Counted from the stretch's first letter, positions 1 to 64,000 are shown. The stretch is DNA of 64,000 bases from Desulfatiglandales bacterium (GCA_963666345.1 OY762721.1:2976001-3040000); one strand, 5' to 3'. Program-made: numbers and translations. The notes: generated from the letters alone by a model not told the origin.

Positions 1-483
1 TACAGCGAACCTGGACAGGGTTCCACCTTCAAGGTTTACCTGCCCAAGGTGAAGGGAGATGTTAAGGGGGAGGAGAAAGAACGAACCCCAGTAATCAAAC
101 TTGCCGGTTTTGAGACCGTTTTAATTGTAGAAGATGATGATAGCCTTCGGAAACTTACTCAAAAGTCTCTCCAGCCCCATGGATACAGAATACTTGTGGC
201 TGAAAACGGCGAAGATGCCTTGAGAGTAAGCAAGGAGCACGAGGGGCCTATTGATCTGCTGATCACTGATGTGGTGATGCCCAGGATAGGCGGTAAGGAA
301 GTCGCAGAACGGCTGCAACCGCTCTACCCACGAATGAAGGTAATTTACATGTCCGGATATACTGACGACTCTATTGTTCATCGCGGTGTTCTGGCACCGG
401 GACTTAATTTTCTCGAAAAGCCGTTTTCACCGGAAGGTTTGGCGCGCAAAGTGCGGGAGGTTCTGGACAAGAAAAAAGATTAA
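1..483 (+). CDS. C-terminal part of hybrid sensor histidine kinase (end of HATPase plus receiver domain); 5'-truncated by window edge
   Basis: Frame is open from base 1 (YSEPGQGSTFKVYLP), then receiver motifs [25 protein letters not shown]. Confidence 0.9.
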   Translation, partial: YSEPGQGSTFKVYLPKVKGDVKGEEKERTPVIKLAGFETVLIVEDDDSLRKLTQKSLQPHGYRILVAENGEDALRVSKEHEGPIDLLITDVVMPRIGGKEVAERLQPLYPRMKVIYMSGYTDDSIVHRGVLAPGLNFLEKPFSPEGLARKVREVLDKKKD

Positions 484-510
484 ATTCGTGCCATAGGTCA
501 CGCCGGTAAA

Positions 511-655
511 ATCAAGTATGATTATCCCAATGGTTGAGAATCTGGTCGCCCTTAAAACTCAAAGATACTGGATGTATCTTTGAGACATGGGCGGTTTAAA
601 TATGATTATCCGATGGTTGACAAATTGGAGGGCCTGAAATTTTCGGATACTGATA
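511..655. repeat. Two tandem degenerate copies (A1 511-575, A2 ~595-655) of a ~60-bp intergenic repeat
   Basis: TATGATTATCC at 517 and 601. Right parts are CCTTAAAACTCAAAGATACTGGATGT and GGCCTGAAATTTTCGGATACTGAT, related to copies at 4316, 4397, 5066 and 5908. Confidence 0.75.
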
Positions 656-784
656 CAATTCGAAACTTTATGACGGTATAATCATACTTTTGAAAATGTA
701 AGTAAGTTTTGGTTTGTATGCCAAAAGCAGATGATATCACTATGATGATGAACCCCTGAGAAATTTAGACAAAGGAGGGTGCAA

Positions 785-1957
785 ATGGAAAGCGTAATAA
801 GACGTTGCCTAATAACAATCCTTGTCTCTATTCTTTTTGTTTCTTTAAATTCGGTCACTATAAGCGCCGCAGAAACTGATCCTGTTCTTAACGAAGGCAA
901 GAAATGGCGCATCGGCTACCTTGAAGGCGGCCCCTATGTTAATTACCAAGGAACGCTGAAATCCATTATAACAAACCTGATGTCCATGGGATGGATTGAA
1001 AAAAGCGATCTCCCTGAGCTTCCAGATCTGGAAGATACCAGGGCTTTATGGGAATGGCTGTCTACCCCCGGCCGAAGCCGATACCTTACATTTGTTGAGG
1101 ACGGATACTGGTCATCCAACTGGAAGAAAGATAAAAGAGCGCAAAAGGTCGAAGAGATAAAAAAACGGATCTCAAATGTTCATGAGTTTGATCTTTTGAT
1201 CGCTATGGGCACTTGGGCTGGACAGGATATGGTCTCAATCACGAATAAAATCCCTGTAATGGTGATGTCTTGCAGCGATCCTGTTAAGGCAAAAATAATT
1301 AAAAGCGTTAAAGATTCGGGCCAAGACAATGTCCATGCATGGTGCGATCCGACCCGTGGTGAAAGACGCCTCCGGCTTTTCCATGACGTCTTGGGATTTA
1401 ATAAGCTGGGCGTTATTTATGAAAATACTGAAGATGGCAGAATTTATGCTGACCTGACGTCGATTCAAAAAGTATCAGGGGAACGCGGCTTTGAAACCGT
1501 TGAGTGTGAAGCCCTTGAAACAGGGCTTTCACTTCAAACAAGCCGAGACAATGTGGCTCGGTGCATCAATAAATTGGCTCAACGGATCGACGCTCTGATA
1601 ATCTCTGATCACCGTGGGCTTCATCCCAAAAATTTTCCGGAACTCATCAATCCGCTTTTAAAAGAGGGCATTCCTGTCTTTACCGCTGTCCGGGGACCAA
1701 CATTGGTAAAACGCGGCGTACTGATGGGAATCGCCCGGGAGGATTACCAACCACTGGGTGGCTTTTACGCAGAAACGATGGCCCGCATTTTTAATGGTTC
1801 CAGCCCCAGGGATTTGACACAAATTTATGAGGAGCCGCTGAAGCTGGCAATTAATCTTGAAGCAGCCCGAATCCTCGGGTATGAAGTTCCACCGAATATC
1901 AAAAAGATTGCCGATATCATATACTCGAAAATCGATCGAAGTCTTATGGAGCAATAG
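785..1957 (+). CDS. ABC-type periplasmic substrate-binding protein (ABC_sub_bind-like), probably sensor-associated
   Basis: Signal-peptide-like N-terminus, DLLIAMGTWAG, SDPVKAKII and LAINLEAARILG motifs; GGAGG RBS before ATG 785. Confidence 0.75.
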   Translation: MESVIRRCLITILVSILFVSLNSVTISAAETDPVLNEGKKWRIGYLEGGPYVNYQGTLKSIITNLMSMGWIEKSDLPELPDLEDTRALWEWLSTPGRSRYLTFVEDGYWSSNWKKDKRAQKVEEIKKRISNVHEFDLLIAMGTWAGQDMVSITNKIPVMVMSCSDPVKAKIIKSVKDSGQDNVHAWCDPTRGERRLRLFHDVLGFNKLGVIYENTEDGRIYADLTSIQKVSGERGFETVECEALETGLSLQTSRDNVARCINKLAQRIDALIISDHRGLHPKNFPELINPLLKEGIPVFTAVRGPTLVKRGVLMGIAREDYQPLGGFYAETMARIFNGSSPRDLTQIYEEPLKLAINLEAARILGYEVPPNIKKIADIIYSKIDRSLMEQ

Positions 1958-1965
1958 GTGGACCA

Positions 1966-4326
1966 ATGATTCGTTGGTTGAAATCCGATTATGCCAAGGC
2001 GATGAGCTTTGCGATAGCTTTTGGTATCCTATTTTGGATTGTCGATGGATATTTCGAATATATATTTTTCCACAAAAATTTGAAATTTCTGCTACTTGAA
2101 GGTCCCGAAACACTTTTGGAATCCCTTTTTACCAAGGTGTCCCTTCACTCGCTTTTTGTAAGGATTTCTTTCCTTTTTGTGGCGTTCCTTGGGGGCTTGT
2201 TACTCTCATTCTTTCTTTACAGGAAAAACCAAATTCAGAAATCACTCCGAATCAGCGAGGAGACTTTTTCAGGTTTTTTCAACCAAGGCAACATCGGAAT
2301 GGCCATCATTTCGTTGGAGAAAGGCTGGGTAAACGTCAACAAAAAACTCTGCCATATGTTAGGATACAGTGAAGAAGAATTGATGCAGAAGACCTGGACG
2401 GAAATGACTCACCCGGACGATCTTGAACCGGATCTGGCGCTGTTTAATAAAATGATAACAGGTGAAATTGACAATTATGAAATGGAAAAGCGCTTCTTTA
2501 GAAAAGACCATAGTGTCATTTATATCCATTTAACGGTCTCGTGCACAAGGATTTCTGACGGCTCCATTGAAAGGGTGTTGGCCACCCTTCAGGATATTTC
2601 CGAGAAAAAAGCTTCGCAGAATCGTATCATCCACTTGAACAGGGTACTTAAGGCGATTCGAGATGTGAATCAACTGATCGTTCGAGAAAAAAACTCGGAA
2701 GAGCTGATTAAAGAAGGTTGTAATCTTTTAGTGAATAATAGGGGTTATGTCTCCGCCCTTATGGTTCTTACTGATGAAAATGACAGTCTTGTTTCCTGGG
2801 CATCGTCTGGTTTTGAAGCGAACGATGATTTAATGAATAGCTTAGCGGAAAGTCATCGATTGCCCCTTTGCCTCAATCCGTCATCCGATAATGAAGTGAT
2901 TTTGATTGAAGGCAATCATGAGGCATGTAGGAATTGTCCTATTTCTGGAGCCTGTGCCGGGAAAAGGACATTGTCTGTTCCGCTGGCGCATGGCGGGGCG
3001 AAATTCGGTTATCTAACTGTTATCTTGGGCACTGATCTTGAGGTGGATGATGAAGAGATAGGTCTCTTTTCGGAGATGGCTGGAGACATAGGCTACGCTC
3101 TCAACTTCATTCGAATGGAAGAAGAACATAAAGCGTCTGAGCATAAAGGGCGGTTGCTTCAAAGTCAGTTGGCGCAGGCTCAAAAAATGGAATCCATAGG
3201 CCGTTTGGCTGGTGGGGTGGCGCATGACTACAACAATATATCCAGCATTATCATCGGCTATTCAGAATTGGCTCTGGAAAAGATAGAACAAGACGATCAA
3301 CTTTATGACGACTTGATAGAGATTTATAGCGCTGCAAAGCGCTCGACGGAAATTACCCGTCAATTGCTGGCTTTTGCTCGTCAACAGACCATTTCTCCCA
3401 AAGTTCTCGACCTAAACGACAGCGTTGAAGGTATGTTAAAAATGCTCAGGAGGCTCATCGGCGAAGACATCGACCTCGCTTGGCTTCCCGGCGCCGATGT
3501 TGGTCCGGTTAGGATCGACCCTTCTCAGGTCGATCAAATCTTGGCAAACCTTTGCGTGAATGCCCGGGACGCCATAGCCGACGTGGGTAAAATCACCATC
3601 GAAACAAAAAATGCCTGCTTTGATGACGTCTATTGCGCCGAACACACAGGATTTATCGAAGGTGAGTTTGTGCTGCTTGCCGTGAGTGACGACGGCAGTG
3701 GAATTCCATCGGAAAACCTGGACAAAATATTCGAGCCATTTTTTACCACAAAGGGTATCGGGAAAGGCACAGGTTTAGGGTTAGCCACTGTTTATGGCAT
3801 CGTTAAACAGAATAATGGATTCATCAACGTATACAGCGAGCCCGAAAAAGGGACGACCATCAGGGTCTATCTTCCTAGGCATACCGGTAGTGTTAGATCA
3901 ACACAGCCCCAAATTGTATCAGAGATTCCGTTAAGCCGAGGTGAATCAATCTTACTTGTCGAAGATGACGGCTCAATTCTAAAACTTGGCAAAAGAATGC
4001 TCAATGATTTGGGGTATAATGTTTTGTCTTCTAATAGTCCGGTCGATGCTCTCCAGTTGGCCAAAGACCATGCCGACAAGATCCATTTGCTGATAACCGA
4101 TGTGGTCATGCCTGAAATGAACGGCCGTGAGCTGTCTGAGAAACTTCAAGCGCTTTATCCTAATCTCAAAACTCTCTTCATGTCCGGTTATACAGCTAAT
4201 GTCATTGCCCACCGCGGTGTGCTGGAAGACGGTGTTAGCTTCATTTCAAAACCATTTTCGAAAAATGACATGGCCGAAAAGGTCCGGCAGGTCTTGGATA
4301 ATGCAATAATCGAAACTCATGATTAA
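1966..4326 (+). CDS. Membrane-anchored PAS/GAF hybrid sensor histidine kinase-response regulator
   Basis: Two TM segments, PAS (THPDD), H-box [11 protein letters not shown]-boxes DDGSG and GKGTGLGL, C-terminal receiver. Confidence 0.93.
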
Positions 4327-4458
4327 TTATCCTAGCCACAACTTTTCAACCGGCCTGAAAACTCAAGGATACTGGATGTTTTAAAGATTGTATAGAATCA
4401 AGTATCCTTGTCCGAAACTGGATCAATCACGGATCATGAAATTTATAGATACCATTAA
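4316..4458. repeat. Two tandem degenerate copies (B1 4316-4379, B2 ~4397-4458) of the ~60-bp repeat; B1 overlaps the kinase stop codon
   Basis: ATTATCC...CCTGAAAACTCAAGGATACTGGATGT. CAAGGATACTGGAT and ATCAAGTATCCTTG form a 14-bp inverted repeat with one mismatch. Confidence 0.75.
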
Positions 4459-4658
4459 TATCCGTAATGATTGACAGGTTATAGCTTAAAAGATATCTAG
4501 GAGACGCTATCTGAGCGACTGATCGACATATATGACGATTGAATGGACTCATGTCTTTTATTTTTGACTTCCGAAATAGTGTTAGGCTCTCCAATAGTCG
4601 TTATTAGAAGTGGATTATATTCTGTTCTTATCAACCAAACCCATATGGAGGAAATCAA

Positions 4659-4922
4659 ATGACCAAAGTCGAATTAATCGAAAAAGTCGCTAGAGATGCA
4701 GGAATCACGAAAAAGGCAGCGAAAAAAGCATTTGATTCTGTGTTGGAAGGTATAAAACAAGGGGTACAAAAAAGGAACCACAAGGTAACTCTTATAGGAT
4801 TCGGTACATTTAAAAATGTTTACAGAAAAACCCGCATGGGTCGAAATCCACAAACTGGTGAAAAAATCAAAATCAAAGGTAAGAGCGTCGTCACCTTCAA
4901 GCCCAGTAAGAATATACTATAG
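4659..4922 (+). CDS. hup: DNA-binding protein HU family
   Basis: MTKVELIEKVA, GFGTF, GRNPQTGEKIKI, FKPSK; GGAGG RBS. Confidence 0.93.
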   Translation: MTKVELIEKVARDAGITKKAAKKAFDSVLEGIKQGVQKRNHKVTLIGFGTFKNVYRKTRMGRNPQTGEKIKIKGKSVVTFKPSKNIL

Positions 4923-4955
4923 AGATACAAAACTGAATATTTAGCCAGCCTGACT

Positions 4956-5054
4956 GCGACGGTGCTGGGAAAAAGGGCCTTTACCTACAAGCCGATTTTA
5001 AGGACCGATCTGACAGAAACGGTCCGAAAAGTGCTGGATGAGGCGAAAGGCTAA
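4956..5054 (+). pseudogene. Orphan C-terminal remnant of a receiver domain
   Basis: Translates ATVLGKRAFTYKPILRTDLTETVRKVLDEAKG*, matching receiver C-termini in this window (GIKAFAMKPLVFKDLADIVRNVLD); no start codon. Confidence 0.7.
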
Positions 5055-5065
5055 ATTTTCACATT

Positions 5066-5118
5066 TTTAACCAGTCACAACTTTTCATCACCACTGAGAA
5101 CTCAAGCTTACTGGATGT
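5066..5118. repeat. Copy C of the ~60-bp repeat
   Basis: 40/53 identical to 4327-4379 by hand alignment (CACAACTTTTCA...CTGA.AACTCAAG..TACTGGATGT). Confidence 0.8.
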
Positions 5119-5207
5119 AGGCATCAATGCAATTGCGGTAATGGGCACGATCAGATAAATGCAAGTAATCGCAACTCGAAAAGATCGAGAAGACGCTGGT
5201 AAAAATC

Positions 5208-5900
5208 ATGTCTGAAAAGCCAACCTATGAAGAATTAGAAAAGCGGGTAAAAGAGCTATCGAACGCCGAATACGAACTAAAACTGGCTGTTGAGAAACTC
5301 AGGCAAAGTGAAAATCGATTTTACAATCTTATTGAAGGTTCTATTCAGGGAGTACTTATCCATCGAGAACACAAGGCGCTTTTTGTAAATCAAAAATGGG
5401 CGAATATACATGGGTATTCACCAGAGGAAGTACTTAGAATGGATACGGTTGTACAATTGATTTCCCCAAAAGATCAGAAGCGGATGATCGAATACAAAGA
5501 AGCACGTAAACAGGGTAAAGACGCTCCTACGGATTATGAATATCAAGGTGTACATAAAAATGGATCTTATATTTGGCTGGATAACAGAGCCAGTGTCGTC
5601 CAATGGGAAGGGCGGAATGCTATCCAAACAACTATTTTTGATATAACCAACCGTAAAAAGGCTGAGGAACAACGGGACAGGTTAATTTCGGACCTTCAAA
5701 AAACACTATCAGAGGTTAAAACATTACAGGGTTTTCTACCCATTTGCTCACATTGCAAAAAAATCCGTGATGACAAGGGTTATTGGAATCAGATCGAATC
5801 ATATATGAACAAACATTCCGATATTGAATTTAGCCACGGTATTTGTCCAGAATGTGCCAAAAAATATTATCCTGATATGCATCTTTATGATGATGAATAG
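5208..5900 (+). CDS. PAS-domain protein with C-terminal Cys-rich (CxxCKKIRDDxGYW...CPEC) domain
   Basis: KPTYEELEKRV coiled coil, PAS fold, LPICSHCKKIRDDKGYWNQIESY...FSHGICPEC. Confidence 0.85.
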   Translation: MSEKPTYEELEKRVKELSNAEYELKLAVEKLRQSENRFYNLIEGSIQGVLIHREHKALFVNQKWANIHGYSPEEVLRMDTVVQLISPKDQKRMIEYKEARKQGKDAPTDYEYQGVHKNGSYIWLDNRASVVQWEGRNAIQTTIFDITNRKKAEEQRDRLISDLQKTLSEVKTLQGFLPICSHCKKIRDDKGYWNQIESYMNKHSDIEFSHGICPECAKKYYPDMHLYDDE

Positions 5901-5907
5901 CTGCAAA

Positions 5908-5962
5908 TAATTATCCTATCCAAAAATTCCGGCCAGCTATAAAAATCAACAATTCCAAAGGT
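5908..5962. repeat. Most degenerate copy (D) of the ~60-bp repeat
   Basis: TAATTATCCTA.CCA.AA.TT and AAAA.TCAA shared with B1; begins a few bp after the stop at 5900. Confidence 0.55.
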
Positions 5963-6322
5963 AATCACAAGAGGGATGACTTTATCTTGTGTCATTGATG
6001 CTGTAAAAGTGGGTGTTATTGCTGGATATCACAGGGTTAACCGAACCTGCGATTTGAAAGTTATCTCATAAAAAGGAAAAAGGCGTCAAATGGTTGGTAT
6101 CTCAGCTTAGTGAAGAACTGTGATATGATCAGAATATCTGTGATCTTTGATGATGAAAATATTCTGGTGTTTTTTGGTGAGATCACAGCAATTGCGATCC
6201 GTGTGATATGAAAGTGGTATCTTTCCTAGCTGGAGATTGAACCAAAACAAATAAATACAGTCCTTGCCTAAACCGCCTACCATTTTATATCATCCCTAGA
6301 AACAAAGCATGACAGGAGTCTT

Positions 6323-6613
6323 ATGCCAATGAGTCTAACCAAAGCTCAAATCGTTGAAGGGATACACCAAGGGACGGGTTTAACAAGAAAACAAGCGGGT
6401 GATGCCTTAGAAGACATCCTTGATATCATTAAGAACAGGCTTGAAACCGGGGAAAGTGTCTTGATTTCAGGTTTTGGTAGGTTTGCAGTCAAGGAAAAGC
6501 GCCCTAGGCGAGGTAGAAACCCTGCCACAGGCAAGTCCATAATGCTTGATGGTAGAAAAGTCGTCAGTTTTAAGTGCTCTGGTGTCCTAAAAGACAGGCT
6601 AAATAAGTCATAA
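6323..6613 (+). CDS. ihfA: Integration host factor alpha-like subunit (island-borne)
   Basis: LTKAQIVE, ISGFGRF, RRGRNPATG, VVSFKCSGVLKDRLN. Confidence 0.88.
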   Translation: MPMSLTKAQIVEGIHQGTGLTRKQAGDALEDILDIIKNRLETGESVLISGFGRFAVKEKRPRRGRNPATGKSIMLDGRKVVSFKCSGVLKDRLNKS

Positions 6614-7220
6614 GTCACTCAATTACGAGGTATTGGACTTCTATACCGTATAAATCACTCGATTTTCACTTCCCTCAAGTCCTTTAAACATAGTTGTAAG
6701 ATCAAAAATATGCGATTGAGGTCTTAAAATACCAGTTTGCGTTTAAAATATTGATGTTTCACGCTCCTTTTTAACCGTTTCTCACTCAAAACCACCTTTT
6801 TCAACAACAAAACACCCTTCTGTAAGAAAACTTCAAACCATTAACATAAGAGGCCTGGACCTGCTTCATAAATTACTGTTTTTTGTACTTGATAAGTCAT
6901 CTTGTAATGTCAACTGATCAATTTTTGCCAACAACTCATGGATAAACCGATTGAAGCAGGTAGTTCAAGAAATATCAATACAGTTTATTATTGATTATGT
7001 CAGTTTAAATTGTTTTATTTTGAAGTGATCAATGGATGATTTGAGGGCATGAACCTGGCTTCTCAATGCTTTTAATTAAGTCAGATAAATATCATCAAAG
7101 ACTGCAGGAAACTCTCAGAGAGGATAATATCGTAGAGCCAACAGTCATCAAATATCAAAGCTTATGGAATTCGGAAAAACCGCTCCCTCAAAACCAAATT
7201 AAAAAAAGAAAAAAACTTGA

Positions 7221-7320
7221 GTGACAGTATGACAGCAAATTTCAAACATTATTTTTTATAGTTAATATAATTACTTAATTAAATTAACAAATATAAAAAT
7301 TTTTACCGTCATACCGTCAC
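7221..7320. other. Putative replication origin of the element: inverted iteron-like repeats around an AT-rich core
   Basis: GTGACAGTATGACAGCAAAT ... ATTTTTACCGTCATACCGTCAC flank a nearly all-A/T spacer immediately downstream of the primase gene. Confidence 0.6.
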
Positions 7321-7326
7321 AAGAAA

Positions 7327-9534
7327 TTAGTCTGAAACAACCTTACTTTTGAGTTTTATCAGACGCTTTTTTGAAGTCCTGTTATAGACTACTTCTACAC
7401 TGTTTTTTTCTAAGACATGGACTGCTCTTTTGAGTTCTTTGCCAATAGCAGCAGGACTGTTGGGAAATCCCTTTAAGTCTTTGTTTTGGTATGACAAATG
7501 CGCCTTCAAGTCGTTCAAAAGGTCGTCAGCAGTACCTTTCCACTGCTTTTTCTTATTCATAAAGGCAACAATGGTTAAAGCCAGGTAATCATTGTGAAGA
7601 CATATCCTGCTTTTTGTTTCAATGTTTTCCTGGTACTTCTTAAGGAACAGGTTGTTTTTCCAAGGCATTGCCGGTTCAGCTGCAACCACCCACTGAGTGA
7701 AATCAGCCATCCTTGGTTTGGTTTTTAAATTAACTTTGCTTAAGTTTTTCAAAGCTTCACTAACACCGTTAATTATACTTCCTAAGATATATGGTTTGTC
7801 ATTTTCAATTCTTGCCCATAACTCCCTTTCAGAAACCCTGTTTTTGTCTGAAATAGAGGGCAGTTCTATGACAATCGACCTGTCTGCTAGATCTGCTCGT
7901 ACAGCCAAATCGTCTATTCCGTTTAGAATTACAGGCCTTACTGCGTTAAAGATTTGCTCTTGAGTGTTGGTGTACTGCTTCCTTACTGACAATCCCCCAC
8001 CGGTTGAAAGTTGACAAAAGGCATCAGACAACCAGCCAGAGAACCTAGAGAGGTTATCGAATGCCAAAACCCAGCTGTTTCTTGCTGATATCATCAAATC
8101 TCTGGTGCTTTGAGGAGGTGTTCTAAGGGGGCCTTCACTCGGGTCGATTAGCTGCTTTAAGAGCTTGGAGGTGGTTGATTTGGCTGACCCCGGCCCACCT
8201 TGCAAGACCAGAATTGGGTAAGGCCCTGATGGATTCATGCTACCTAAAAGCCAGGCAACAATGAGGAGTTTGTCGGCTTTTAGAAAGCTTTTTAGCCTGA
8301 ACTTCCCATCTTTTTCTACTTTTGGGTAAGGCAAGGCCATCATCCCTGTCGGTCTGATAAAATGATAAGGTGGATCAGTTATGATGCACCAGGTTTCAGA
8401 AGTGATCTTTATCACTTCCCTGTTTTGATTTGCCAAGTCTAAATATACTGCCTTCTCTGAACCGGCAACCCTTATATGAACTTCCCTTAGTTCAGACTCA
8501 AATCGAGCCTTGGCATCAAGCAACCCTATAATTCTATCCAAATCAGCCTGAGAAATTACTTTCTTATGTTCGTTGTAATATTGCTTTTGAAGGAGGTTGC
8601 TAAATTCTTTGGATCTTATGGCTAAGGTCTCTTGGCGGTTTTCAACATCAATGACGGCATAACCTTCCCTTATGGCTGTGTGGAAGGTTTTGAGGTTGCT
8701 CAGGAGGTTAGTCCTAAAGTAGTCGAGGCTAGATTTTGATGAATCAGATTTTCCCGGCTCGTATTGCTTAATACTATCAACTATTGCCTCAACCTCTGAT
8801 TCATCTAGCCGGGGCTTACACCTCTTTTTGTTAATAAGTTTCAAGGTAGCTTTGAGCTTTTCCTCGCTGTAACCTTCTGCCCGAAGCTTTCCTGCTATGC
8901 TTGTCAGTTCCGTGTTACGGTGTCCTTTTCTAATCTTGTCATAGGCATATGGTAGGGCTTGGTCGATGGATTTTGCACTTTTTCTAGCTTCCTTTATAGC
9001 TGTCTTAAATCCGTCAGGGTCTGCAAGGTAAATTTCTCTTGCATCCTTGCATTTCTTTTTGAGCCTAATCACCTTAATACGGCTCTTTAAACTTGACTTT
9101 AAAAGCTGCCTGAGAAGGTCTCTACCTCCTTGATCGGGTTCCATCATGAAGTATATTTTCTTGATGTCTTTAAGGTGGTCAGCGTCCCGTTCTTCCTTCC
9201 AGAGATTTGCCCCAGGGACTCCTATTGCAGGAATCTTGTGGTACCAGAGGATGTGACAATCACTTTCCCCTTCTACAATAACAATGTAGCCTTTTTTCTC
9301 AGCTTCATTTAACCGCCAGAGGCCGTATAGTGTGGGGGTCAATCCTGTTTTCCATCTAAACCGGTTTGGGCCTTTGACTGAATTTCGATACCTGACATTG
9401 ATTTCATTATGATCTCTGTCAAAATATGGGATTTTAAGGGAAGTTTTACCCTTGTATTCATTGTCTTCCAAACCTAGTTTTTTCAAAAAGGAAACAGGTA
9501 CTTTTGTTATCTTTCCGTATTTTTTTAAATTCAT
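7327..9534 (-). CDS. Mobile-element primase/helicase-type replication protein (Toprim + PriCT-1 + P-loop ATPase)
   Basis: IVEGESD, GVPGA, EPDQGG and KDARE (Toprim); GHRNTELTSIAG...CKPRLDESEV (PriCT-1); Walker A GGPGSAKST and Walker B-like LAFDN. Confidence 0.8.
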   Translation of the reverse strand: MNLKKYGKITKVPVSFLKKLGLEDNEYKGKTSLKIPYFDRDHNEINVRYRNSVKGPNRFRWKTGLTPTLYGLWRLNEAEKKGYIVIVEGESDCHILWYHKIPAIGVPGANLWKEERDADHLKDIKKIYFMMEPDQGGRDLLRQLLKSSLKSRIKVIRLKKKCKDAREIYLADPDGFKTAIKEARKSAKSIDQALPYAYDKIRKGHRNTELTSIAGKLRAEGYSEEKLKATLKLINKKRCKPRLDESEVEAIVDSIKQYEPGKSDSSKSSLDYFRTNLLSNLKTFHTAIREGYAVIDVENRQETLAIRSKEFSNLLQKQYYNEHKKVISQADLDRIIGLLDAKARFESELREVHIRVAGSEKAVYLDLANQNREVIKITSETWCIITDPPYHFIRPTGMMALPYPKVEKDGKFRLKSFLKADKLLIVAWLLGSMNPSGPYPILVLQGGPGSAKSTTSKLLKQLIDPSEGPLRTPPQSTRDLMISARNSWVLAFDNLSRFSGWLSDAFCQLSTGGGLSVRKQYTNTQEQIFNAVRPVILNGIDDLAVRADLADRSIVIELPSISDKNRVSERELWARIENDKPYILGSIINGVSEALKNLSKVNLKTKPRMADFTQWVVAAEPAMPWKNNLFLKKYQENIETKSRICLHNDYLALTIVAFMNKKKQWKGTADDLLNDLKAHLSYQNKDLKGFPNSPAAIGKELKRAVHVLEKNSVEVVYNRTSKKRLIKLKSKVVSD

Positions 9535-9736
9535 AATTAACTCCTTAATTGGTTGGGTTTGTAATGTGTTTTTTGCGATATCTGATATCCCTGTACAAAA
9601 CCTTTAAATGCCATCGGTTTATCTTTGGTTGTTAACTTTTCTTTCCCGCAATAAGAAAAGGGCCAGCCCTTTAAGAGACTGACCCTCCAATGAAAAACGA
9701 CACGTGTCGCGTGTTAAGTTGTTTACAAAATTACCA

Positions 9737-10378
9737 TTAGCCGGAAGCTTGAATCATCTCTTCGAGTTTATCTAGCATACGGTTAAGTTTCTCCTTTATC
9801 CCTTCCAGGGTCGATGTAGTCAGTTGGTTACTACAATTGCTATCATTTTCAATGTCATCGAATCTTTGCTTTAAGCTATTCACAGCGTTTTCTAAAAGCG
9901 TACTAGGATCTTTTTTCCTGCCTTCCTGCTTTTTCTTCTGAAGAGACTCGATAAGGCTTGTAATCTTATCCTTGAGGATAGGGATCTTATCCTGATCCTT
10001 ATCTGTTAAGTTGCAATCAATTTTCCGTTGTTGAAGCACATCAACTAAAGGCTTATCTCCGAGTAGGGATACCAACTGCAATAGTTTGCGCTGGCTGATA
10101 AAGGCAAGACCCGGAGCGCTCTCGATATCTACCTTTTCTGCAAGTATCATAGCCCTCTGCGCCCTCCTTATGCTCAAAGATGATATTTCTTTTTTCAAAT
10201 ATTTTTGCCATTGCTTATTATCCTTCTTCTTGACTACTTCTTTTAAGCGAATCAGTTGTTTTCCTAACTTGATAAATCTCTTAACTGTATTGCCTTCAGA
10301 CTTATGCAGTTTTTGATTTGCCTTTGCCACTTTAGCTAGTTCTTGATCCTTTGTGGAATTTTTTATATCCGTCAACAT
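9737..10378 (-). CDS. Hypothetical element protein, weak DUF3102-like (phage/satellite) resemblance
   Basis: IKLGKQLIRLK...QWQKYL...SIRRAQRAM pattern; AAGGAG RBS; same strand as the primase. Confidence 0.5.
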   Translation of the reverse strand: MLTDIKNSTKDQELAKVAKANQKLHKSEGNTVKRFIKLGKQLIRLKEVVKKKDNKQWQKYLKKEISSLSIRRAQRAMILAEKVDIESAPGLAFISQRKLLQLVSLLGDKPLVDVLQQRKIDCNLTDKDQDKIPILKDKITSLIESLQKKKQEGRKKDPSTLLENAVNSLKQRFDDIENDSNCSNQLTTSTLEGIKEKLNRMLDKLEEMIQASG

Positions 10379-10538
10379 AGTTAAATTCTCCTTTTATTTT
10401 TTAAGTTAACGTTCATATTTGATACCCTTGACGATGCTTTGGTTTCAGACCATGGTGACCACCTCCTTTCCGCGTTTATAGGTGAAATAAAAAAGGCCGC
10501 TTGCTCTTATGCGAGCAGCGACCATGGTGGCGAAAATA

Positions 10539-10569
10539 AAAAGGGACCTTATTAGCGGGTCCCTTTTTT
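10539..10569. terminator. Bidirectional intrinsic terminator-like hairpin
   Basis: AAAAGGGACC-loop-GGTCCCTTTTTT. Confidence 0.6.
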
Positions 10570-10761
10570 ATCCATTTTTAATTCTACGCTGTTAATGCGA
10601 GTAGTCAGGTAATGTTTGTCAAAATCTTGACAATGACATATAACTTATTGATTTTACATACCAGCCTGCTGGTTCAAATCCAGTGTTCCTATGTGCAGAT
10701 AATGTGCAGCCCTAAAACACTTTGAGTAACTATTTGATTTGGTTAAGATATGGTGGCAAAA

Positions 10762-10789
10762 GCGGGTTCAAGTCCCGCCTTCGGCACCA
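10762..10789 (+). mobile_element. Attachment site (attR-like): duplicated 3' end of a tRNA, probably tRNA-Leu
   Basis: GCGGGTTCAAGTCCCGCCTTCGGCACCA is a T-arm, acceptor 3' strand and CCA with no 5' half upstream. It is preceded by IHF-site-like TAACTATTTGATT and followed by a terminator. Confidence 0.85.
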
Positions 10790-10800
10790 TTAACATATGT

Positions 10801-10828
10801 AACCCACTGGAAACGGTGGGTTTTTTTA
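10801..10828 (+). terminator. Intrinsic terminator after the tRNA 3' fragment
   Basis: AACCCACTG-GAAA-CGGTGGG followed by a T-run. Confidence 0.8.
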
Positions 10829-11105
10829 TGCCCATCCAATCGAATCCTTTCCCTAAACCCCAAGGCTTATCTGGTAGTGTGAAGCATCTTTCGCTCATTT
10901 TTTTTAAGGTCTGTAATCGGTATGGGCCTAACCATAAGACTCGATTCTCAGCCTGATGCCTTGACATCAGAAATGGTGAAGATCTAAAATATTTATAGAT
11001 AAAATATGAAGATTGTGGCGAGGGAACCGGCCCGATGACCGTCAAGCCGGCCTCTCCCTTTTGAGAGATCTTTTTGTTGATAGACAAGATGTCGGGAGGT
11101 ATCAG

Positions 11106-11495
11106 ATGTACCCAAAGCTGAGACTTGTCTATAAGGAGTCAAAAGGCATTGAATGCTGCCTGGAGGCTGTTGTTGTCAAGACTGAATCTTTAAAAATCAA
11201 ATATCCTGGAGGGTTGAGGCATTTTACCGAAAAGTGCATAGCTCAATGTAATCGGGATATAGCTGTAATATGCGCGATTGACGATGATGAAATTGTGGTA
11301 TGTATTGAAGAGCTGCTGGAACATGGTCTTTTACCCAAAAAGGACTTTATTCGTCTGGATGCTTTTTCCGAGGTGTTACTTTCTGAAAGGAAAAAGGGTC
11401 AACAGGCAGTTGGCATCTGTGGGCCTGAGTTGGGAGTTGATTGGTTAAAAGGATCAATCCACGGGCATTCGGTTCTGCTTGAATATCAGAGGTAA
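11106..11495 (+). CDS. Hypothetical protein
   Basis: ORF with GGGAGG RBS before ATG 11106; no motif recognised. Confidence 0.55.
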   Translation: MYPKLRLVYKESKGIECCLEAVVVKTESLKIKYPGGLRHFTEKCIAQCNRDIAVICAIDDDEIVVCIEELLEHGLLPKKDFIRLDAFSEVLLSERKKGQQAVGICGPELGVDWLKGSIHGHSVLLEYQR

Positions 11496-11743
11496 TACAG
11501 GCCGGCAGCTTTTTAAAACCTTCCGGTTTCCGCATAATCCCCAAAAAAGAGTTCGCAAATAAATCATTAAGACACACGGTATGACCCCTGTGAGCATGCG
11601 GCCCAACAGGGCAGCCATGAGGCCAAAATGACAAACGGCCGGCCGAGTTCTGTCTCCTTTTTATGCCGGATATCTTCACGCATCCGGAACTTGTCTCCTA
11701 CGTTTGGCTGTAAATCGCATTTCCCAATATATTCAATCGCCGA

Positions 11744-14700
11744 TCAACAGCCATCCATCTTCCGGTCCAGCACATTACGAACTATATCAGCCAGATCCTT
11801 GAAAACCAAAGGTTTCATGGCAAAGGCCTTTATCCCCTTTTCCTTTGCCTTTTGTTCATCCATGCGCTCACTATAACCTGTACAAATAATGACGGGTAAA
11901 TCAGGACGAATCCTCATAAGTTCTTCCGCCAGCCTGTCACCGGTCATTCGCGGCATGGTCATATCCGTGATGACAAGGTCAAATTTGTCAGGTTCTGATT
12001 TAAACAGTTCCAGGGCTTTTTCACTGTCTGTTTTACCCACAGTCTGATAGCCCAGATGTTCCAGCATCTGTTTCGTAATTTCCAAAAGGTATTCGTCATC
12101 ATCAACAAAAAGGATCCTCTCGGTTCCTGTCGGTAAATCTTCCGGTTTTTCCTCTATTTCCGGTTTCATCGACCCTTCAAATAGGGGGAACAGCACCTCA
12201 AAAACCGTGCCTTTCCCCTCCTCGCTTTCCACCTTTACGGCCCCTTTGTGTTTCTTTATGATTCCGTGCACAACCGCAAGACCCATGCCGGTTCCCTCGG
12301 CCAGGCTTGTCACGGTAAAAAAAGGGTCAAAGATGCGATCAATTATCTTCGGATCAATCCCGTGCCCTGTATCCCGTACGGTCAGTTTGACGTAATTTCC
12401 CGGGACCAGATCCTCATACCTGGCTGCTGACTTTTCATCAAGACTCGTATCTTCTAACTTCACCTCCAGCACTCCCCCATCCGCCCGCATGGCATCTTTT
12501 GCGTTGGTGCACAGATTCATGAGAACCTGATTGATCTGGGTGGGGTCTGCCACTACAGCGTCCGATTCGCATGCAAGAACCTGGCGAATCTCTATGTTCG
12601 CGGGAATGGACGCGCGTATTAATTTCAGCGTTTCACTGATGATTGGGCTTATCCGTACCGGCATCAATTGAAACACGGATTTACGGGCAAACCCCAGAAT
12701 CTGCCGCACCACGTCTTTGGCGCGTAATGATGCCGAACGGACTTGTTCCAGGCACTCTTTTGCCGGGTTCCATTCGGGCACATCCGCCATTGCCAGTTCC
12801 GCATTGCCGAGGATAACACTAAGGAAGTTATTAAACTCATGGGCAATACCGCCTGCCAAACTCCCTATGGCCTCCATCTTGTGAGCATGCTGCAGTTGTT
12901 GATATAGTTCTTTTCTTTCCGTTATGTCGATGGATGTAATAATGGCTCCACCTGAAAAAGGGGATATCCTTATGTGAAGAAATCGCTTATCGTATTTTAC
13001 CTCCGGGAACTCCTTTTGCTTACCTGAATGAATGCATTTCATCAATTCCTCAAACATATCGAGATCATGTCTCCCGGCATAATCTTTGTACATAACGTCC
13101 CCGATCTTGGGTGATCTCCCCTCGGATTTCTGTTTTGCAAAATTGTGCATCATTATTTTTGCGTCATTATCCACGACAATAGTTTCAACAGGGTTATTCT
13201 CAAACAGGGTACGATATCGTTCTTCACTCTCTTTTACCTTTTCATGAGCACGCTTGAGTGCGGATATATCGGTTACAGTTAAGATATGTCCTCCGGCCGG
13301 GTTTGATGGGTCCAGAAAGCAAACCCGCATTATGCAGTCAAAAACCGTACCATCCTTTCGAATCCATCGTGATTCCGCGTGACCGGTTCCTGATTCCTCG
13401 AGGCCGGAGTATAGCTCACGGCCCGCCCGCTCATACTCATCATCATCCGGGTAGAGGTCACCGGTGTTTTGCCCTACCAGCGAACCCTGTTCATAGCCCA
13501 GCATGCGGTACATGGTGTCGTTGGCCCAGCCCAATTCGCGGTTGATGACCAGACCGATCCCCACGGGAGAAACACGCAGGATTGCCTTTATTCTCTTCTC
13601 GCTTTCCATCAATGCATTTTCCGCATTCCGGCGGTCTGAAACTTCCTGTTTGAGTTCTTGAAGCGTACTTTTCAGGTGTTCGTTTTTGATCTCTATTTCC
13701 AGGGTTCGATCCTTCACCTCCTGCTCAAGGTTTTCGGCATATGCCTTTTCCCGGTCCCTGGCATCGCGCAGGTTATCAACCATACTATTAAATGATTGGG
13801 CAAGTGAGCCTAAGGGCCTGATGAAGTTCTTTATAGAGAGTATTGCTATAGTATTTCATCTTTTGTATGTATATCAACGTGGGTTGTAAGATTTCCTTCT
13901 TTAACATGCAAAGCCCCCTTGGAAAGCTTGCCTAAGGGCCTGATGAAGTTCTTTATAGAGAGTATTGCTATAGCAATAATCGAGATTATCAAGAATAGAA
14001 TAGTTGCCAAGGTGAATTTCGTAGCCATTGACTTAACTGTTGAATCCAGCACGTTGCGGGTTTCCTGGATAGAGCCAAGAATAACGGCCTCAGGTACTAC
14101 AGTACCTAAACGCCATCCGGTTGAAGGCAAGAAATGAGAAGAAATCATATAGGGATACCCATTCAAAACAAACCGGGAAACCTCGTATTTATTCTCAACC
14201 ATACTTTCGCCTATCTTTCTGATTTCCACATTAGAGGAGTCCAACAAACTATGTTTCAGGATAACCGTGGCATCCACCAGTTTGTCCCGGTCTATCTTGA
14301 TTTCAAACATATCCAAATATTCCGGAGGGAAGGCAATAAGCCTTCCCTGATTATCAACAAGAAAGGAAAACAGGCCGTTCATCCTGTGAGGGGAGGGTAT
14401 GTTTTCAAAAATGTCGGTCACAATGGTATCCAGGGTAATATCAACCCCGGCTCCGCCGAGGTATTGTCCGCTCTTGCTGTAAACAGGGGTGCTCGCAGTG
14501 ATCAACAATCCCTGGTCGACACTGTCTAAGTAGATATTCGACCATACGGTCTTGCGTTCAAGGTTGTTTTCCGGCTTTGTAATCACATACCAGTTCGCAT
14601 TTCTTATATCAAATTTTGTTGTCGGAGGAAGTTTATCCACACCATGAATATTGGGATAGTAACGGGCGATTCCGGGCTCGGTGACAACATAACAGGCAAT

Positions 14701-15192
14701 ACTTTCGGGGTTTTCCTCTTTAATGGTTTCGAGAAAGGGATCAAGGTGGGAAAGAGTATTGATCTGTTCAATGATTCCCTCTGACATGTAAGGAGCGCCC
14801 CAGTATAATACCATTGTTCTTTCTGAACGATCATTTGAAAAGATTCCATTATGCGGGTAGACGACGATTTTCTCGTTTGGTTTGAGAGGCGTTTTTCCGT
14901 ATAAGGTCATATTTTCCAGGAGAACAGCAGACTGTTTGGCTATCATGGCTGAAGAAGCGGCGAACTTTTTGAAAGTGTTTTCATATCGCATAGCCTGTTC
15001 ATGAGCGATACGGGCCAGAAAAGCGTTTGCATTATCCCTGATGTTTGTTTCATTCCTGGAGGCGGATAATTCTCCGAATTCCGTAATCAGTTGTTTAGCG
15101 ATATAAGCAAGAGAAACCATTGACAACACCAGCACAAGTGAAAACGTTATCAACAATTTAACCCCTATTTTCGAATACAGCCATTTATACAT
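11744..15192 (-). pseudogene. Cache-HAMP-PAS hybrid histidine kinase split by a 41-bp insertion (fragments 13846-15192 and 11744-13783)
   Basis: N-fragment has TM, dCache (WSNIYLD...GAGVDI), TM and HAMP start. C-fragment has HAMP end, PAS, HisKA (AHEFNN), HATPase and REC. Removing 13811-13851 restores KDEIGSLAQSFNSMV and a 1135-aa frame. Confidence 0.85.
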
Positions 15193-15560
15193 GTCAATTC
15201 CCTGAACAAATCAGCGATCAGTACCATGACGACCGCTTCACCATTGAACGTTTTTCCCTGAATCGGGATTTTAATTTAACTTTGTTGCTGCAAAACGGTC
15301 TTGACGACCTGATCCGATAATATCTTTTCTCCGGCCTTGATAAATTTTTGCCTGGAGTCCGTCATCTCTTTTCCGGACACCCCGAGTTTTCCCCTATGAT
15401 TTGCAAAGGGGTAGCGCCGAAATCCGAAATTTAAGCGGTTATCACAGCGGATTGGGGTTACATCGGATAATGATGAAGCCCGAAACAGGGACGTAACCAT
15501 ATCCTTTATCCGAACGGCCGGCACAATACCTATGAGCGGCCGATGGATACGCCTTTGATT

Positions 15561-16607
15561 TTACTGTTCCGGTATCTTGTAACCTTTATGATGAAAAAGT
15601 TTCATGCAGCTCTCGACCACTTCCGGGTCATAGAAGCTGCCCTTATTTTTTGAGATCTCTTCAAGCGCGACTTGAATTCCCAGCGCCGGCCGGTAAGGCC
15701 GGTGAGAAGCCATGGCCTCTACCACGTCCGCGACAGCTATGATCCTTGATTCCATCAGGATATCATCTCCTGATAAACCATTAGGATAGCCTGAACCATC
15801 CATTTTCTCATGATGTTGAAGAACAATCTGAGCGATCGGCCAGGGGAATGTCATATCTTTCAATATTTCATGTCCTGCCATGGGATGGGTCTTGATCAGA
15901 CTAAATTCAAGATCCGTCAGCCGAGTGGGTTTGGTTAGAATCTCAGAGGGAATAGATATCTTGCCCAGATCATGGATCATCCCTGCCATATGGATGCCCT
16001 CAACAATTTCATTTGCAAGGGACATCTCTATGGCTATGGCCCTGGCAAGTGCGGCCACACGCATCTGGTGTCCTGCCGTATAAGGGTCTCTGGTTTCAGC
16101 AGTCATTGCCAGGGCGCGTACAATCTCGTCCATTGCAGACTTGAACGCTTTAGTACGTTCCAGGACCTTACTTTCAAGTTCTTCACGGCGAGTCCGATTC
16201 TCGACTTCCAATTTTCTTCGACGCAGTGCGTTCGAAATGTTGATTAGCAGCTCAGCAGGTTTAAATGGTTTTATGATATAACCGTAGGCTCCCACTTCCA
16301 TGGCGATTTCCGCAAGCTCCGGATCATCCATGCCCGTGACCATGATGACGGCTGTTTCGGGAAATTCCGCAAGGACGTAACTGATAAAGTCCATGCCTGA
16401 TTCTTCCGGCATCATCATGTCGCAGAGGAGCAGATCAAAAGCAGCGCCCGCGAGAATGCCTCTTGCCTCTGCCGCACTGGCGGCCGAGGTGCATGTGTAA
16501 CCATTTGCGGATAACAGGCGGTCGATCATGCGCAGGATCGATTCGTCGTCATCCACGATCAGTATCTTTGTGCCGGTCTCATCTGTCTTTTTCATCTTTA
16601 TTTGCAT
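15561..16607 (-). CDS. Response regulator with HD-GYP domain (RpfG-like c-di-GMP phosphodiesterase)
   Basis: REC N-terminus; RDPYTAGH, HDLGK, HHEKMDGSGYP, HRPYRPA. Confidence 0.93.
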   Translation of the reverse strand: MQIKMKKTDETGTKILIVDDDESILRMIDRLLSANGYTCTSAASAAEARGILAGAAFDLLLCDMMMPEESGMDFISYVLAEFPETAVIMVTGMDDPELAEIAMEVGAYGYIIKPFKPAELLINISNALRRRKLEVENRTRREELESKVLERTKAFKSAMDEIVRALAMTAETRDPYTAGHQMRVAALARAIAIEMSLANEIVEGIHMAGMIHDLGKISIPSEILTKPTRLTDLEFSLIKTHPMAGHEILKDMTFPWPIAQIVLQHHEKMDGSGYPNGLSGDDILMESRIIAVADVVEAMASHRPYRPALGIQVALEEISKNKGSFYDPEVVESCMKLFHHKGYKIPEQ

Positions 16608-16857
16608 CTCTTTTCAATCGGAGTCTCCATTATTCCAAATATTTTTCAAAACAGGCTGTATATCTAAAGTCTTTTTTTAATTAACCTAAATTAACAATCA
16701 TATGATAAAATATTATTTATAAATATTATTTAAATGTTATGGTTTAATTAAATGCAAAAAAATATCTTAAAATCTTTAATATACAGTTAAGCAATAAATT
16801 TACAGACTGGCAGTGATTTATTCTGCTAAAAAGGGGGTATGTTTTACCGCCCGGCCC

Positions 16858-17508
16858 CTAAAGTCCGGGGTAAATCCTCTCTTGGCACTCCGGGCATATA
16901 CTATGGGTGAACTCGGCCTCTAAATGGTCTCGAATATATGCCTCTATTCGATTCCAGTATCCACTGTCATCCCGGATTTTCTTGCAGGACGAGCAGAAGG
17001 GAAGAAGACCGCTCAATATTTTTACCTTTGAGATTGCCTGCTGAAGCTTTTCTTTCTCTTCTTTTATATGATCCACAAGATCCAGGATAATAAAGGTCAC
17101 GATAAGTGATGCCAAAAGGGCTGCCAGGGCACCTGAAACGGCATGGCCGTTCTCCCACACCCATTTTTTTACACCCCCGGCGGTAATTATCCGGTAGATT
17201 ATTTCAAAATGGTCCCCCTCCGCAACCTTTGCCTGTATTCTGCTCCATACACGGTCCCTGTCATCAGGATGAATCATGTCTCCAAAAGAAAGGCGCCTGT
17301 TTTTTATAAGATCCTTTGGCCTGTACCCGCTCAGGGCGTAGATATTGTCACTGATGAATTCCATGGACCATGAGGCGTCATTGAGGCATCTGTAGACGAC
17401 TCCGGGCAGGTCGCTGATCAGCCTGACAATACTCTGACCCGCTCCATTTGATGATACAACTTGTGCCGCATCTTTGACTCCCGGTTCCCTGTTTTGCGTT
17501 AAGACCAA
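16858..17508 (-). CDS. PAS domain fused to hydrophobic segment and Cys-rich C-terminal domain; possibly a deletion chimera
   Basis: LPGVVYRC...IHPDD...WVWENG PAS, then an abrupt hydrophobic stretch, then LPFCSSCKKIRDDSGYW...CPEC. Start uncertain. Confidence 0.6.
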   Translation of the reverse strand: MVLTQNREPGVKDAAQVVSSNGAGQSIVRLISDLPGVVYRCLNDASWSMEFISDNIYALSGYRPKDLIKNRRLSFGDMIHPDDRDRVWSRIQAKVAEGDHFEIIYRIITAGGVKKWVWENGHAVSGALAALLASLIVTFIILDLVDHIKEEKEKLQQAISKVKILSGLLPFCSSCKKIRDDSGYWNRIEAYIRDHLEAEFTHSICPECQERIYPGL

Positions 17509-17793
17509 TCAGTAATTGCCATGCCGATTAAACCGGTTCATGAAGTAGTGTGAGCCTTTTGAGGAAAGGTCGAACAGTAGAGGACAGATAATCCTTTGAT
17601 TACCCATTAGGCCCTATTATTTGAAAGGTGATATTATATCATATCAGGCCCAAGTTCAGATACAGCAGTTCCTTATGTTGAAATGGCTTAAGGATAATCC
17701 ATAACTCATTAAAAAACAACGATATTTTAATGGCATGGAAAAAATCGTGCTGATTTTTATCAGTTTAAGTTGCAAGGAGGGGAGGGTGTTGAT

Positions 17794-19431
17794 TCAGATC
17801 GGTTCATAAAGGCTGTGGATTCTGCCACCCCTTTTTTCAAAATATATGTTTCCGAGGCAGGCCTTGTCATCCGTGTCAGGGTGATCTGATCTATAATGCG
17901 CGCCCCGGCTTTCACGTCTTCTATCCGCCCCTTCCGTTATCAGTATCGAGACGGTGACCATGTTTTTAAGTTCATAAAAGGAGGCAAGATCCTGAATATT
18001 TTCAATAGCCGCCTGAGAAAGATTCAGTTTTATCGCCTCAAGCTCTGAACGGGCGGTTTTAATGGAATCACCGCTTCTTACTATTGCCAGGTTGTTCCAC
18101 GTCAGTTCCCTGACGCACCTTTTCAGTTCACCAACAGAGAGGGCGCCGGAACGGAAGGGTTCAATCTCAAAGCGGGGGGATGAGGGAATAATTGTTTTTC
18201 CAGCGGAGCTGTCGGCTGCGGCCTTGCCCGCGGTTACCCCTGAGGCCACTGTCTCGGAAAGGGCCGTGCCCCCCAGCCTGTTGGCCCCGTGCAGTCCCCC
18301 GACCGCCTCCCCGCACGCAAGGAGACCGGGCACGGTTGTCTCTCCTTTTGAATTTACCGCTACCCCTCCCATGAAAAAGTGTGTGGCCGGAGAAACGGGG
18401 ATGAGATTTTTCAAAGGGTCGATTCCGACGCTTTTAAGCCTTTTGCACAGATCCGGGAATTTGTTGTCAAGGACCTCCCTGCCTATTTCTCTGCAATCCA
18501 CGAATATACGACCGTCTTTTCCGCGGCCTTCCCTGATTTCGCTGTATGCCGCACGGCTCATGATGTCTCTTGTAGCCAGGTTTCCCGATGTGTCATACCT
18601 GTGCATGAATTGTTCGCCGTCGGCGTTTAAAAGGGCCGCCCCTTCGGTGAAAAGGGCACTTGATATGGTTAATCTGGCCGGCTCGGACATCATGGCGGGA
18701 TAAAACTGCACGAATTCCATGTCCCTTATCCCGGCACCTGCGTCCCAGGCAAGGCCGTAAGAGTCTCCGGTGATATCACGGGTATTGTCCGATCTCAGAA
18801 AAATCCTGCCGCCTCCACCTGCGGCAAGGATTACGGATCTGCATGTAATCAGGAGAACACTTTCGTCCTTTTTGTTGATAGCGGCGGCACCGCAGACCTT
18901 TCCGTCGTCCACAAGAAGGCCTATGACAGGAGAAAAATCTATTGTCCTTACCCCGGTTTCCCTTGCCTTTTTAAGCAGAGGCGCCGTAATGGAAAGCCCC
19001 CTTGTAAGGTAGGGGTAGCCGCTGACGTCGGTGGGATATGTCCTGCCTACCGAATGTCCTCCTATCCTTTTTATCAGGTATGTGTCATCTGTTTTAGTGA
19101 AAGGGACACCAAGGCCGGAAAGTTTTTCAAGCACCCAGGCTGAGTCTTCCACAAACCGCTCCACCTGCCTTGGGTCATTAACCTCTTTGCCTGATTTCAT
19201 GATGTCTTTAAAGAAAAGTGCACGCGAATCGGTCCGGTTGTGTCTTGTGGAGAGAAGGGACAGGTATGCCCCTGATATGATGGAATTTCCGCTGTACCCG
19301 TTTTTGCTTTTAGAAAGGATGGTTACGGCCGCGCCTTTTGATCGCGCCTCTATAGCCGCTGCGAGCCCTGCGGCTCCGCCTCCTATCACAAGTACATCGG
19401 TGGTCAGCGTCTGTGCTGTTAATGAAGACAT
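17794..19431 (-). CDS. FAD-dependent oxidoreductase, SdhA/FrdA/NadB superfamily
   Basis: DVLVIGGGAAG, DMEFVQFYP, THFFMGG, GLHGANRLGG, ESRGAHYRSD. Confidence 0.9.
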   Translation of the reverse strand: MSSLTAQTLTTDVLVIGGGAAGLAAAIEARSKGAAVTILSKSKNGYSGNSIISGAYLSLLSTRHNRTDSRALFFKDIMKSGKEVNDPRQVERFVEDSAWVLEKLSGLGVPFTKTDDTYLIKRIGGHSVGRTYPTDVSGYPYLTRGLSITAPLLKKARETGVRTIDFSPVIGLLVDDGKVCGAAAINKKDESVLLITCRSVILAAGGGGRIFLRSDNTRDITGDSYGLAWDAGAGIRDMEFVQFYPAMMSEPARLTISSALFTEGAALLNADGEQFMHRYDTSGNLATRDIMSRAAYSEIREGRGKDGRIFVDCREIGREVLDNKFPDLCKRLKSVGIDPLKNLIPVSPATHFFMGGVAVNSKGETTVPGLLACGEAVGGLHGANRLGGTALSETVASGVTAGKAAADSSAGKTIIPSSPRFEIEPFRSGALSVGELKRCVRELTWNNLAIVRSGDSIKTARSELEAIKLNLSQAAIENIQDLASFYELKNMVTVSILITEGADRRRESRGAHYRSDHPDTDDKACLGNIYFEKRGGRIHSLYEPI

Positions 19432-19494
19432 TTTCTGCGTAAATTCCAGGGTTTGCTGAGAAACGGTTTCAATAAATGAAGGAAGAATTCAATT

Positions 19495-20730
19495 TCAGCC
19501 GGACTCCGGGTAACGACCTCTTATTGAACGAATCACGTCGTAGGCCGACATGAACACTTCTACAAGCTCGGGGTCGAAGTATCGGCCCGATTCTTTCCGG
19601 ATCTCTTTTAAGACCTCTGATTCATCCCAGGCATCCTTGTATGACCTTGACGAAGACAGGGCGTCGTATACATCCGCGAGCGCGACTATTCGTCCGAAGA
19701 GCGGTATTTCTTCTCCTTTTTTTCCTAACGGCTTTCCACCAGGGCCTGTGTGATCCTTCAGCGGCAGGCCTGTATGGATATCTATGTGTCCGGGATAACC
19801 CGATCCGTCCCAATGTTCGTGATGCGAGAGGGCTACCTGTGAGGCCGCCGCGTCCAGTTCCGATTTGTTCCCCGAAAAGAGCCTGGCGCCAAGAATTGTG
19901 TGCTGCTTCATGATCTCGAACTCATCCTTTTCAAAACGGCCCGGCTTTTTCAAAATGAGATCTGAGATGCCTACCTTACCCACATCATGAAGCATCGCCG
20001 CCATGCGGAGGATGTCCCGATTGTTATCGATCGTCCTCTGTGGGATATTTCGGCGGGCGGCCCATCTGTCATAAAGTTCAACTGAAAACGCCCCCACCCT
20101 GTTTACATGATCTCCTGTTTCTTTCGGGTCTCTCAGTTTGGCCATCCTGATCATGCGCAGGATTATAGCACGCGTCATCTGTGCCTTTTCAAGGGCCACG
20201 GAGGCGATGCTGGCAAAGTGCGTCATTATTTCTTTGTCTTCCTCGGAAAATGCCACAACACTGCTATTTGAATTATGTGCGTTTATGATCTGAAGAACCC
20301 CCAGCATGGAGTCATTGCTCGATATCAGAGGAATCGTCAGAACGGATTCAGTCCTGTAGTCCGAGGCTTCATCAAATTCTTTGCTGAATTGATAAGGACT
20401 GGCCGGATCGATTTTGTAGACATTTTCTATGTTGAGGGGACTGCCTGTTGAGGCGACATATCCGGCGATGCTTTTTTTGTCGATCCGTAGCGAAAAGGTC
20501 GAGTAAATAAGCTTTTCGCCAGGTTTCAATCTCTTTTGGAGGGTTTCGTTCTGTGTATAACTGAAATTCAACCTGCTGCCGTTGGCAATATATATGGAGC
20601 CAGCATCCGCATTAACCACCCGACGCGCGTTTGTCAGGATATGTTCCATCAGGATGTCGAGGTCTTTGACTCGACTAAGTTCTAATATCAGTTTATTTAG
20701 AGAATCAAGTTTCTCGGATTCCCTCAGCAT
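19495..20730 (-). CDS. GAF + HD-GYP phosphodiesterase
   Basis: GAF (YRTESVLTIPL), HDVGK, HHEHWDGSGYP, ADVYDAL. Confidence 0.92.
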   Translation of the reverse strand: MLRESEKLDSLNKLILELSRVKDLDILMEHILTNARRVVNADAGSIYIANGSRLNFSYTQNETLQKRLKPGEKLIYSTFSLRIDKKSIAGYVASTGSPLNIENVYKIDPASPYQFSKEFDEASDYRTESVLTIPLISSNDSMLGVLQIINAHNSNSSVVAFSEEDKEIMTHFASIASVALEKAQMTRAIILRMIRMAKLRDPKETGDHVNRVGAFSVELYDRWAARRNIPQRTIDNNRDILRMAAMLHDVGKVGISDLILKKPGRFEKDEFEIMKQHTILGARLFSGNKSELDAAASQVALSHHEHWDGSGYPGHIDIHTGLPLKDHTGPGGKPLGKKGEEIPLFGRIVALADVYDALSSSRSYKDAWDESEVLKEIRKESGRYFDPELVEVFMSAYDVIRSIRGRYPESG

Positions 20731-20974
20731 GGTCGCCCCTTTTTCAGTTTATAGTTTGACTCGGATAACGATCATATGGACAGTCGCAGAAGCTTTCACA
20801 CAATTGGGACGAATTTATCCTCTTAAGATGCCAAGATCAATGATAAAATATAGGACCCGGAGGCCGTTTCAAGCAATATATGCAAAAATAGATCATATGT
20901 CACTTGGTTAAGTTCTGCAAAAATCTTATTCCCGGTGGGGCGGCTACCAGAAAATCCCCTATTCAAATCATTGA

Positions 20975-21859
20975 TCAGAAAAGTTTTGTGTTCCTGATTA
21001 TTTTTGCCGCCTTATTGTCTTTTAACAGTTCAGCTTCCATACCTTCAAGGCCCGATATCCTGCAAAGGTAGAAATAGCCCCCTTTTAGGATTTCATACAC
21101 CATAAGGGGAATATTGGTAATGTGTTGAGTGCCGGCCTTGCCGTAGTAAAAGGAGGGCTCAGGCCTTGAAGAGGTGATGGAGAGCTGGACCGGTTCATTA
21201 TCATCTTTCGGGCTGCACCACCTTGCGGGGGTCAGCGCGAAGATGGCGGCGCATCCTTTAGGTCGGGCAGGATATATCACGCATTTGTCTTTATTGAGAA
21301 AGGGGCATGATATGTTGAGGTCAAGATATCTTTTGACCAGATTCGAGTGATTTTCAGCCACCTTTTCTGAAAATCCGGAAGTAACCATCAGGTTGAATGA
21401 TCCGGATACCTCCCTGAATAAGGATTCCTTCTTTTTTACCATGTTTCTCCAAACCGGATAGCCGAAAAGAAAAGCCTTTAAGGCCGATTCATTCTGATAG
21501 AGATAATAGACAATGGCCTCACACTCCTGAAGGGAGCCTCCAACAAAATGCGAGCAGCAGTAGACACAGCCCTTTGAGCACTGAACGGTCTTGCCGGTTT
21601 TCTCCGCATGCCTTTTCTGGTAACTGGAGATCTCCTTGAACAGGTCGGTTTTATGGTGCAGGTATCTTTTGCAGAAATCCCTTCTTTTTTTCCCTATGTT
21701 TCCCATGAAGGCAAGGCGGCGGGAAAGATCAAAAGGGTCCGCCTTTTTCGCGGTCTGCCCGACTGAGCTGTTAAAACCGACGGTGTTTCCGGCACCGCAG
21801 CAGTGCTTGTATTTTTTTCCACTCCCGCATGGGCATGGAGAATTTCTTCCGATTTTCAT
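20975..21859 (-). CDS. SEC-C motif + YkgJ/CxxCxxCC cysteine-cluster protein
   Basis: [31 protein letters not shown]...[11 protein letters not shown]. Confidence 0.85.
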
Positions 21860-22046
21860 ATTGTAACCGTTTTTAATGACTTCGTAATACTAAAATCTTG
21901 GATAAATAAGGAAAAAGGCCCGCAAAGACCGGCAGGAGCCTTTTGACTTGATTCATGGCAAATGAAAACGCAGTTGCATGGGGGATCTCAGGGAAACGGT
22001 GTAGGGCGGCAGGTTTGCGTTGAGTCTTGCTGCCTTGTCTCAAAGA

Positions 22047-22454
22047 TTATCGCCGTTTTTTTTCCTCAGTGCCGTGCCTTTCCGCTTTGAGGTCGTCAAG
22101 TATCTCCTTGACGGTCTCATCTTTTTCAATCACATATGTCTTGTCCGTGTCTGAATATGAGACCGCGGGCCTTTTCCTGGGTGAGATCTTCCATGAACTC
22201 ATGTCAGAGTAGATGTTCCAGTCCTCCAGATCAAATTCCAAGTGCTTTACCTGCGGAAGTTCCGCCAGGTCACTCAAAAGGGGTTCAAGGGTGGATGTTG
22301 AAAAATCTCCGTCAGGATCCCTTTTAAGACTGCCGTAAAGGTAGAGGGTTGCACCTGAAAAGGAAAAATGAAGCGTGCTGAGATTAACGGCATGCCTTGT
22401 CAGAACGGCCTTAGCCATCTGATTTACTTCATATCTCAAAAATTGGTTTGACAT
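22047..22454 (-). CDS. Hypothetical protein
   Basis: Clean 135-aa ORF with AAGGTG RBS-like sequence, same strand as neighbours. Confidence 0.65.
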   Translation of the reverse strand: MSNQFLRYEVNQMAKAVLTRHAVNLSTLHFSFSGATLYLYGSLKRDPDGDFSTSTLEPLLSDLAELPQVKHLEFDLEDWNIYSDMSSWKISPRKRPAVSYSDTDKTYVIEKDETVKEILDDLKAERHGTEEKKRR

Positions 22455-22754
22455 GTAACAGACACCTTTATCCTAAAATTTCCGGCTAATATTGCACAGT
22501 AAAATAAAAAAGCCAACCATTTGTTCCCTGATCCGCCATTCGACATGCCCATGGCCCTGAGTTGAACCGACAGGCCGGGTCGCCTTCGATGGTTCAGCCT
22601 CGTTTACATCCGATACCGGGCGACACCTTACCGGTGACCAGTTATTCCAAATCCATTTAACTCCGGACCGTTACCAGAATCACACGGCGGTTCCGGGTCG
22701 TGCCGGCAGGGCGGTTCGCCCTGAAATGCCTTTCCGGTTGGCTGGTATGCAGGG

Positions 22755-24425
22755 TTAATCGGGCCGGATAAGGCAAGGGATCTTTTTAAAATCAGGCCCT
22801 TCCTCTGCCTTGGAGGCAATCAGATTCGCAAGCCAGTTTTCGTTGTCTTCACGGGGAAAATCACTTCTAAAGTGTGAGCCCCTGCTTTCAGTCCTTAGAA
22901 GTGCGCTTCTGCAGACTATTTCAGCGACGGTAAGCATATTTGTTAACTCAAGGAGCCTTATCAGTTCTTTAGGATTTGAGACCCTGGACTCTTTACTGAG
23001 ATCAATTATTTCCCCTATCTCGGCCAAAGCCCTTTCCAGCATTTCACTGTTACGAACGATTCCTGCATTCCGCCATATCAGGGTCCTGAGCCTTTTTCGA
23101 AGAAGGGATATATCCATGCCACTTGGCGAGACAAGGCCCCTGATCCTTTGTTTTTCATCCTCGATCTGGTCCTGTGCCATGTTCGTCGATTTTGTGCCTA
23201 GTGCCTTATGGGCGGCGTTTTTACCGGCGACATACCCGATTGTGAATATCTCGGCAAGTGCGTTTCCACTGAGCCGGTTGGCGCCGTGAACCCCCGCGCA
23301 GACCTCACCGGCGGCAAAAAGCCCCGAGACCTTGGTTTCCGCGTTAGTTTCGATAACAACCCCTCCCATGCAGAAATGGGTCGTAGGAGACACGGGAAAA
23401 GACCTGATCCCCTTTGCGAATGAACCGGGAAGCAGCGAGTGAAATTGATCCGCCCTGTCTTCCGGCATGCTGCTCAGGTCCATTATCACCGAACCGTTCA
23501 CATCAAGCCCTTCTATTATCTCCTGCATGATGGCCTGTGCCATGCGGTCTCTGGTAGCCAGCTTTGAGTCGTTAAGGCCATGTTTTTCAAGGATATTTTC
23601 TCCCAAGGAATTTTTGAGGGTTGCGCCTCCATGAAACAGAAATGATTCATAGAGGAGTATCCTGCTGCCTGATTTTCCCGTTGCCGTCGGATAGAACTGG
23701 ACAAATTCCATATCCATGAGGGGAAGCCCCAGTTCATATGCGAGCGCCTGCCCGTCCCCTGTTATTCCCGCTGCATTATTTGTGTGAAGGAATATATTGG
23801 AATATCCGCCGGTAGCCAGGACAACGCATGCGGCTTTAAACAGGTGTATCTTTCCATCCCTTGAAATTCCTGCAGCGCCGGTTACAATATTCTCCGAGGT
23901 AAAGATCCTGGTGACAAACACCCTGTTTGTAAACCTTACTCCCGATCGCTCGGCATGTTGTTTAAGAGGGATCGCGAGATCGCTGCCTGTCCAGTTTATT
24001 CCTGAAACATGCCTAGGGTAGGTGTGCCCCGGCACATGCCTGACCCTTGGCTTCCCGTCCTGCTCAGCCAGGGAGACTCCACATTTTCTTAGAAATGAAA
24101 TCTGCCTGCCCGCCTCCCTGGTCATAATGGATAAGAGGCCGCGGTCGTTTAAAAAGCAGCCTCCTTTCAGGGTATCCTCCATATGGACCTCATGGTTGTC
24201 CTCTTTGGCCCCCCATCCGGAGGCGGCAATATTTGATTTGGATATAAAGGTGTTGTTTCCGTATCCTGCATTTGTCTTTGATACGACCATTACATCCGCA
24301 CCCCGTTGCCTTGCCTCTATGGCGGCCCTAAGCCCTGCCCCCCCGCCTCCCACAATGAGGACATCACAACAGTGCTGTTCTGTTTCTTCAAGATGGTTCA
24401 TAAGTGCCGCCTTTCCTTTTAGCAA
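22755..24425 (-). CDS. Second FAD-dependent oxidoreductase, SdhA/FrdA/NadB superfamily
   Basis: DVLIVGGGGAG, DMEFVQFYPT, THFCMGG, GVHGANRLSG, ESRGSHFRSD; start may be the Met 8 codons in. Confidence 0.9.
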   Translation of the reverse strand: MLKGKAALMNHLEETEQHCCDVLIVGGGGAGLRAAIEARQRGADVMVVSKTNAGYGNNTFISKSNIAASGWGAKEDNHEVHMEDTLKGGCFLNDRGLLSIMTREAGRQISFLRKCGVSLAEQDGKPRVRHVPGHTYPRHVSGINWTGSDLAIPLKQHAERSGVRFTNRVFVTRIFTSENIVTGAAGISRDGKIHLFKAACVVLATGGYSNIFLHTNNAAGITGDGQALAYELGLPLMDMEFVQFYPTATGKSGSRILLYESFLFHGGATLKNSLGENILEKHGLNDSKLATRDRMAQAIMQEIIEGLDVNGSVIMDLSSMPEDRADQFHSLLPGSFAKGIRSFPVSPTTHFCMGGVVIETNAETKVSGLFAAGEVCAGVHGANRLSGNALAEIFTIGYVAGKNAAHKALGTKSTNMAQDQIEDEKQRIRGLVSPSGMDISLLRKRLRTLIWRNAGIVRNSEMLERALAEIGEIIDLSKESRVSNPKELIRLLELTNMLTVAEIVCRSALLRTESRGSHFRSDFPREDNENWLANLIASKAEEGPDFKKIPCLIRPD

Positions 24426-24580
24426 TGATCATCATTGAGGTGAGAAGGAACTCCTTTTTTGATTGATGAAAACATGGCCTGCCCGGGATACCTTCGAACA
24501 TAACAGAATAATAGGTTTTGGCATGTTGCTTTTGATGCGATTCGGAAAGAATCAGGGTGGAATGTCCATCCTCAGGATAT

Positions 24581-25750
24581 TTATGCGCTGTATCTTCTGA
24601 AGAATTCGCAGGTCACTTTTGTTGAAACTGCGATGGAGGTAATTACGTTTTCAAGGATATTCCTCATTGTTACCGAAAGATTATCATGCTCCTTTTGGAA
24701 TTTTGTTATATCCATCTTTGTTACTTCCATATCCCTGGACGCAAATACGGAAGCGGAATGAGGTTCCTGTGCAGGCGAAAGGAAGGGGAGGTATCCGAAA
24801 AAATCGCCTTTACTCAAATCCGCCAACAATACATCTCCGATATCCGTCTTCCTTATAATTGATGCCCTTCCATTGTTTATAAAAAAGGCGTCCTTCAGTT
24901 TGCCTCCCTGCCTTGCAAAAGGTCTTTTATCTGCGATCGCTTCTTTGATCGTGCCTTTTCTCAGATATGTGTCAACCGCCTTGTTGGATGTTTCCCTCAG
25001 CCTTTTGTCGAGACTGATCAGCAGATTCCTGAATTCGATAGAGAGATGGGAAAATTCCCCCGACAGGCGTTGGGAATCCAGTATCCCCAGCTGAACCCTG
25101 CCCACTGCCACCGCAGTCGCGCTGCGTATGTTCGTCGGAAACAGAAGAGATGCCATACTGCCGATAAAGGAGCCCTCGCCGATTCTTACAAGGGTCAATG
25201 GGCCTCGGCCGGTATCTTTCACTATGTCAACCGCTCCCTTTATTATGACCCATATCCAGTTTCCGAACTGACTTTCCTTAACTATGTTGTGACCATGAAC
25301 AAAAGATTCCATGTCCACGACATGTCCATAGTCGATAAGAGGACCTTTGATAAAAGGAATGCCTTTTGCAGCCGGTGATGTACCGGAGTAAATCTCATCA
25401 AAAGTGATTCCTCCAACCTTTTTGACGGTACCTTCATCAAGCATTCTGAGACCGTCCAGAATCAGCTCCATCTGGTTGGCGTGAATTGTGCGCCTTTTTT
25501 TATGTGCCTGCTGAGTGAAGTTGAATTCGCCTTCGGTCCAGCCGAAAAGCGGATAAACCGCGTCCGCCCCGGTAATGTTTCCCAAATCGGCAGAAACGAT
25601 ATGACCTTTTTCAAAATAGATGTCGCCGGGCGGCCCGGAGTATTTGCTTTTGAGGCGAAGCACGCCTGATGCACCGCTTGAACCGAGGAGCTGTATTATC
25701 TCCGGCAATCCAAGAAAAGCCAGGTTTCCTGCCAGATTAGCCTTGGACAT
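24581..25750 (-). CDS. DUF4388 (PatA-N-like) + cyclic-nucleotide-binding domain protein
   Basis: LAGNLAFLGLPEIIQLL...WTEGEFNF...GLRMLDE, then two cNMP-like repeats (IGEGSFIG...RSATA; GDFFG). Confidence 0.8.
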   Translation of the reverse strand: MSKANLAGNLAFLGLPEIIQLLGSSGASGVLRLKSKYSGPPGDIYFEKGHIVSADLGNITGADAVYPLFGWTEGEFNFTQQAHKKRRTIHANQMELILDGLRMLDEGTVKKVGGITFDEIYSGTSPAAKGIPFIKGPLIDYGHVVDMESFVHGHNIVKESQFGNWIWVIIKGAVDIVKDTGRGPLTLVRIGEGSFIGSMASLLFPTNIRSATAVAVGRVQLGILDSQRLSGEFSHLSIEFRNLLISLDKRLRETSNKAVDTYLRKGTIKEAIADKRPFARQGGKLKDAFFINNGRASIIRKTDIGDVLLADLSKGDFFGYLPFLSPAQEPHSASVFASRDMEVTKMDITKFQKEHDNLSVTMRNILENVITSIAVSTKVTCEFFRRYSA

Positions 25751-26007
25751 ATCTATTAAAATCCTCCTCTTCCCTTTTGGTGATCATGGACAGCCGGTAA
25801 ACACCCTTCTATTTTATTGCAACATGAGGAGTGTGGCAATAGCTTTTGTATGTAGGCCTCTGATTTATACCGGGTTCTATTCGATTGAATTATAAATAGG
25901 GGCCTTTGAGCATCTTTTTGATTGAACCCAAGCCGGTCGTGGTCTATAGATGGCTTATAGAAATGAGGAATCTTATATCTTGAGGCGGTTATTCCAGGAT
26001 TGAATCG

Positions 26008-26048
26008 AAAAAAAGAGCAGGCAAATGAATAGGCTGCCTGCTCTTTTT
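26008..26048 (-). terminator. Intrinsic terminator after the tRNA pair
   Basis: AAAAAGAGCAGGCA...TGCCTGCTCTTTTT hairpin. Confidence 0.8.
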
Positions 26049-26060
26049 GTTGCGATATCA

Positions 26061-26136
<76 letters not shown>

Positions 26137-26147
26137 AAGTGAGCATA

Positions 26148-26224
26148 TGGCGCGCCCGGCAGGATTCGAACCTGCGGCCTACGGGTTCGAAGCCCGGCGC
26201 TCTATCCAGCTGAGCTACGGGCGC
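26148..26224 (-). tRNA. tRNA-Arg(TCG)
   Basis: GCGCCCGTAGCTCAGCTGGATAGAGCGCCGGGCT-TCG-AACCCGTAGGCCGCAGGTTCGAATCCTGCCGGGCGCGCCA. Confidence 0.95.
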
Positions 26225-26353
26225 CACTTGAGACAAAAATCACTAACAGGATTGATTCCCTTTGTCAATACTATTTTTTTAGAAATAGCTTGACATATCG
26301 TGATATTTTTCTTAAAAGATACTTTTTGATTTTTGAGAGACAGGATAAAAATT

Positions 26354-26782
26354 ATGAAGACATATGTAGCGAAGGAACAGGAAATCACCAAAGGCTGGCA
26401 GCTGGTTGATGCCAAAGACAAGGTACTCGGAAGAATCGCCACCCAGATTGCAATGAGGCTAAGGGGGAAGCATAAGCCTATATTCACCCCCCATGCTGAT
26501 ACAGGTGATTTCGTCATAGTTGTAAATGCCGATAAGATTGTTCTGACAGGTAAAAAGTGGACCGACAAGCTCTATTACCGTCATAGTGGATACATCGGCG
26601 GGCTCAAGCAGACCTCGGCAAAAGAGATGCTTGAGAAAAAACCTGAGGAAATCCTGCGCCTTGCGGTAAGGGGAATGTTACCCAAAAACAGTCTTGGTCG
26701 CCGACAGCTCAAGAAATTAAAGATATATACGGGTCCGGAACATCCTCACGAGGCGCAGCAACCAAAAAAATTGGAGATATAA
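26354..26782 (+). CDS. rplM: 50S ribosomal protein L13
   Basis: MKTY...[17 protein letters not shown]...HPHEAQQP. Confidence 0.98.
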
Positions 26783-27175
26783 ATGGCAGGAGAAATTTTA
26801 TACGCCACCGGCAAAAGAAAAACATCTGTGGCCAGGGTCTGGATGAGGCCTGGTAAAGGTGAAGTCAAGATTAATAAACGCCCGCTTGAAAAATACCTGG
26901 TAAGAGAATCCGAGAGGATGCTTATCATGGAACCCCTTAGGCTTACCGAGATGATGGACAACTTTGACATTTACGTAAATGTGAGAGGCGGCGGTATTTC
27001 CGGACAGGCTGGGGCCATCAGGCATGGCATAAGCAAGGCCCTCTTGATCAAGGATCCTGAAACAAGAAAAATCCTCAAGAAGGCAGGGTTTATTACCAGG
27101 GATTCCAGGATGAAAGAAAGAAAGAAATACGGGCAGCCGGGTGCCAGGGCAAAGTACCAGTATTCGAAACGATAA
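26783..27175 (+). CDS. rpsI: 30S ribosomal protein S9
   Basis: [32 protein letters not shown]. Confidence 0.98.
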
Positions 27176-27204
27176 TTGACCGTATCGTTGAAATAGAGCT
27201 AATC

Positions 27205-27236
27205 AAAGGGGGGCCTTGTACCGGCCCCCTTTTTTT
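27205..27236 (+). terminator. Intrinsic terminator of rplM-rpsI
   Basis: AAAGGGGGGCC...GGCCCCCTTTTTTT. Confidence 0.8.
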
Positions 27237-27357
27237 ATGGTCTTTGCCTGAATGTCCCGCATGTCAGCGCAGAGGGATTAAATGCAAGGTGAACCGCGTC
27301 TAAGCCCTTAAGGGCTTAGACGGATCAGGCCGCAGATTTCCGCGCACGGATTCATGG

Positions 27358-28110
27358 GTGAATGGGGTGAAAGACAGAAATATCAGGCTTACAGTTGCAT
27401 ATGACGGGAGCCGTTACCATGGCTGGCAAAGGCAGGATAACGGCATTACGATCCAGGAAGTTATGGAGAAAAAGATTTCTCTTATGGCGGATGAACCTGT
27501 CGCCCTTATCGCCTCCGGTCGCACTGATGCGGGCGTTCATGCCCTGGCCCAGGTATGCAATTTCAGGACCGGGGCCGAGCTTTCAGCCAATGTGTTCAGA
27601 AGCGGCCTTAATTCCCTTCTACCTGATGATATTTTCGTGAAAGAAGCGCGTGACATGCCTTTGGAGTTTCACTCCAGGTACAGTGCAAAGAAAAAGACCT
27701 ATGAATACAGGATCCTGAATCTTGAAGAAAGGGACATATTCAGGCGTCTTTATTCATGGCATATCAGAACTCCCCTGGACACCGATAATATGGGAAAATG
27801 TCTTGACATGTTGAAAGGTAAGCTTGATTTTTCCTCATTTCGATCAACGGGAAGTGAAAACAGGGATCCTGTAAGGAACCTTTCAAGGGCTCAAATATCA
27901 GGACCTGGAGGGGGTATGATCCGCATTGTTATCGAGGCTGACGGCTTTTTGAGACACATGGTGAGAAATATCGTTGGAACGGTTGTCGACGCGGGGCTGG
28001 GGAAGATCTCCGTCGAAACCTTCAAATCGATTCTTGAGGCAAGGGATCGCTCAAGTGCCGGAATCAAGGCTCCGCCGCAGGGGCTTTTCCTTGTGGAGGT
28101 GAATTACTAG
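27358..28110 (+). CDS. truA: tRNA pseudouridine(38-40) synthase
   Basis: YDGSRYHGWQRQ, SGRTDAGVHA, GFLRHMVRNIVG. Confidence 0.97.
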   Translation: MNGVKDRNIRLTVAYDGSRYHGWQRQDNGITIQEVMEKKISLMADEPVALIASGRTDAGVHALAQVCNFRTGAELSANVFRSGLNSLLPDDIFVKEARDMPLEFHSRYSAKKKTYEYRILNLEERDIFRRLYSWHIRTPLDTDNMGKCLDMLKGKLDFSSFRSTGSENRDPVRNLSRAQISGPGGGMIRIVIEADGFLRHMVRNIVGTVVDAGLGKISVETFKSILEARDRSSAGIKAPPQGLFLVEVNY

Positions 28111-28268
28111 TCCTTGTCCGGGATATCTTCTCCAACAGATGAATTGACGGTTTTATAGACCTTGTCCCAGACTTCACTGAAGGAATTCACACTCAACCTT
28201 CCCATTTCTATGAATTTTACCACTATCTCTTTTGTGGCCTTTATTACAAGCTCATCTTTGCTCTTCAT
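28107..28268 (-). CDS. Small hypothetical protein
   Basis: MKSKDELVIKATKEIVVKFIEMGRLS..., GGGGAG RBS. Confidence 0.7.
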   Translation of the reverse strand: MKSKDELVIKATKEIVVKFIEMGRLSVNSFSEVWDKVYKTVNSSVGEDIPDKD

Positions 28269-28497
28269 GCGATCTCCCCAGATAATTCCCATTAAAAGAT
28301 AAACAGTTATGGATGGGCACCAGATATAGAACACCGGCTGTTTTATCAAAAAAAACTTTGATTGGCGGCAGCCGTTTAAATATATATTTAAACCCCCGTC
28401 AGACGGAAGAAGGCCGCAACCGGATCCGGCGGGGGTTAATTAAGAAGAACCTTTCAAGCCCCCCTTAACCTAAAACTATCAGAGCCGTCTGAAAAAA

Positions 28498-29514
28498 TCA
28501 ATTCCACCATATTCCAGGTATACTTGATCCGCACCTTGGACATCTTCCGTCATTTACCATCATAGCCTTCACGTCGAAACCGTAACGGTCTATCAAAAGC
28601 TCGCCGCAGCTGTGACAGAATGTCCTCTCCCCCTCGTCACCCGGGATATTTCCCGTGTATACGTATTTAAGTCCTGATTCAAGGCCTATCTCTCTGGCCC
28701 CTTGAAGGCTTTTTGAGGGAGTGGGTGATCTGTCGGTGAGCCTGTAGTCGGGATGGAACCGGCTTATGTGCCAGGGGATATCCGGATCGAGTCCCGCAAG
28801 GAACCGGGCGATAAGCCTTATTTCTTCCTCAGAGTCATTTAGCCCCGGTATGAGAAGGGTGGTAACCTCAAGCCACACCCCCTGTCTTTTCATTTTTTCG
28901 ATGGTCCTTAGAACCGGGTCCAGTCTTGCCCCGCACTGTCGCCTGTAAAAGCCGTCATTGAACGATTTGAGATCAATGTTTGCAGCGTGAAGATCCGGAT
29001 GGATAAAATCCAGAGACTCTTCGGTCATGTATCCGTTTGAGACAAAAACATTCCTGATTCCCTTTGATGCCGCCACGCGCGCCGTGTCGGATGCCAGTTC
29101 GAAGTATATGGTCGGTTCCGTATAGGTATAGGAAATGGTGGCGCAACCGGTGGCAAGAGCGTCCTTGACGATTTGCTCGGGTGCTATGCTTTGACCCGTT
29201 ATAATTCTTCTGTCATTCGGCATCTGAGAGATATCTGAATTTTGACAGAAAAGACATCTGAAATTACATCCTACGGTTGCGATGGAATAGGAAAGAGTGC
29301 CGGGCAAAAAATGGAACAGCGGCTTTTTCTCTATCGGGTCGCAATGCCTTGCGATCACCTTGTCATAAACGAGGCTGAAAAGGGTTCCTTCCCTGTTTTC
29401 TCTTACCCCGCATATGCCTTTTGCGCCTTGTTTTATGATACACCTGTGATTGCAGAGGTTGCATCCGACCTTTTCATTTTCAAGTTTTTCATAAAGATAT
29501 GCCTCTTTATTCAC
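28498..29514 (-). CDS. amrS: AmmeMemoRadiSam system radical SAM enzyme
   Basis: CNLCNHRC...CGVR, DPIEKKPLFHF, CNFRCLFCQN, YTYTEP, YVYTGN. Confidence 0.93.
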   Translation of the reverse strand: MNKEAYLYEKLENEKVGCNLCNHRCIIKQGAKGICGVRENREGTLFSLVYDKVIARHCDPIEKKPLFHFLPGTLSYSIATVGCNFRCLFCQNSDISQMPNDRRIITGQSIAPEQIVKDALATGCATISYTYTEPTIYFELASDTARVAASKGIRNVFVSNGYMTEESLDFIHPDLHAANIDLKSFNDGFYRRQCGARLDPVLRTIEKMKRQGVWLEVTTLLIPGLNDSEEEIRLIARFLAGLDPDIPWHISRFHPDYRLTDRSPTPSKSLQGAREIGLESGLKYVYTGNIPGDEGERTFCHSCGELLIDRYGFDVKAMMVNDGRCPRCGSSIPGIWWN

Positions 29515-30343
29515 CGCTGACTCCTCTGTTGGCGTTAATGTCCCCGATAGTGCTTGAACCGACCAGCGGCGGGGCCGCCTTTTTCAGACGCACCCGTAGC
29601 GGCAGGTTGTCGGTCTTTAATCTGTAGAGCATTCTTGCAGATATCGCGACAAATGAACCGAATGGAGAGCGCCTGCAAAGAGAAGAAACACCTTTGTCCG
29701 ATCCGAGACCCTTGATAAATGACGGCTGACATTGAACCGTGAGCCAGGAAACGGGCACATCTCCATAGGCCTGGAGGATGAATGATTTTAATTGAAAGAG
29801 ATTGTAGAATTTGGCGTTTTTGAAAAGAGGATTTCCCAACAGACCCTGAATCCTGTTACCAATCCCGTTCCATGACAGAGCGTTTATGGCCCCTATGAAG
29901 ATGCTTTTGGAAGAAACGCGTCCTGCCTCCATCAATGCCTGAATCGGATCATTCAGGAATTCGAGGGTATTGATCATAACCGCATAATCGAACTCATTGT
30001 CATCAAAGGGAAGATCCTCCGCCCATCCCATCTTGAGGGTAAATCTTTTGTCCAGCCTTTCTCTGGCCTTCTTCAGCATATGGGAGGAGGCGTCAAGGCC
30101 GGTTGGTTCCATGCCCATTTTCTTTAGTAAAAGCATGTGTTTGCCGGTTCCGCAGCCTATATCGAGGATCCTCTCACCTCTCCTTGGTTCAAGAATTGTT
30201 CGAATCAGATGCTCGATTGAGTTGTCTACGGCCTGTCCCTGATTGGAATTACACCAGGAATCGTATGATAGTTCCGTGTCGTTTTGAAAGACTGTTCCCA
30301 TTTTCCAAGACCTGATGAAGTGATATAGGGACCTGATAAACAA
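29507..30343 (-). CDS. Class I SAM-dependent methyltransferase
   Basis: ILDIGCGTG, AEDLPFDDNEFD; start uncertain. Confidence 0.85.
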   Translation of the reverse strand: MFIRSLYHFIRSWKMGTVFQNDTELSYDSWCNSNQGQAVDNSIEHLIRTILEPRRGERILDIGCGTGKHMLLLKKMGMEPTGLDASSHMLKKARERLDKRFTLKMGWAEDLPFDDNEFDYAVMINTLEFLNDPIQALMEAGRVSSKSIFIGAINALSWNGIGNRIQGLLGNPLFKNAKFYNLFQLKSFILQAYGDVPVSWLTVQCQPSFIKGLGSDKGVSSLCRRSPFGSFVAISARMLYRLKTDNLPLRVRLKKAAPPLVGSSTIGDINANRGVSGE

Positions 30344-30783
30344 AAGATGCCAATAACCAAGTTATGAAAATGGTCAAAGGGATGCAAGGAGAATCTAACT
30401 CCCTCTTTTGAGATGGTCTTTTTAGTGTTCAACCAATAAAATGACTCCTCTTATAATCTTATGAGACCTTTTCGTGAATATTTGATCAATACAAATATGA
30501 TTTGTCCTGTTTTTAAGCTCCCTATTATACCGCTATATGACGGATAAGCGAAAGGCAGGAGATTTTTTTGAAGAGATTCGGAATCGATTAAAACGGGAAA
30601 CCGCCTCAATGAAAAGATCCTCCGGCCTGTCCAGATAGCCGAAAAATTGATAATAAGAGTCCATAAGTTCCAGATTGGGGATAAATTTTAAATTTAATTG
30701 GAAATAATTGGTAATCCATAAATAAAATTGGTATTTTTATCAACATAATTAGGTTTTTATTCAAAAAAGTAATATTTAAATGT

Positions 30784-31129
30784 GGTTCTTCTCCCAATTA
30801 ATTGGGAGAAAGTGGCCAAGGATTCTAGGGTTCTAGGATTCAAGTGTTTGTTTTTTTTAATCGTTTTATCTGTAAGTAAAAGATATTTAAGTACAAGAAC
30901 TAATTATCTTTTTTACCTCAAGCACACGACTCTTAGATAAAAAAAGCTCAAAAGATGGCATTATTTACTTTAACGGCCTTATATTCCATCTATGGGCGAT
31001 ATAGAGTCTTGACATAATATAATATTGGGCTACGTTCATATTATCGTAATTATTAAGTCTTTCACTCGATCCCTTGACCCTTGGAATCCTTGAATCCTGA
31101 TCATCGACCAACTAATTTGGAGATGATCC
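30784..31129 (-). mobile_element. Small inverted-repeat element with 8-bp subterminal repeats and a heavily decayed four-helix-bundle gene
   Basis: Termini GGTTCTTCTCCCAATTAATTGG and CCAACTAATTTGGAGATGATCC; GG(A/G)TTC(T/A)A repeats inverted at the other end; minus-strand traces NNYDNMNVAQ, LYIAH, NKHLNP. Confidence 0.7.
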
Positions 31130-31190
31130 TTAAATATTAAACAAAACAATGATCCTTTTCAATGTTTGACTGTCTCAGACTCTTGATACC

Positions 31191-31826
31191 ATGCGCATTA
31201 CTATTATCTACGACAACCGGGTATGCAAAGAAGGGCTAAAGGCGGATTGGGGTTTTTCCTGCCTGATTCAGGATGAGGGAGTAAACCTGTTATTTGATAC
31301 TGGGGCCAGCGGGGCGATACTCCTTGAGAACATGAGGAAACTGGGAATCTCCCCTGAAAAGGTGGATGAGATTTTTATTTCACATTCCCATTTCGATCAC
31401 ACAGGGGGATTACGGGATTTTCTTGAAATAAACCCTTGCAAGGTCTATCTCCCCCGTTCATGCAGTCAACCTGACGGTGCTGGTGAAGTCGTACGGATCG
31501 ACGCTCCCGTGAGACTTCACGGATGTCTATACTCGACAGGGGAACTTGAGAAGATCGAGCAATCACTCATCGTGAAACTGGATGGGGGGCTTGCGGTTAT
31601 TGCAGGGTGTTCACACCCAGGTGTCGGCAGGATACTTGCACAGGCGCGGGAGCTTGGAAGGGTCAGAGCCCTTATAGGGGGGTTGCACGGTTTCAGGGAA
31701 TTTTTCCTTTTAAGAGATATCGATATTGTTTGCCCGACACACTGCACCCAGGCAGTAAGGGAAATCATGTCGCTTTTCCCTGAAAAATATGAAGAGGGAG
31801 GGGCAGGCAGGGTGCTGATGCTCTGA
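31191..31826 (+). CDS. Metallo-beta-lactamase-fold hydrolase
   Basis: WGFS, LFDTG, SHSHFDHTGG, GCSHPG, GGLH, PTHCT. Confidence 0.9.
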   Translation: MRITIIYDNRVCKEGLKADWGFSCLIQDEGVNLLFDTGASGAILLENMRKLGISPEKVDEIFISHSHFDHTGGLRDFLEINPCKVYLPRSCSQPDGAGEVVRIDAPVRLHGCLYSTGELEKIEQSLIVKLDGGLAVIAGCSHPGVGRILAQARELGRVRALIGGLHGFREFFLLRDIDIVCPTHCTQAVREIMSLFPEKYEEGGAGRVLML

Positions 31827-31922
31827 AGGAGACGTTCAGGTCATTTTCTACTTGAAAATATTTCATTTATTGGGCTAATCTAACAGCTTTCGTAAATACC
31901 TAAGAGGTGAAGGAGGCCTTTT

Positions 31923-32684
31923 ATGAAAATCGCGGTAAGCGGTAAGGGGGGCGTTGGCAAGACTACCTTCGCCTCTTTTCTAATTAGGGCCCTTGCTGAT
32001 GAGGGCAAAAAAGTCCTGGCCATTGATGCCGATCCGGATGCAAATCTTGCACAGGCGCTTGGTGTCGATAACAGCGAGGACATAGTCCCTGTAGCTCAAA
32101 TGAAGGAGCTGATCGAGGAAAGAACAGAGGCCAGGCCAGGGACAATGGGCTCCTTTTTCAAGCTCAATCCGACTGTAAACGACCTTCCCGACAGGTTATC
32201 CGTAGAGGTCGACGGCATAAAGCTTATGGTCATGGGAAGCGTAAAGACGGGAGGAGCCGGATGTGTTTGCCCTGAAAGTGTGCTTCTCAAGCACCTGGTC
32301 AGGCATGTAGTGCTGGCAAGGGATGAGGCGGTCGTTATGGATATGGAGGCGGGGCTTGAACATCTTGGAAGAGGAACGGCAATGTCGGTTGATATGCTTG
32401 TCGTTGTTGTTGAGCCGGGAAGAAGGAGTATCGAAACGGCCCATCAGATCAGGAGGCTTGCCGGAGACATAGGCATAAAAAAACTCAGCTTTGTAGGTAA
32501 CAAGATAAGGTCTGAAAAGGATCGGGATTTTCTGGTCAAACAGATGCCCGACTTTGAGTTCCTCGGATTTCTTCCCTATAAAACGAATATAATGGATGCG
32601 GATCTTGAGGGACGCCCGCCCTTTGAAAATGACAGGGAAACACTGGCTGAAGTAAGCTCCATGATTCCCAAACTGGAGTCATAA
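31923..32684 (+). CDS. cooC: CO dehydrogenase/ACS nickel-insertion ATPase CooC
   Basis: SGKGGVGKTT, IDADPDANL, GCVCP, DMEAGLEHLGRGT. Confidence 0.92.
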   Translation: MKIAVSGKGGVGKTTFASFLIRALADEGKKVLAIDADPDANLAQALGVDNSEDIVPVAQMKELIEERTEARPGTMGSFFKLNPTVNDLPDRLSVEVDGIKLMVMGSVKTGGAGCVCPESVLLKHLVRHVVLARDEAVVMDMEAGLEHLGRGTAMSVDMLVVVVEPGRRSIETAHQIRRLAGDIGIKKLSFVGNKIRSEKDRDFLVKQMPDFEFLGFLPYKTNIMDADLEGRPPFENDRETLAEVSSMIPKLES

Positions 32685-32772
32685 GCTGCCTAGGAGCCTT
32701 TACTCCCTTTAGGATACCCCATAAGCGAAACAGAAAAGAATTTAGCAAAATTGATAAGGAGAAACAAAAAAC

Positions 32773-33858
32773 ATGGCAAGGAGAATACATAATTTTAATG
32801 CAGGTCCTGCGGCGCTTCCTCTGCCCGTTTTGGAAGAAATCAGGGATGAGATGATCGATTACAAGGGCTCGGGGATGTCGATCCTTGAGGTCAGCCATCG
32901 TTCCAAATGGTTTGACGACGTCATTAACGAGGCAGTAGAAAGGACAAAAAGGCTTCTGTCGCTGGGAGACGACTATGAGGTCCTCTTCATTCAGGGGGGA
33001 GCCAGCCTTCAGTTCTGTATGGTCCCGATGAACCTAGCTGTGGATGGAAGCCCTCTTGATTTTGTGGATACAGGCACATGGTCTGCCAAGGCCATCAAGG
33101 AGGCGAAAATTCAGGGAAAGGATGTGAGGGTGCTGGCATCTTCAGAAGACCGTAATTATTCCTACATACCAAGGCAGTTTGAGTCAAACAGCGACGCGGC
33201 ATATTTCTACTTTACATCCAATAATACCATAAAGGGTACCCAATGGGCCGGTTTCCCGGATACGGGGGATGTTCCACTTGTCTGCGACATGTCTTCCGAT
33301 TTTCTGAGTCGCCCGTTTGACGTTCGTCCATTTGGACTGATCTTTGCGGGGGCCCAGAAAAATATCGGTCCTTCCGGAACGGCCATGGTCATCGTCAGAA
33401 AGGACATGCTTGACAGGACTCCTGACAGCATACCCACGATGCTGAAATACACCACCTTCTCAAACAAGAATTCCATGTTCAATACCCCGGCCTGTTTTGT
33501 GATCTATTCGATCAATCTTGTGCTCAAGTGGCTCGAAGATTCAGTCGGCGGGCTTGATAAGATGTATCTCCTAAATAAGGAAAAGGCGGGCCTTCTCTAT
33601 GACTTCATAGACAGGTCCGATTTCTACAGAGGCACTGCTGAAAAGGACAGCCGTTCTTTGATGAATGTTACTTTCAGGCTTCCCAGTGAAGAGCTTGAGA
33701 AAAAGTTTGTGGAAGAGGCATTGAAGCGGGACCTTGGCGGACTGAAGGGACACAGGTCTGTCGGGGGATGCAGGGCGTCTATCTACAATGCGGTGGGCAT
33801 GGATGCGCTAAAGGCGCTTGTTGAATTCATGGGTGAGTTTGAAAAAAAGGCTGATTGA
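32773..33858 (+). CDS. serC: Phosphoserine aminotransferase
   Basis: NFNAGPA, SHRS, AGAQKNIGP, GHRSVGGCRAS. Confidence 0.97.
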   Translation: MARRIHNFNAGPAALPLPVLEEIRDEMIDYKGSGMSILEVSHRSKWFDDVINEAVERTKRLLSLGDDYEVLFIQGGASLQFCMVPMNLAVDGSPLDFVDTGTWSAKAIKEAKIQGKDVRVLASSEDRNYSYIPRQFESNSDAAYFYFTSNNTIKGTQWAGFPDTGDVPLVCDMSSDFLSRPFDVRPFGLIFAGAQKNIGPSGTAMVIVRKDMLDRTPDSIPTMLKYTTFSNKNSMFNTPACFVIYSINLVLKWLEDSVGGLDKMYLLNKEKAGLLYDFIDRSDFYRGTAEKDSRSLMNVTFRLPSEELEKKFVEEALKRDLGGLKGHRSVGGCRASIYNAVGMDALKALVEFMGEFEKKAD

Positions 33859-33882
33859 AGACAGAAAGGTCGAGGTTAAGGT

Positions 33883-35274
33883 TTGAAAAGGACAAGGATA
33901 GCCCAGGTTTTTTCATCAGGAAAGATAGGACAGAGCTATCGTGTGGCTGGCTGGGTAAGGACAAGGCGGGATTCAAAGGGCGGCTTTTCATTTATCGAAA
34001 TAAACGACGGGTCATGCCTTAAAGGTATCCAGGTAATAGCTGAAAACAGTCTCCCCAATTATGAGGAAGATATACTGGGGCTGCACACTGGTTGTTCGAT
34101 AAAGGTTTCAGGTGTTCTTTCCGAATCACCCGGCAAAGGCCAGAAGGTGGAACTCAAGGCTGAAGAGATAGAGGTGCTGGGCCGGTCTGACCCGGATAAT
34201 TATCCTCTTCAGAAAAAGAGGCATTCATTTGAATTCCTTCGCACGATCGCGCACCTCAGACCGAGAACCAACACCTTCGGGGCGGTGGCAAGAATAAGAA
34301 GCGCGATGAGTCATGCCATCCATTCCTATTTCCAGGACAGGGGTTTCATATATCTGCATTCTCCCATTATCACAGGCAGTGATTGTGAGGGGGCAGGTGA
34401 GATGTTCAGGGTAACCACCCTTGATCTTGAAAATCTCCCGGTCAATGAGGGGTCTGTGGATTATGACAAGGATTTTTTCGGTTCCCCGGCCGCCCTTACA
34501 GTCAGCGGTCAGCTGGAGGCCGAGATCTATGCCCTTGCCATGGGGGACGTGTACACGTTCGGGCCTACCTTCAGGGCGGAAAATTCAAATACCTCAAGAC
34601 ATCTGGCCGAATTCTGGATGGTAGAGCCTGAGATGGCCTTTTGCGACGCCAGGGGAAACGCGGAGCTTGCCCAGGATTTTTTGAAGTATATCTTCTCATT
34701 CCTTCTCAATAAATGTGAGGAGGATCTGGCATTTTTCAACCGCTTCATCGATTCCACGGTCCTTGAAACCATGGAGGCACTGGTATGCCGTGATTTTGTT
34801 TACCTCTCCTATACGGAAGGGGTGGAGATACTGCTTAAGGCAAAGGAAAAATTCGAATACCCCGTGAGCTGGGGGATCGATCTCCAGTCGGAACATGAAC
34901 GGTACCTTTGTGAGAAGGTATTTGACGGACCTGTCATACTTGTGGACTATCCGAAGGATATAAAGGCCTTCTACATGAAGCTGAACGATGATGGGAAAAC
35001 CGTGCGCGCAATGGACGTACTGGTTCCGAAGATAGGAGAAATCATCGGTGGAAGTCAGCGCGAGGATGATTATGATACGCTCCTTGTCAGGATAAAAGAG
35101 ATGGGGCTTGATCCTGATGATTACCGGTGGTACCTGGATCTCAGGAAATTCGGAACGGCTCCTCACTCAGGTTTCGGACTCGGCTTTGAGAGACTAATTC
35201 AGTTTGTTACAGGGCTGTCCAATATCAGAGATGTGATCCCTTTCCCCAGGACCCCGGGAAACGTGAGTTTCTAA
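33883..35274 (+). CDS. asnS: Asparagine--tRNA ligase
   Basis: [35 protein letters not shown] start. Confidence 0.97.
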
Positions 35275-35350
35275 GGGCATCCTTCTGCCTTTACGAATCG
35301 GTTTATGAAGGTCCAGGCATTTTTGAGGAAAACATTAAGGTAATCTCTTC

Positions 35351-36070
35351 ATGGAAATAATCAGGAAGAGCTGCGCAAAAGGCGCTCTGGAGGTCGAAGG
35401 GCTCACAGTGGTTATAGATGTATTCAGGGCCTTTTCCTGTGAGCCGCTTTTTTTTCATTTCGGGGCAAAAAGGGTGATCCTTGAGGCCGACCCTGTTGAA
35501 GCGGTTTCGCTCAAGGAAAAAAACCGTGAATACATACTTGCCGGAGAGGTCGATGAGGTCCCGATAGAGGGAGCGGATCTGGGCAACTCCCCATCGCAGA
35601 TTATACTGAAGGGGGATAGCTATTTCAGAGGGAAGACCGTGGTTCACCGGACAACGGCGGGAGTGACAGGCACGGCTACCGCCCTTGAACGGGCGGATGA
35701 AGTTATTCTTGGAAGTTTTGTCATGGCTAAGGCTATCGCAGGACACATAAAAAAGGCAAGCCCTGATAAGGTAACCCTTCTCGCCATGGGGCACAGGGCA
35801 AAGGAGAGATCCCCGGAGGATGAGGCATGCGCCGATTACCTGGAACACCTTTTGACGGGAAAACCCCATGACCCTGTCGCCCTTTTCAGGGATGTGGTAT
35901 TTCAGCCGACCGCCCAACGTTTCATCAAAGGGGTAAAGCCTTATCTTCCAAGGGAGGATCCTCTATTCTGTCTTCAGAAGGACCTCTTCGATTTTGTCTT
36001 AAGGGCAGTGAGGGTCAAAGAAAGAATAGAGGTTGAGATGACCCCGGCAGGGTGGAAAACACTCATTTAA
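35351..36070 (+). CDS. comB: 2-phosphosulfolactate phosphatase family protein
   Basis: VVIDVFRA, LAGE, DLGNSP, RTTAG, EDEACA. Confidence 0.85.
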   Translation: MEIIRKSCAKGALEVEGLTVVIDVFRAFSCEPLFFHFGAKRVILEADPVEAVSLKEKNREYILAGEVDEVPIEGADLGNSPSQIILKGDSYFRGKTVVHRTTAGVTGTATALERADEVILGSFVMAKAIAGHIKKASPDKVTLLAMGHRAKERSPEDEACADYLEHLLTGKPHDPVALFRDVVFQPTAQRFIKGVKPYLPREDPLFCLQKDLFDFVLRAVRVKERIEVEMTPAGWKTLI

Positions 36071-36099
36071 CCGGGATCATAAAGACCTTATTTCTGACA

Positions 36100-36540
36100 T
36101 CAATATGTATCAAATGCTTCAGGGAATTTTTCCACAAAGGCCTTTATCTCATCGCGTACCCTCCTGTAAGGCGCCAACTGCTCTTCACTGTTTTTTGCGT
36201 CAGCTGCGATCCCGGGCGGGTCGTCAAAGCCCCTGTGAATGACCCTTGTCCCGGCAGGGAAAAAAGGGCACGACTCCTTTGCATGGTCACACAGGGTTAT
36301 GACATAGTCAAAGGAGGCGTCTCCCAGATCATCAATCGATTTAGACCACTGGCCTGATACATCCACACATACTTCTGCCATAACCTCAATGGCCCGTCTG
36401 TCTATCTGTTTCGGTTCAACACCTGCGGAGGATACCTCTATGGTGTCGCCTTTGAGATGCCTGGTCCAGCCTTCGGCCATCTGGCTCCTGCAGGAGTTAC
36501 CTGTGCACAGAAAGAGTATTTCGATCTTTTTCCCTGCCAT
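36100..36540 (-). CDS. arsC: Thioredoxin-dependent arsenate reductase (LMW-PTP fold)
   Basis: FLCTGNSCRSQMAEG, TLC...CP, FDDP, VRDEI. Confidence 0.93.
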   Translation of the reverse strand: MAGKKIEILFLCTGNSCRSQMAEGWTRHLKGDTIEVSSAGVEPKQIDRRAIEVMAEVCVDVSGQWSKSIDDLGDASFDYVITLCDHAKESCPFFPAGTRVIHRGFDDPPGIAADAKNSEEQLAPYRRVRDEIKAFVEKFPEAFDTY

Positions 36541-36593
36541 GCTATTTCCCTTTCCTATTTTCATAAACGGGCCCAGCCTCCACTTATAAGCGG

Positions 36594-36827
36594 CTACCTT
36601 TTCAACCACTCGGATATCTCTTTTTTCGCGGGCACCTTTCCGACGCATTTTACCTCGGAATCGACTATTACGGCAGGGGTCATGAACACGCCATGCCTTG
36701 CTATTTCCATGGTGTCGGTGACCTTTATCACCTCCGCGGAAATGCCTGATTCCGCCAGAACCTCCCTGACCAGTTCTTCCGTCATTTTACACTTGGCGCA
36801 TCCCGGTCCAAGTACCTTTATTTCCAT
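36594..36827 (-). CDS. MTH895-like small thioredoxin-fold protein
   Basis: IKVLGPGCAKC, TPA. Confidence 0.9.
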   Translation of the reverse strand: MEIKVLGPGCAKCKMTEELVREVLAESGISAEVIKVTDTMEIARHGVFMTPAVIVDSEVKCVGKVPAKKEISEWLKR

Positions 36828-36964
36828 ATGTAACCTCCTCTGATTAACGGGTTGCCGGTTTTATTTGATTGTTATATGGACCTCTTATCCGACTTGATAG
36901 GAGAAGGGGTCCAGGGGTTAAGGGACTCAAGAAAACTGATCCCCGGCTTATTTGAAGTCGATTC

Positions 36965-37795
36965 TCATATCGGCAGATTAAGCCATGCAAAAAGGCCTGT
37001 CATCTTAAGGCCCATATAGAGCATTACTATTATAAAGATATATTTGAGCTGCTTTGCAGGGATGAGGTGGGCGATCCTTGCGCCCACTACCGCCATGGGT
37101 ATGCTGCAACCGGCAAGAAGTATCCACTGAAGCCAGTTGAGGTAGCCTGTCGAGTACGGCGGGAGCCCTTCAATGCCGAGGCCGTTGATCAAAAAGGAAA
37201 AGGCTCCTCCAAAGGCGGTAAAGATCATAAGGGCGGTTGACGTGCCCACTGCCTGGTGCATGCCGAATCCGAGGAAAAAGACCATAACCGGAATCATGAG
37301 GACCCCGCCGCCTATCCCCACTATCCCTGAAACAATACCGAGGGGAAAACCCCATAAGGCGTATAATGAAAGAGAGGGACTGGGTTTTTCCTCAGCCTTG
37401 GGCGGTTTTGCCGTGAGCATCCTGAGCGCACCCAGAATTACGGCGATTCCAAAGGATATGGTCAATACCCGCCCCGGGAGATGAGATGCGATAAATGCCC
37501 CTAAAAAGGCCCCTATGGCACCGGTTACCCCTAGTATTACCCCGGCCTTCCAGATGACGGCACCCTTTCTGTGATGAGTCATGGCACCGCTAAGCGCGGT
37601 TGGAAGCACCACCAGCAGGTTCGTTCCAAAGGCTATGCGTATGGCAGTGGTGGGGTCAACTCCTATGGATTTAAGTGCCCAGAACTGGACCGGAACCATT
37701 ATGAAGCATCCTCCTACTCCAAGTAAACCTGATGCAAACCCGACAACCACACCTGTAATGAGTAAAGAGATTATCTGTACCGCATGAAGTTCCAC
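36965..37795 (-). CDS. TauE/SafE family membrane exporter
   Basis: Duplicated SGLLGVGG and SGIVGIGGG motifs, AVGTS, multiple TM segments. Confidence 0.9.
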   Translation of the reverse strand: MELHAVQIISLLITGVVVGFASGLLGVGGCFIMVPVQFWALKSIGVDPTTAIRIAFGTNLLVVLPTALSGAMTHHRKGAVIWKAGVILGVTGAIGAFLGAFIASHLPGRVLTISFGIAVILGALRMLTAKPPKAEEKPSPSLSLYALWGFPLGIVSGIVGIGGGVLMIPVMVFFLGFGMHQAVGTSTALMIFTAFGGAFSFLINGLGIEGLPPYSTGYLNWLQWILLAGCSIPMAVVGARIAHLIPAKQLKYIFIIVMLYMGLKMTGLFAWLNLPI

Positions 37796-37828
37796 TTCTG
37801 TCTTTTGCCTCCGATTGTACTGTTATAA

Positions 37829-38315
37829 AAAGTGACTAAAATGACTAAAGTGACTAAAGTTAATAAAGTGCCTAAAGTTAAAAGTTAAAGTTCTTCTCCA
37901 ACTTAGTTGTCGAAGAGGGGCCAAGGGTTCCAGGATTCAAGGGTTCGAGAATAACCCGACTCACCCGGTATCATGGCTCAGGATTTCCGGTTCACAGACT
38001 GAACCATATGCAATATAGAGAACACATACCCTAAGACGATATTCCATGGTATGGAAACCTCGGATAATACCCTATTGCTCATCTTCTGAATAAAACGTTT
38101 CGTTTTTTTATAGACATGCAGACAAGGAATATCCGATTTTTGTGGATGTTTAAGCCCCTCTAATCTTAAAGCCTTTCACTCGAACCCTCGGCCCCTTGAA
38201 ACCGGGAACCCGCTGCGAAGCAGTTGGACTGAGCGAAGCGCAAGCGGAGTAAAGAATCCTGCATTTTGAACAACTCTTTTGGAGATGATCCTAAGTTAAT
38301 AAAGTGACTAAAATT
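37829..38315. repeat. Degenerate 9-bp tandem repeat (AAAGTGACT) array interrupted by an inserted element
   Basis: AGTGACTAAAATGACTAAAGTGACTAAAGTTAATAAAGTGCCTAAAG at 37831-37889 resumes as TAAGTTAATAAAGTGACTAAAA at 38292. Confidence 0.75.
37889..38291 (-). mobile_element. Second copy of the inverted-repeat element, with decayed four-helix-bundle (23S-IVS protein family) pseudogene
   Basis: Termini GTTCTTCTCCAACTTAGTTG and CAACTCTTTTGGAGATGATCC; minus-strand peptides VSIPWNIVLGY and LYIAYGSVCEPE resemble the family motifs SIPSNIAEG and GSxxE. Confidence 0.78.
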
Positions 38316-38425
38316 TTGGAACCGCTTTGGTCTGTATATTTTTTAAGTGAGCAGTATCCATCTAATTTGGTTTTTTCTCACCTTTTAGTTTATCTCGAAG
38401 CCAGTCACAGCAACATTGCCCCTCT

Positions 38426-38920
38426 CTACTTTTGTGCCTCTTTGAGCCACTTTACAAGTTGAACCTTTGACGGGATCTTACCCACGGCCATTACCTTTTC
38501 GTTTATAACCAGGGCAGGGGTACCCATGACCCTATAGCCTGCGATGTCATTTATATCGGTTACATGCTCCAGGTCTGCGGCAAGCCCGGTTTCCGTCATG
38601 GCCTGCATGATCTCTTTTTCAAGACTGTAGCACCTGGGACAGCCAGGCCCCAGCACCTTGATTTCAATCCCTTCGGGTCTTTCCCTGCCGGAGTCTATAC
38701 CCATGGATATCTTGAACTGCCTCAAAAAGGCCTTTGCATATTCACCCATTGATTTGTCAGGGATATAATTTTTTCGGGAAAGTAGCCCCGTAAGTTCATC
38801 AGTTATCTCCTGGTCTGTTTTGCCTTTGCAGGCCTGTGCGATAAGATCGATCGCCTCTTTTAGGCCTGTTATGCCTGTCTTGTTTGAACCGACCCTGATA
38901 TAGGAAATTTGGTCCGTCAC
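38426..38920 (-). CDS. MTH895-like thioredoxin with N-terminal extension
   Basis: C-terminal IKVLGPGCPRC...GTPAL; N-terminal NYIP-containing domain. Confidence 0.85.
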   Translation of the reverse strand: MTDQISYIRVGSNKTGITGLKEAIDLIAQACKGKTDQEITDELTGLLSRKNYIPDKSMGEYAKAFLRQFKISMGIDSGRERPEGIEIKVLGPGCPRCYSLEKEIMQAMTETGLAADLEHVTDINDIAGYRVMGTPALVINEKVMAVGKIPSKVQLVKWLKEAQK

Positions 38921-38930
38921 TTTTCCCCTT

Positions 38931-40103
38931 TCAGCCTGCTATGAATCCATAGAACATCCCTGCCATTGTAGAAAGGACTACTATTATGACAGAGAAGGTG
39001 ACTGTCTTTTTTACGCCCATGACGCTTCCTATGACCAGCATGTTGGGGAGCGACAGGGCAGGGCCTGCAAGAAGAAGCGACAGGGCAGGGCCCTTTCCCA
39101 TGCCGGCCCCTATAAGGCCCTGGAGGATCGGCACCTCGGTAAGGGTGGCAAAATACATGAGCGCACCTGAAACCGCTGCGAACAGATTGGCCCAGAGGGA
39201 ATTGCCGCCCAGCAGTCCTGCCACGTATTTGTCCGGAATAAGGGCTGGATGTCCCGGACGGCCGAGCATGAATCCGGCCACAAGAACACCTGCAAAAAGA
39301 AGGGGGAGTATCTGCTTCATGAAACCCCATGTGGAATCAATCCAGCTAATGCGTTCCTCACCCGTGAACCATTTTTTAAGTAAAATAAAAAGCATAATCA
39401 GAAGCCCCGCAGTAACGAACCACTTGGTGGAAAAAAGGGCATGCCAGATGCCGTTTGCCCCTTCAGCAGGTCTTGCAAAGGCGGCAAAAATAAGTATCAG
39501 CACCAGGTTCAGCATAAACAAAGAGTCCTGTAACAGGCTGCGGCCTTTTTCTTCTTCATCCGGGAGGTATATATTTCCCCCGGTCCTTTCCCTGTCTTCC
39601 TTTCTGAAGAAAAATGCCATTAAAAGACCTGTGATTACGGCAAAAAGGATTGCGCCGAGCGCCCTGGCCAGCCCTATCTGCCAGCCCAGGATTCTGGCCG
39701 TTAATACGATTGCAAGGACATTTATCGCCGGACCTGAATAGAGAAATGCCGTGGCAGGACCTATTCCCGCTCCCCTGGTGTAGATTCCCGCAAAAAGCGG
39801 GAGGACCGTGCAGGAGCATACGGCAAGAACGGCGCCTGAAACGGATGCCACGGAATAGGAAAGGACCTTATTGGCTGCGGCCCCGAAGTATCTGAGCACG
39901 GATGTCCGGGATATGAAGACGGATATTGCGCCCGCGATGAAAAATGCAGGAATAAGACATGTGAGCACATGCTCCCTGGCGTACTCCTGGAGCATAAGAA
40001 ATGCCTCGACCAGGGACCTGCTGATCGCAGGGCTGCCCCAGGGAACGTAATAGGCGGCAAGAAAGACAGAGACTATGAGTGCGATGCTGAATCTATTTTT
40101 CAT
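38931..40103 (-). CDS. arsP: ArsP/DUF318 permease
   Basis: LAVCSCTVLP, FLYSGPAIN, YFATLTEVP, LLAGPALSLP. Confidence 0.88.
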   Translation of the reverse strand: MKNRFSIALIVSVFLAAYYVPWGSPAISRSLVEAFLMLQEYAREHVLTCLIPAFFIAGAISVFISRTSVLRYFGAAANKVLSYSVASVSGAVLAVCSCTVLPLFAGIYTRGAGIGPATAFLYSGPAINVLAIVLTARILGWQIGLARALGAILFAVITGLLMAFFFRKEDRERTGGNIYLPDEEEKGRSLLQDSLFMLNLVLILIFAAFARPAEGANGIWHALFSTKWFVTAGLLIMLFILLKKWFTGEERISWIDSTWGFMKQILPLLFAGVLVAGFMLGRPGHPALIPDKYVAGLLGGNSLWANLFAAVSGALMYFATLTEVPILQGLIGAGMGKGPALSLLLAGPALSLPNMLVIGSVMGVKKTVTFSVIIVVLSTMAGMFYGFIAG

Positions 40104-40149
40104 GATATGAATACCTTGTTAAGATTCGGAATTTTTCGATGAAATATTT

Positions 40150-40171
40150 ATACATTGCTATATGACAATAT
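40150..40171. promoter_or_regulatory. Putative ArsR operator upstream of the permease
   Basis: Imperfect palindrome ATACATTGCTATATGACAATAT, similar to 40545-40568. Confidence 0.45.
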
Positions 40172-40188
40172 TATAAGGGCAAAAAAAA

Positions 40189-40533
40189 TTACCTTTTACA
40201 GATCTCCTCTCTTCTTATAATGGGAAGCCTGTTCACAAGCCCTTTTACCTCTTCGTCGTTTTCAAGCCAGTGCTTGAGGTTCCCCAGCAGGGTGGAGGCG
40301 TAGGCAGAAGAGGTTCCCTCCGAGAGTATATAATTTACCCAAAGTCCGTCTTTTGCCGATCTTAAGAAACCTGCGTCCTCAAGGACCTTGAGGTGCTTTG
40401 ATACGGTAGGCTGGGCGATACCCAGGGCTGACTGCATTTCACAAACGCACATTGATTTGTGTTGCAGCATCTTTATTATCTTTACCCTGTTGGGATCTGA
40501 AAGGGCCTTCATTACCTTGACGAATTCTTTCAT
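40189..40533 (-). CDS. arsR: ArsR/SmtB metalloregulator
   Basis: KALSDPNR, MCVCE, QPTVSKHLKVL, GLWVNY. Confidence 0.95.
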   Translation of the reverse strand: MKEFVKVMKALSDPNRVKIIKMLQHKSMCVCEMQSALGIAQPTVSKHLKVLEDAGFLRSAKDGLWVNYILSEGTSSAYASTLLGNLKHWLENDEEVKGLVNRLPIIRREEICKR

Positions 40534-40544
40534 CAGTATTCTCC

Positions 40545-40568
40545 ATATATTCTTTTACGGCAATATAT
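40545..40568. promoter_or_regulatory. Putative ArsR operator upstream of arsR
   Basis: ATATATTCTTTTACGGCAATATAT imperfect palindrome; TTGACA on the minus strand just upstream. Confidence 0.5.
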
Positions 40569-40671
40569 GGATGTCTGATTAAGATGTCAAGAAGAGGAGT
40601 GAAATATTATGTCGTTTTGATTTTCTTCAAAACATTTGATCAATCGGCATATTTTTCCATGATGCGATATA

Positions 40672-42048
40672 TCATGGTTCAAGCTCGTATTTCTTGATTT
40701 TGGATATAAGCATCGGCCTGCTTACCTCAAGAATCTTTGCCGCCTGACTGCGATTACCGTTTGTGATTTTAAGGACCCTTTCTATCAGTATTTTTTCAAT
40801 GCGCCTTGAGGCCTTTTTGATTGAAAGGGTATCCTCCGATTCCATGTAAGGGGTAAATCTTTGCACCTGGGTTATCTGTGAGGGTAGATCCGCGGGCGTT
40901 ATCCATTTTGCAGACGCGAGCAGGACTGCCCTTTCCATTACGTTTTCCAATTCTCTTACGTTTCCCGGCCAGGAGTGCTCCATAAGAAGAGGCATGGAAT
41001 CGGAGCTGAGCCCCTCTATCTCCTTGTTTAGTTTTTTATTGAACAGGTCGATAAAGTATCCGATAAGAAGAGGTATGTCTCCTTTCCTCTCTCTCAGGGG
41101 CGGAAGGTGTATCCTCATGACATTTATGCGATAAAGCAGGTCTTCTCTGAATCTACCCTCTCCGACTTCCTTGTCCAGGTCCTTGGATGTGGCTGCTATT
41201 ACCCTGACATCGATTTTTTTGGATCCAGACCCTCCCAGAGGTGTTATCTCTTCCTCCTGAAGCACCCTGAGCAGTTTTATCTGCAGAGACAAGGGCAGTT
41301 CCCCTATTTCGTCAAGAAATATCGTGCCTCCGTCAGCCTCTTCGAAACGGCCAGGTTTGTCCTTTACCGCGTCTGTGAATGCGCCCTTTTTATAGCCGAA
41401 AAGCTCGCTTTCAAGGAGGTTTTCAGGGATACTGCCGCAGTTTATGTTAACAAGTGGATATGGGGCCCTGGCTCCTCTTGAATGAATCGCCCGAGTAATC
41501 AGCTCTTTGCCGGTTCCGCTTTCACCTGTTATAAGTACGGTTGTCTTGTGATCCACCACTTTATCAACAAGCTCAAATACCTTTGCCATCGCCTCGCTTC
41601 TGGCTATGATGTTTCCGAAGGAATACTTTTTTTCAATCTTGCTGACGACATTTCTCAGCTTTACATTTTCATCTTTAAGCCGTTCCCGTTCTTCCGCCTT
41701 TTTCAGGGTGAGGAGCACCTCATCCTTTTTAAAGGGTTTTGATATGTAATCATAGGCCCCTATTTTCATGGCTTCAATAGCAGTTTCAATGGTTCCGTAG
41801 GCTGATATCATGATATAGTTTTTTTCAGGAAATCTGTCCTTCGATTTTTTCAGAAATGTCATTCCGTCCATGCGGGGCATTTTTATATCACAGAGGATAA
41901 ACCGAAAATCGGATCTGTCCATACATTCAAGACCTTCAACACCGTCTGATGCGCTCTCGACGTTATAGCCGGCTTTATCCAGCATTGTTTCAAGCATATG
42001 CCTCATGTTTTCTTCATCGTCTATAATTAGAACACTTTGCCTCACCAT
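40672..42048 (-). CDS. Sigma54-dependent response regulator (NtrC/AtoC/PilR type)
   Basis: [32 protein letters not shown]; Fis-type HTH. Confidence 0.95.
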
Positions 42049-42375
42049 CAATTATCTCCAATTCCACCGGTACGAGCGGTAACTATATAAATTCAGACCA
42101 AATATCGGTCCATGACTATCATTTTTAATGGTTGATCTCTTGCAGTGCCCGGCTGTAAAGAGGGCATCGGCAGGGATTATGTCTCAGTCCGATCCCGAAG
42201 TATGGCAATATACAAAAAAACACCTGATTTGCAAATACCCTTGAAAAGAAAAATGCCTTGCCAAGGCCGTTTGCATGCCGGGCGCATATAATGCCTCGCG
42301 CGCCGTGCCGAATTGCTCGGCTTTTCTCCCAACAGGCTGCCGCAAGGCCTTATAAACAGACTTTTTACGAATATA

Positions 42376-43935
42376 TCAAGGTTTATCTTGAAGTTTCCTG
42401 TGGTAAAGGGGCAGGCTGACTGTAATCATAAAACCCTTTTCACTCATGTTTTCGGCCCTTATATCCCCTTGCAATCCATCTATTATGCTGTGACATACGG
42501 AAAGCCCCAGGCCGGTTCCTTTTCCAGGGTCTTTAGTCGTATAAAAGGGATCGAAGATACGTTCTATTCCGTCATCCGGGACTCCCGGCCCGTTATCGGA
42601 AAACTTTATTAAAAGAGAGTCATCCCTGTTTGTCGTCTCGATGCTGATTGTTTTTGCATTTTGTTGCCCTTCCGATTCCCCTATGGATTCAGCAGAGTTA
42701 ATCAGCAGGTTAACTATGAGCTGCTTCAATCGCGCCGGATCCGCCCATACTGTGTCATGATCGGCATCCAGAGAGGTTTTGATATCAATTCCGGACATCA
42801 TCGGCTGCGGTTCCAGAAGTGAGACAACTTCATCGACGGATGCATGAAATCGGGTCACCTCTTTTTTCCCGCTTGAAGGTCTTGAGAAATCGAGCAGCTG
42901 CCTTATGATTTCGCTTATGCGGTTAATCTCCGATTCGATACGCCTGAGAAAATCTTCTTTTTCATCATAGGCGAGATCACTGCCTTTCAATAACTCAACG
43001 TAGCCGAGGACGATTCCTATGGGATTGCCGATTTCATGAGCCACACCTGTGGCAATTTGACCGATCGAGGCCATTTTTTCAGATCTGAAAACCTCCTCCT
43101 GGGCCTTTCTGATCTCTTTGTTGGCCTTTTCAAGAGACTGGATGTGGCTCCTTAATTCCAGCTTATTCTCTTCGAGACGTCTGAGCATAATATTGAGGGA
43201 CCGGTAGAGCTGGCCGATCTCATTTTTTGATGTTTCCGTAATGTCTTTAAATGGAATGTCTTTTCCGAATTCATTCGTGATACGAACCAGACGCTTCACC
43301 GGCCTTACAACCGTCCTTGAAAGGAGGTAGAAACCGAAGATTACAAGGACAAAGGTATTGAGAAGGATAAAGAGTATCATGAGCGCCTCCGTATCCCTGA
43401 GCCTTTTGTAGAGAGGCGAAAAGTCGGCGCACACGGAGGCGGAACCTATAACCCTGTTTTCAAAAGTCAAAGGAGCCGATAATATCGCCTTTTCATGGGC
43501 AAACCAGATTGCTCCCCACGTGCTGCCCAAAAAGGAGGTGGAGGCATTTCCGGTTGTCAATGCCTCGAGTGAATTGGAAAAGGCCTTTGTCCTTGAATCT
43601 CCCCATCCCTCAGTGCCGAGCAACACCTTGCCTTGCCTGTTTATGATCATTAACTCCGACAGGCCTCCCACCCTGAGCGCACCGTCCAGCAGGTTTGAAA
43701 GGGTTGAAATATCAGACGCACTAACGCCGGCGTCGGTTTTCAGGATGTCTATGACCGCCCCCTGCTCGATGGATTGCAGGAAAAGACGCCCCGCCTGAAC
43801 CTTATAACCTATAAGGTCTCTTTCGGAAAATTTAAGCATAACCACATTTATCAGCACCATGGCCGAGAGAATAAGGAGTACCAGGTGAGAGAGTATGGTG
43901 GTTCTGAGGCTGTATATGGGAAATCGCAAGGCCAA
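42376..43935 (-). CDS. HAMP sensor histidine kinase, probable partner of the sigma54 regulator
   Basis: Two TM segments, [24 protein letters not shown]. Confidence 0.93.
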   Translation of the reverse strand: MALRFPIYSLRTTILSHLVLLILSAMVLINVVMLKFSERDLIGYKVQAGRLFLQSIEQGAVIDILKTDAGVSASDISTLSNLLDGALRVGGLSELMIINRQGKVLLGTEGWGDSRTKAFSNSLEALTTGNASTSFLGSTWGAIWFAHEKAILSAPLTFENRVIGSASVCADFSPLYKRLRDTEALMILFILLNTFVLVIFGFYLLSRTVVRPVKRLVRITNEFGKDIPFKDITETSKNEIGQLYRSLNIMLRRLEENKLELRSHIQSLEKANKEIRKAQEEVFRSEKMASIGQIATGVAHEIGNPIGIVLGYVELLKGSDLAYDEKEDFLRRIESEINRISEIIRQLLDFSRPSSGKKEVTRFHASVDEVVSLLEPQPMMSGIDIKTSLDADHDTVWADPARLKQLIVNLLINSAESIGESEGQQNAKTISIETTNRDDSLLIKFSDNGPGVPDDGIERIFDPFYTTKDPGKGTGLGLSVCHSIIDGLQGDIRAENMSEKGFMITVSLPLYHRKLQDKP

Positions 43936-44157
43936 AATTATTTTTCCCTTAACTGAGTATGAATTTTTTAGTTGATTTTAACCCTCTTCTTCGCTTTGAA
44001 TGAAGATAACGCCATATGATAATCCAAAGAGGGGATTATTTCTATAATATATAATCAGGCCTTGGGTTCAATTCTATTGCCTGCGGTTAATCTATCTGTT
44101 AATAAGTGTCCCAAGGGCGGAAGATATAAGAGAGAAAGGCTTCACACTATTAAAGCT

Positions 44158-44787
44158 ATGGAAAGATCTGGTTATTCAGGAACAAATAAAAAGCCGGTTA
44201 CACTGAATATAAATCCGGAAAACCCCCAGCAGCGTCTCATAAAAAGGGTGGTCGACGTACTGGAAAATGGGGGGGTCATCGCATACCCCACAGATACCTT
44301 TTACGGTATCGGCTGTGACCTTTTCAATAAAAAGGCGATTCAGCTTATCTATCGGTTAAAAAAGAGACCCTTGAAAAAGCCCTTTTCTTTCGTGTGTGAC
44401 AGTCTCAAAGAGATAAGCCGTTATGCGGTGGTCTCAAATTACGCCTACAAGACCATGAAACGCTGTCTTCCCGGTCCATATACATTTATACTGGAAGGAA
44501 CAAGGCTCGTGCCCAAGATTATGCTTACCAAAAGAAAGACGGTGGGAATAAGGGTGCCTGATAACCGAATTTGCATTGAACTGGTAACCAATCTCGGCAG
44601 GCCGATAATTAGTACGAGCGCAGGATATGACGACCCCTATTCCATAGAGGAAGCCTATGGCCCTTATCTGGATGCTATAATAGATGGTGAGGTCTTATAC
44701 CCGGGCCCTTCCAGCGTTGTATCCTTGATTAATGATGAACCCGGGGTGATCAGGGAAGGGAAGGGGGATGTGAATATATTTATATAG
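44158..44787 (+). CDS. Sua5/YciO/YrdC family threonylcarbamoyl-AMP synthase-like protein
   Basis: AYPTDTFYGIGC, LPGPYTFIL, VGIRVPD, ISTSA. Confidence 0.9.
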   Translation: MERSGYSGTNKKPVTLNINPENPQQRLIKRVVDVLENGGVIAYPTDTFYGIGCDLFNKKAIQLIYRLKKRPLKKPFSFVCDSLKEISRYAVVSNYAYKTMKRCLPGPYTFILEGTRLVPKIMLTKRKTVGIRVPDNRICIELVTNLGRPIISTSAGYDDPYSIEEAYGPYLDAIIDGEVLYPGPSSVVSLINDEPGVIREGKGDVNIFI

Positions 44788-44802
44788 TAACTTAAGGACG
44801 GC

Positions 44803-45702
44803 CTAATCGACAGTGGGCCCCTTCCACATATACTCCAAAGGGGTTTCAAAGGAATTAAAGGCCTTTAGAACCGACCTCGCAGCAGATTCAAAGAAGAGCT
44901 CCCAGAGCTCCAGCCTGTTTTTTTGGGGGTACACAAGCGTCACATCTCCTTTGGTTCCGGTAAGGTTTTTTGCAAGATCTACGGCATCATGAAAGTTGCC
45001 GAGCCGATCCACAAGGCCCAGCTCTTTGGCCCTGGCACCTGAAAAGATTCGTCCGTCCGCTATCTGCCGTACCTTGTCCACCGACAGGCCCCTGCCCGCG
45101 GCAACATCATCAACAAATTGTGATTGTATGTCCTTGATAAGGGAGTTGAGCAATTCCTTTTCCCTTTCAGTGAGTTCTCTGTGCGGAGAGCCTATGTCCT
45201 TGAATTCTCCGCTTTTGATTACTTCAATGCTTACCCCTATCTTTTTCAGGAGGTCCTCGAATCTGAGAACCTCCATTATGACCCCTATGCTTCCGGTTAT
45301 TGCGCCGGAATTGGCCACAATACTGTCGGCGGCAGAGGCCACGTAATATCCTCCTGATGCGGCTATTCCTCCGATGGACGCTATTACCTTTTTTGTTTTG
45401 ATCGTCCTGCGGATTTCACGATATATTTCCTGGGTAGGTCCTACCGCCCCGCCGGGAGAGTTTATCCTCAGAATGATCGCTTTGATCTTTTTATCTTTTT
45501 TAAACCTGACCAGCTGGGATGTTATGTGCCGGGAGTCAATTATCGCTCCCTGTATCGGTATAACTCCGATTTTTTCATTAAAGGAAAGATCAGTGGAGGG
45601 GGTAAAAAGCTTTATTACTATCACGATGACAATGGCCAGAAATAACCCGATGCAGCCGAGTATTGCCAGGACAGTAAGTAAGGTATGGCTTTTTTTCGAC
45701 AT
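44803..45702 (-). CDS. sppA: Signal peptide peptidase SppA (short form)
   Basis: RINSPGG, AASGGYY, TGSIGV, KSGEFKD. Confidence 0.95.
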   Translation of the reverse strand: MSKKSHTLLTVLAILGCIGLFLAIVIVIVIKLFTPSTDLSFNEKIGVIPIQGAIIDSRHITSQLVRFKKDKKIKAIILRINSPGGAVGPTQEIYREIRRTIKTKKVIASIGGIAASGGYYVASAADSIVANSGAITGSIGVIMEVLRFEDLLKKIGVSIEVIKSGEFKDIGSPHRELTEREKELLNSLIKDIQSQFVDDVAAGRGLSVDKVRQIADGRIFSGARAKELGLVDRLGNFHDAVDLAKNLTGTKGDVTLVYPQKNRLELWELFFESAARSVLKAFNSFETPLEYMWKGPTVD

Positions 45703-45785
45703 GGCTGGAATTAAATCAAGGCCATGAGAAGCCCCATGGCCTTTTGAAAATTAGGTGAATGCTGCTGTCGGCTCCTCGCTTCGAG

Positions 45786-47738
45786 TTAATTATCCTTTTG
45801 TTCGGCTTCCGGGGCTGATTCTTCGGCAGATTCCGGCTCAGTGTCAGATCCTTCGGCAGATTCCGGTTCAGTGTCGAATTCGGCAGGCTGTTCATCATGA
45901 ATGATTTCAGCGTCTTGTTCTACCGCGGGTTCCTGTTGCTGCAGATTAAGCATCTCTTCTCTAAGCAATTCTCCCAGGTTGGACGTGGCCTCCTGATGGT
46001 TGTCAAGATAGCTCCTGTAGATGTCCTTTTCACTTGTCTCTTCGAGCTTTCTTATGGAAAGGCCGATCTTTTTCTCAGGACGCGATACATTTATCACCTT
46101 TGCCTGAATAACGTCATCCACCTGAAAACGGGACAGTGGATTTCCATGCTTGTCCGTCGAGATTTCAGAGATATGGACCAGACCTTCGATACCCTCTTCA
46201 AGTTCAAGGAACAGGCCGAAATCCGTTACGTTCGTAACGGTGCCGGTAACCCTGGTGCCTGGTTTATATTTGTAAGGGATTTCATCCCATGGATCAGAGG
46301 CGAGCTGCTTTATACCGAGAGAAAAGCGTTCGTTTCCCTTGTCAATATTGAGCACCACGGCCTGGACCTCCTGGCCCTTTTTGTATACCTCTGAGGGGTG
46401 CTTTATCCTTTTTGTCCAAGATATGTCGGATATATGCACAAGACCGTCTATGCCCTCATCAATGCCTATAAATATCCCGAAGTCGGTTATATTTTTGATC
46501 CGGCCTTCTATGGTGGTTCCCACCGGATATTTCTCTTCTATTACATCCCATGGATTGGGTTCAACCTGCTTCATGCCGAGCGAGATTCGTTTTTTCCCCA
46601 CGTCGATGTTGAGGACCATTGCCTCAACCGTATCACCCACGCTCAGCAGTTGTGAGGGATGCCTGATCTTTCTTGTCCATGACATCTCAGAGACATGAAT
46701 AAGACCTTCCACACCCTGTTCAACCTCAACAAAGACCCCATAATCGGTCAGGCTTACCACCCTGCCTCCGATTACCTTTCCGATCGGGAATTTTTCTTCC
46801 GCCTGGCTCCATGGATCAGGGGCGAGCTGTTTTATCCCGAGCGATACCCTTTCTTTTTCCTTGTCAAAGTTGAGCACCTTGACCTTTATATTGTCCCCGA
46901 TCTGATGCATCTCCGAAGGGTGCCCCACTCTTCCCCAAGACATGTCGGTGATATGAACGAGCCCGTCGATCCCGCCCAGATCAATGAAAAGGCCATAGTC
47001 GGTAATGTTTTTGACCGCCCCTTCAAGCACTGCGCCTTCTTCTATGTTTTTGAGGGTTTCTTCCTTCAGGGCGAGCCTTTCCGCCTCCAAAAGAGCGCGC
47101 CTGGACAGTACTATATTGCCTCTTCTTTTATTGTATTTGACTATCTTGAATTCATGTTCTGTGTTGACCAGAGAATCCATGTCTCTTACCGGTCTCAGAT
47201 CCAGCTGAGATCCTGGTAAAAAAGCCTGCAGGCCGATATCCACTGAGAGCCCACCCTTGACCCTGGCGGTTATCGTTCCCTTTATTGTCCCGTCGTTTTC
47301 ATAGATCTCTTTTATCTCATCCCAGATCTTTATCTTTGCGGCTTTTTCCTTGGAAAGCTTGATGGTTCCTTCGTCGTCTTCTCTTCGTTCAAGAAGAACA
47401 TCTACTTTGGCTCCCACCTCGGCGGTCAGGTTCCCTTCCGGGTCTATGAATTCCTGAATGCGAATCTGTCCTTCAGACTTGTATCCAATATCAACAAGGA
47501 CAAATTCCTTGTCAACCTGGACTATCTCACCCCTTACGACCTCACCTTCCTGCATGCTCTTCAGGCTTTCTTCATACATTTCCATGAAATTTTCGCCGTC
47601 CGGCATCTCTTCTCCGAATTCATCGTCAGGGCTGGTGGTTTCGCTTTCAATTATTTCCTCTTCATCCATTAGGCCGGTCTCTTCATGTTCTTCTTCAAGG
47701 TTTTTGTTTTCAGCTGTTTCTTGTGTCGGTTTTTCCAT
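45786..47738 (-). CDS. rpsA: 30S ribosomal protein S1 with acidic N- and C-terminal extensions
   Basis: Six S1 repeats (DIGYKSEG, AFLPGSQ, DGLVHITD...); GGAGGG RBS before ATG 47738. Confidence 0.97.
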   Translation of the reverse strand: MEKPTQETAENKNLEEEHEETGLMDEEEIIESETTSPDDEFGEEMPDGENFMEMYEESLKSMQEGEVVRGEIVQVDKEFVLVDIGYKSEGQIRIQEFIDPEGNLTAEVGAKVDVLLERREDDEGTIKLSKEKAAKIKIWDEIKEIYENDGTIKGTITARVKGGLSVDIGLQAFLPGSQLDLRPVRDMDSLVNTEHEFKIVKYNKRRGNIVLSRRALLEAERLALKEETLKNIEEGAVLEGAVKNITDYGLFIDLGGIDGLVHITDMSWGRVGHPSEMHQIGDNIKVKVLNFDKEKERVSLGIKQLAPDPWSQAEEKFPIGKVIGGRVVSLTDYGVFVEVEQGVEGLIHVSEMSWTRKIRHPSQLLSVGDTVEAMVLNIDVGKKRISLGMKQVEPNPWDVIEEKYPVGTTIEGRIKNITDFGIFIGIDEGIDGLVHISDISWTKRIKHPSEVYKKGQEVQAVVLNIDKGNERFSLGIKQLASDPWDEIPYKYKPGTRVTGTVTNVTDFGLFLELEEGIEGLVHISEISTDKHGNPLSRFQVDDVIQAKVINVSRPEKKIGLSIRKLEETSEKDIYRSYLDNHQEATSNLGELLREEMLNLQQQEPAVEQDAEIIHDEQPAEFDTEPESAEGSDTEPESAEESAPEAEQKDN

Positions 47739-47825
47739 TAACGTAATTACCCCCTCCATCAATTTTCCAAGCTATCAAGGCTCAAATACGAATTACTATC
47801 AAATGATAAGCCCAAGTTCAACCTT

Positions 47826-48512
47826 TTATTTTAAAAAAATCCTGGATTGTTTACCTAAATCAATATGTTTTAAAATTTTATCCAAAACGTCGCCTATATT
47901 GATGTCGGTCGAATCTATTACTATCGCATCCTGTGCCGCTTTAAGAGGGGCAATCGCCCGCGATTGATCCTGCTTGTCCCTGTTTCGGATATCGGCTGAA
48001 ACGGAATCGAAGTCTACTTCTTCTCCGAGCTCGACTCTTTCTCTGTACCTCCTTTTCGCCCTTATATCAGGGGAGGCGGTAAGGAAGAATTTGTGATCAG
48101 CCATCGGAAAAACAACGGTTCCCATATCTCTTCCTTCTGCCACCACATCGTTATCTTCAGCCATGTCGCGCTGTAGGTCGGTCATGGCATCCCTGACAAT
48201 TTTCAGGGAAGAGACCTTGGAGGAAAGCATGTCCATCTCGGGCGTTCTTATGTCTTTGGACACATCTTTGTTTCCAAGAAAGAGTCTGTCGGCCTTTTCA
48301 CCCTTTACAAACCTCAGCTCAATCGTTTGACACATTGTCTTCATCTTTTCAGTGTCAATACTGCGGAGACCTCTTATTTTGGCTGCCAGTGCTACCGCCC
48401 TGTACATGGCGCCTGTATCCAGATAGAGAAAACCCAGCTTTTTGGCCAAAAGCCGGCTTACAGTGCTTTTGCCCGATCCTGCGGGTCCGTCTATGGTGAT
48501 AATGCAGTTCAC
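47826..48512 (-). CDS. cmk: Cytidylate kinase
   Basis: IDGPAGSGKST, DTGAMYRA, EGRDMGTVVFP. Confidence 0.97.
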   Translation of the reverse strand: MNCIITIDGPAGSGKSTVSRLLAKKLGFLYLDTGAMYRAVALAAKIRGLRSIDTEKMKTMCQTIELRFVKGEKADRLFLGNKDVSKDIRTPEMDMLSSKVSSLKIVRDAMTDLQRDMAEDNDVVAEGRDMGTVVFPMADHKFFLTASPDIRAKRRYRERVELGEEVDFDSVSADIRNRDKQDQSRAIAPLKAAQDAIVIDSTDINIGDVLDKILKHIDLGKQSRIFLK

Positions 48513-48543
48513 AAAAAAGCCTCTTTTCCTATGCTTTGTTATT

Positions 48544-49635
48544 TCAATCAGAAAGGGCAGCCTTTAAGGCCCTGATAAACCGCTCGTTTTCCTCGGGAAT
48601 TCCAACTGTTATCCTTATGTAATCAGGAAGATCGTAACTCTCCATGGACCTTATTATTACGCCCTTTTTGAGCAGTCGTTCATATGTTTTCGTCCCCCCT
48701 GCAGGCACCTTTATCAAAAAGAAATTGGTTTGAGTTCGCAGATAGTTAAGACCCATTTTATCAAGTTCCGAATAGAGATATCCCAGGCCTTCTTGTACCA
48801 GCCTGAGGGTTTTTAAGACAAATTCATCGTCCTCCAGGGCGGCGGTTGCAGCTGCTTGAGCCAGCGTATTGGCGTTGAATGGTTGCCTTACCCTGTTCAT
48901 GAAATCTATCAGTTCCGGTGATGCAAACCCATAGCCGATCCTCAGGCCGGCCAGGCCGTAAAGCTTTGAAAAAGTCCTCAGAATGAAAATATGGGGGTGC
49001 TCTGACAGCATTTCCAAACCATTTGCAGCACGTTTATCCGTAACGAATTCAATATAAGCCTCATCCAGTAAGATGACTATATCTTTGGGCAGTTCCCTTA
49101 GAAAGGCGGTCATATCCTTTTTGAAAATCAGGGAGCCGGTTGGATTATTAGGGTTGTTTATGAATATCAGCTTTGTGCGGGGGGTAATCTTTCGCAATAT
49201 ACCGCTGAGGTCTATTCCGAAGTTGGAAAGGGGTACTGATTTCATGCTTCCTCCCGCACCCCTGACTATCTTTTCATACACAAGAAAGGTGGGAACGGCT
49301 TGTATCGCTTCTTCTCCGCTTGAAAGAAAGGTCCTTACCGCAAGTTCGATCAATTCATTAGAGCCGTTTCCAAGGATAATATTTTCTCCCGGGACAGCAA
49401 ATTTTTCGCTTAACCTGGATTTGAGGTAATAACCGCTTCCATCCGGATAGCGATTCAGGGCCTCAAGCTCACTCATTATCGCCTTAACAGCGAAAGGCGA
49501 GGGGCCGAGGGGATTTTCATTTGAGGCGAGCTTAATGGAACCCATAATACCCAGCTCCCTCTCAAGCTCCTTTATCGGTTTGCCGGGTGGGTAGGGAATA
49601 AGTCCTTCCACCCCTTTTCTGGTAAGTCTTTTCAC
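48544..49635 (-). CDS. hisC: Histidinol-phosphate / aromatic aminotransferase
   Basis: KLASNENP, NPNNPTG, DEAY, RTFSKLYGLAGLRIG. Confidence 0.95.
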   Translation of the reverse strand: MKRLTRKGVEGLIPYPPGKPIKELERELGIMGSIKLASNENPLGPSPFAVKAIMSELEALNRYPDGSGYYLKSRLSEKFAVPGENIILGNGSNELIELAVRTFLSSGEEAIQAVPTFLVYEKIVRGAGGSMKSVPLSNFGIDLSGILRKITPRTKLIFINNPNNPTGSLIFKKDMTAFLRELPKDIVILLDEAYIEFVTDKRAANGLEMLSEHPHIFILRTFSKLYGLAGLRIGYGFASPELIDFMNRVRQPFNANTLAQAAATAALEDDEFVLKTLRLVQEGLGYLYSELDKMGLNYLRTQTNFFLIKVPAGGTKTYERLLKKGVIIRSMESYDLPDYIRITVGIPEENERFIRALKAALSD

Positions 49636-50213
49636 AAGGGGCGCTCCTTATTTGAAAGATAACAGTGATCGGCAAAAGACCATTTGAACGGTGTCCTATC
49701 GGTAAAATGGTAAAAGAAAGCGGGTGTCTTCATAAAAAGGCCGGTTGTCACGCCTCAGGCGGGACTATGCTTCATCTGTTGTCATTGCGCCGCCGGAAGC
49801 GGGATAAGAAGTAAGACTCATAAGTAAAGCCTTGTACCGTTTCAGTTTCGATGCTTAACGAATGCATCAAATATAGATGTATGCTCGTCATAAGGACGTT
49901 TAATAACAAATGCATGGAAAAATGCTGAAGAATTTTCTGTCTTTAGCCGGAATAAAAAAAATCCATCAAGCAATCAATAATAATATCATTCTTGCATAAA
50001 TTATCTGCCTTATAACGCAGGGAAGTAAAAATGTAAACAGATGCGTGAAATCGAGTAAGGTGTGTTTTATCGAAGGAGCTGGAGGCGGTTGGCCGCATCT
50101 TTGCCCGGTCATTTTGCCAATTAGGGCTTGACTTGAGTAAACGCTTCAATTATTTTTGTTTACCAGCCAAGGTAACCACTTTTAATTATTCCAATATCAG
50201 ACAGAGGAAGATC

Positions 50214-50492
50214 ATGAATAAATCGCAATTGATAGAGGCCCTCGCAAGAGAGGAAAATCTGCCGCTGAAAAAGGCGGAAGAGGTTGTCAATACTGTCTTT
50301 GGAGACATGGAGACTGCCCTAGTCAGAGGCGAAAGAATAGAGATCAGAGGCCTTGGTAGCTTTAAGGTCAAGCGGTATGACGGTTACAAGGGAAGGAACC
50401 CTAAGACGGGTGAGGTTATTGAGGTAACACCGAAGAAGTTACCCTTTTTCAAGGTGGGAAAAGAACTGAAAGAAAGGGTCGATTTCGAATAA
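50214..50492 (+). CDS. ihfB: Integration host factor beta subunit
   Basis: RIEIRGLGSF, GRNPKTG, LPFFKVGKELKERV. Confidence 0.92.
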   Translation: MNKSQLIEALAREENLPLKKAEEVVNTVFGDMETALVRGERIEIRGLGSFKVKRYDGYKGRNPKTGEVIEVTPKKLPFFKVGKELKERVDFE

Positions 50493-50596
50493 AATCTTCT
50501 GTTTTGATCCCCTTTTCACCGGAGGGGATTGAAGCCCGCCTCTTGAGCCAACGTTTTATGCGTGGGCCTTTTATTTAAGATATCCTTGATGCCGAG

Positions 50597-50735
50597 GGCA
50601 TCTTTTCCGCTTGGGTGAGGATGGACCCTGCGTGACAGGCACTTGCGAACCCCGTCAGATCCGGGAGGAAGCAGCGGTAAGCGAGAAAGCCTGTGTCGTG
50701 GCGGTATCTATCCTCACCCAAGCGGGAAAGATGCC
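50597..50735 (+). ncRNA. ffs: Signal recognition particle (4.5S-type) RNA
   Basis: Helix-8 motif GAACCCCGTCAGATCCGGGAGGAAGCAGCGGT inside a long hairpin (GGCATCTTTTCCGCTTGGGTGAGGAT ... ATCCTCACCCAAGCGGGAAAGATGCC); exact ends uncertain. Confidence 0.9.
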
Positions 50736-50848
50736 TTAAATATGATTTTATCAGGATATGGAAAGCCGGGATTTAAAGGGCCGGCCCCAATTACTTCCAG
50801 GGTGAGACAGTATCCCCTCCCAAAATTGAATGGGCAGGACACTCAGAA

Positions 50849-51610
50849 ATGATATGTGAAAAGGGTGGACACACTACTTTTCGGTTCCCTAAGATGTCCC
50901 TTGAGACTATGCTTCGTCACGCGGTTTTTTCCCGCCGGGGCGGTTTTAGTAAGGCACCCTTTGAATCGCTTAATACATCCTATTCGGTAGGTGATGTTGA
51001 AGGGGCTGTTACTAAGAATCTTTACGGGATCATGGGGAATATAGGCGCTGCCGGTTTGTTTTTTATGGAACAGTGTCATGGCGCACGGGCCGTAATAATC
51101 AGGGGAAGGAGCACCGACGGTCTGATAAAAATTCCGGATGCCGATGCGCTTATTACGAATGAGCCGGGAATGGCCTTAATGGTTAAGCAGGCTGATTGTC
51201 AGGGGGTTATTATCTTTGATCCCCAAAAAGAGGTGCTTGCCGTTGCTCACTGCGGCTGGAGGGGAAATGTCCTGAACATACTTGGAAAGGTCGTCAAAAT
51301 GATGGCGGATGAATTCGGAGCAAGCCCCGATATGCTGAAGGCCGCCATCGGGCCTTCTCTAGGTCCGTGCTGCGCGGAATTTATAACGTATCAAGATATC
51401 TTCCCCGCCTCCTTTAAGGATTGTATGGTTAGAGACGGCTACTTTGATCTCTGGTCATTGAGCCGCAGGCAGCTCATGGATGCCGGACTTGTGGAGGGTA
51501 ATATAGAAACGGCACGAATTTGCACCCGCTGTAACAGAAACCTCTTTTATTCCTATCGCGGGGAGGCAAAAACAGGTCGTTTTGCCACCGTTGCAATGCT
51601 CAACAAATGA
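50849..51610 (+). CDS. pgeF: PgeF/YfiH family (laccase-like / purine nucleoside phosphorylase) protein
   Basis: RRGGFS, QCHG, ADALIT, ADC, HCGWRG, CTRC, FYSYR. Confidence 0.92.
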   Translation: MICEKGGHTTFRFPKMSLETMLRHAVFSRRGGFSKAPFESLNTSYSVGDVEGAVTKNLYGIMGNIGAAGLFFMEQCHGARAVIIRGRSTDGLIKIPDADALITNEPGMALMVKQADCQGVIIFDPQKEVLAVAHCGWRGNVLNILGKVVKMMADEFGASPDMLKAAIGPSLGPCCAEFITYQDIFPASFKDCMVRDGYFDLWSLSRRQLMDAGLVEGNIETARICTRCNRNLFYSYRGEAKTGRFATVAMLNK

Positions 51611-51769
51611 TCACAGTGCCTTATATGTCATTTCCACTGAAACCGCGCCAAGGTGTCAGGCCGAAAAAGGCCGGAAGACGGAATGACGTTGCGGAAAGGA
51701 AGGTCCGCTTTTTCTCCCTCTTTGTAAGCCGCCCGGATTTTTGAGTAAATCTTGTTTGCCCTCATAAAA

Positions 51770-51821
51770 ATACTATATATTGAAAACATTTATTGACATA
51801 CCGCAATATATTGGGTATTCT
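51770..51821 (+). promoter_or_regulatory. Tandem NrdR boxes overlapping a sigma70 promoter of nrdDG
   Basis: ATACTATATATTGAAA (51770) and CCGCAATATATTGGGT (51801), 31 bp apart; TTGACA at 51793, 17-bp spacer, TATTCT. Confidence 0.85.
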
Positions 51822-51944
51822 CCTCGGTATTGTCAAAAAAATACTGCAGATCGTCGATCCCTTTCAGGAGGGTCTTTTTCCAGACCCGGATGCAGGTCCT
51901 TATCAATGAGATATCTTAATCCTCTACCTTAAAAGGTGCTATAA

Positions 51945-54035
51945 ATGTTTGAAACAATCGAAAAGCGAGATGGAAGGGTCGTTGAATTTGACTCTACAAA
52001 GATAACCGTTGCCATTACAAGGGCGGGTGAAGCTACAGGCGAGTTCGGGCACAGAGAGGCGCTTAAAATGACCCTGAAGGTGTTGACCCTGGCGCATGAA
52101 CTGCGACTGGGGCCTTTGCCCAAAGTGGAAGATATCCAGGACATCGTAGAGAGGGTGATCCTGGACAGCCCCTTCTATAGGACGGCAAAGGCATACATAC
52201 TCTACCGGGAACAGCACGCACAGATAAGGAGCATGGTTACGAAGGCAAGCGTTGACCTTGTGGAAAACTATATCCAGAAAATGGACTGGAAGATCAAGGA
52301 AAACAGCAATATGAGTTATTCCCTTCAGGGGCTGAACAACTATATCTCATCCGATGTTACATCGGAATACTGGCTCAGTAAGATTTATCCGCCTGAGATA
52401 AGAGAGGCCCACAAGAGTGGGGATTTTCATATCCACGATCTCAGCCTGCTGTCGGTCTACTGCGTAGGCTGGGACCTGAAGGATCTCCTAAAGCAGGGTT
52501 TCAAGGGAGTGGGAGGCAAGATAGAAAGCGGGCCTCCAAAGCACCTGAGGTCGGCCCTCGGGCAGGTAGTCAATTTTTTCTATACCCTTCAGGGGGAGGC
52601 TGCAGGCGCTCAGGCCATTTCCAACTTCGATACACTGCTTGCCCCTTTTGTTCGTTATGACGGCCTTGAATATGACAGGGTCAAACAGGCCCTCCAGGAA
52701 TTCGTTTTTAACATAAACATACCCACTCGTGTCGGTTTTCAGACCCCTTTCACAAATATAACCCTTGACCTTGAACCACCTTCCACCCTGGCAAACGACA
52801 GGGTTGTTTTCGGCGGACAGGAAAGAGAAGAAAAATATGGTGAATTTCAGGAAGAGATGGATCTGATAAACAGCGCATTCGCAGAGGTGATGATGGCCGG
52901 GGACGCCAAGGGAAGGGTCTTTACCTTTCCCATCCCGACCTACAACATCACATCTGATTTCGAATGGGATAATCCAAGACTTGACATGATCTGGAAAATG
53001 ACCGGGAAATACGGGATCCCGTATTTTTCCAATTTCGTCAACTCGGATATGTCACCTGAGGACGCAAGATCGATGTGCTGTCGCCTGCGCCTGGACAACA
53101 GGGAGCTACTGAAAAGAGGCGGAGGCCTTTTCGGTGCGAATCCTCTGACCGGATCGATAGGGGTCGTGACCATAAATCTTCCCAGGATAGGGTATCTTTC
53201 TGAGAACGAAAAAGACTTCTTCGATCGGCTGGGAAAAATGGTGGTAATGGCAAAGGATAGCCTTTCAATCAAGCGCAAGGTACTTGAAAGATTTACCGAA
53301 AAAAATCTATACCCCTATTCTCATTTCTATCTGAGGGATATAAAGGAGGGTACCGGGCTTTACTGGAAAAATCATTTTTCCACCATAGGTATCCTAGGGA
53401 TGAATGAGGCATGCCTCAATTTTATGGGAAGCGATATCGGCAGTGAGGAGGGAAGAGGCTTCTCCCTCAAGGTAATGGATTTTCTTCGTGAGACGATTTC
53501 CGGAATTCAGGCGGAAACAGGTGATATCTTCAATCTTGAAGCAACTCCCGCCGAGGGGACTTCATATCGCCTCGCAATGCTCGACAAGGAAAATTTTCAT
53601 GACATACTCTGCGCGAATGAAGAGGATTTCAGATCCGGTTCCGCGCCCTTTTATACGAATTCGACCCATCTTCCCGTAAATTACACCGAGGATATCTTTG
53701 AGACTCTGGTGCTTCAAGATGAACTTCAAACGAAATATACCGGAGGAACCGTTCTTCATATATATCTGGGAGAGCAGATAAGCGATATCTCCGTGGTCAA
53801 AGATCTTCTGAAAAAGGTCGTAACCAAATTTCGTCTTCCCTACTTTACGCTTACCCCCACTTTCAGCATTTGCCCTTCCCATGGTTACCAGAACGGTAAA
53901 CAGGAAAGATGCCCGGTATGTAATGAAGAGACGGAGGTCTACTCCAGGGTCGTGGGATATCTCAGGCCGGTAAAGCAATGGAATGACGGAAAACGGGCCG
54001 AATTCGACATGAGAAAGATATTTAAAGTGGCCTGA
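51945..54035 (+). CDS. nrdD: Anaerobic (class III) ribonucleoside-triphosphate reductase
   Basis: ATP cone (KRDGRVVEFD), HIHDL, SMCCRL, EATPAEG, glycyl-radical motif YSRVVGYLRP. Confidence 0.96.
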   Translation: MFETIEKRDGRVVEFDSTKITVAITRAGEATGEFGHREALKMTLKVLTLAHELRLGPLPKVEDIQDIVERVILDSPFYRTAKAYILYREQHAQIRSMVTKASVDLVENYIQKMDWKIKENSNMSYSLQGLNNYISSDVTSEYWLSKIYPPEIREAHKSGDFHIHDLSLLSVYCVGWDLKDLLKQGFKGVGGKIESGPPKHLRSALGQVVNFFYTLQGEAAGAQAISNFDTLLAPFVRYDGLEYDRVKQALQEFVFNINIPTRVGFQTPFTNITLDLEPPSTLANDRVVFGGQEREEKYGEFQEEMDLINSAFAEVMMAGDAKGRVFTFPIPTYNITSDFEWDNPRLDMIWKMTGKYGIPYFSNFVNSDMSPEDARSMCCRLRLDNRELLKRGGGLFGANPLTGSIGVVTINLPRIGYLSENEKDFFDRLGKMVVMAKDSLSIKRKVLERFTEKNLYPYSHFYLRDIKEGTGLYWKNHFSTIGILGMNEACLNFMGSDIGSEEGRGFSLKVMDFLRETISGIQAETGDIFNLEATPAEGTSYRLAMLDKENFHDILCANEEDFRSGSAPFYTNSTHLPVNYTEDIFETLVLQDELQTKYTGGTVLHIYLGEQISDISVVKDLLKKVVTKFRLPYFTLTPTFSICPSHGYQNGKQERCPVCNEETEVYSRVVGYLRPVKQWNDGKRAEFDMRKIFKVA

Positions 54036-54078
54036 TTATGGAAACCAGGCGACCTTCCGACTTATAAGGAACAGGATA

Positions 54079-54777
54079 ATGGTGCTAGGGGGTGTTCAGA
54101 AAAATTCTTTTATAGACTATCCCGGCAGGATAAGCTGCGTCCTGTTTTTCTCAGGCTGCAATTTTGACTGCCCTTATTGTCACAACCCTGAGCTTGTAAG
54201 GGGGACTTCATCATGCCTGAGGTCGCTGGATGAAGATGCAGCGCTTTCATTTTTGAGTAAGCGAAGAGATTTTTTGGACGGGGTGGTAATCTCGGGCGGT
54301 GAACCAACGCTCAATCGGGATCTGAGGCCTTTTTGCGAAAAGATCAAGACGATGGGTTACCGGCTTAAGCTTGACACGAACGGGAGTTGCCCCAAGATGG
54401 TGGACAAACTCCTGGAAGCGGGGCTGGTTGATTATATAGCCATGGATATCAAGACCGATCCGTATAAATATTCCAGGTTTATCTCCAAAACCTGCAGCCC
54501 CGAGAATATTCTTTCAAGTATAAGGATAACAATGGAACGTGCTCCCGCCTATGAATTCAGGACCACCTGTGTTAAGCCGATTGTGGACGAAGAGATAATA
54601 GGCGATATCTCGGAGATCATAAAAGGCGCGATGCTTTATGCCCTTCAGGATGTCAATCAAAAAGAGGTGCTGCACCCCGAGTTTTTCAAAAACGGGGACA
54701 GCGGCTTTGATCACGATGAGCTTATGGTCCTTAAATCCATAGTCGAACCGTGTGTCAAAAAATGCATCGTGAGGTGA
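54079..54777 (+). CDS. nrdG: Class III RNR activating radical SAM protein
   Basis: IDYPG, GCNFDCPYCHN, SGGEPT, YEFRTT. Confidence 0.95.
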   Translation: MVLGGVQKNSFIDYPGRISCVLFFSGCNFDCPYCHNPELVRGTSSCLRSLDEDAALSFLSKRRDFLDGVVISGGEPTLNRDLRPFCEKIKTMGYRLKLDTNGSCPKMVDKLLEAGLVDYIAMDIKTDPYKYSRFISKTCSPENILSSIRITMERAPAYEFRTTCVKPIVDEEIIGDISEIIKGAMLYALQDVNQKEVLHPEFFKNGDSGFDHDELMVLKSIVEPCVKKCIVR

Positions 54778-54828
54778 TGCTTTCCCGGGATTTCCGGTTG
54801 CGGGGACGCCGGCCCATTTTTCTAAAGG

Positions 54829-55077
54829 TCAATTCAGGGAGGTGAGGATGCCTTTGTATTCGAAAAGCGGTTCCATAGTCGGAGGTTCATCCTCCAGGGG
54901 AATATTTATCCTGTCGGACCTTTTTCTGACCCATTCATCGAAGTGCCTCTTAAGGGTAGGATCATGGAAATACCATGTTTCGCCCAGAAATTTAAGTTCT
55001 TCTATTACCCGCCAGTAGATATACATGATACATTTCCTTTTATCGATTATCGCGATTAGGCCAACAGGATCTGTCAT
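54829..55077 (-). CDS. Small hypothetical protein
   Basis: 82-aa ORF in an otherwise empty interval; start uncertain. Confidence 0.4.
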   Translation of the reverse strand: MTDPVGLIAIIDKRKCIMYIYWRVIEELKFLGETWYFHDPTLKRHFDEWVRKRSDRINIPLEDEPPTMEPLFEYKGILTSLN

Positions 55078-55227
55078 ATGGCACTGTTTTTTTTGACTTT
55101 ACAAAATCAAATTCAATCATTTAGATAAACAACATGCCGTCATAAGTCAAGCTCGCTCTTTTATCGGCAGGCCCGAAGGACATCTCTTTCGGGTACGATA
55201 ACCTATATCTTATGAGGAAACATTGAA

Positions 55228-55409
55228 ATGGAAGAAATAACCTACCGGCCGATAGGTATAATCAGGTCGCCCTTTAAGGAGCCGAAGGGGACACCCATCC
55301 AGCCCGGCGCCGCTGAAGGCATTGAAGTAGAAGTCGAAAAAATAGGATGGCTTGAAAAAAGGTCTCCAGGCTTCCTTCTCAAAGAGATGACGGAAGGTTT
55401 ATGAAATAG
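55228..55409 (+). pseudogene. tsaA: Internally deleted TrmO/TsaA (tRNA t6A37 N6-methyltransferase) remnant
   Basis: GAGG RBS; MEEITYRPIGIIRSPFKEPKGTPIQP (typical N-terminus) joined directly to EKIGWLEK; DDGRFMK* lies in a shifted frame; central domain absent. Confidence 0.75.
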
Positions 55410-55413
55410 CCGT

Positions 55414-57789
55414 TTACACTCCCAGCCCCAGAACAAGCCCTGTCTGCCTGATTATGAGAGCGACCAGGTAAGCCGCACAAAGATTAAAGCCTATTGAAAA
55501 TCCTGCCCAGCCCCAGGAGCTTTCTTTTTTGATGCTTATTACGGTAACGAAGCATGGGACATAGAGCATCGTGAAAATCAGCATGGTAAAAGCCGTGAGC
55601 GGATTCCAATCGGAAGAATTCCGTAATCTGTCGGATAAGCTTTTTGTCTCCTCTGCGCCGGTTTCTCCCAGGGAGTAGGCCGTACCGAGGGTGGATACAA
55701 CCACCTCCTTGGCTGCAAATCCCCCTACAAGCGCGATATTCGTCCTGTAATCAAATCCAAGGGGTTTCGTTATGGCTTCAAGCCTTATACCCAGCCATCC
55801 GGCAAAGGTGCCTTTGAGTGTCTCCTGCTGCCTCCGGTATCCCAGTTCCCTGATCTGTTTTCTGTAGGAAAGATAATCGGATGCGGATTTAAGCCTTGTC
55901 GTTTCGATTTTTCCACTCTTGTTATCCTGCGTATCTATCAGATATGCGGCCTGCGCAAGTGAGATAAGGGAACCTTTTGATTCCTGCGGAATTTTGTCCG
56001 GCAGGCCCATGGAGCCTTTAATGGAGTCATAGGTCATGTCAAGTTCCGATAGGTCGTTTTCATCCCGGATAATGTCCGTTATAGAAGGTTTCTGAAGGAA
56101 TTGAGCGGTAATTTGATCCCTCTCATTATCCAGGCGTGATGCCTGGTCTTCGGAAAGGCCGGGGAAGGTCATCATGGCCCAGAGGACGATCGAAAAACCG
56201 AGTATTACGGTGCCCGCCTTTTTTATATATTGCCATGTCCTTTCCCATGTGTGTATCCAGAGTCCTTTAAGCGTCGGAAGGCGATAAGGCGGCAGTTCCA
56301 TGACAAAAGGGGTCTTGGGTCCTTTAAGAATGGTTGAGCGAATGATCTTGGCCGCGAAAAGTGCGAACCCCCATGAAAGCAGGGTAAGCAGAAACAGCAT
56401 TCTGGCCTTGTTTTGTGAAAAAAAGGCCCCGATAAGTACGGCATAGACAGGCAGTTTCGCTCCGCAGTTCATAAAAGGCACTGCCAGAAGGGTTGCTATC
56501 CTTTCTTTTGGGTCTCTCAAGGTCCTTGTAGCCATTACACCTGGTACCGCGCATCCCCCTGAGATGCCTCCGCTTACGATGAGGGCCATGACCGAATTTC
56601 CATGAAGACCGAACCATCGAAGGACACGGTCCAGCATGTAGGCCACCCTTGCCATGTAGCCGGAGTCTTCCATTATGGCGATCGTGAAGAACATGAACAT
56701 AATAAGGGGGACAAACCCAAGGACTCCGCCTACCCCGTCTATGACCCCGGAAACTATGAGAGACTGAAGCATGCCGGGTGGAATTATGCCTGATACAAAA
56801 AAGGCCAGTTGATTAAAAAAGGCCCCGAACCATTCAATGGGGATCTCGCTTGCTGAAAAGGTAAATTCATATACCGCGTAAAGGATTCCCATCATGATAA
56901 GGGGACCGGCAATACGGTTTGTGGCCACCTTATCGATCTTGTCCGATAGATTGAGCCTCGCCTCTATCTTCCTTTTTATGACCCGCTTTGTTATGCCTGT
57001 TATGTAGCCGTAGCGATAATCGGCAATTATTGCTTCCGGATCTTCATCAAGGGTATCCCTGGTGTGTTTTTCGGTCTTATTGCAGATGTCCTCGATTTTG
57101 CTTCCCAAAGCGGGATCTCTGTTTAAGAGGGCGATCATGGGATTATCGCCTTCAAGACATTTAAGTGCCCTCCACCTTGCAGGATATTTTGCGTCAAATA
57201 CCTTTGATTTATTTATGATGTCTTCCATCTCGCCCAGGCTGTGGTCGATATCCATGCCGTAGGAGAGATTAAGGGTGTTCCAGCCGATCTCTTGCTGTGC
57301 GGATTCTATCAAGGTATCCAGGAGATCTACCACACCCTTGCTTGATCTGGCTACCATAGGAACTACAGGGACCCCCAATAGCTCCGAAAGCATCCGGTGA
57401 TCAATAATAATGCCTCTTGACTCAGCCATGTCCACCATATTGAGGGCGACTATCAAAGGAATTCCCAGTTCCTTGAACTGGATCGTCAGGTAAAGATTTC
57501 TGTCGAGATTGGAGGCGTCAACGATATCTACTACCAGGTCGGGCCTTTCATTTATAAGAAAATCCCTGGCAACGATTTCTTCAAGCGAATAGGCGGTTAG
57601 GGAATATGTCCCGGGAAGATCCACTACCTCGATTTCATGGCCCTTGTGAACGACCTTTCCTACTTTTTTCTCGACGGTTACACCCGGATAATTGGCGATC
57701 TGCTGCCTTGCGCCTGTAATTTCATTAAAGACGGTCGTCTTGCCGGAGTTAGGGTTTCCCGCAAGTGCAATGGTCAACTTTTTTGTCAT
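55414..57789 (-). CDS. feoB: Ferrous iron transporter B
   Basis: GNPNSGKT, NYPGVTVE, DLPG, NMVD, CGAKLP, LYVPC. Confidence 0.97.
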   Translation of the reverse strand: MTKKLTIALAGNPNSGKTTVFNEITGARQQIANYPGVTVEKKVGKVVHKGHEIEVVDLPGTYSLTAYSLEEIVARDFLINERPDLVVDIVDASNLDRNLYLTIQFKELGIPLIVALNMVDMAESRGIIIDHRMLSELLGVPVVPMVARSSKGVVDLLDTLIESAQQEIGWNTLNLSYGMDIDHSLGEMEDIINKSKVFDAKYPARWRALKCLEGDNPMIALLNRDPALGSKIEDICNKTEKHTRDTLDEDPEAIIADYRYGYITGITKRVIKRKIEARLNLSDKIDKVATNRIAGPLIMMGILYAVYEFTFSASEIPIEWFGAFFNQLAFFVSGIIPPGMLQSLIVSGVIDGVGGVLGFVPLIMFMFFTIAIMEDSGYMARVAYMLDRVLRWFGLHGNSVMALIVSGGISGGCAVPGVMATRTLRDPKERIATLLAVPFMNCGAKLPVYAVLIGAFFSQNKARMLFLLTLLSWGFALFAAKIIRSTILKGPKTPFVMELPPYRLPTLKGLWIHTWERTWQYIKKAGTVILGFSIVLWAMMTFPGLSEDQASRLDNERDQITAQFLQKPSITDIIRDENDLSELDMTYDSIKGSMGLPDKIPQESKGSLISLAQAAYLIDTQDNKSGKIETTRLKSASDYLSYRKQIRELGYRRQQETLKGTFAGWLGIRLEAITKPLGFDYRTNIALVGGFAAKEVVVSTLGTAYSLGETGAEETKSLSDRLRNSSDWNPLTAFTMLIFTMLYVPCFVTVISIKKESSWGWAGFSIGFNLCAAYLVALIIRQTGLVLGLGV

Positions 57790-57991
57790 ATCTTCCTTCC
57801 TCAGGCCTTAATATTCGCAGTAAATAGATCCGTTTTTTATCAAAAAAGCGGAAATAGATATTAATGTGCCCCAAAGGTCATCTGAGTTATCTTTTCAAAT
57901 TATTCAAGGAGGGCCTGCTCCTCCGGTAACATTATCCGGCAAAGGAAATGATCGAGACCAGGACCTTTATTCCCCTGCAGGCAATGAAAAA

Positions 57992-58237
57992 TCACTCATC
58001 AGTTTCGATCTCCACGTAAATGCCGTCCGCCTCATTGTTTCTCAATGTAAGGACATAGTCCTTAATCTTAACCGCCACAGGGTCCCTCAGGGGGGCGCGG
58101 CCCTGAATCTTTATCGGGGTGTTTGTGACAAGGCCCATTTCCCTGATCCTGCGACCCATTTCACCGTTTGCGTTTACCTTTTTTATGATTCCCTGCTGAT
58201 TATCGGACATCTCTCTCATGGTTATTATTTTTTTCAT
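57992..58237 (-). CDS. feoA: FeoA
   Basis: RRIREMGL, APLRDP, LTLRNNEA. Confidence 0.92.
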   Translation of the reverse strand: MKKIITMREMSDNQQGIIKKVNANGEMGRRIREMGLVTNTPIKIQGRAPLRDPVAVKIKDYVLTLRNNEADGIYVEIETDE

Positions 58238-58366
58238 ATGTGATCATTCCCTTGATTTTTTCTTCAATAATTCTTGCGAAAATTTTTTGAAAATGCCTTG
58301 ACAGGCATTACCTTGACCCCTTATATTAGATACACAAAACAAAGTTAGGGTCAAGAACAAATTGCC

Positions 58367-58936
58367 ATGCTAAAAGATAAAAAAAATAGTATCAGCGAAA
58401 GGCCTATAACCCCTGCAATGGAGGATTATCTTGAGGCAATCTATGATCTTGGAAAAGAGAAAAGGGCCGTACGTGTAAAAGATATAGCCAAAAGGCTTAA
58501 TGTAAAGATGCCTACGGTCACGAATATGCTTAAAAGCCTTGCCAAGAGAGGCCTTATTGAATATGAAAAATATGAGTACCTGGAGCTGAGTGATGAGGGG
58601 GATAAGGTAGGCAGGGAAATACATAGGCGGCACAAGATACTGTGCAGCTTTCTCGCTGATATCCTGAAAATTGATCGTGGGAAGGCTGATGATGAGGCAT
58701 GCAGCATGGAACATGGTATAAGTCATGATACCCTTGACAGGCTGGTATCTTTTATGGAATTTTTACAGTCCTGTCCGAGGGCCGGATTATCATGGCTGGA
58801 TAATTTTGATGAATTCCGCCTCCATGGAACTGACAAGGAAAAGTGTATGGGGCGCATACAGAAGTTCTCGAACGGTCTTAGAGAAAAGATAGGTCGTCTT
58901 GAGGATAGAGGAGCCAAATTCAATGATTTTGAGTAA
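58367..58936 (+). CDS. DtxR/MntR family metal-dependent repressor
   Basis: MEDYLEAIY, RVKDIA, PTVT, RRH, ACSMEH. Confidence 0.93.
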   Translation: MLKDKKNSISERPITPAMEDYLEAIYDLGKEKRAVRVKDIAKRLNVKMPTVTNMLKSLAKRGLIEYEKYEYLELSDEGDKVGREIHRRHKILCSFLADILKIDRGKADDEACSMEHGISHDTLDRLVSFMEFLQSCPRAGLSWLDNFDEFRLHGTDKEKCMGRIQKFSNGLREKIGRLEDRGAKFNDFE

Positions 58937-59138
58937 TGTCCCCTCTGGAAAAGAGGTGACTTTAACTGACATAAATGGAGGAAGGGGGCTTAGGTCAAAG
59001 CTCTACAGTATGGGTCTGATCCCGGGCGTTCGTCTCAGGGTCCTGTGCGGTGATGGAGGAGGGCCTTTAATGATCTGTGTAAGGGATTCGAGGCTTGCCC
59101 TAGGAAGGGGCATGGCACAGAAGATAATAGTTGAGTAA
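58923..59138 (+). CDS. feoA: Second FeoA-family protein
   Basis: KLYSMGLIPG, GPL, SRLALGRGMAQKI. Confidence 0.88.
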   Translation: MILSNVPSGKEVTLTDINGGRGLRSKLYSMGLIPGVRLRVLCGDGGGPLMICVRDSRLALGRGMAQKIIVE

Positions 59139-59164
59139 ATCCCAAGGCTGTTTTATTAACCGGT

Positions 59165-60160
59165 TCATTCAGGTCTCACAAATAGCACCGAGCAATAACC
59201 TACCACCCATTGTCCCCTGCCTGAGGGAAAGTAATCGCCACTGTTTTTGTAGTGCAGTACAAGTCCCCTGCTGCATCCCCGGCGTTTTGAAAAGCGCATT
59301 ACGGCAAGTACGGGACCTATGCCGCAGAAGGATTGCTTTTCAGGGTTCCAGGATTTTCGGATCGAAGGATAATCAAGGCTTTTCACCCTCTCCAGTGTGT
59401 CCCTGTCGGTTGCCGAAACCAGATCATAGTCGGGGGCATGCATCATATCAGAGCTGGCTATGACCAGAATACTTTTGGTATCGGCAAGTTTGTTCAGCGC
59501 TTCAACCAGTTCTTCTATCGTGTCTTCCTCATGGTCCCCCATAATACCCACAACAACCTGCGCGTTAGGTACTGCCGCCTGCACAAAAGGTATCTCGTTT
59601 TCGGCCGAATGCTCACCGATGTGAGGCCTGTAATCAAAAAATATCCTGCCACTCTGGGAGCAGAGAAATTGAGCAGCCTCCTTGTCAAGTTTCAACGGAC
59701 CGAGGGGAGTTTCAATGAAGTCGCCGTCCATGAGGGCTACGCCGGAAAATATCCCCCGGTGCCTGAGACCCAGGATGACAACTGTTTCAGGATCTTTTAG
59801 CGATCTTGCATTGTCCCTTATGGCGCGAAATGCGTATCCCGCGACTTTTCCGGAATATATGTAGCCGGCATGAGGCGAAATGGCTCCGATAATTCTGCCC
59901 TTTACACTTGCGCACTGGGCGTTTTCCATGAAGTCTTCGACCATCTTCTTGAGTCGTTTCCCTTCTGAAGGAAACCACTTGCCTGCTCCGTTCAGATTCC
60001 TTATAAGGGGCGTGTCTTTTCGTTTATCTTCGGCTGTAATGCCTGCTAAGCAGATAGATGCCAAACATGAGACGGAAAGGAATGAAAAAAGCAGAAATAC
60101 CTTGAATTTAACACTCGAAGTTCTTTGTGAACAATGGGCCTTTTTTATAATCACGTACAT
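59165..60160 (-). CDS. amrB: AmmeMemoRadiSam system protein B (MEMO1 family)
   Basis: AGKWFP, SPHAGYIYSG, EHSAENEIPF, ASSDMMH, CG.GP, NSGD, VVGY; hydrophobic N-terminal extension. Confidence 0.9.
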   Translation of the reverse strand: MYVIIKKAHCSQRTSSVKFKVFLLFSFLSVSCLASICLAGITAEDKRKDTPLIRNLNGAGKWFPSEGKRLKKMVEDFMENAQCASVKGRIIGAISPHAGYIYSGKVAGYAFRAIRDNARSLKDPETVVILGLRHRGIFSGVALMDGDFIETPLGPLKLDKEAAQFLCSQSGRIFFDYRPHIGEHSAENEIPFVQAAVPNAQVVVGIMGDHEEDTIEELVEALNKLADTKSILVIASSDMMHAPDYDLVSATDRDTLERVKSLDYPSIRKSWNPEKQSFCGIGPVLAVMRFSKRRGCSRGLVLHYKNSGDYFPSGRGQWVVGYCSVLFVRPE

Positions 60161-60750
60161 ATCTTTTGAGGCCTTTTGGAAGATATCATTTGCGAAAAAT
60201 TGATTCTTTTACTGATACTCGGAATATATCAAAAAAAGGGTTTTTCCACAATTTGTTAAAAAAGAAGGAAATCCCCCCTGAAATAATCTGATCTCGCAGA
60301 TCACACAAAAATATTACGTTTAATAAAAGTTCCCCGGGGTCGTTGGGTTTAGGGAGCCGAATGTCTGTTTTTCAAAATTTTTACTGGCGTTACCCGTCCG
60401 GGCTCCTCTGATTTTTTGATGAAGGAAAATTTGAATCATATGAAAGCAGACTTTGGACGGGTAAGCCTTGAGCATTTCAATCGAAATCCGGAATGGCTTT
60501 TCGTTTGAATAATGTCTTAAACAACAGGCTGTTTTAGAAATTGCCCGGCAATGATATCCTTCGGTAGCCTTTTCCAAATCCGGCAACCGGTTATTTTAAC
60601 TTGACATATAAAGTGCTCAATAATATTTGAAAATGCTGTAACTGTAATTGATGAAGACCTCGTGGATTTTTTCTTGATAAGAGTAAGAAAACTCTTTTGC
60701 CTGATTTTCCAAACTGAATTAAATACGCTTTTTTAACGGGAGGGTAAAAA

Positions 60751-61515
60751 ATGAAGACAAAGCATCTGCTGATATGTCTTGTATCCATGTTCATGATTGT
60801 TGCTATTTCCGCAAGCACGGGTCTTGCTTCATCAACCAAGGAGGCGGTCACCATTACCGTTGCCACTGATGCGACCTGGCCCCCGATGGAGATGGTGGAT
60901 AAAAACAAGGATATTATAGGTTTTGACATAGATTTTCTTACCGCTGTCGCAAAAGAGGGCGGTTTCAACGTGGTTTTCAAGAATGTCGCCTGGGACGGTA
61001 TCTTTGCCGGGGTTGGAGCAGGCAAGTATGATGCGATCATATCCTCTGTAACGATAACGGAGGAGAGAAAAAAGAAAATGGATTTTTCCGATCCCTATAT
61101 CAATGCCGGTCAGATCCTGGTCATCCCCAAATCCGATAAATCAACACAGATCCTTTCCGATCTGAAAGGAAAAAGGGTGGGGGCTCAAATGGGCACAACA
61201 GGTTCCTTTGAGATCAAGAAGGCCGAAGGAGTGGAGTTGAAATCGTATGACGAGATAGGATTCGCCTTCGAGGATATGATGGCCGGGCGCATACAGGGTG
61301 TCGTATGTGACACTCCGGTTGCCGCAAATTACGCCCTGCAGAGGGAAGAGTACAAGGATAAATTCAAAATTGTAGGCAGGCCTTTCACTGAAGAATATTA
61401 CGGCGTTGTAGTAAAAAAGGGGAACGAGAAATTAGTCAAGATGATTAACCGGGGCATACGCGCCGTCAAGGAAAAGGGAATCGATAAGCAGCTGGAAGCG
61501 AAGTGGCTGAGATAA
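60751..61515 (+). CDS. Polar/basic amino acid ABC transporter substrate-binding protein
   Basis: Signal peptide, DATWPPME, GFDID, TITEER, DFSDPY. Confidence 0.94.
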   Translation: MKTKHLLICLVSMFMIVAISASTGLASSTKEAVTITVATDATWPPMEMVDKNKDIIGFDIDFLTAVAKEGGFNVVFKNVAWDGIFAGVGAGKYDAIISSVTITEERKKKMDFSDPYINAGQILVIPKSDKSTQILSDLKGKRVGAQMGTTGSFEIKKAEGVELKSYDEIGFAFEDMMAGRIQGVVCDTPVAANYALQREEYKDKFKIVGRPFTEEYYGVVVKKGNEKLVKMINRGIRAVKEKGIDKQLEAKWLR

Positions 61516-62312
61516 GACAGGCAGAAAAGGGTGGGGGTAAAGACTCGGATGCGGTAATCTCCGTGACCGATGGCGCTGCCGTACCCTCACGATCCGATGC
61601 GGGCCTTTTTACGGCCTGGCGAATAGCGTTTTTCGGTGCTATCGGAATTATCCTCTATCTTATAATCGCCAAACCTGATCCCTACCGGGAGGTACTGGTG
61701 TTCCTTCCGGACGGGATACTGGTTACCTTTGAAGTGACGGTCCTTGCGATTCTGCTTTCCCTGATAATAGGACTTTTCAGCGGTCTGGGCCGGATTTCAA
61801 AAAACAAGATCTTTAACGGTATCGCGTCCCTTTATGTCGAGATAATAAGGGGAATACCGCTGCTGGTTCAGCTCTTTTATATCTACTATGCATTGGGGAG
61901 ACTGGTAAACGTGCCTGCCACCGCCAGCGCGGTCATAGCCATGGCGGTGTGTTACGGGGCGTATATGGGCGAGATCTTCAGGGCTGGCATAGAGTCCATT
62001 TCCAAGGGCCAGATGGAGGCTGCACGCTCTCTCGGCATGACATCGTCGCAGGCCATGCGACATGTGGTTCTTCCTCAGGCGTTTAAGACCATCCTGCCTC
62101 CCATAGGAAATGAGTTCGTGGCCCTGCTCAAGGATTCATCCCTGGTATCCATACTCGCGGTTTCGGATCTGCTTAGAAGGGGGCGTGAATTTGCATCCGA
62201 GACCTTCACATATTTTGAGACCTACACCATGGTGGCGCTTGTTTATCTGATTATCACGCTTTTTCTTTCCAAACTGGTCAGTATAATGGAGGAGCGGATA
62301 AGTGGCGAATAA
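61503..62312 (+). CDS. Amino acid ABC transporter permease
   Basis: [27 protein letters not shown]. Confidence 0.95.
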
Positions 62313-63048
62313 CGGAAGACAGATAATCGTTAAGATCACCGGAGTGGTGAAGTCTTTCGGTCAGTTAAAGGCGCTGGATGATGTTTCTCTTGATATTTAC
62401 GAATCTGAAAAGGTGGTAATAATCGGGCCGAGCGGTTCGGGCAAGAGCACCCTTTTGAGATCCATCAATCAGCTGGAGACAATAGACTCGGGCAGTATAA
62501 TAGTCGATGATGTGGACGTGAACGCCCCTGAAACAGACATCAATAAGGTGCGGGAAGAAATAGGCATGGTCTTTCAGGCCTTTAATGTGTTTCCCCACAA
62601 GACGGTCTTGGATAATGTGAATCTGGCCCAGCTGGTGGTACGGAAGCGTTCGAAAAAAGAGGCGACAGAGATATCCAGAGAACTCCTGCGTAAGGTGGGT
62701 ATACTTGAAAAATCGGATGAGTACCCCACCAGACTCTCGGGTGGTCAGCAGCAGAGGGTCGCAATAGCAAGGGCACTTGCAATGAAGCCGAAGGTCATGC
62801 TCTTTGACGAGCCCACTTCAGCCCTTGACCCTGAGATGATAGGTGAGGTACTGGATGTAATGAAGAACCTTGCAAGGGAGGGGATAACCATGGTCGTTGT
62901 GACACATGAGATGGGCTTTGCCAGGGAGGTCGCGGATCGTGTTATCTTTATGGATAACGGAGCCATTGTAGAGGAAGGAACGCCGGAGCATTTTTTTAAT
63001 AATCCCACCCAGGAGCGTACCAAGCTCTTTCTGAATCAGATCCTGTGA
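62302..63048 (+). CDS. Amino acid ABC transporter ATP-binding protein (GlnQ type)
   Basis: [35 protein letters not shown]. Confidence 0.96.
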
Positions 63049-63120
63049 AAAAGAGTCCTTCCGTCTGTTTATGCTCAATCAAAAAATCAATTGACCGGGG
63101 GCTTTGTTCCCGGTGTTAAA

Positions 63121-63278
63121 TAGTTTCCATCCAGAAATGGATCATTTCTGGATGTTGCCTTCAGCCGTCAGCTATCAGTAAGTAGCCAACAAATTGATAT
63201 CTCAAGTGTTTTACTGACTGCTGAGAGCTGATTGCTGACAGCATGAATCCGTAAATCTTGATTTATGGATGAGCACTA
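63121..63278. repeat. REPIN/MITE-like element with hairpin termini and inverted 7-bp repeats
   Basis: Left TAGTTTCCATCCAGAAAT versus reverse complement of right end TAGTGCTCATCCATAAAT; each end forms its own hairpin; internal TCAGCCG/TCAGCTA versus GCTGA.. runs. Confidence 0.7.
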
Positions 63279-64000
63279 AATAAGCATAAGCGGGATATAC
63301 ATCTCGGATCTGCTGAGACCTCCGTGGACCCCGATATTTTGATTGAAGGTTCCGTCTTTCTGCCGGATGTTTATGGTTGAAGGCCTGAAAGGAATGCCCA
63401 TGAAGGACCCGATGCGTTCCTTCATGATCGGCGAAAGGGGCCCAGGGCCGAAAAGTTCGAGCCCTTCTATCTGATCATTTGCCAGGAGCAGGAACGAGTC
63501 CCCGAAGCGGGCCTTAAACTCCGAATAAAAACGCGCGTCTTCCCCTTTTATCGTGTGAAATATGGGTACGGAAGGCTCTCCTGTCGGAATGCATCTAAGG
63601 TATGAGAGTAGAGTATCCTCCCTTTCAAGATCAAACCTCCTGTCTTCAGGCACGGTGATCTGGCCGTGATCGGCGCTTATGACGATTCTTGCCTTATCTG
63701 CAAGGGAATCGGCTGTTTTTAAAAGATACCTGTCAATGCTAAGGAGCAGATTGCGCGCCGCTTCACTGTAAGGGCCCTTTATATGAGAAAGGTGATCAAG
63801 ATGCGGCAGGTAGAGGTAGGTTATGCTCGGGGCATCGGATGAAAGGACCGAAGATGCGAGCAGTTCAAAGGCGTTTTCCAGGTCCCGGTAGCCCCTGCGG
63901 CGGTTTCCGCCGCCGGCATACATGGCATAGGTCGAATCAACTATGTCTTCAGGCATGATGTTGAGACTGTTGAACGTGATATCCTTCCAGAAACTGGGGA
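63276..64000 (-). CDS. Alkaline phosphatase / nucleotide pyrophosphatase superfamily protein; 5'-truncated by window edge
   Basis: YLYLPHLDHLSH.KGP, ISADHG, GVHGGLS..EM.IPL; frame open to the window end. Confidence 0.88.
   Translation of the reverse strand, partial: PSFWKDITFNSLNIMPEDIVDSTYAMYAGGGNRRRGYRDLENAFELLASSVLSSDAPSITYLYLPHLDHLSHIKGPYSEAARNLLLSIDRYLLKTADSLADKARIVISADHGQITVPEDRRFDLEREDTLLSYLRCIPTGEPSVPIFHTIKGEDARFYSEFKARFGDSFLLLANDQIEGLELFGPGPLSPIMKERIGSFMGIPFRPSTINIRQKDGTFNQNIGVHGGLSRSEMYIPLMLI

Follow-up and report, generated by a model that had tools for sequence, protein, structure and literature searches.

The BOX elements of Streptococcus pneumoniae, of which there are about a hundred copies per genome, are modular intergenic repeats composed of distinct sub-units placed one after another, the middle module varying in number, and are predicted to fold; we know of no tie between these elements and the stop codons of sensor genes. 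As described in two reports (PMC2817692, PMC3733652), REP, BIME and REPIN sequences are short and extragenic, lie at the 3' ends of genes or between cistrons, form hairpins and build mosaics of motif types, the roles proposed for them being in mRNA stability, termination and protein binding.

The window considered here is a stretch of 64,000 nucleotides from a Desulfatiglandales bacterium (GCA_963666345.1 OY762721.1:2976001-3040000), whose first 6 kb carry several repeat units. A preliminary description had suggested that these units may be the sites at which an undescribed recombination system stockpiles or shuffles signalling genes as cassettes. The units belong to a hitherto undescribed family, consisting of modular intergenic repeats of low copy number that are found in a few sulfate-reducer-type genomes.

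Repeat units of the window

Re-reading of the sequence confirmed the positions and motifs given in the preliminary description for six units; as copies of one sequence, A1, B1 and C are strong, A2 and B2 are divergent homologues and D is marginal. A1, B1 and C have in common a 21-nt core, AAACTCAAGGATACTGGATGT, which is matched in the window at 555-575 (one mismatch), 4359-4379 (none) and 5098-5118 (three), 0.00 matches being expected from 100 shuffles; the two-box pattern, i.e., ATTATCC followed after a gap of 24–34 nt by the start of the core, is matched at 521-568 and at 4326-4372, again with 0.00 expected. An nhmmer profile of the five strong units yields E values of 3.6e-16 for A1, 1.1e-15 for B1, 1.7e-10 for C and 0.12 for A2, and the model R1 yields 3.2e-15, 7.7e-17 and 6.4e-9 for A1, B1 and C, respectively. 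A second profile, seeded solely on second units and then iterated, retrieves both kinds of unit and finds, in the genome to which the window belongs, A2 at E 2.1e-5, B2 at 3.5e-4 and D, ninth in rank, at 0.089, tied with a twin (G000 1174840-1174795) that sits directly behind a paralogous PAS/Cys-rich gene.

All the features that follow are on the + strand unless otherwise indicated. The window opens inside the hybrid sensor kinase gene K1 (660 aa in full, with its start upstream of the window), the 3' end of which encodes a receiver domain (1-483; Pfam Response_reg E 6e-22). Behind it lie A1 (509-577, left class beta, also recovered by the pattern matches), with its ATTATCC box at 521-527 and two alternative stem-loops within 558-600 (H1, 558-568 with 574-584 and loop TGGAT; H2, 579-584 with 595-600), and the degenerate second unit A2 (598-655). 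An inverted copy of the left end of a unit, located at 675-689 on the - strand and 93% complementary to 514-528, brackets A1 and A2 as a 15-nt inverted repeat; inverted arms, which had been reported earlier, are not general at other loci.

The hybrid sensor kinase gene K2 (1966-4326; PAS-GAF-HisKA-HATPase-REC by Pfam and sequence) ends with a TAA at 4324-4326 that overlaps the first base of the ATTATCC box (4326-4332) of B1 (4313-4381, left class delta). B2 (4398-4453), which is of the second-unit type and has homologues, by eye, in the second units found in L025, L034 and L044, overlaps the 3' side of an imperfect hairpin of 14 nt read from the sequence (4364-4377 with 4397-4410). The spacing of the pairs, previously put at ~81–84, amounts to 83 nt between A1 and A2 and to 81 nt between B1 and B2. 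Downstream of the latter pair is an HU-family gene (4659-4922; Pfam Bac_DNA_binding E 3e-27), directly followed by the gene stump that had been noticed before C and that proved genuine: the frame 4923-5051, open from the HU stop onward only, ends as the C-terminus of a receiver domain (...TVRKVLDEAKG), and the stump (4959-5054, ending ...AFTYKPILRTDLTETVRKVLDEAKG) can be aligned to the 3' termini of K1 and K2. Unit C (5052-5120, left class delta) has no ATTATCC box and continues into the right module r3 (5119-5167), which by alignment occurs also at G000 1.62 Mb and in L031, L041, L043 and G122. The likeness of B1 to C amounts to 80% identity over 46 nt, the earlier figure being 40/53. There follow the gene of a PAS protein with a Cys-rich C-terminus (5208-5900; Pfam recognises the PAS domain only, residues 37-147 of 230), paralogues of which run directly into units in L025, L031 and L047, and D (5907-5962), a divergent unit of the second type, similar by eye to the unit behind the 3.998 Mb kinase and to those in second position at L027 and L039; over 21 nt D shows 86% identity with the left end of B1. 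The stop codons previously placed before the units (481-483, 4324-4326, 5052-5054 and 5898-5900) are correct.

Anatomy and distribution of the family

A unit measures ~83 nt and consists of four parts, namely a left box (..CTCAwG..ATTATCC), a segment of ~28 nt that falls into a few discrete classes (alpha, beta, gamma, delta), an almost invariant core of ~25 nt (CTGAAAACTCAAAGATACTGGATGT) and a right module (r1, r2 or r3). It is as sequence that the core is conserved, a property with which a DNA-binding protein would fit equally well. Neighbouring units are direct head-to-tail repeats with a period of 81–84 nt, the usual arrangement being a strong first unit and a degenerate second one in which ATTATCC and, within the core, GATAC are retained and GGA is often lost. 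The first ATTATCC-like box being expected at ~+70, a second one is present at +150 to +153 in 11 of 31 rows, and L026 has a third at +236. Eight helical turns correspond to the strict period of 83 nt.

In the genome of the window the five-unit profile gives five matches at E ≤ 1.7e-10 and the second-unit profile eight at E ≤ 3.5e-4, for a total of nine robust units at five places plus three marginal ones. Units occur also at 1.17, 1.62, 2.945 and 3.998 Mb, outside any island, a distribution that does not support the placing of the units in an element. Scans with the exact core revealed 9 + 22 loci elsewhere, some of them duplicates, of which 29 of 31 are units by nhmmer, no unit being found by this method in L033 and L035. 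The carriers belong to a Desulfatiglandaceae-type family (GTDB), in which 5 of 105 genomes have a unit at E ≤ 1e-3 and 100 have none, some Desulfobacterales MAGs being carriers in addition; five other genomes have one to three matches each. G122 resembles the window in having three strong units ~3 kb apart, each behind a gene. The viral contigs and plasmids searched contained no units, no RNA run containing the stretch was found, and Rfam 15 gave no match at the gathering score in the units of the window and none at E ≤ 1 in L002, L025, L026 and L046.

Location with respect to genes

The units constitute, as had been proposed, one family located beside stop codons, mostly among sensor genes, and pointing in the direction of the upstream gene. 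Indeed, an upstream ORF was found in 26 of 28 unit rows and is co-oriented with the unit in 25 of these 26, the distance between its stop codon and the unit ranging from -9 to +242 nt. This co-orientation is in part a consequence of co-duplication with gene ends. The gene 5' of the unit is mostly a hybrid sensor kinase, and MFS, radical SAM, HEPN and RR-GGDEF genes are also found in this position; near-identical alpha units stand behind unrelated genes and within unrelated flanks in L042, L047, L048, L002 and L037. Because the downstream gene is convergent in L002 and L029 (with Pfam support), the unit belongs with the upstream gene and not with a downstream promoter. The stop codon often falls within the left box; by eye, it directly precedes, in the same frame, a TTATCC-like box (TTAyCC, TTATGCC, TTACGG or TTGCGG) at 13 loci. 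Many kinase paralogues have no units: in a narrow sample of ten paralogous kinases retrieved by a regular expression, five are followed by a unit, one by the left box only and four by neither.

HU-family genes lie beside units in four places (the window, with two such genes, L025, L042 and L044). The HU gene has units upstream in four loci, whereas what follows it in L042 and L025 are terminator-like hairpins and not units, so that outside the window HU is not a cassette bounded by units. None of the nine terminator-like sites in positions 1-6600 of the window falls in a unit; the stems of the units are A+T-rich and have no T run, unlike the G+C-rich stem and T run of an intrinsic terminator.

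Predicted structure at the RNA level

In hairpin H1 the core would pair with the start of the right module, leaving a UGGAU loop. Over 14 loci 90.3% of the positions are paired, compared with at most 52.6% when the partner is slid, and the loop reads TGGAT in every one of the 14 loci that carry r1 or r2; covariation over the 14 loci is not significant and, by eye, H1 is not kept in units having other right modules. In hairpin H2 the right module would pair with the next left box: 82.7% of the cells are paired, compared with at most 51.5% with the partner slid, four of seven pairs have changed on both sides and the covariation score was reached in 0 of 500 shuffles, the covariation resting on 14 related sequences and reflecting in part the contrast between r1 and r2, the stems of which may be one base out of register. 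Eight cells are G-U on the sense strand, and the four unpaired cells at one pair are, by eye, T-T and not A-C. Furthermore, every left class contains 6–8 nt complementary to part of the core, and one such left-class/core helix is 79.5% paired, compared with at most 44.6% when slid. The overall folding is weak and alike on both strands (mean z over 28 units of -0.96 sense and -1.09 antisense), and the RNAalifold consensus retains five pairs. The structures are local stems of 5–11 bp, none of them extending into a palindrome of the whole site.

Reassortment and the cassette question

The units coincide with junctions, and left class, core and right class reassort: 11 of the 12 combinations of left and right class are observed in a manual table read by eye. 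In five comparisons the homology between near relatives stops either at ATTATCC or where the core ends, as in L041 versus G000 1.62 Mb and L022 versus G000 2.945 Mb; C and a beta-class unit of G122 have by eye an identical r3 module and a different left half, and the left box is truncated at G000 2969989. Duplication also involves the adjoining genes, in that the last ~1.1 kb of K1 are 91–94% identical in DNA to L022, the same stretch of which is matched at 93% and 91% by the kinases located at 2.945 and 1.177 Mb in the genome of the window, and receiver-domain stumps accompany units in the window, L026, L044 and G122.

Nothing shows that these junctions are the work of a dedicated gene-cassette recombination. 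The recombinase supposed to lie near the units was not found, the nearest of the 14 PF00589 matches in the genome of the window being 18.7 kb from a unit, and the nearest of its 17 Y1 transposase (PF01797) matches is ~114 kb away by coordinate arithmetic. Integrase ORFs adjoin units in 2 of the 22 outside loci screened (L034 and L037) and at none of four places in the genome of the window. Since the ORFs tested in the 6–30 kb region of the window all lack an integrase domain, the tRNA-integrated element invoked in the preliminary description was not confirmed. The crossovers fall at two or more boxes and the stumps vary in length, a situation that gene conversion or ordinary recombination fits better than does a single-site recombinase.

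Interpretation

The explanation that we prefer, while giving it somewhat less than an even chance, is that the units are co-transcribed 3'-UTR or intercistronic repeats that spread together with the 3' ends of kinase genes, their modules being mixed by gene conversion. The units would be transcribed along with the upstream gene, their RNA would form the local and mutually exclusive stem-loops H1 and H2, and a sequence-specific factor would probably recognise them; their role, common to a set of signalling genes, may consist in 3'-end processing or stability of the mRNA, or in protein binding. The gene stumps would then have arisen because the units duplicate with the last part of the kinase genes, and the invariant boxes would offer short patches of homology through which gene conversion or homologous recombination could reassort the modules and, sometimes, the neighbouring genes; a dedicated cassette recombinase would be unnecessary. 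If this explanation is correct, the units represent a new family within the small set of bacterial modular intergenic repeats, coming from bacteria that are poorly studied and having as unusual traits the very low copy number, the strict sense orientation, the fixed 83-nt phase, the supply of a stop codon to the upstream gene and a near-invariant core of 25 nt that something would have to read. The units would mark a level of control or architecture, post-transcriptional in the former case, common to a set of sensor kinases, as well as providing a concrete case of short conserved boxes serving as seams for the re-joining of neighbouring signalling genes.

Some of the same facts could be explained if the units were functionless relics, left when the last part of kinase genes was repeatedly duplicated along with its flank, later patched by gene conversion and conserved for no other reason than that the events are recent. 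This view, which we consider unlikely though deserving attention, agrees with the stumps that accompany the units, with the duplication of transmitter module and flank at 91–94% DNA identity, with the low copy number and patchy spread, and with the fact that the coding end of the kinases (..GTGCTGGATGAGGC..) resembles by eye the core, from which it lies about one period upstream. However, the core is conserved far beyond the adjacent coding DNA (25 of its last 32 aligned columns are invariant in K1, K2 and the stump, as opposed to a coding 3'-end identity estimated by eye at ~60–70%), and the alpha units behind unrelated genes, the sharp module boundaries, the compensatory changes in H2 and the maintenance of the 83-nt phase likewise speak against it. 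There is also a rather small chance that the units form a DNA-level array for a protein, be it a regulator or a nucleoid protein (for instance of the HU/IHF-like kind encoded next to the units), that organises the junction between transcription units. Boxes of the ATTATCC and GATAC types take turns at intervals of ~41 nt, which would place them on one face of the helix; the dominance of box sequence over structure, the retention of both boxes in second units, the strict period, the proximity of HU-family genes and a folding equally weak on both strands are all in keeping with such an array. A symmetric DNA site would not need an orientation tied to the upstream gene, however, and the covariation of H2, in which G-U pairs occur and A-C pairs do not, suggests that a single strand is involved; moreover, no candidate regulator common to all the loci screened was found.

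That the units are the sites of a dedicated, undescribed system, either site-specific or of the HUH single-strand type, shuffling sensor genes as cassettes appears improbable in spite of the near-free reassortment of left halves, core and right halves, the homology breaks located exactly at boxes, the G122 array and the integrase ORFs of L034 and L037, to which may be added the recurrence of the sequence after the L022 unit beside a broken integrase in the genome of the window. Single-strand nucleases use a layout in which a conserved box comes after a covarying hairpin, and that of the units may correspond to it. It would be equally surprising if the core and the ATTATCC box turned out to be the joints of a device by which loci trade whole sensor genes together with the 3' tails, the cuts being made by a recombinase (perhaps one encoded at another place or on elements like those of L034 and L037) or by a single-strand nuclease that reads the covarying hairpin. 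Were this so, one would be dealing with a new recombination system and with a cassette-like reassortment of signalling modules distinct from integrons, dif modules and shufflons. Against it stand the remoteness of any PF00589 recombinase or Y1 transposase in the genome of the window, the crossovers at two or more boxes with stumps of varied length, the HU genes devoid of unit boundaries elsewhere, the absence of attC ends and the absence of units from viral contigs and plasmids; in addition, the RR-GGDEF gene found in the genome of the window is missing from L043, but the ends of this deletion do not coincide with the unit, and the "joints" seen in four metagenome runs are accounted for by paralogous combinations of units. 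Recognition of the core by a CsrA/Rsm-type protein, through the hairpin GAUAC-UGGAU-GUAUC with GGA in its 5-nt loop, seems very doubtful. The core resembles the SELEX consensus RUACARGGAUGU, reported together with a preference for GGA in a hairpin loop (PMC4347634), as would be provided by the UGGAU of H1 in all loci with r1 or r2; the genome of the window has one csrA gene. Nevertheless, the ACA given there as 100% conserved (PMC4347634) is missing from the core, which reads AUAC-UGGAUGU, there is a single conserved GGA per unit, second units keep ATAC but often lose GGA, and H1 is by eye not kept with other right modules. Finally, it is scarcely credible that the units encode small peptides, such as that of the 21-aa ORF starting at the ATG of ATGATTATCC and partly overlapping the kinase stop: A1 and B1 both have 21-aa ORFs ending in ..LKTQ(R/G)YWM.. 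and, by eye, several beta-class differences are synonymous in that frame, but one extra A breaks the frame in alpha units (L002), the ATG is not conserved (ATA, ATC, TTT, TTA), there is no Shine-Dalgarno sequence and no frame at or near the A and B units exceeds 52 aa, eight of the nine tested having no Pfam match and the ninth a chance-level E of 0.068.

Comparison with known systems

With attC sites the units share the position beside stop codons and between co-oriented genes, a variable inner part and some self-complementarity. The lack of attC ends noted in the preliminary description was verified, however: GTTRRRY occurs in 0 of 27 aligned units and RYYYAAC somewhere in 6 of 27, no unit having both at its ends. 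Furthermore, an attC is an imperfect palindrome over its whole length, whereas the units contain local stems with a mean z of about -1 on both strands, and an integron has its integrase, with attI, beside the array, whereas the general PF00589 match nearest to the units is at the distance given above; the units also stand in tandem without genes between them, and genes are not consistently bounded by them.

The repeated hairpins with GGA in the loop recall RNAs of the CsrB/RsmZ type, but no sRNA gene standing apart under a promoter and terminator of its own is evident. A MITE would have terminal inverted repeats and a target-site duplication; a 15-nt inverted repeat brackets A1 and A2, and no duplicated flank was seen by eye. 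An inverted GGATAAT-like box follows the array at a single locus, L026, represented by two rows, and lies at two remote positions in L022, all other matches to the inverted box lying at or before the left box of a unit.

The units resemble REP, BIME and REPIN sequences in being extragenic, in lying at the 3' ends of genes and in having a hairpin and a mosaic build. Nevertheless, REPs are palindromes of 20–40 nt with a GTAG or CGTC tag, whereas each of these tags occurs in 1 of 27 of the ~83-nt units and neither is at the foot of a stem; REPs usually exceed 100 copies per genome, alternate or invert their orientation and are linked to a RAYT (Y1) transposase, whereas there are at most 12 units per genome, in direct tandem and far from any Y1 match in the genome of the window. 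As to BOX elements, the units are likewise modular and intergenic, but belong to another phylum and have another sequence.

Unit anatomy and family membership

The six non-coding units that the preliminary description had placed at 511–575 (A1), ~595–655 (A2), 4316–4379 (B1), ~4397–4458 (B2), 5066–5118 (C) and ~5908–5962 (D) do occupy these positions, and profile searches settled that they belong to one family, D being its weakest member. A profile built from five strong units matched A1, B1 and C at E values of 3.6e-16 to 1.7e-10, and a profile seeded with “second” units only, which after iteration yielded 56 matches to first and second units alike, recovered A2 (E 2.1e-5) and B2 (E 3.5e-4) in the source genome. 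For D the match is marginal (E 0.089) and equal to that of a twin at 1.1748 Mb, which lies directly 3′ of a paralogous PAS/Cys-rich gene; by eye, D is also similar to the unit that follows a kinase gene at 3.998 Mb. In the window there are three occurrences of the 21-nt core at ≤3 mismatches and two of the two-box pattern, against 0 expected in either case. The neighboring genes, all on the + strand, are the 3′ end of the hybrid sensor kinase K1 (1–483), a substrate-binding-like gene (779–1957), the hybrid kinase K2 (1966–4326), an HU gene (4659–4922), a PAS protein with a Cys-rich tail (5208–5900) and an IHF/HU-like gene (6323–6613).

Alignment divides each unit into four parts: a left box, ..CTCA(A/T)G..(A/T)ATTATCC; a left segment of ~28 nt that falls into the discrete classes alpha, beta, gamma and delta (beta in A1, delta in B1 and C); a near-invariant core; and a right module, of which r1 and r2 run on into the next unit while r3, of ~45 nt, stands in front of downstream genes and is found 3′ of C. 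Units are repeated head to tail, an ATTATCC-like box recurring at +150 to +153 in 11 of 31 rows (the first being expected near +70) and, in the metagenomic or foreign-genome locus L026, once more at +236. The second unit is mostly degenerate, retaining ATTATCC and ..ATAC(C/T) and often losing GGA. A1 and A2 are bracketed by a 15-nt inverted repeat (514–528 and 675–689, 93% complementary), which makes this doublet, 176 nt in all, MITE-like in outline. The inverted arms proposed earlier for several units thus hold for A1/A2; elsewhere only the L026 array has an inverted box, and an inverted terminal box as the general end of arrays was rejected, not being general across loci.

In the source genome (G000, 4.16 Mb in one contig) nine robust units are found at five places, namely 1.177 Mb, 1.622 Mb, 2.945 Mb (two units), window A (two) and window B–C (three), with three marginal ones in addition. 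When 41 genomes (the source and 40 relatives) were searched by BLAST with a single unit, E values below 0.01 were obtained in only two others, and a sequence-only model of 27 units matched 5 of 105 GTDB-family genomes, the source included. Exact-core scans yielded nine loci in a species-genome collection and 22 in metagenomes; 29 of these 31, several of which duplicate one another or the source genome, are full units, L033 and L035 being chance or coding matches. Five genomes reached through such loci have one to three matches each, and the viral contigs and plasmids searched have none. The family is therefore low in copy number and patchy in distribution. A known RNA family was rejected, since Rfam 15 models matched neither the units of the window at the gathering score nor any of four loci at E ≤ 1, and full-text searches on Desulfatiglans/Desulfobacterota repeats and REP-type mosaics turned up no description of the repeat.

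Relationship to the upstream gene

The observation that the units lie next to stop codons has been upheld. An upstream ORF is present in 26 of 28 unit rows and lies on the same strand in 25, the single exception being an ORF of 73 aa without family. Most of these genes encode PAS-HisKA-HATPase-REC hybrids, and co-orientation is also seen behind genes unrelated to signaling, such as those for an MFS transporter, a radical-SAM protein, a HEPN protein and an RR-GGDEF protein. Since the downstream gene is convergent in L002 (cytochrome c/rhodanese) and in L029 (sigma-54 activator), the unit belongs to the 3′ end of the upstream gene and not to a downstream promoter. By eye, a stop codon stands immediately 5′ of a TTATCC-like box (TTAyCC, TTATGCC, TTACGG or TTGCGG) in 13 loci, including B1, L025, L036, L047, L041, L034, L039, the stump of L026, the 1.177-Mb place of the source genome, the stump of another genome (G122), L063 and L064. 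At these loci the final three codons (xCT CAw Gxx) are the left box itself, and because it is read in one constant frame, similar tails (..TQG*, ..AHA*, ..SHD*) are found on unrelated proteins, REC-ended kinases as well as PAS/Cys-rich ones.

Several features were noted in the vicinity of the units. Sensor proteins sharing a conserved Cys-rich end (..CPECAKKYYPDM..), a stretch covered by no Pfam model, recur beside units in the window, in L025, L031 and L047, and at 1174847–1176592 of the source genome; the window copy (5208–5900) has a PAS domain and the last-mentioned one dCache-HAMP. Just upstream of the window (G000:C1:2973700–2974500), the genes preceding K1 resemble by eye the end of KaiC and KaiB, so that K1 could serve as output kinase in a putative Kai-type module. 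Palindromic motifs of the TGTGAT...ATCACA type, which resemble Crp/Fnr-type regulator sites, occur several times upstream of the IHF/HU-like gene (window 6000–6240), and similar ones lie 3′ of units in L027, L039, L050, L063, L078 and L081. An ordinary SRP RNA is present at 50551–50743.

Mosaic composition

After removal of duplicates and three chance matches, a hand-made table of left classes and right modules contains 11 of the 12 possible combinations, with some preference of gamma for r1 and of beta for r2. Unit C and one unit of G122 are identical in the r3 module and core end and differ in their left halves (delta and beta, respectively). Up to the ATTATCC box, the L022/G122 kinase flank and the source 2.945-Mb locus agree at 93%; past the box, L022/G122 has alpha in place of beta, then the same core, then unrelated sequence. 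L041 is 100% identical to the source 1.62-Mb locus over 127 nt rightwards from the box and unrelated leftwards, a junction that a chimeric assembly could also produce, and at position 2969989 of the source genome nothing is left but the tail of a stump and a left box. The breaks in these comparisons therefore indicate exchange at both conserved boxes.

The report of a unit behind a gene stump was likewise correct, receiver-domain stumps of differing lengths accompanying units at window C, L026 and L044. In L083 (G122:C1:120001–140000), two ORFs of 536 and 113 aa on the reverse strand (3003–5340) resemble an insertion sequence and cut off a receiver-domain gene, leaving stump and unit before a kinase that shares the transmitter module of K1; the putative insertion-sequence cut is one route by which stumps arise. 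Moreover, several sensor kinases, those at window 1–483 (K1) and at 2.944–2.9456 and 1.1768–1.1779 Mb of the source genome, share a final ~1.1 kb (HisKA-HATPase-REC) that is 91–94% identical in DNA to L022, with at least some N-terminal sensor parts differing; transmitter module and flank are a repeated segment.

Predicted RNA structure

Three local helices are predicted, which compete with one another. H1 forms between CTCAAAGATAC of the core and the first bases of the right module and encloses the loop TGGAT; across 14 loci its pairing reaches 90.3%, against at most 52.6% when slid, and its covariation in these loci is not above shuffles. In H2, the right-module stretch used by H1 pairs instead with the next left box (CTTGAG/CTCAAG, 10-nt loop); it is 82.7% paired, against at most 51.5% when slid, both sides change in four of its seven pairs, and its covariation score was reached by none of 500 shuffles. 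The eight G-U cells of H2, together with unpaired cells that are T-T and not A-C, favor folding of the sense strand. In every left class, 6–8 nt are complementary to the core, each class to another part of it; pairing in the one helix examined is 79.5% (at most 44.6% when slid), and this helix cannot covary, because the core never changes. A large global fold was rejected, alifold retaining five pairs with z ~ −1 on both strands alike. The predictions thus support small local hairpins and not a large structured RNA.

Other readings of the units were also discarded. A scan for promoters or terminators gave nothing above shuffles in the units; judged by eye against consensus sequences, r3 and the L039 module do not have the spacing of sigma-54 sites, and an IHF-site reading fails as well. 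Small ORFs (21-aa frames in A1 and B1) conserve neither frame nor ATG, and Pfam gave no match in eight of nine frames tested, the ninth (E 0.068) being at chance level.

Interpretation

A dedicated recombination system moving genes as cassettes, the idea originally put forward, is quite unlikely. It was correctly remarked that attC ends are lacking (0 of 27 units have them). In the source genome, tyrosine recombinase matches come no nearer to any unit than 18.7 kb, and among 69 ORFs from 22 outside loci and four source-genome places, just three have integrase domains, one of them in L034 and two in L037. An IS200/IS605 or RAYT link was rejected, the nearest of 17 Y1 transposase matches lying ~114 kb from a unit and no unit-profile match being near them. 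L043, which is without the RR-GGDEF gene of the source 1.62-Mb locus, has a deletion ending inside that gene and ~130 nt past it, not at the unit. In the 105 family genomes, the MASE3 kinase behind the 1.62-Mb unit matched only paralogues and truncated contigs, none of them with an orthologous upstream region. Apparent excision joints in the short contigs of four metagenome runs, such as 575>5121 (three letters between, three runs), are other unit combinations, e.g., that at 1.62 Mb, and not deletions. Nor is HU a unit-bounded cassette elsewhere: units lie upstream of it in four loci, and terminator-like hairpins rather than units lie downstream in L042 and L025. As the ORFs tested at 6–30 kb of the window have no integrase domain, the genes for tRNA-Lys(CTT) and tRNA-Arg(TCG) at 26061–26224 define no demonstrated island and the proposed tRNA-integrated element was not confirmed; the only hint of a mobile past in the window is an ORF of 735 aa (7327–9534, − strand) that has a primase C-terminal domain, PriCT-1.

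Two observations concern integrases at individual loci. The sequence following the L022 unit recurs at G000:C1:1602189–1603140 (85% over 101 nt) beside a frameshifted integrase with 77% protein identity to the one beside the L034 unit, which offers a lead and not a link. In L037 (2650–5018), an alpha unit behind a putative K1 relative alike in C-terminal tail and 3′ flank is directly followed by ORFs of 147 aa (Cys-rich) and 156 aa and by a pair of adjacent ORFs for tyrosine recombinases; an integrated element may end here, right against the unit.

A sense-strand 3′ element that would be co-transcribed with the upstream gene, possibly serving for 3′-end protection, as a processing site or as a platform for a binding protein, best accounts for the strict orientation, which extends to unrelated genes, and for the hairpin that covaries on the sense strand, the invariant core and the fixed phase. 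Duplication of the transmitter module, the stumps, the several crossover points and the lack of a linked recombinase fit best with a family that would travel with kinase 3′ ends, its units being patched by gene conversion. Joined into a single account, these two readings are advanced tentatively, as possible rather than probable. Serious rivals are plain, functionless relics and an array acting at the DNA level, with which the spacing of 83 nt (eight helical turns) and the HU genes near units agree, and against which the sense-strand pairing of H2 would speak. A CsrA-type site is a lead: the H1 loop resembles the CsrA SELEX site (consensus in PMC4347634), but the conserved ACA is missing and the second units do not fit.

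The repeat is a new family, absent from Rfam 15, within a known kind, the modular intergenic repeats. Its units lack the defining features of attC sites, of CsrA-sponge families and of REP/BIME elements, and yet it is REP/BIME that they most resemble in the way they would work.
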